Source of the DNA: Abditibacteriaceae bacterium
Lineage (GTDB): Bacteria > Armatimonadota > Abditibacteriia > Abditibacteriales > Abditibacteriaceae
Direction: 5' to 3'
Length of the DNA: 16,468 nt
NCBI GenBank assembly: GCA_031425655.1
Contig: JANPJS010000276.1
Location: forward strand, 1-16,468
The notes under the pieces were generated by a model, which was given only the letters and a program-made list of their open reading frames with translations, was not told the origin of the DNA and did not search any database. Both the position numbers and the translations under genes were made by a program. Positions 1-16,468 of this stretch are shown piece after piece. Numbering within the stretch: the first letter of the stretch is position 1; every line of letters begins with the position of its first letter.

Positions 1-27
1 GGCGCAAGCCCCGCTTCGTTTCTACCC

Positions 28-924
28 ATGAAAATTTTATTGACAGGCATCAGCGGGCGCGTGGGACGCATGACCGCTCTCGATTTTTTGGATAACGGCC
101 ACGAGGTTCGCGGATTGGACAAAGCGCCGCTGCCCGAAGCATTGCGCGGACGCGTGGAAATGGTTTACGCCGAAATCACCGACCGTTTTGCGCTTTTGCG
201 CGCAGCGGAAGGCTGCGATGCGATCTGCCACATCGCCGCGATTCCCAATCCGGGCCACTTGGACGACGTGATTTTCCAGACCAACGTAACAGGCACACAA
301 TACGCGTTAGCCGCCGCCGAAGCGCACGGCATCACGAAATTCGCGCACGCTTCGACGTGTTGCACCTTCGGCATCGTCTTCGCAAAACACCCGATTGAGC
401 CGCAGTATTTGCCGATGGACGAAAAGCACCCGACGCTGACACAAGACCTTTACGGCCTGTCGAAATTGCTGAACGAGGAAACCTGCGCCACTTATTCCCG
501 ACGCTGCGGAATGACCACGATTTGCCTGCGCTTGTCTACGGTGACGAATCTGCGCGATGCCAAACATCAACATTGGATCAAGCGCCGTTTGCAGCACTCA
601 CGCGATTGGCGCGCCGACGACCTGTGGACGTATATTGACGACCGCGACACCGCCCGCTCTTTTCGTCTGGCATTGGAAAACGCGCCGGACGGCCATCACG
701 TCGCCATCATCGCCGCGCGCGATTCGTTCACGCCTTACGATATTCGTGATCTAATTCGCCAGCATTTTCCCGGCGCAGCGGCACACGCCGATAATCTCGA
801 AGCGCACGGCAGCGCTTATTCCACACGAGCCGCCGAAGAGATTTTTGGCTTCGTCGCCGAACATTCGTGGCGCGATATTCCTGAACTCGCCGAAACAGCG
901 GAAGAAGTATTGCTGAACAAATAA
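28..924 (+). CDS. NAD-dependent epimerase/dehydratase (extended SDR family)
   Basis: 298-aa ORF with N-terminal Rossmann motif LLTGISGRVG, HIAA, and catalytic YxxxK (YGLSK). Confidence 0.9.
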   Translation: MKILLTGISGRVGRMTALDFLDNGHEVRGLDKAPLPEALRGRVEMVYAEITDRFALLRAAEGCDAICHIAAIPNPGHLDDVIFQTNVTGTQYALAAAEAHGITKFAHASTCCTFGIVFAKHPIEPQYLPMDEKHPTLTQDLYGLSKLLNEETCATYSRRCGMTTICLRLSTVTNLRDAKHQHWIKRRLQHSRDWRADDLWTYIDDRDTARSFRLALENAPDGHHVAIIAARDSFTPYDIRDLIRQHFPGAAAHADNLEAHGSAYSTRAAEEIFGFVAEHSWRDIPELAETAEEVLLNK

Positions 925-997
925 TTCACCGCAGAGACGCAAAGAACGCAAAGAATTTAAGAATCTCTGCGTTCTTTGCGTCTCTGCGGTGAATTAT
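921..997. repeat. Long palindrome (CACCGCAGAGACGCA family) between convergent genes; probable bidirectional terminator or REP-like element
   Basis: Perfect 30-bp inverted repeat: 921-950 ataattcaccgcagagacgcaaagaacgca and 968-997, with a 17-nt spacer. It fills the whole gap and contains the epimerase TAA stop. Confidence 0.9.
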
Positions 998-2712
998 CAG
1001 AGTGATCGAACTCGCGCCACGACTTCGTCTATCGGCACGGTTTCGTTGAGCGATTTGTCGCGTGAGCGAATCTCGACTCCGCCGCCGCTTTGCGTGGTTT
1101 TTCCGGCCACGATTTGAATCGGAATACCGAATAAATCGGCGTCGGCGAATTTGGCGCCGGGACGCTCGTTTCGGTCATCGAAAAGCACATCCACGCCTGC
1201 CGCTTTCAAGTCTGCGTAAAGCTTTTCGGCAATGGCGCGCGTAACGTCGTCTTTTTCCAAGAGCAGCAAATGCGCGTCGTAAGGCGCTACGCTGGCGGGC
1301 CAGATGACGCCGTTATCGTCACGGTGCGCTTCGGCAATCGCGGCCACAATGCGCGACACGCCGATGCCGTAACAGCCCATTTCCAAGATGCGTCGCTTGC
1401 CGTTTTCATCGAGAAAGCCAGCGTCCATCGCCTTCGAGTATTTGTTGCCCAATTTGAAAACGTGGCCCAGTTCGATGCAGCGCGCTTCTTCGAGCGGCCC
1501 GCCGCCGTTTGGCGAGTCTTCGCCGGCTTTGGCTTCGCGCATATCGGCCCATTGCGTGACGACAATATCGCGTTCAACATCCACGCCGCGCAGATGAAAT
1601 CCGTCTTTATTGGCGCCCGTTGTCATGCGTTTGCGCCCGCGCAGGCTTTGGTCAGCGATTACGGTTTGTTTCGTCAAATTGACCGCGCCCAAGCTGCCGG
1701 GAAGTGCACCAAGCAGCGCGAAAATCTCTTCGGCGGTTGCCGCACGCAAAGCGCCGACGCCTAATGCGTTCGCTAATTTTGCTTCATTCAGTTGATGGTC
1801 GCCGCGCAGCAAGGCCAATATCGCCCCCCCTTTGCTCCCCCCCGCCGGGGGGGAAACAGGGGGGGCGATATAAACCAGCGTTTTGATTTGATGCTCGGCT
1901 GCCGCGCCGCCGGGAAAATTAGCGAGCGCGTCAATGGTGACGATGCCGGGCGTGGCAAATTCTTCGAGTTCGTCGCCGATGTCAGCGCGGTCGGCGATGG
2001 TCGACAAAATCGAAGTCGCCATTTCGAGGTTGGCGGCGTAGCCATCGCTTTCGTTAAAAAGCATGGTATCTTCGCCTGAATCGGCAATCGCCATGAACTC
2101 CTGCGTGTCGAAGCCGCCGATGCCGCCGCCCGATGCCTGCACGATCTGAAATTTCAAGCCGCAACGCGTGAAAATCGCTTTGTAGGCTTCGACCATTTTG
2201 TCGAACGAGGCGTCCAGCCCGGCTAAATCGCGGTCGAACGAATACGCGTCTTTCATTACGAATTCGCGGCCTCGAAGCAGTCCGGCGCGCGGACGCGGCT
2301 CATCGCGGAACTTGCCTTGAATCTGATAAAGCGTGATGGGCAATTGCTTGTAACTCGAAATCGAGCCGCGCACGATGTCGGTCACGACTTCTTCGTGCGT
2401 CGGGCCGAGCAAATATTTCGCGCCTTTACCGTCTTCGAGCTTGAAGAGAATATCGAGCTTATCGCGCCCGGTTTCGGCCCATAATTCTTCGGGATGCATA
2501 GCCGGCATCAGCAATTCGATGGCTCCGGCGCGATCCATTTCCTCGCGCACGATTTGCTCGACGCGGCGCAAAACGCGCCATCCGAGCGGTAAATACGAGT
2601 AAATTCCAGCACTGAGTTGGCGAATGAAGGCGCCGCGCAAGAGCAAGGCGTGGCCGGGATTATCGGACTTGACTTGTCGCAACGTCGGCGCAAAAAATTG
2701 AGATTGTCGCAT
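997..2712 (-). CDS. proS: Proline--tRNA ligase (bacterial type with INS editing domain)
   Basis: Motifs GPTHEE, KFRDEPRPRAGLLRGREFVMKDAYSF, IELGHVFKLG, MGCYGIGVSR, and anticodon domain DDRNERPGAKFADADL. Start MRQSQFFAPTLR at 2712 is preferred over 2730 because of GAGGA upstream and the typical ProRS N-terminus. Confidence 0.97.
   Translation of the reverse strand: MRQSQFFAPTLRQVKSDNPGHALLLRGAFIRQLSAGIYSYLPLGWRVLRRVEQIVREEMDRAGAIELLMPAMHPEELWAETGRDKLDILFKLEDGKGAKYLLGPTHEEVVTDIVRGSISSYKQLPITLYQIQGKFRDEPRPRAGLLRGREFVMKDAYSFDRDLAGLDASFDKMVEAYKAIFTRCGLKFQIVQASGGGIGGFDTQEFMAIADSGEDTMLFNESDGYAANLEMATSILSTIADRADIGDELEEFATPGIVTIDALANFPGGAAAEHQIKTLVYIAPPVSPPAGGSKGGAILALLRGDHQLNEAKLANALGVGALRAATAEEIFALLGALPGSLGAVNLTKQTVIADQSLRGRKRMTTGANKDGFHLRGVDVERDIVVTQWADMREAKAGEDSPNGGGPLEEARCIELGHVFKLGNKYSKAMDAGFLDENGKRRILEMGCYGIGVSRIVAAIAEAHRDDNGVIWPASVAPYDAHLLLLEKDDVTRAIAEKLYADLKAAGVDVLFDDRNERPGAKFADADLFGIPIQIVAGKTTQSGGGVEIRSRDKSLNETVPIDEVVARVRSL
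1818..1871. repeat. C7/G7 palindromic element located in frame within proS
   Basis: Outer perfect 14-bp IR atatcgccccccct (1818-1831) / agggggggcgatat (1858-1871). Inner 8-bp IR tccccccc / ggggggga around loop gcc. Translates as IAPPVSPPAGGSKGGAI. Confidence 0.8.
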
Positions 2713-2749
2713 GATATTGATGGTCCTCATCGGAAACGACGGGCTTTGC

Positions 2750-2778
2750 AGTATAAACGGGCAACTGGGCTTGGTGAA
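2750..2778 (-). promoter_or_regulatory. Putative sigma70 promoter of proS
   Basis: On the - strand, TTCACC (2778-2773), a 17-nt spacer, then TATACT (2755-2750), about 40 nt upstream of the start codon. Confidence 0.4.
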
Positions 2779-2864
2779 TTGTTTGCTCCTGACTTCTCCG
2801 TAAAGGAGAATTAGTCCAAATGAATACTCACGTCATGTTACGCGGTTGGAGCAACTTTTGTTGA

Positions 2865-2927
2865 GGACACGCTGTAGCGTGTCCCTACGGGAGCCGCATT
2901 TTTGTAGGGACACGCTACAGCGTGTCC
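2865..2927. repeat. GTAG-type REP doublet (REPIN-like)
   Basis: Two perfectly inverted 24-mers, ggacacgctgtagcgtgtccctac (2865-2888) and gtagggacacgctacagcgtgtcc (2904-2927). Each is a GTAG tetranucleotide plus an internal palindrome; spacer 15 nt. Confidence 0.85.
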
Positions 2928-3031
2928 AACTGCGCAACTCCTAAAGTAGTAATTCCGCACTGCAACTTGGCTCATCTGAAAGCTTGGTAATCCGGCCAAC
3001 CAGAGGACATCTTTTGGCCAACTCGCCTTAA

Positions 3032-3059
3032 TTCAAACGAAACAAAACGCTTTTATACT
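3032..3059 (+). promoter_or_regulatory. Putative sigma70 promoter of the galT-like cluster
   Basis: TTCAAA, a 16-nt spacer, then TATACT (3054-3059). Shares the TTTATACTG core with the divergent proS candidate promoter. Confidence 0.35.
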
Positions 3060-3130
3060 GGCGTTCGAGTGCGGCGCCTGAAAGCCCCGCCGCGATGTGC
3101 TAACTTGTATGAGGTTGGAATCGTCATCTT

Positions 3131-3160
3131 AAGGCGCGAATTTTCGGCGCTTTTTTCTTT
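3131..3160 (+). terminator. Terminator-like hairpin with U-tract in the leader of the galT-like gene
   Basis: aaggcgcgaa-tt-ttcggcgcttt (one bulge) followed by a T-rich run, just upstream of SD gaaagg (3167-3172). Confidence 0.35.
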
Positions 3161-3177
3161 GATTTTGAAAGGTTTTC

Positions 3178-4206
3178 ATGTCTGAATTACGCAAAGACCC
3201 GGTCATAGATCGCTGGGTAATTATCGCGACGGAGCGCGGGCAGCGTCCCGACCGGCTTTCGCGCCCCGAAGAAACGCAGCCGGGCGGATTCGATCCGTTC
3301 GCGTCCGGCAACGAAGACCGCACGCCGCCTGAAATTCAAGCGTGGGGCCGGACCGACGGCGCGGCGCCGAATTCTCCCGGATGGCGCGTGCGTGTGGTGC
3401 CCAATAAATTTCCGGCGCTTTCCAACGAAGGCGAACTCGAACCGCAGGGACTGGGAATGTATGATTTGGCGCGCGGCGTCGGCGCTCACGAAGTCATCAT
3501 TGAACACCCGAATCACGATTGGGACTTTGATACCGCTGCCAGCGAAGAAATGCGTCTGGTTTTGGACGCCTATATCGCTCGCATCAACGCGCTGCGCGAA
3601 GACCCGCGCTTTCGCTACATCATCGTGTTTCGCAACGTGGGCACACGGGCCGGAGCCACGCTCTCGCATCCGCACTCGCAGGTTATCGCGGTGCCGATTC
3701 TGCCCAAACTCATCAAAGAGCAGCTTGATGCCGCCAGCGAGTATTTCGAGCGCAAACAGCGCTGCCTTTACAGCGACATAATGCGGCAGGAATTGGCGAT
3801 GGGCGACCGCGTCGTCGAGTCAGGCGAGCATTTCGTGGTTCTCAGCCCGTTTGCGGCGCGCTTTCCTTATGAAGTCCAGATTTTTCCGCGCCGCCAAAGC
3901 CATGATTTCACGCTTTGCACACCGGCGGAGCTTGATGCTTTAGGCGAAGTGCTGTCGCGCACGCTGCGGCGCTACAAAAAGGCATTGGGCGACCCGGCTT
4001 ACAACATGATGCTGCAAACCGCGCCGGTGCAAAGCCTCCAGCCCGGCCACCCGGAATATCGCGGCACCGTCGCGCAGGATTTCTGCTGGCACATTGATAT
4101 TCTGCCGCGCCTGACCAACGTCGCCGGTTTCGAATGGGGCACCGGCTTTTATATCAACCCCGTCTCACCCGAACGCGCCACCGAATTTCTGCGCGAAGCC
4201 GAATAA
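3178..4206 (+). CDS. galT: GalT-family (HIT superfamily) sugar-1-phosphate nucleotidyltransferase
   Basis: 342 aa; ELRKDP..RWVIIA..R..RP, RVVPNKFPAL, HEVIIE, catalytic HPHSQ, AGFEWGTG. SD gaaagg. Family is secure; substrate is uncertain. Confidence 0.9.
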   Translation: MSELRKDPVIDRWVIIATERGQRPDRLSRPEETQPGGFDPFASGNEDRTPPEIQAWGRTDGAAPNSPGWRVRVVPNKFPALSNEGELEPQGLGMYDLARGVGAHEVIIEHPNHDWDFDTAASEEMRLVLDAYIARINALREDPRFRYIIVFRNVGTRAGATLSHPHSQVIAVPILPKLIKEQLDAASEYFERKQRCLYSDIMRQELAMGDRVVESGEHFVVLSPFAARFPYEVQIFPRRQSHDFTLCTPAELDALGEVLSRTLRRYKKALGDPAYNMMLQTAPVQSLQPGHPEYRGTVAQDFCWHIDILPRLTNVAGFEWGTGFYINPVSPERATEFLREAE

Positions 4207-4209
4207 ATA

Positions 4210-4284
4210 AGTTTTGAGTTTTAAGTTTTGAATTATGAGTTAACAACTCAAAACTCAAAACTCAAAACTCAAAACTCAAAACTC
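4210..4284. repeat. Inverted heptamer tandem array (AGTTTTG)n ... (AAAACTC)n
   Basis: About 4.5 degenerate agttttg units (4210-4241) face 5 perfect aaaactc units plus a partial unit (4245-4284). Fills the galT-kinase gap. Confidence 0.9.
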
Positions 4285-4286
4285 CA

Positions 4287-7200
4287 ATGCCTCTTCCGGT
4301 TCGTGAATTACTCGCCAGTTTTCTGCAAAAGCGGCACGATACCGTGATGAAGCGGATGATGGCGCTCGTGGCCGAGCAGCCCGACCTCGACGAGTTGCGA
4401 CTCGCGGCGCAGCAGGGCGATTATCAGCATTCCATCGGCACGTTGCTTTCGTTGTTGGCGCATAACGTGGCCGATCCCAGCGATCAGCGCTGTTTTGAAT
4501 ACGCCGAGAAGCGGGCGCAGGAACGGTTCCGCCAGCAAGTGCCGGCTTATCAAATGGTGCGCTTGGTGGCGCTGCATCGCCAGGTCGTGCAGAGGATGAT
4601 TCAGCGCCATTTCACCGATGAACCGGGCATGGCCCGGCGCATGAGCGAGATCATTGACGGCCAGTTCAGCCAGCTTCAACTGACTTTTAGTTCGACTTAC
4701 GAGAACTTGCGCGATCAGCAATGGCGCGCCTCGGAAACCAAATACTACGCATTGTTCGAGAACGCCAGCGAAGCGATTCTCTCGTTTCGTCCCGGCGAAG
4801 GGCGCATCATCGAAATGAACGCCCAAGCGGTGCGCTTGTTGGGCCGCGACCGCACCGAAGTGCTTTGCACTCTGTTCATTGACCTTTTTACACCCGAACA
4901 CCGCGATCAAGCGCAGTGGCTTATAGATCATCAGCCGGGCACGGCCAATATTCGCGTCGAAGACATGGCGGTGCGGCGCGCCGACGGACTGGCGGTTCCG
5001 GTTTCGCTTTCGTGCAACTGGACGCAGGTGGGCGGCGACGGCGTGGCGCAGGTTATCATGCGCGACATTACGCAACTGCGCCAAATGCAGCGCGAACTGC
5101 GCGATTACGCCGATCAACTCGAAGGGCGCGTGGCCGAGCGCACCGCCGAGCTTCAAGTCAGCGAAGACCGTTATCGTGAGCTGTTTTTGCAAGAGCAACG
5201 GCGGGCGCAGCATTTGTCCCTTGTCAACGCCGTCGGGCGCTGCGGATTGGAAAACATCAGCGGCTCGGCGCGCTCGGCGACTTCCGGGCACGATGGCGGC
5301 GCCGATCAATTTTTGCATCAAGCGATTTTAGCGGTTCAAAGCCATTTTCCCGACTGCGATGCGGCTTTTTATTTGTGCCGCAGCGCCTACGAGACTTTGC
5401 TCGGCGAGCGCACCACCCATGACGAATTTGCCGACGAAAGCACGTTTCAGCCCGCCTTTACCGATGGTGAACGCCCTGATCTCGTCGTTATTGCGCAGGC
5501 CGGCGGGCATGGATTAACACCGCCGCCCGGCACTAAAGTCCCGATAGGCGCCGGTTTGCCCGGTTTGGCGGCGCAAAACGGCGAAATGCTGCTGATAGAG
5601 CAAAATGCCGTGCAGGACGAACGCTACCAACGCACTCCCGGTGTGCATCGAGACAGCGAAGCGCAAATCTGTGTGCCGATTTTCATCGAAAACGTCATGG
5701 CCGGCGTGATGGAAATGTGCAGCGATACCACCGGCGTTTTCGACAGCCACGATGTCGGCGCGCTGCAAACCGTGTCCGGCATCATCGCGGGGCATTTGCA
5801 GTCGAGCCGCGTCTTTCGTGAAATGCGCGAACTCTCCGAATTTCACCAAACGCTCACCGATACCATGCTGCATTCGCTGCTCATCATTGGACGAGACGGC
5901 TTGATTCGCGTGGTAAATCGGCGCCTGTGCCAAACGCTGCGGACTTCGCGCGAAGCCATGATTTATCAGTCTTTGGAACACGTTTTAGGCGAAAGCACGG
6001 CGCAAAAACACGATTTGCACGAAGTGCAGCGGCAAGTGCGGTCGCTGGGCATTCCGTGGGAATTGCAGGATGTTCACGTTCGCGTCAGTCCGGGCGATGC
6101 GCCCGACTACACGGTCGTTTTCGATCTGCGCTTTTTCCGCATTTTCTTTCGCGGCGAAGCCCAGGTCGTGCTGCTGATGATCAATGTCACGCAGCGTTGG
6201 CGCCGCGAAAACCAGATGCAAATGATGAACGAAATGGGGCGCCTGTTTCAATCGTCCCTCGACGTGGATACCGTGCTGCACACGGTTCTGACCTGCATTA
6301 CGGCGGGGCCGGCGCTTGGTTTTAATCGCGCCTTCGTGTTTCTGCGCGACGAAGGCACCGATTGTTTTCGCGGTGCGATGGCGCTGGGGCCATCATCGGT
6401 GGAAGAAGCCAATCGCATCTGGTGGGAATTGTCGCAGCGCGAAATGAGCTTGCAGGAAATTTTGGATGCTTCGCCTAAAAACGCCATGCTCACGCCGCTG
6501 CAAGAGCGCGTCACCACGATCAGCTTCGATCTCGATAATCCGGCCTTGCCCGCCTTGGTCAGAGCCGTTCTGGAAACACGCGCTTTTCGCGTGTCGCCCG
6601 ACGAAATGTTCGTGGATGTCGAGCAAGCCCTTTTGGACGGAGCGGCCCCGGCCCGACTTCGCCGCGACGAGGAATATAGCCGCGAATATCTTATGGCGCG
6701 CGACCTATTTACGGCGCGCCAGACGGCCATCGCGCCGCTCGTGGCTAAAGATCGCGTCATTGGTGTCGTCATCGCCGACAATCTGTATTCGGAAACGCCG
6801 GTCGAGAGCGGCGATGTGCAACTGCTCGACACACTGGCGCGCCAAGCTGGTCTGGCCTTAGACAACGCGCGCGCCTACGAGCAATTGCAGAAAGCGCAAA
6901 AAGACCTCTTAGCCGCCGACCGATTGGTTGTAATCGGCGAATTGGCGGCACGCATCAGCCATGAAATTCGCAATCCTCTGGCGACTATCGGCGGTTGGGC
7001 GCGCAATCTCACGCGCAAAGCCGATAATCCCGCCGAAGTGCAGCGCAAAGCTGTGATTATCATGGACGAGGTCAAGCGCCTTGAGGAACTGCTCACCGAC
7101 GTGCTGGGAATGTCGCGCGCACGCCCGTTGAACCTCGAAGCCAACCAAATCAACGAAATAATCGAGCGCGCCCTGATGTTGGCCGAAGCCGACATCCGCG

Positions 7201-7661
7201 CCAATAACGTCCGTGTGGAACGGCAGTTAGAAGCCGACTTGCCGTTGACATTAGTAGACCGCAGTCGCTTATTACAAGCCTTGCTCAACATTATTCGCAA
7301 CGGCGCCCAAGCGATGTCAGACAAGGAAAGCGGCCTTTTGAGTATCGCCACCCGTCTGACGCGCCCATCCGAAGAGGTTTTAGCGGCGCATCCCGACACG
7401 CCGTCTCTCATTGACATCGAAATCCGCGATAATGGCAGAGGGATTTCGCAGCAGGCACTGAAACAAGTTTTCGACCCGTTTTTCTCGACCAAGCTGAGCG
7501 GTTCGGGCCTCGGTCTGTCGGTAACACGGCGCATCGTGCAGGATCACGGCGGCGAAATTGAAGTCTATTCCGAGCCGGATCAGGGCACGACTTTCGTGCT
7601 GCGCCTACCCTATCGTGCGATTTCCGTGGATGTGCCGGAACCGACAAACGGCGAGGATTAA
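4287..7661 (+). CDS. Cytoplasmic multi-sensor histidine kinase (helical N-terminal domain, PAS, GAF, PAS-like, GAF, HisKA, HATPase)
   Basis: 1124 aa; PAS (YYALFENASEAI...RDIT), GAF-like segments, H-box SHEIRNPL, N-box NIIRNGAQAM, G1 DNGRGI, F-box FDPFFSTK, G2 GSGLGL. No obvious transmembrane helix. Confidence 0.92.
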   Translation: MPLPVRELLASFLQKRHDTVMKRMMALVAEQPDLDELRLAAQQGDYQHSIGTLLSLLAHNVADPSDQRCFEYAEKRAQERFRQQVPAYQMVRLVALHRQVVQRMIQRHFTDEPGMARRMSEIIDGQFSQLQLTFSSTYENLRDQQWRASETKYYALFENASEAILSFRPGEGRIIEMNAQAVRLLGRDRTEVLCTLFIDLFTPEHRDQAQWLIDHQPGTANIRVEDMAVRRADGLAVPVSLSCNWTQVGGDGVAQVIMRDITQLRQMQRELRDYADQLEGRVAERTAELQVSEDRYRELFLQEQRRAQHLSLVNAVGRCGLENISGSARSATSGHDGGADQFLHQAILAVQSHFPDCDAAFYLCRSAYETLLGERTTHDEFADESTFQPAFTDGERPDLVVIAQAGGHGLTPPPGTKVPIGAGLPGLAAQNGEMLLIEQNAVQDERYQRTPGVHRDSEAQICVPIFIENVMAGVMEMCSDTTGVFDSHDVGALQTVSGIIAGHLQSSRVFREMRELSEFHQTLTDTMLHSLLIIGRDGLIRVVNRRLCQTLRTSREAMIYQSLEHVLGESTAQKHDLHEVQRQVRSLGIPWELQDVHVRVSPGDAPDYTVVFDLRFFRIFFRGEAQVVLLMINVTQRWRRENQMQMMNEMGRLFQSSLDVDTVLHTVLTCITAGPALGFNRAFVFLRDEGTDCFRGAMALGPSSVEEANRIWWELSQREMSLQEILDASPKNAMLTPLQERVTTISFDLDNPALPALVRAVLETRAFRVSPDEMFVDVEQALLDGAAPARLRRDEEYSREYLMARDLFTARQTAIAPLVAKDRVIGVVIADNLYSETPVESGDVQLLDTLARQAGLALDNARAYEQLQKAQKDLLAADRLVVIGELAARISHEIRNPLATIGGWARNLTRKADNPAEVQRKAVIIMDEVKRLEELLTDVLGMSRARPLNLEANQINEIIERALMLAEADIRANNVRVERQLEADLPLTLVDRSRLLQALLNIIRNGAQAMSDKESGLLSIATRLTRPSEEVLAAHPDTPSLIDIEIRDNGRGISQQALKQVFDPFFSTKLSGSGLGLSVTRRIVQDHGGEIEVYSEPDQGTTFVLRLPYRAISVDVPEPTNGED

Positions 7662-7664
7662 CAG

Positions 7665-7750
7665 CAAGGCAAACGCACGAGAACTGCCCGGCGAATAAAT
7701 TCGCCGGGCACTCAGGCAAGCCTCCGAAAAATCCTCATGCGTTTGCCCTG
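7665..7750. mobile_element. Short (86 bp) CAGGGC-ended MITE with target-site duplication
   Basis: Imperfect TIRs caaggcaaacgcacgag / ctcatgcgtttgccctg. Flanking direct repeat gattaacag(c) at 7656-7664/5 and 7751-7759/60. Central palindrome tgcccggcgaataaattcgccgggca. Last 44 bp identical to 13689-13732. Confidence 0.85.
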
Positions 7751-7875
7751 GATTAACAGCGTATTAACCTTCGCGGCTCCGTGCGCGCTGTTAAACTACC
7801 CGGCGACCGTAACCGCCGTTCCCAAGCCGCACCGATGCCGTGTTTTGATTTCAATTCTTTCGACGGAGGCTCATC

Positions 7876-8250
7876 ATGGACAACAACAGCAAAACGGTTC
7901 TCGTCGTGGAAGACGACAACAATCAGCGCGAACTTTACGTGGACGAACTGGAAAGCGAAGGCTACAAGGTCGTTACCGCCTCGAATGGCCGCGACGCTTT
8001 AACCGTCGCGCGCGACAACGAACCCGATATCATCGTGCTTGACATCAATATGCCCGGCATGGATGGACTGGACACGCTCAGTCATCTGCTCGAAGTCAAC
8101 CGCCGCACTCCGGTCATCATCAACACGGCGTATGCCAGCTATCAGGATTCGTTTACCTCGTGGAGCGCCGACGCCTACGTGGTCAAAAGCTCCGATCTGA
8201 ACGAGCTAAAAGCCACCATCAAAAAACTGCTGGACAAGAACGCGGATTAA
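7876..8250 (+). CDS. Single-domain response regulator (receiver only)
   Basis: 124 aa; VVEDD acidic pocket, phospho-acceptor LDINMPGMDG, conserved T (INTAY) and K (VVKS). SD ggagg at 7865-7869. No output domain. Confidence 0.93.
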   Translation: MDNNSKTVLVVEDDNNQRELYVDELESEGYKVVTASNGRDALTVARDNEPDIIVLDINMPGMDGLDTLSHLLEVNRRTPVIINTAYASYQDSFTSWSADAYVVKSSDLNELKATIKKLLDKNAD

Positions 8251-8254
8251 CTGC

Positions 8255-8351
8255 GAGTTTTGAGTTTTGAATTTTAAGTTTTGAATTGCCCTACCCAGTC
8301 CGGCAATTTTCAACTTAGAACTCAAAACTCAAAACTCAAAACTCAAAACTT
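8255..8351. repeat. Second inverted heptamer tandem array (GAGTTTT)n ... (AAAACTC)n
   Basis: gagtttt/gaatttt/aagtttt units from 8255, inner IR aattgcc / ggcaatt, then aaaactc units to about 8351. Same unit as 4210-4284. Confidence 0.9.
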
Positions 8352-8364
8352 AGAAAGGCCCGTA

Positions 8365-9759
8365 ATGAACAGCAATTCCGTCGAAAACGATCCCGGCGCC
8401 ATTTACGCCAGCCCCGCCGACATGGCCGCGCCCAGCCCGGTTGATGCCTACGCCCGCCCCGACCAGATTCGCTTCGCACCTTCGATTGCGCGCGGCATCG
8501 CGGCGCGTGGGCAAGGCTCAGCGTTGCAGCAAACGATGGTCATGCTTTTGGCCGGTGGCCAGGGCGAGCGCTTGTATCCGCTTACGCGCGACCGCGCCAA
8601 ACCGGCGGTGCCGATTGGCGGCGTTTATCGCATCATTGATTTCGGTTTGTCCAACTGCATCAACAGCGGAATGCGGCGCATTCTCGTGCTCACGCAATAC
8701 AAATCGTTTTCGCTGCAACGGCACATTCAAGATGCGTGGAATCCGCTTTTCAACCCGGTTTTCGGCGAATACATTGACGTAATTCCACCGCAGCAGCGCA
8801 ACGTCAAACGCTGGTATCAAGGCACGGCGGACGCGATTTTTCAGAACATTTATATGCTCCAACAGGAGCGCCCGGCATTCGTGGTGATTCTCAGTGGCGA
8901 CCATATTTACAAAATGGACTACGCCAAAATGCTGGACTTTCATCTGGCAAAAGGCGCCGATTTAACCGTCAGTTGCACGCGCGTGCCCCTCGCCGAAGCC
9001 TCGCGTTTCGGCATCGCCGGCGCCGACGACAGCGGGCGCATCGTGCGCTTCGTGGAAAAGCCCAAAGACCCGCCGCCCATTCCCCACGACCCCAGTTATT
9101 CTTACGGTTCGATGGGCGTTTACGTTTTCAATACGGACGTTTTGGTGCGGCGCCTGATTGACGACATGAAGCAGGATACCGAACACGATTTCGGCAAAAA
9201 CATCATTCCCGACATGGTGGCAGGCGGCGACAAAGTGTTCGCCTACCCATTCGTGGATGAAAACAAAGGCCCGGACGTTTACTGGCGCGACATCGGCACG
9301 ATTGCCTCGTATTACGACGCCAACATGGATTTGACGCAGGTCAAGCCGCAATTCAACCTTTACGACGACGAGTGGCCGATTCACCGCCGCAACCAGCCCG
9401 GCCCACCCGCCAAAACCATTTCCTACACCGCAGAACACAGCCACACCGGCTCGGCGCGGCGCGCTGAAATCGAAGATTCGCTGCTGGCGACAGGCGTTAT
9501 TATCAGCGGCGCGCAGGTGCGAGGCAGTGTTCTCAGCCCGCGCTGCTTTTTGCACTCGCGGGCGCAAGTCGAAAACAGCATTCTCTTCGACGACGTGGAA
9601 ATCGGGCGCGACTGCCGCATCCGCAACGCGATCATTGACAAGCACGTCAAACTGCCGCCGGGAACTATCATCGGCGAAGACCCAGAAGAAGACGCGCGCC
9701 GCTTCACGGTCAGCGCGGAAGGCATTGTGGTTCTGCCGAGCGGCCTTGTATTGAAATAA
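8365..9759 (+). CDS. glgC: Glucose-1-phosphate adenylyltransferase (ADP-glucose pyrophosphorylase)
   Basis: LAGGQGERLYPLTRDRAKPAVP, WYQGTADA, LSGDHIYKMDY, FVEKP, SMGVYVF, DFGKNIIP, YWRDIGT, and a C-terminal beta-helix. ATG 8365 follows gaaagg; the TTG start at 8281 only translates the repeat. Confidence 0.96.
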   Translation: MNSNSVENDPGAIYASPADMAAPSPVDAYARPDQIRFAPSIARGIAARGQGSALQQTMVMLLAGGQGERLYPLTRDRAKPAVPIGGVYRIIDFGLSNCINSGMRRILVLTQYKSFSLQRHIQDAWNPLFNPVFGEYIDVIPPQQRNVKRWYQGTADAIFQNIYMLQQERPAFVVILSGDHIYKMDYAKMLDFHLAKGADLTVSCTRVPLAEASRFGIAGADDSGRIVRFVEKPKDPPPIPHDPSYSYGSMGVYVFNTDVLVRRLIDDMKQDTEHDFGKNIIPDMVAGGDKVFAYPFVDENKGPDVYWRDIGTIASYYDANMDLTQVKPQFNLYDDEWPIHRRNQPGPPAKTISYTAEHSHTGSARRAEIEDSLLATGVIISGAQVRGSVLSPRCFLHSRAQVENSILFDDVEIGRDCRIRNAIIDKHVKLPPGTIIGEDPEEDARRFTVSAEGIVVLPSGLVLK

Positions 9760-9762
9760 TTT

Positions 9763-9840
9763 TTCACCGCCTTGCCCAGAGGGCACCCAAACGCCGAGGG
9801 CGCAGAGATTTAATTATCTCTGCGCCCTCTGCGTTTTTGG
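9763..9840. repeat. Second CACCGC..CGCAGAG-family palindrome, interrupted by a micro-hairpin
   Basis: 21-bp IR with 1 mismatch (9789-9809 / 9816-9836, loop ttaatt) resembling 921-997. The leading ttcaccgc is separated from the stem by cttgcccagagggcacc. Confidence 0.75.
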
Positions 9841-9847
9841 AGTCAAT

Positions 9848-10081
9848 CATCTTACGCAGTAGGATTTGTTTGATAGGCGCAACGAGCGGCTTCGCCGCTC
9901 CCGGAAACCCCCACCCCCCTTGGTAAGGGGGCTAAAGAGATCATGCTACTGCACAAAGTTGCGTTTGGCTCGTGCCGCAGCGTATCAATTTAGCCCCCTT
10001 ATCAAGGGGGTTGGGGGTTTCCGGGAGCGGCGAAGCCGCTCTACACACCGCTTACTATTAGTCCATCGCGTAAGGTGGGAT
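9848..10081. mobile_element. MITE-like element with 53-bp internal inverted repeats
   Basis: IRs 9884-9936 and 9989-10041 (2 mismatches in 53 bp), each made of hairpin gagcggcttcgccgctc and hairpin ccccctt-N3-aaggggg. Outer cttacgc / gcgtaag IR. Flanking direct repeat agtcaat at 9841-9847 and 10082-10088. Confidence 0.75.
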
Positions 10082-10087
10082 AGTCAA

Positions 10088-11647
10088 TTAAAATTTTCCA
10101 AACAAAAATCTTTGCGAAGGAATGCCCCCTACGCTCAATGTGGAGCCGTGCAGCCCTGCCCAACCTTCGCCGGACAACACCTGCACTTTGCCGTAGCCTT
10201 CGATGGGCGGCGTTACTAAATTCACGCCTTCTTCGGGTTCATGTGCTGCTTGCGACAAACCGCGAAAAATCAACACATAGCCGCTCTCTCCATCCGCTGC
10301 AATCGAAACAAATCCCGTCCAGCCAGTGCCGTCGGGCGCGCTGCCAATCGGGTAAATGGTGCCGCCGAAAATCGCGTCGCGGTGCTGTTTCCAAATCTCG
10401 ACTAAGGGCGCAACGCTTTCGATATAACTTTGCGGCAAATTCGAGACTTCAAACCAGCCAAGAGGGTTGGAAAACATCACGGTCGCAAACAGATAATCGG
10501 GCGCATAAGTGGCGGGCGCCAAAGGATCGTTCGCGTAAAGCTGCGCATTGCGCGCGTTGTTCAAAAACTCGAAGCGCAGCCGCGCCGGGTCAACCCACTG
10601 CGCTAATTTCCACAAATTGCGCAGCGTGAAATGCGGCCAGTAGCGATGCCAATCGGTGTAGCGGTTTTCCACGAAAAGCGGGCCGGTATCCATGCTGCCC
10701 CAGTAGCCGGGCCGAATTTCCGCCGTCACGTCCAAATCGAAAATCACACGATGATTCGATTCGCGCAAAACCGTTTCAAAAAACCGCCGCAAATTGGCTT
10801 CGCCCGTCGAAGTTTCGGCCTTTACGCCGTCAATTTTGAAGTAATTGACACCAAGTTCGCGGTGCAAGCCCAGAATCGCGTCGGCATCGCGCTCCCAGTT
10901 CGCAAAATCATCGGCGGAATCGGGCGCGAACCACAAACCGAACTGCATTCCGCGTTGGCGCGCGGCTTCGATAAGCGGCTCCAAACCATTCGGAAAGCGT
11001 TCCTCGTTCACGTCCCAGAACTGCGCGTTGGCGGCCCAGAAACCAATCCAAACGCCGCCCGCTTCGGCGGAATTCGCGGTGCGGCCCTTTTGCCAGCCGT
11101 CGTCAATTTGAATGACCTCGACGCCTAATCGCGCGCCCGCTTCGATTTCCAAGAGCATGAATTCTTCGTTGACACGAGCATCGCGCGAGCGGTCGCCCCA
11201 CGTATTCGAGAGGAACAATCCATCACGCCCCGGCACAAACGGACGCACTTCGCGCTGATAATTTTGCAGCGCCCGCTGAGCGCCAAAACGACCGCCGGTA
11301 AAGGGCAGTTGCACCCATTCGTAGCCGTTTCTATGCAAGGTCACCATATCGTCGCGCCACGAAAAATCTACAGCGCCAGGTTCAGGCCGCGCGTGCGGCA
11401 ACGGCCCGCGTTTAAGGTAAACCGTGCCCTCGCCGAGCAGCGTGTTTTCCAGCACAAACAGGTTGCCGCACAACGCCAGTTTCTCGGCGGGATGCAACAG
11501 CCATTCGCGCTCGTGAACCAGTTCGTTATGCACGTCGGTCTGGTCTTTGAATTCGATTTGCGTCAGGCGCAGATGCGGCCAAGTCGCACTGCCCGGCTTC
11601 TCAGCACTTAGCGGATCGCGTTCGACGCCGGTGGGATTGGTGCTCAT
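10088..11647 (-). CDS. Alpha-galactosidase-like glycoside hydrolase (clan GH-D, GH36-like)
   Basis: NTWGD, IQIDDGWQ, RFPNGL, FGLWFAP and FKIDG (nucleophile Asp) motifs. Start ATG 11647 overlaps the upstream TGA (ATGA); 519 aa. Confidence 0.8.
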   Translation of the reverse strand: MSTNPTGVERDPLSAEKPGSATWPHLRLTQIEFKDQTDVHNELVHEREWLLHPAEKLALCGNLFVLENTLLGEGTVYLKRGPLPHARPEPGAVDFSWRDDMVTLHRNGYEWVQLPFTGGRFGAQRALQNYQREVRPFVPGRDGLFLSNTWGDRSRDARVNEEFMLLEIEAGARLGVEVIQIDDGWQKGRTANSAEAGGVWIGFWAANAQFWDVNEERFPNGLEPLIEAARQRGMQFGLWFAPDSADDFANWERDADAILGLHRELGVNYFKIDGVKAETSTGEANLRRFFETVLRESNHRVIFDLDVTAEIRPGYWGSMDTGPLFVENRYTDWHRYWPHFTLRNLWKLAQWVDPARLRFEFLNNARNAQLYANDPLAPATYAPDYLFATVMFSNPLGWFEVSNLPQSYIESVAPLVEIWKQHRDAIFGGTIYPIGSAPDGTGWTGFVSIAADGESGYVLIFRGLSQAAHEPEEGVNLVTPPIEGYGKVQVLSGEGWAGLHGSTLSVGGIPSQRFLFGKF

Positions 11648-12471
11648 AGTTTGGGGAATAAATCGCGCACTTCGCGGCGCAGTTCGAGGTATTCGGGCGT
11701 GGCCGAAATGCCGTGGCGCCACGCCAAGCCGCGTTCGATGAGATTGAAACTGGCCTGCACACGCGCGCCGGGAATCGGATCGCCTTTTTCGTCGCGGTCG
11801 CGGCCTAAAATCCACAGCGTATCGGCGACTTCGATGGCCGCGCTCACGTCGTGCGTCACCACGATAAAAGTTTTCAATTCGTGCGTTTGCGCCATGTCGC
11901 CGATGAAATGGATTACGCGCTCTTGCGCCAGCAAATCGAGGCCGGAAAACGGCTCATCCATCAGCAAAAAGTATTCGCTGCACATGAATTGCTGGGCAAT
12001 CGCCACGCGCTGGCGCTGACCACCCGAAAGCTGCGCCGGATACTTTGAGGCTTGCTCTTCGATGCCGAATTGCTTCAGCAAGTCCTCAGCTTTGGCGCTT
12101 AACGCCGAGCCACTCAAACCGCCCTGCTTGCCGGCGACGTGCAAATTGCCGCGCACCGTGCGGTGCGCGAAAAGCGGATAATTTTGCGCCACCACGCCGA
12201 CCATGCCGCGCTCGACAGGACGCTGCTCCTCACCGACCAAAACTTCTCCGCTGTCGGGTTTCATCAAGCCGGCAAGCACGCGAAACAGCGTGGTTTTGCC
12301 CATGCCCGACGGCCCGACAAGCGCCACAACCTGTCCCTGCTGCATTCCGGGCCGCACGATATTTTTAATTTCCAAATGGCAATCGCGTAGAATCGGCACG
12401 TCGCCGTAAGCGACGTTTACGCCGTCGAGTTTGAGCAGCGTTTCGCGCAGTTCGTAGGAAAAATCGGTCAT
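11644..12471 (-). CDS. ABC transporter ATP-binding protein, NitT/TauT-like
   Basis: Walker A GPSGMGKT, signature LSGGQRQR, Walker B LLMDEPFSGLD, H-loop VTHD. ATG 12471 overlaps the permease TGA and follows GGAG. Confidence 0.93.
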   Translation of the reverse strand: MTDFSYELRETLLKLDGVNVAYGDVPILRDCHLEIKNIVRPGMQQGQVVALVGPSGMGKTTLFRVLAGLMKPDSGEVLVGEEQRPVERGMVGVVAQNYPLFAHRTVRGNLHVAGKQGGLSGSALSAKAEDLLKQFGIEEQASKYPAQLSGGQRQRVAIAQQFMCSEYFLLMDEPFSGLDLLAQERVIHFIGDMAQTHELKTFIVVTHDVSAAIEVADTLWILGRDRDEKGDPIPGARVQASFNLIERGLAWRHGISATPEYLELRREVRDLFPKL

Positions 12472-13436
12472 TTGCGCTCCAGAGTCAAATCGGCATACGG
12501 GCAAACGAAACGGCGCAGCGCGACGATGCCGTAATCTTGCAGAATTCCGACCGCGAGAATCACGAACTGAATCGCGTAAATTCCGGCGTAATTGGTGTAT
12601 TTTTGCTGGTTAAGCAGCGCCACCCCGACGCCGCCCTGCGAACGCACAAGGCCTTCGACCATTGTCAGCATCATCCATCCGATTGCAGCGTTCTGGCGCA
12701 GCACATCCAAAGCTTTATCCGCGGTGCCCAAAATCACGACTTCCCAGACCACGCGCCATTCGCTCATACGCAGCGTGCGCGCGTGGTCGAATTGCTCTTT
12801 GGGAATCGCGGCCACAACCGAAGCCATCGAAGTGACGTAAAACACCGTCACGCCGAAAACCATCATGGCGGTTTGAATTTTCCGATCTTCCTTCAACGTC
12901 AAAGTCAGAATAACGGTCAATCCGACCATGCTGAGAAAACGCGCTTTGGCGACGGCTGCCGTAATCGGGCGAAAAATGGGAATGACCGACACGTAAGCCA
13001 AGCCGAGCGAAACCAGCGAGGCTAAAACCAGCGATTTAAAATTGAGATTGAAACTGCGCGCCAAATCCTGCCCTAAACCCTGCGTCATCCACAGCTTTTG
13101 CAGTTCGGCCAGCACTTCGCCGGGCTGTGGCAGCACTTTATAGGGCGACATGACCCAAAGCGCCAAAAAGATGGCGACTTCGACGGCGATAATAACCGCC
13201 ATCGCCGAAGGCCGCAACGCACGATTGGGCAAAAACGCGTCGAAAAACGTGAGGTGCGGGCGCGTTTTGGCGGACGCGCCGCTTTCTTTGACATCGCGCG
13301 CTTTTAAATCGCCGACACGCAGCGCATCGCTGCTATGCGCGCCGGTGACGACAACCGGCGCAGGAGAAGAGTTTTCGGCAGCAGAGCTACCTTCGGGCGC
13401 CGGGTTTTCCGACGGAGCAGATTCGGGTGTATTCAT
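12468..13436 (-). CDS. ABC transporter permease, NitT/TauT-like
   Basis: 322 aa with about 6 hydrophobic segments, LPQPGEV motif, EAA-loop-like DHARTLRMSEW, and GGVG. Low-complexity N-terminal extension, so the start is uncertain. Confidence 0.85.
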   Translation of the reverse strand: MNTPESAPSENPAPEGSSAAENSSPAPVVVTGAHSSDALRVGDLKARDVKESGASAKTRPHLTFFDAFLPNRALRPSAMAVIIAVEVAIFLALWVMSPYKVLPQPGEVLAELQKLWMTQGLGQDLARSFNLNFKSLVLASLVSLGLAYVSVIPIFRPITAAVAKARFLSMVGLTVILTLTLKEDRKIQTAMMVFGVTVFYVTSMASVVAAIPKEQFDHARTLRMSEWRVVWEVVILGTADKALDVLRQNAAIGWMMLTMVEGLVRSQGGVGVALLNQQKYTNYAGIYAIQFVILAVGILQDYGIVALRRFVCPYADLTLERK

Positions 13437-13514
13437 GGGAAGAAGCCGAAACGCGGCCTGCTCGCTATTTTATCTGATCCAGAAGCAAAAAGCGGGGCTT
13501 GCGCCCACTTCCAC

Positions 13515-13732
13515 CAGGGCAATCGCATGAGGATTTTTCGGTGTTTCCCAGAATGGCCCGGCGAATAAATTCGCGGCAACAACTCGGCAAAGTCCACCTT
13601 CGTGGACTCTTTTCTGAGTTTTTAGTCGCCGCAGGGCGACTTCGGGTGCCCTTTGGGCAGGGCGTGGTTGCCGCGAATTTATTCGCCCGGCACTCAGGCA
13701 AGCCTCCGAAAAATCCTCATGCGTTTGCCCTG
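13515..13732. mobile_element. Long (218 bp) CAGGGC-ended MITE with nested palindromes
   Basis: 27-bp TIR with 1 mismatch (cagggcaa[t/a]cgcatgaggatttttcgg), extending imperfectly to about 69 bp including a perfect 21-bp ggcgaataaattcgcggcaac. Inner hairpins at 13591-13608 and 13624-13641. Flanks ccacttccac (13505-13514) and ccactttcac (13733-13742). Confidence 0.88.
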
Positions 13733-13796
13733 CCACTTTCACAGGGCAATTGCACCACTTGAGCTAAACGAAATTGCGGATACCGGGCGCTTGATT

Positions 13797-13805
13797 TGTT
13801 ATAAC
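13797..13805. promoter_or_regulatory. Putative extended -10 element, palindromic and possibly bidirectional
   Basis: TGtTATAAC ends 8 nt before ATG 13814, which has no SD. GTTATAAC is self-complementary, so TATAAC is present on both strands between divergent genes. Confidence 0.35.
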
Positions 13806-13813
13806 GCTTTGCG

Positions 13814-15007
13814 ATGATTGGACAGCGAATCAAGTCGGGCGAAAACTTTCGTGCCGCCATTGACAGCCTGCGAACTTACGCGCTGGCGTTGTTGGTTTCG
13901 CGCCCGGTTTTGCGCGCCGCGCGCGGCGTGCAGCGCGTGGAAATCGCGGGCGGCGACTTAAAACGCTTGCGCGCTTTGCGCGGTGAGCGGCTGGTTTTAA
14001 CGCCAAATCATCCGACCAACACCGATCCGGCGCTGATGTTTGAATTGTCACGCCGCGCCCAAATGCCGTTTCATTATCTGTGCTGCCGCGAAGCGTTCGA
14101 TCACTGGAACGGCTTGTGGGGCGCGATGATTCAGCGCATCGGAGCCTATTCCGTGGTGCGCGGCACCGCCGACCGCGCTTCGTTCGCTTACACGCGCGAA
14201 GTGCTGGCGCGTCCGGGCGCGAAGCTGGTTTTGTTCCCCGAAGGCGAGGTGTATTCACAAAACGATTCGCTGCTGCCGTTTCAAACCGGCGCGATTCAAC
14301 TGGCGCTGTGGGGCCGCGATGCCGCGCGCAAAAACGAGCCGGGCGCGCAGGTTTCGCTGTTGCCGTGTGCGCTACGCTACCGTTTTTTGCGCGACGTGAA
14401 ACCCGTTTTGCATCAAAAATTGGCGCGTTTGGAAGACCATTTGGAAATGCCGCCGGGGCCGCCCGATCTTTATGTGCGGATGCGGAGTGTGGCGATTCGG
14501 ATTTTCGAGAACGTGGAGCGCGAATACGACCTCCATCCCGCACCCGGCGATGCCCTGACGGCGCGGCTTGAAACCGCCAAAGAAGCCGCTTTAGCGCGAG
14601 CCGCGCACTTTTTCGGCATCAACAAGCCGCCGCGCGGCACCCTACCCGAACGGATGCGCGCGTTGCTTCACGAAGTCGAGGAAGCCATGCACGAACTGGA
14701 ACAGGAACCGTCGCAACACGCTGAGCGCACACGCCTCGCGTGGCGAGATTTGCAGCGATTAGCCAATTGGCTGGCGATTTACGATGGTTACGCTGGCCAG
14801 TCGCCGACTCAGGAACACATCGCCGAAGTCATTTATCGCTTGGAAGTCGAAGAATTCGGCCAGGCGACCTACGCTGGTATTCGTATCGCCAGCGTGCGCA
14901 TCGGCAAGCCCATACCATTGCCGGAAACCGTCGCCCGGCGCGATTTGCCGGCCTTGACGCTACAGCTCGAACAAGCGGTCGCGGCATTGCTGCGCCGCCC
15001 GGTCTAA
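13814..15007 (+). CDS. Phospholipid/glycerol acyltransferase (PlsC superfamily)
   Basis: 397 aa; catalytic HX4D motif NHPTNTD, GAYSVVRG, LVLFPEGE, a helical insertion, and RIGKPI near the C-terminus. Confidence 0.87.
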   Translation: MIGQRIKSGENFRAAIDSLRTYALALLVSRPVLRAARGVQRVEIAGGDLKRLRALRGERLVLTPNHPTNTDPALMFELSRRAQMPFHYLCCREAFDHWNGLWGAMIQRIGAYSVVRGTADRASFAYTREVLARPGAKLVLFPEGEVYSQNDSLLPFQTGAIQLALWGRDAARKNEPGAQVSLLPCALRYRFLRDVKPVLHQKLARLEDHLEMPPGPPDLYVRMRSVAIRIFENVEREYDLHPAPGDALTARLETAKEAALARAAHFFGINKPPRGTLPERMRALLHEVEEAMHELEQEPSQHAERTRLAWRDLQRLANWLAIYDGYAGQSPTQEHIAEVIYRLEVEEFGQATYAGIRIASVRIGKPIPLPETVARRDLPALTLQLEQAVAALLRRPV

Positions 15008-15028
15008 CACTTGCAAAGGAATTTATTC

Positions 15029-15877
15029 ATGAACACAAACAATTCGGCAGTCCCGACGATTGCCCTCAACAACGGCGTCAAAATCCCACAGGTTGGTCTG
15101 GGCGTGTGGCAGGCCAAAGAAGGTTCGGAAGTCGAAGCGGCTGTCTTGTCCGCGTTGGAAAGCGGCTATCGCCTTATTGATACGGCAGCCATTTACGGCA
15201 ACGAAGTCGGCGTCGGCAAAGCCATCAAAGCCAGCGGTTTGGCGCGCGAGGACGTTTTCATCACCACCAAATTGTGGAACGCCAACCACGCTTACGAAGA
15301 CGCTTTGCGCGCCTTCGACGAAAGCGTGGCTAAGCTTGATTGCGGCTACGTTGACCTGTATTTAATCCACTGGCCTCTGCCGATGGACGGTCTTTTCACC
15401 GAAGCGTGGAAAGCTCTGGAAAAGCTCTACGACGACAAGCGAGTGCGCGCGATTGGCGTTTCCAACTTCAAAACGCACCATTTAGACGCCCTTTTGGAAA
15501 CGGCGCACATCGTTCCCGCAATCAATCAAATTGAGCTGCATCCGATGCTGCAACAACAGGAAACGCGCATTTACTGCGAAGAGCGCGACATCGAAATCGA
15601 ATCTTACAGCCCTCTAATGCGCGGCGGCGATGGTTTAGAGCATCCCGCCATTGTGAGCCTCGCGCAGCAACACGGCAGGACGCCGGCTCAGATCATCTTG
15701 CGCTGGCACGTCCAAAGCGGCTTTATCGTCATCCCCAAATCCGTGACGCCGCAGCGCATTCAGGAAAACCTCGCGCTTTTCGACTTTGAACTATCCGAAA
15801 ACGATATGCAAGTGATCGAAGGCATGGAAACCGGCCACCGCATCGGCGCCGATCCCGATACTGCCGCTTTCAAATAA
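15029..15877 (+). CDS. Aldo/keto reductase (2,5-diketo-D-gluconate reductase-like)
   Basis: Catalytic tetrad in IDTAAIYGNE, TTKLW and LIHWP; also IGVSNF, NQIELHP and IPKS. ATG 15029 follows aagga. Confidence 0.93.
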   Translation: MNTNNSAVPTIALNNGVKIPQVGLGVWQAKEGSEVEAAVLSALESGYRLIDTAAIYGNEVGVGKAIKASGLAREDVFITTKLWNANHAYEDALRAFDESVAKLDCGYVDLYLIHWPLPMDGLFTEAWKALEKLYDDKRVRAIGVSNFKTHHLDALLETAHIVPAINQIELHPMLQQQETRIYCEERDIEIESYSPLMRGGDGLEHPAIVSLAQQHGRTPAQIILRWHVQSGFIVIPKSVTPQRIQENLALFDFELSENDMQVIEGMETGHRIGADPDTAAFK

Positions 15878-15902
15878 GCGGCGCGATTGCCGCAGACAAA
15901 GC

Positions 15903-15942
15903 AAAAAGCCTGCGATTTATGAAAAATCGCGGGCTTTCGTTT
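15903..15942 (+). terminator. Intrinsic terminator after the aldo/keto reductase gene
   Basis: Stem aaagcctgcgattt (15905-15918) / aaatcgcgggcttt (15924-15937) with one G-U pair, followed by T-rich sequence. Confidence 0.7.
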
Positions 15943-16032
15943 GTGTTTTGGAACACCGGGCGTATATTCGACGACTCATTGGTTAGTTTGCGTTACCGAT
16001 TAGCATGATAAATCTCTTAGTAGACTTCGGGC

Positions 16033-16308
16033 ATGAGTTGGAAAGCCAGTTGCAAAATCCCCAGGGGCGCCAGCCTTACGGTCGCCTACGACCTCATTAG
16101 GGACGCCCAGCCCGAAGTCGCCGCCGCCTGCCCCGCGCTCCTGGCCGCCGCAAAAGCAGCCGCCCAGGATATTTTGGAAACGGGCACGCCCGATTTAAAA
16201 AAGCATAGCTTTGAAGTGACTTTTGAAGGGCATACCAACGCGGCCCGCGCCCCGCTACAGCATCGGCAAAATGAGTTTATTTCTATCGCCATTCGCCAGA
16301 TAGATTAA
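16033..16308 (+). CDS. Small hypothetical protein (91 aa)
   Basis: Protein-like ORF bounded by an AT-rich upstream region and an immediate downstream terminator. No family recognised and no clear SD. Confidence 0.5.
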   Translation: MSWKASCKIPRGASLTVAYDLIRDAQPEVAAACPALLAAAKAAAQDILETGTPDLKKHSFEVTFEGHTNAARAPLQHRQNEFISIAIRQID

Positions 16309-16315
16309 GAAACGA

Positions 16316-16354
16316 AAAAGCGGCTCCCGATTCGGGAGCCGCGTTTTGGTTTTA
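16316..16354 (+). terminator. Intrinsic terminator after the 91-aa ORF
   Basis: gcggctcccga-t-tcgggagccgc (16320-16342), preceded by an A-run and followed by gttttggtttt. Confidence 0.75.
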
Positions 16355-16468
16355 TCAAAACTCGTGGGGTTGCTCTTTTTCCTCTTTGGGGACCTTGATC
16401 GATTTATCAGTATATCCACCAACGCCGCCCGCCCCTAAATATACCACTGCTTTTAAAATTTACATTAC

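Follow-up and report, generated by a model that had tools for sequence, protein, structure and literature searches.

The proS gene of the source genome (G000), from an Abditibacteriaceae bacterium, carries a palindromic repeat inside the region that encodes the editing domain of prolyl-tRNA synthetase (ProRS). It is a real in-frame palindromic insertion, and its broad kind is already known; intragenic REPs in tRNA synthetases are described in the account PMC3733652. It is very probable that a dispersed palindromic repeat was inserted here. We also consider it fairly likely that the whole proposal holds, namely that a dispersed hairpin was put into proS, probably by a DUF559 protein, and is tolerated at the tip of a predicted β-hairpin. 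This case contributes a ProRS loop that was rewritten several times among members of one genus, and two repeat subfamilies, each of which is paired with its own DUF559 gene.

The palindrome in proS and its place in ProRS

The window is the whole 16,468-nt stretch of DNA that was analyzed. In it, proS (proline-tRNA ligase) lies on the minus strand at 997..2712 and encodes 571 aa from an ATG at 2712. The gene is intact and is the sole full-length match in the genome. The open reading frame could extend to a start at 2730 (577 aa, 997-2730); the ATG at 2712 is likelier. The frame 997-2730 matched the ProRS model NF006625 with 696 bits (cut-off 558), and Pfam tRNA_edit was found at residues 260-383. 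The protein has the features of a bacterial ProRS with an INS editing domain: the catalytic core, an INS domain with the conserved Lys and the RGD motif, and the anticodon domain. The named ProRS homologues are from Abditibacteriaceae. The conserved editing-domain Lys (1882..1884, minus strand) is K277 of 571, as counted from the alignment with the E. faecalis ProRS 2j3l, in which it stands opposite K279. The RGD motif lies at 1798..1806 (minus strand), after the hairpin, and both Lys277 and RGD were invariant across 21 aligned sequences. We take K279 of E. faecalis 2j3l to be equivalent to K279 of E. coli. The K279A variant serves as an editing-defective E. coli ProRS in the study PMC3973320.

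The whole palindrome (1818..1871, 54 bp, unstranded) is read on the minus strand within proS. It consists of 6-bp outer arms and a 42-bp four-run core, C7-N6-C7-N3-G7-N5-G7 (1824..1865, unstranded), with an 8-bp inner stem and a 3-nt loop. The 7-nt runs start at 1824, 1837, 1847 and 1859; in the whole genome, homopolymer runs of C or G that are exactly 7 nt long number only 29. In length and layout, the core equals other four-run copies in the source genome and in Chloroflexota. The 54-bp element matched its own reverse complement at 44 of 54 positions without gaps, and a perfect 14-bp terminal inverted repeat stands at each end, which is a trait of MITEs. The DNA hairpin was calculated at -25.7 kcal/mol (z -5.69), and none of 200 shuffles was equally stable. 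In Rfam, nothing in the window reached the gathering score. A preliminary description, made from the letters of the sequence, had reported a 54-bp nested palindrome with four 7-nt runs at 1818-1871 in frame, and the coordinates and the folding agree with it; the peptide that it wrote down is also that of the minus-strand translation. Its run pattern, C7-N5-C7-N3-G7-N4-G7, was off by one in two spacers, which are really N6 and N5, so that the pattern finds nothing in the genome, the element included.

The Ile codons on both sides belong to the 54 bp, as do two bases of a Tyr codon. The upstream arm in the sense of the gene (1866..1871, minus strand) overlaps Tyr-Ile-Ala codons that are also present in empty-site orthologues. 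The downstream arm (1818..1823, minus strand) is its exact inverse and gives Ala-Ile codons, where most relatives have Pro-Val. The downstream arm uses the rare codon ATA, which makes up 6% of Ile codons in long frames and 2 of 36 in proS. The arm is either a copy of the host flank or the end of an element that happened to match the target. ATAT is present at both sides of the palindrome, as had been noted, but it belongs to the inverted arms, as their outermost bases. Its reading as a target-site duplication was rejected, because removing 50 bp breaks the frame and the implied empty site would be out of frame; the orthologues show codon replacement. The sequence itself is reproducible: a 906-nt Logan contig from run X1, with a depth of 11.2, covers 1351-2256 with 0 mismatches and 0 gaps, in answer to the concern about an assembly artefact. 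Since run X1 is probably the source sample, the identical contig speaks for reproducibility and is no independent occurrence.

In the alignment with 2j3l, in which 19 residues separate the Lys from the RGD, the ten extra residues land in the turn after I-A. An AlphaFold model built from the 21-sequence alignment had a mean pLDDT of 77.8 and fitted 2j3l with a TM score of 0.79. Because its strands 275-283 and 296-303 enclose a low-confidence loop (pLDDT <50 at 287-293), the insert is predicted to sit at the tip of a β-hairpin, seven residues along the strand from the Lys. Both the loop position and the disorder are model predictions, and they fit the surface loop that had been expected from the sequence. 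The claim that the insert is next to the editing Lys stands for the sequence (7 residues), but in the model the insert lies at the far end of the strand. The element is likely tolerated because of this predicted position at the hairpin tip, and the insert is most likely neutral for ProRS. After the insert, the stretch GSLGAV has Ala as the family consensus, where the E. faecalis, S. aureus-type and P. aeruginosa structures have Pro. We take this stretch of the editing domain to be the GxxxP loop. The Ala is common to the relatives and is thus unrelated to the insert.

The repeat family in the genome and beyond

Two simulations with an order-4 Markov model gave 2 and 3 cores of the form C5+N3-9G5+, whereas the source genome contains 151. 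These were assigned to family A (C5-TT-NNN-AA-G5, 78 cores), family B (58) and others (15). Inverted doublets are frequent, with a partner within 140 bp for 74 of the 151 cores, and the proS copy is a single self-complete unit. Contig ends hold 54 of the 151. In the window, an intergenic inverted doublet of the family A hairpin occupies 9884..10041 (158 bp, unstranded), with 58-nt arms that are 93% complementary. The hairpin at 9908-9931, which had been proposed as kin of the proS element, is the left half of this doublet and has the same design.

Inside frames of at least 230 codons, 18 cores are well embedded. Besides proS, 16 such frames are involved; 15 were scanned and 11 had Pfam matches, and some repeats may precede the true start. 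Four-run copies of 37-42 bp were found in long frames at five places besides proS. Comparison with orthologues for the genes of IleRS, MtaB, OppC and a DUF6785 protein showed the repeat in a variable loop, with the frame kept, in 4 of 4. Host codons were replaced in these genes with no target duplication, and the repeat peptides vary with frame and orientation.

Other genomic copies had been anticipated, and the 151 related cores bear this out, but a second exact copy of the C7-N3-G7 core was absent from the source genome, and 300 other genomes of the phylum held none. In GTDB, at least 127 stretches matched the C7 variant, and the 80 examined were mostly from Anaerolineae, together with Prochloron and one planctomycete. 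Among the matches listed, 35 of 82 C7 copies were exactly 42 bp long. The best Chloroflexota copies are identical to the proS core at 36-37 of 42 positions, and the four-run copies of the source genome at 30-31 of 42. Judging by these identities, with the nearer match in Chloroflexota, the proS copy is one of two things: a family A copy that has drifted, or a variant that immigrated.

The arms of the copies tend to be complementary within a copy. In short copies, the mean stem was 5.5, compared with 2.7 in cross-pairs; among long copies in the genus, 3 of 9 had stems of at least 4, compared with 4.9% of cross-pairs. The arms of the MtaB copy look element-borne. That the host always supplies the template for the inverted arms was rejected as a general rule, since the flank stems of Chloroflexota C7 copies had a mean of 0.84 against 0.92 in cross-pairs. 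The family A singles of G003 (L334-L338) have A/T-rich terminal stems that are copy-specific and paired within each copy. Some loops have collected several kinds of repeat. In the IleRS loop (L164, G000:C64; L169-L174), the source genome and G003 have a family B hairpin cluster, G001 has an insert bounded by heptamers, G002 and G011 are extended by a short stretch each, and G013 has nothing. In the MtaB loop (L157, G000:C102; L175-L179), the source genome and G001 have a family A hairpin, and G002, G003 and G011 have heptamer repeats of differing sequences. A 1606-codon frame with laminin-G-like domains (L156, G000:C100:673-5490) holds two separate in-frame four-run palindromes.

Several known systems resemble this family in part. 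RPEs are palindromic repeats that lie in frame in housekeeping genes and are apparently compatible with the protein fold, according to the accounts PMC10969869 and PMC3184786. The in-frame palindromes in ProRS, IleRS, MtaB, OppC and the DUF6785 protein are similar to them. The preliminary description had drawn on RPEs, but the element is not an RPE by size, peptide or tag. RPEs are described in these accounts as about 105-150 bp long with a conserved peptide, whereas the element has 42-54 bp, C/G homopolymer runs and several frames and orientations. The CGTC end tag that RPEs and CGTC REPs carry according to PMC3733652 is absent from the flanks here. REPs and REPINs are short hairpins that form inverted doublets, and the associated gene is flanked by the cognate repeat, as PMC3116915 describes; for the intragenic GTAG and CGTC REPs, PMC3733652 describes tRNA synthetase copies in other species. 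The family shares with them the short hairpins, the inverted doublets and a gene beside the cognate repeat. However, GTAG REPs and REPINs have a RAYT and a GTAG foot tag, and here there is DUF559, no tag, and no repeat flank at any of the six Y1_Tnp matches (0/6). A RAYT as the mobiliser was rejected on this last count. Compared with MITEs, terminal inverted repeats are present and the target-site duplication is absent.

Elhai and colleagues reportedly described in 2008 cyanobacterial SDRs, very short repeats inserted in frame in conserved genes. That paper may already cover the cyanobacterial members of the C/G hairpin family. The layout of C-run, short loop and G-run also resembles BoxC and the TM motifs. 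BoxC/PIT/TM elements have a C-rich run, a short loop and two G-rich runs, are abundant in cyanobacteria and occur as palindromic pairs (PMC4666352). The part of that account on TM motifs reports no mobiliser and gives TMECO as always intergenic in E. coli. Membership in TMECO was rejected, because the consensus regex of PMC4666352, as given there, fails on both strands of the element; it has 8 matches elsewhere in the source genome. For non-GTAG in-frame palindromes, no enzyme is named in the portions of the literature consulted on them.

Empty, extended and rewritten loops in relatives

The spacing from Lys to RGD amounts to 29 residues in this protein, whereas 106 of 120 homologues have 19, in line with the roughly 10 aa that the preliminary description had thought were added to the loop. 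Among the remaining homologues, the spacing was 22-24 in 7 and 28-30 in 6 (the query included), and 1 was unparsed. Outside the loops, two proteins come closest, P0013 (87.7%) and P0003 (87.2%), and both have 19 residues. They supply, at the peptide level, the empty site that the preliminary description had proposed to define by alignment with close relatives. Compared with P0003, five residues (DEKPA) have given way to fifteen. No insert of the size of a full-length DUF559 cassette was present at the ProRS turn among the 120 homologues listed (1 unparsed).

Other members of the genus have other sequences at the same turn. G001 has a different C/G palindrome there (TPPAPLGKGG...GAGG), with a contig break within it. 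G002 and G003 have a 28-residue loop encoded by non-palindromic DNA. P0007, P0002 and P0006 add three more loop sequences, seen at the peptide level only, of which that of P0002 is of a similar Pro/Gly type. The editing domain has a second loop that is hit, after GSLGAV, where G001 and G002 have a family A hairpin. P0007 has palindrome-type peptides at both loops, and its post-GSLGAV peptide is the same as that of G001 and G002 (peptide level only).

In the RpoB tree, the source genome falls outside the clade of G001, G002 and G003 (support 99/98), and the ProRS tree calculated without the loops gives it the same placement (96/96). Its pairing with P0003, which has the empty site, is weak (83/88). 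The AU test did not reject a single origin of all seven long-loop rows, the source genome and six congeners (p 0.49), which leaves it uncertain how many independent events there were. The loops of the source genome and P0002 as sister sequences were rejected (AU p 0.007). Either way, whether or not the origin was single, the ProRS loop has been hit or rewritten several times in the genus.

In 80 metagenome ProRS loci, the spacing was 19 residues in 39, the loops were ordinary with 23-27 residues in 37, and one had 37; 1 was mis-parsed and 2 were without the motif. The ProRS frames of these 80 loci contained no C5+N3-9G5+ core. Long non-palindromic loops at the ProRS turn occur naturally. Orthologue loops of the same length in non-palindromic DNA, which had been named as a point against a mobile palindrome, were found in part: the loops of G002 and G003 have 28 residues, and those of 37 of the 80 loci have 23-27.

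DUF559 genes and the spread of the hairpins

The source genome has three DUF559 matches. The short gene on C244 has family A doublets on both sides, and the short gene on C144 has a family B doublet before it. A 282-aa DUF559 fusion on C92 has no hairpin flanks. As background, a core within 200 bp has a frequency of 0.5% for one side, and for both sides together the count is 0 of 20000. The C/G design of these flanks, an 8-bp stem with a 3-nt loop, is the same as that of the proS element. The C244 protein matched the endonuclease-like structure 3hrl (E 2.9e-18) and otherwise only PvuRts1I, weakly. Across the family, C-rich hairpins were found within 400 bp of 11 of 30 DUF559 loci (30 of 67 matches listed), compared with 1 of 54 control stretches, most of them coding DNA and not gene flanks; the GroEL set (without G003) was used only as a control. 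By the same rule, 19 of the 30 family DUF559 loci, some of them incomplete, lacked a C-rich hairpin. In five C7-bearing genomes, 7 of 11 DUF559 matches had C/G-run flanks by eye (7 of 7 of the higher-scoring or short ones). These seven include L322 (CCCTCTCCC type) and one short fragment. The three long DUF559 fusions examined in C7-bearing genomes had no such flanks. The DUF559 flanks in Prochloron have the layout of four-run family A copies. None of the DUF559 genes in the source genome was flanked by the exact C7 variant, and related C5-C7 hairpins flank DUF559 in the C7-bearing genomes. A DUF559-like frame was present within 800 bp of none of the 80 C7 loci. No published description of a link between DUF559 and palindromes was found, with most subscription journals outside the coverage of the search.

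We believe that a small Vsr-like DUF559 protein, the candidate nuclease, probably acted in trans; its genes bear the same kind of hairpin. DUF559 would nick or cut the DNA. Repair would then copy the hairpin in and overwrite a few host bases, leaving no target duplication, and selection would keep solely the in-frame, stop-free events in permissive loops. In proS, the hairpin likely replaced a short β-turn of about five codons by fifteen. Such cut-and-repair together with selection for permissive loops would explain why the same loop was repeatedly hit or rewritten in the genus. I-Bth0305I, a Vsr-like homing endonuclease, cuts beside its insertion site and serves a mobile element (PMC3239194). 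As described there, that enzyme is intron-encoded and site-specific, whereas the gene here is short, stands alone and lies between hairpins. The copies here are gene-less, dispersed and unspliced, unlike the I-Bth0305I intron; the precedent is one of broad nuclease class.

A spread without any dedicated enzyme is an unlikely reading, in which a hairpin or triplex stalls replication, template switching or microhomology repair copies the repeat, and DUF559 genes merely accumulate repeats. It would agree with the overwritten host codons and the absent target duplication, with arms that are complementary within copies yet different between copies, and with the unrelated heptamer tandem repeats that gather in the same loops; related C/G triplex motifs are tied in PMC4666352 to genome instability, and no association with mobile elements was found there. 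However, each short DUF559 gene of the source genome has its own repeat subfamily, one of them on both sides, far above background, and the long divergent DUF559 fusions (G000:C92 and three loci elsewhere) have no such flanks. Movement of a REP or MITE by a RAYT or another transposase is quite improbable. Against it, the Y1_Tnp matches have no core within 300 bp (0/6), the ends of the element carry neither a GTAG nor a CGTC tag, and there is no target duplication, although REPIN-like inverted doublets are common (74/151 cores partnered within 140 bp), six Y1_Tnp matches exist in the genome, and intragenic REPs in tRNA synthetases are described in PMC3733652.

Selection on the peptide might also explain the recurrence, if the loop were adaptive and altered editing or tRNA contact. 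Seven lineages of the genus clade do have 28-30-residue loops or a longer unassembled insert. Yet the loop peptides have little sequence in common, the model is of low confidence there, two close relatives have no extension, and what is preserved is the DNA symmetry and not the peptide, with one of the two ATA codons of proS in an arm. We regard this explanation as very improbable. Hardly any probability attaches to an artefact of assembly or to a loop that is rich in Pro/Gly by chance. The homopolymer runs and the frequent position of family repeats at contig ends (54/151) would invite such a suspicion, and the identical Logan contig, the intact frame, the folding (z -5.7) and the near-matching 42-bp copies in other phyla speak against it. 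We retain insertion of a dispersed hairpin with DUF559 as the candidate nuclease.

Should DUF559 prove to be the mobiliser, there would be a role for a large nuclease family whose function is unknown, and one origin of new protein loops could be put to the test. The genome is a compact test case, with two subfamilies beside their own DUF559 genes, copies in two tRNA synthetases, and relatives with variant loops. The ProRS insert also marks a site in the editing domain that is tolerant of engineering. As a bolder and tentative possibility, DUF559 may be behind a class of hairpin elements, as yet undescribed, that are written over permissive loops of essential enzymes with neither target duplication nor splicing; the ProRS loop would then be a landing pad on which rival families replace each other, and ordinary-looking extensions such as the G002/G003 loop would be their domesticated remains.

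In L321 (G045:C46), a 1261-codon frame opens with a hairpin-flanked DUF559 domain that is fused to it in frame. The later part of this frame holds a peptide typical of a C7 element and presumably has helicase-like motifs. Several other repeats were observed in the window. A near-perfect inverted doublet (34-nt arms, 97%) lies at 921-997 between a convergent epimerase-like gene and proS, and a related stretch is found at 9808-9851. Upstream of proS, 2865-2927 is an inverted doublet of a GTAG-tagged REP-like hairpin, with 24-nt arms that are 100% complementary. Heptamer tandem arrays form inverted blocks at 4208-4284 and 8255-8344; the latter overlaps the TTG-started 5' end of the open reading frame 8281-9759, the true start of which is probably later. 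An inverted-repeat element of 218 bp occupies 13515-13732, and part of it (60 nt) recurs at 7691-7750 with 95% identity.

Follow-up and report, generated by a model that had tools for sequence, protein, structure and literature searches.

The window analysed here, a stretch of 16,468 nt from an Abditibacteriaceae genome, carries two copies of a non-autonomous, 19-nt mobile hairpin. Its unpaired tails are constant, CGGG at the left and GG at the right; its middle is extendable, and it is moved in trans. There is little room for doubt that the element is mobile and that its arrival leaves a consistent signature: five target bases are removed and twenty put in (the 19 nt plus one variable base, H), for a net gain of 15 with no duplication. 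The first-pass annotation had proposed an ultra-short mobile sequence parasitising other repeats, which agrees with the many unrelated hosts and with the empty alleles found for 204 of 286 evaluable copies. It had described the event as an insertion, but the event is a replacement.

The limits of both window copies were set by comparing filled and empty alleles. One copy (9770..9789, minus strand), located by sequence match and allele comparison, is a 19-nt variant that begins with T and ends in AG where the consensus has GG, with H = G at 9770. It lies in a palindromic repeat (9756..9838, limits approximate) just 3' of the stop codon of an ADP-glucose pyrophosphorylase-like gene (NTP_transferase; 8281-9759). 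The other (13643..13662, plus strand; also 19 nt with T) is a TTT-loop variant with H = G at 13662, and replaces a TGCCG allele in a MITE-like inverted repeat (13515..13732) which blast hits show to be multi-copy in the genome. Whichever strand is taken, both fold into a hairpin of 5 bp flanked by unpaired tails, at about -4.2 kcal/mol and a z of about -2. The originally noted identity of 9768-9788 with the reverse complement of 13644-13664, at 19 of 21 positions, is confirmed, and the 15-nt asymmetry reported for the 13.5-kb repeat is the net gain of the element (15 empty and 4 filled alleles in 19 copies read). A 16-nt lengthening had also been claimed for the arm at 9768, relative to an arm at 921-950. 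The extra length is real, but the gain is 15 when measured against the host allele TCTCTG, seen in four copies; the 921-950 arm belongs to an empty relative (921..997) and is a one-base-shorter host variant. The double variant of the first copy (T first, AG last) recurs in a second, different host family. Further repeats in the window (9884-10041, 2856-2927, 4208-4295, 8255-8355, 1818-1871 and 7680-7750) comprise a long inverted repeat, palindromes, 7-nt tandem arrays and a partial copy of the MITE-like host; several of these families host the hairpin elsewhere in the genome.

The genome containing the window (G000; 5.98 Mb in 327 contigs, 97% complete) has about 300 copies. A strict pattern gives 290 matches, where an order-5 Markov model built after masking the motif predicts 0.33, and allowing one mismatch gives 334 versus 5 for a control. 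The pattern of the first-pass annotation, applied genome-wide, has 97 matches and its reversed control none; the motif is thus clearly over-represented, and empty alleles of the host repeats are common. Flanks were readable for 286 of the 290 copies and fall into 76 clusters. The consensus of the G000 copies, C-GGG-YGCCC-TYT-GGGCA-GG, has sharp conservation edges and is followed by the variable base H. The tails are not inverted copies of each other; neither terminal inverted repeats nor a target-site duplication, as expected of a MITE, are present.

Variants range from 18 to 25 nt. Type B, without the A before the final GG, has 41 copies in G000. A 24-nt sister element has the same tails and a longer stem, and replaces CCGCG or AGGCG with a net gain of 19; together with a 22-nt hybrid it accounts for 16 matches in G000 (C27:8170, C69:11033, C145:2591 and others). 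Relatives have 22- and 25-nt forms with longer complementary stems and different middles. Across the 24-nt sister and these 22- and 25-nt forms, the tails are thus the constant part of the element. Rare variants recur in different hosts, so either the copies themselves or several masters serve as templates. None of the four common variants contains a stop triplet in any frame.

The replacement signature was read wherever an empty allele could be assigned. Among 293 copies examined, 189 of type A had one, and 167 of these show a net gain of 15; the other 22 show gains of 10, 13 or 14. For type B the net gain is 14 in 18 of 35 copies, with other gains in 17. In both types the deviating gains come partly from allele variation in the host. 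Nearly all five-base alleles at these sites end in G (895 of 901), as do the removed five-mers when counted by cluster (42 of 43), in flanks with a G content of 39%. The other four positions are unconstrained apart from a slight preference for C/G and then G, and no homology between element and target was found at the left junction; no target motif is required beyond the G. Equivalently, the 19 nt take the place of four bases, and about three-quarters of events also alter the G that follows. The same rule holds in the Chloroflexota, where CAATG is replaced by the 19 nt plus T in G022, G040 and G041, with the unpublished G042 agreeing, and where a DDE transposase gene filled in G040 has an empty homologue in G043 (GCATG replaced by the 19 nt plus A). 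No orthologous pair of filled and empty alleles at one single-copy locus turned up. For coding sites of the ISAs1 and IS3 types, five genomes each yielded no empty allele, and there the G rule is presumed from the protein consensus. In two Chloroflexota genomes (G022:C95:96607-96653 and G025:C30:260335-260362) there is a longer form with its right half doubled (an extra TAT and a second GGGCAGG), which the five-base rule does not explain.

The landing sites are mostly other repeats. In 248 of 283 copies a 15-mer repeated three times or more lies within 25 nt, compared with 808 of 2198 random non-coding positions, and by eye most of the remaining 35 resemble diverged repeats. Palindromes, MITE-like repeats and tandem arrays with 7- and 10-nt units all serve as hosts, and so do presumed dRS3/NTS-like and GTAG-type repeats. 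No fixed position relative to host hairpins or secondary structure was seen in 39 reconstructed sites. Coding insertions are found in an ISAs1-type transposase and two Calx-beta proteins in G000, in an IS110 gene in a relative, and in the DDE transposase of G040; a match in a tyrosyl-tRNA-synthetase gene (G000 C139) may be due to chance. Exact 19-mers followed by A also occur within open reading frames of viral contigs (L134/L136 and L137/L138), possibly as phage-gene insertions; five hits in viral contigs showed no parent element.

With so many copies in repeats, the hairpin might not be mobile in itself and could have spread by gene conversion or by amplification of its hosts. The repeated flanks would be expected, and so would the sharing of H among copies at one site. 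One clear case is known: the ten copies in a 1.5-Mb Chloroflexota genome (G157, L140-L148) are a single insertion amplified within a larger MITE-like composite repeat, and the two in G169 are a tandem duplication. Against this stand the 76 unrelated flank clusters within one genome, left junctions without homology, and the identical rule in transposase genes and in two phyla. Amplification accounts for copy number within sites; as the sole cause it is refuted, and the chance that it explains the whole pattern is very small.

Across 27 Abditibacteriaceae genomes, the four of this genus have 235, 141, 51 and 44 copies, G036 has 30, and the other 22 have 0–5. Fourteen type-B copies are present in another relative, G005. 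Across GTDB genomes a scan found at least 87 loci; among the 80 listed are Abditibacteriaceae, several multi-copy Thermomicrobiales, Chloroflexia and Herpetosiphonaceae genomes, and single hits that may be chance. Five Chloroflexota carriers have 9–27 matches each. When 301 genomes were sampled evenly from that phylum, 12 had a match and just two had ten or more. This patchiness suggests that the element has spread horizontally. A metagenome scan for longer variants gave 120 hits, nearly all chance (101 with zero or one stem pair).

The base H is not random. Over 130 distinct events, counted by site, H and next base, it is A in 67, G in 31, T in 27 and C in 5. The count covers G000 and 97 chosen loci (37 from Abditibacteriaceae, 60 from Chloroflexota), leaving out eight likely chance hits, seven unlisted loci, two from other groups, L018 and two G042 loci. 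T is found in 25 of 68 events with a purine next and in 2 of 62 with a pyrimidine next (6 of 14 and 0 of 17 in the Chloroflexota alone), although kin loci are not independent, so that p-values from these counts overstate the significance. Neither the upstream base nor the removed base was found to determine H, and one target context has T in G000 and A in a relative, so context does not fix it. Since it varies with the next target base, however, H is not simply carried over from a donor, and is probably made at insertion. Copies at one site that differ at the two Y positions (Y4/Y10) share H in 47 of 54 pairs; many variants therefore arose after a single insertion, the events are fewer and less independent than counted, and the two Y positions likely change in place.

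A second mobile element is nested in the hairpin. In G000, eight hairpin copies run on past their CT into a long element (left ends at C65:22015, C66:64911, C70:66907, C88:4227, C170:133, C189:27298, C212:6644 and C220:83), and all of them reach contig ends. Ten matching right ends lie at contig starts, where the hairpin resumes at the same CT, and one further copy holds a 31-nt remnant; L090, L091 and L098 are also listed for this element. Its body is missing from the G000 assembly, leaving only contig-end stubs that are 80–86% identical. Relatives in G003, G005 and G006 encode an IS110 recombinase (in G005 with PF01548 and PF02371, DEDD and Transposase_20). The left non-coding end has a long stem with an inner loop, in which 9 nt match the left half of the hairpin up to and including CT and 7 nt are the reverse complement of its right half, in an arrangement like the LTG/RTG guide layout given in the covered part of PMC11208160. 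Judging from these matches, the IS110 very probably targets the hairpin through the CT core and its guides. The relative in G005 has the same scaffold with other guide letters and is located in another repeat, and its three copies differ among themselves in the left guide. The only copy in G006 lies within a hairpin of type B; its right guide is an exact match to that type, and its left guide differs by one or two bases. One scaffold with different guides for different repeats in close relatives would be a natural case of bridge-RNA retargeting onto a mobile element.

The long element was first taken for the parent of the hairpin, a candidate dropped when it proved to be an IS110 inserted into it. 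The reverse derivation, with the hairpin as a footprint or deletion derivative of IS110, written or left by the bridge RNA, is also very improbable and largely refuted. It would account for guide loops that spell 14 of the 19 hairpin bases and for IS ends that lie within the hairpin in the same hosts. The tails are absent from the guides, however, and the 22- and 25-nt variants have other middles; in G005, home to 14 hairpins of type B, those IS110 copies that were read are directed at a different repeat; at the DNA level the IS end has no match in any of four Chloroflexota genomes searched; and IS110 recombination, as the covered part of PMC11208160 has it, is scarless around the core. The IS110 is a parasite of the hairpin and not its parent, and there are three levels of nesting: host repeat, hairpin and IS110. 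Like the replacement character of the event and the two-phylum range, this element was overlooked in the first-pass annotation.

The fixed length of the target loss, and an extra base that leans to A and responds to context, are what would be expected if a short template were copied at a staggered break and an untemplated base added on the return to the target. In the favoured reading, which is put forward tentatively, a polymerase copies the hairpin into such a break by DNA-templated copy-in chemistry. A nuclease would open repeat or IS DNA with staggered nicks at a G:C pair, and the left 3' end would prime copying of a single-stranded hairpin template. The polymerase would then add H as one untemplated (or lesion-opposed) base, with A > G ~ T > C, and the target would be rejoined one base past the G with loss of its overhanging bases, as in target-primed insertion with target deletion. 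The abundant hairpin would later have become a programmed target of the IS110 bridge recombinase. Copying from DNA by a DNA polymerase of the host or of an element is likelier than an RNA route because no reverse transcriptase (RT), sought as RVT_1, was found. The reported order of untemplated addition for one RT is A>G>>C~T (10.1101/792986, as far as covered); H matches it in having A first and then G, but T makes up 21%, above the preference of that enzyme.

The alternative of retro-mobility, with an RNA copy reverse-transcribed at a staggered cut (R2-like target deletion and an untemplated base at a template jump), is unlikely. Target loss with an A-biased extra base is its classic signature, going by the covered part of the same source (10.1101/792986). 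No RVT_1 was found in G000, G001 or G002 (235, 141 and 44 copies; fragmented, 85–97% complete assemblies), with one broken match in G003, while RVT_1 is present in 21 of the 27 family genomes, mostly element-free. A search for a group II intron end in G000 was negative (150 of 429 candidates scored), and stem variants favour neither strand as RNA. On the other side, an RNA intermediate has reportedly been proposed for the SDRs of Nostocaceae, and multi-copy mobile genes do drop out of assemblies, as the IS110 body does; a multi-copy mover could by analogy be missing in the same way. Most Abditibacteriaceae have one or two RT genes with an open frame of ~500 aa, and none was found intact in this genus.

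Cutting and joining of single-stranded DNA by a HUH (RAYT/TnpA-like), Ssn-type or topoisomerase-like enzyme is a further, somewhat doubtful possibility. The hairpin would be excised by cuts placed a set distance from the stem and exchanged for a 4–5-nt patch of target, and H would originate either in the donor or in a junction C that had been damaged. This would need no RT, Y1_Tnp and GIY-YIG genes are present in G000, and the presumed dRS3/NTS-like and GTAG-type hosts would suit it; but a donor-borne H would not vary with the next target base, and HUH integration is conservative, without a 5-nt loss. Fixed unpaired tails around a hairpin also recall REP/RAYT and NTS/Ssn systems, as described in the covered parts of PMC3116915 and PMC11893778. 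The two gene families are equally common in element-free relatives, with Y1_Tnp in 25 and GIY-YIG in all 27 family genomes; PDDEXK_3 is found in 24 and DUF559 in 18. Co-occurrence with reverse transcriptases, HUH or other nucleases, raised in the first-pass annotation, was not seen: none of these four families, nor RVT_1, tracks the element across the 27 genomes.

Searches by gene family and by element ends found no mover enzyme in carriers, and 61 pairs of element ends in G000 enclosed no convincing gene-bearing parent. Presumed resemblances to tRNA acceptor stems, relaxase nick sites and IS3 ends were set aside. G000 also has a 32-copy spaced repeat that looks CRISPR-like, along with numerous other families of short repeats whose flanks are diverse.

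Taken together, these features could represent an undescribed integration chemistry, a suggestion offered with considerable reserve: a trans-acting machine would exchange five bases ending in G for a 19–25-nt hairpin plus one untemplated base, without RT, duplication or homology, crossing phyla, with a middle programmable in length and exploited by bridge RNAs. The exchange of five bases for twenty, the invariant G and the context-dependent last base exclude duplication-making transposases and conservative recombinases. How repeats of ~20 nt move has been an open question since SDRs were described, and carrier and non-carrier genomes within one family are material for finding the enzyme. If the suggestion is true, identifying the enzyme would yield a natural short-patch DNA writer and give access to how SDR-like elements move.

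Several known systems share features with the hairpin. REP/REPIN-RAYT elements are likewise short, non-autonomous, multi-copy hairpins targeted by IS110 (PMC3116915, in part), but the present element is a single 19-nt unit with no doublet and no GTAG/CGTC tag, and lands inside REP-like repeats; Y1_Tnp genes occur in 25 of the 27 family genomes, with or without the element. NTS/SRM elements with Ssn GIY-YIG nucleases are also oriented hairpins with a conserved unpaired flank, as the covered part of PMC11893778 describes them; here NTS-like repeats are hosts instead, and no element-flanked ssn gene was found. The resident IS110 resembles IS621, ISPpu9 and ISPpu10 in its CT core, in having left and right guides in the left non-coding end, and in inserting in a repeat, and IS110 elements that target REPs are already on record (PMC11208160 and 10.64898/2026.03.19.712850, both in part). 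It differs in that its target is itself a mobile 19-nt insert in other repeats and that close relatives have guides for a different repeat. Rickettsia palindromic elements insert in frame into genes (PMC3733652, in part), as a hairpin without stop triplets might, but the hairpin is far shorter (five codons net) and found mostly in repeats and transposase genes. The covered parts of papers on REP/REPIN, RPE, MITE and NTS elements (PMC3116915, PMC3733652, PMC3184786, PMC11893778) include none with this signature. A literature search limited to non-subscription papers returned no description of the hairpin or of a five-for-twenty replacement.

The closest likeness is to the small dispersed repeats (SDRs), which are about 21–27 nt long; the hairpin, at 19 nt + 1, is slightly below this. 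SDR1-8 of Nostocaceae are said to have been described by Elhai et al. in 2008 (Genome Res 18:1484). In the covered parts of PMC5861425 and PMC4390886 they appear as gene-less, structured units of ~20 nt at exact positions inside other repeats, with the mover unknown. SDR-like repeats are reported there (PMC5861425) not to have been found in HIP1-rich cyanobacteria outside Nostocaceae, unlike the hairpin, which is found in Armatimonadota and Chloroflexota. SDR5 inserts precisely between bases 3 and 4 of HIP1 (PMC4390886; also PMC5861425), whereas the hairpin removes five bases, needs only a G and has a context-dependent end base. It is thus a short, gene-less dispersed repeat, mobile in diverse contexts, without the precise, loss-free insertion that is known for SDR5 only. 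Overall, the hairpin is a cross-phylum, very small mobile element that is SDR-like in size and habit, and is set apart from the SDRs, as far as SDR5 has been described, by the way it replaces its target.
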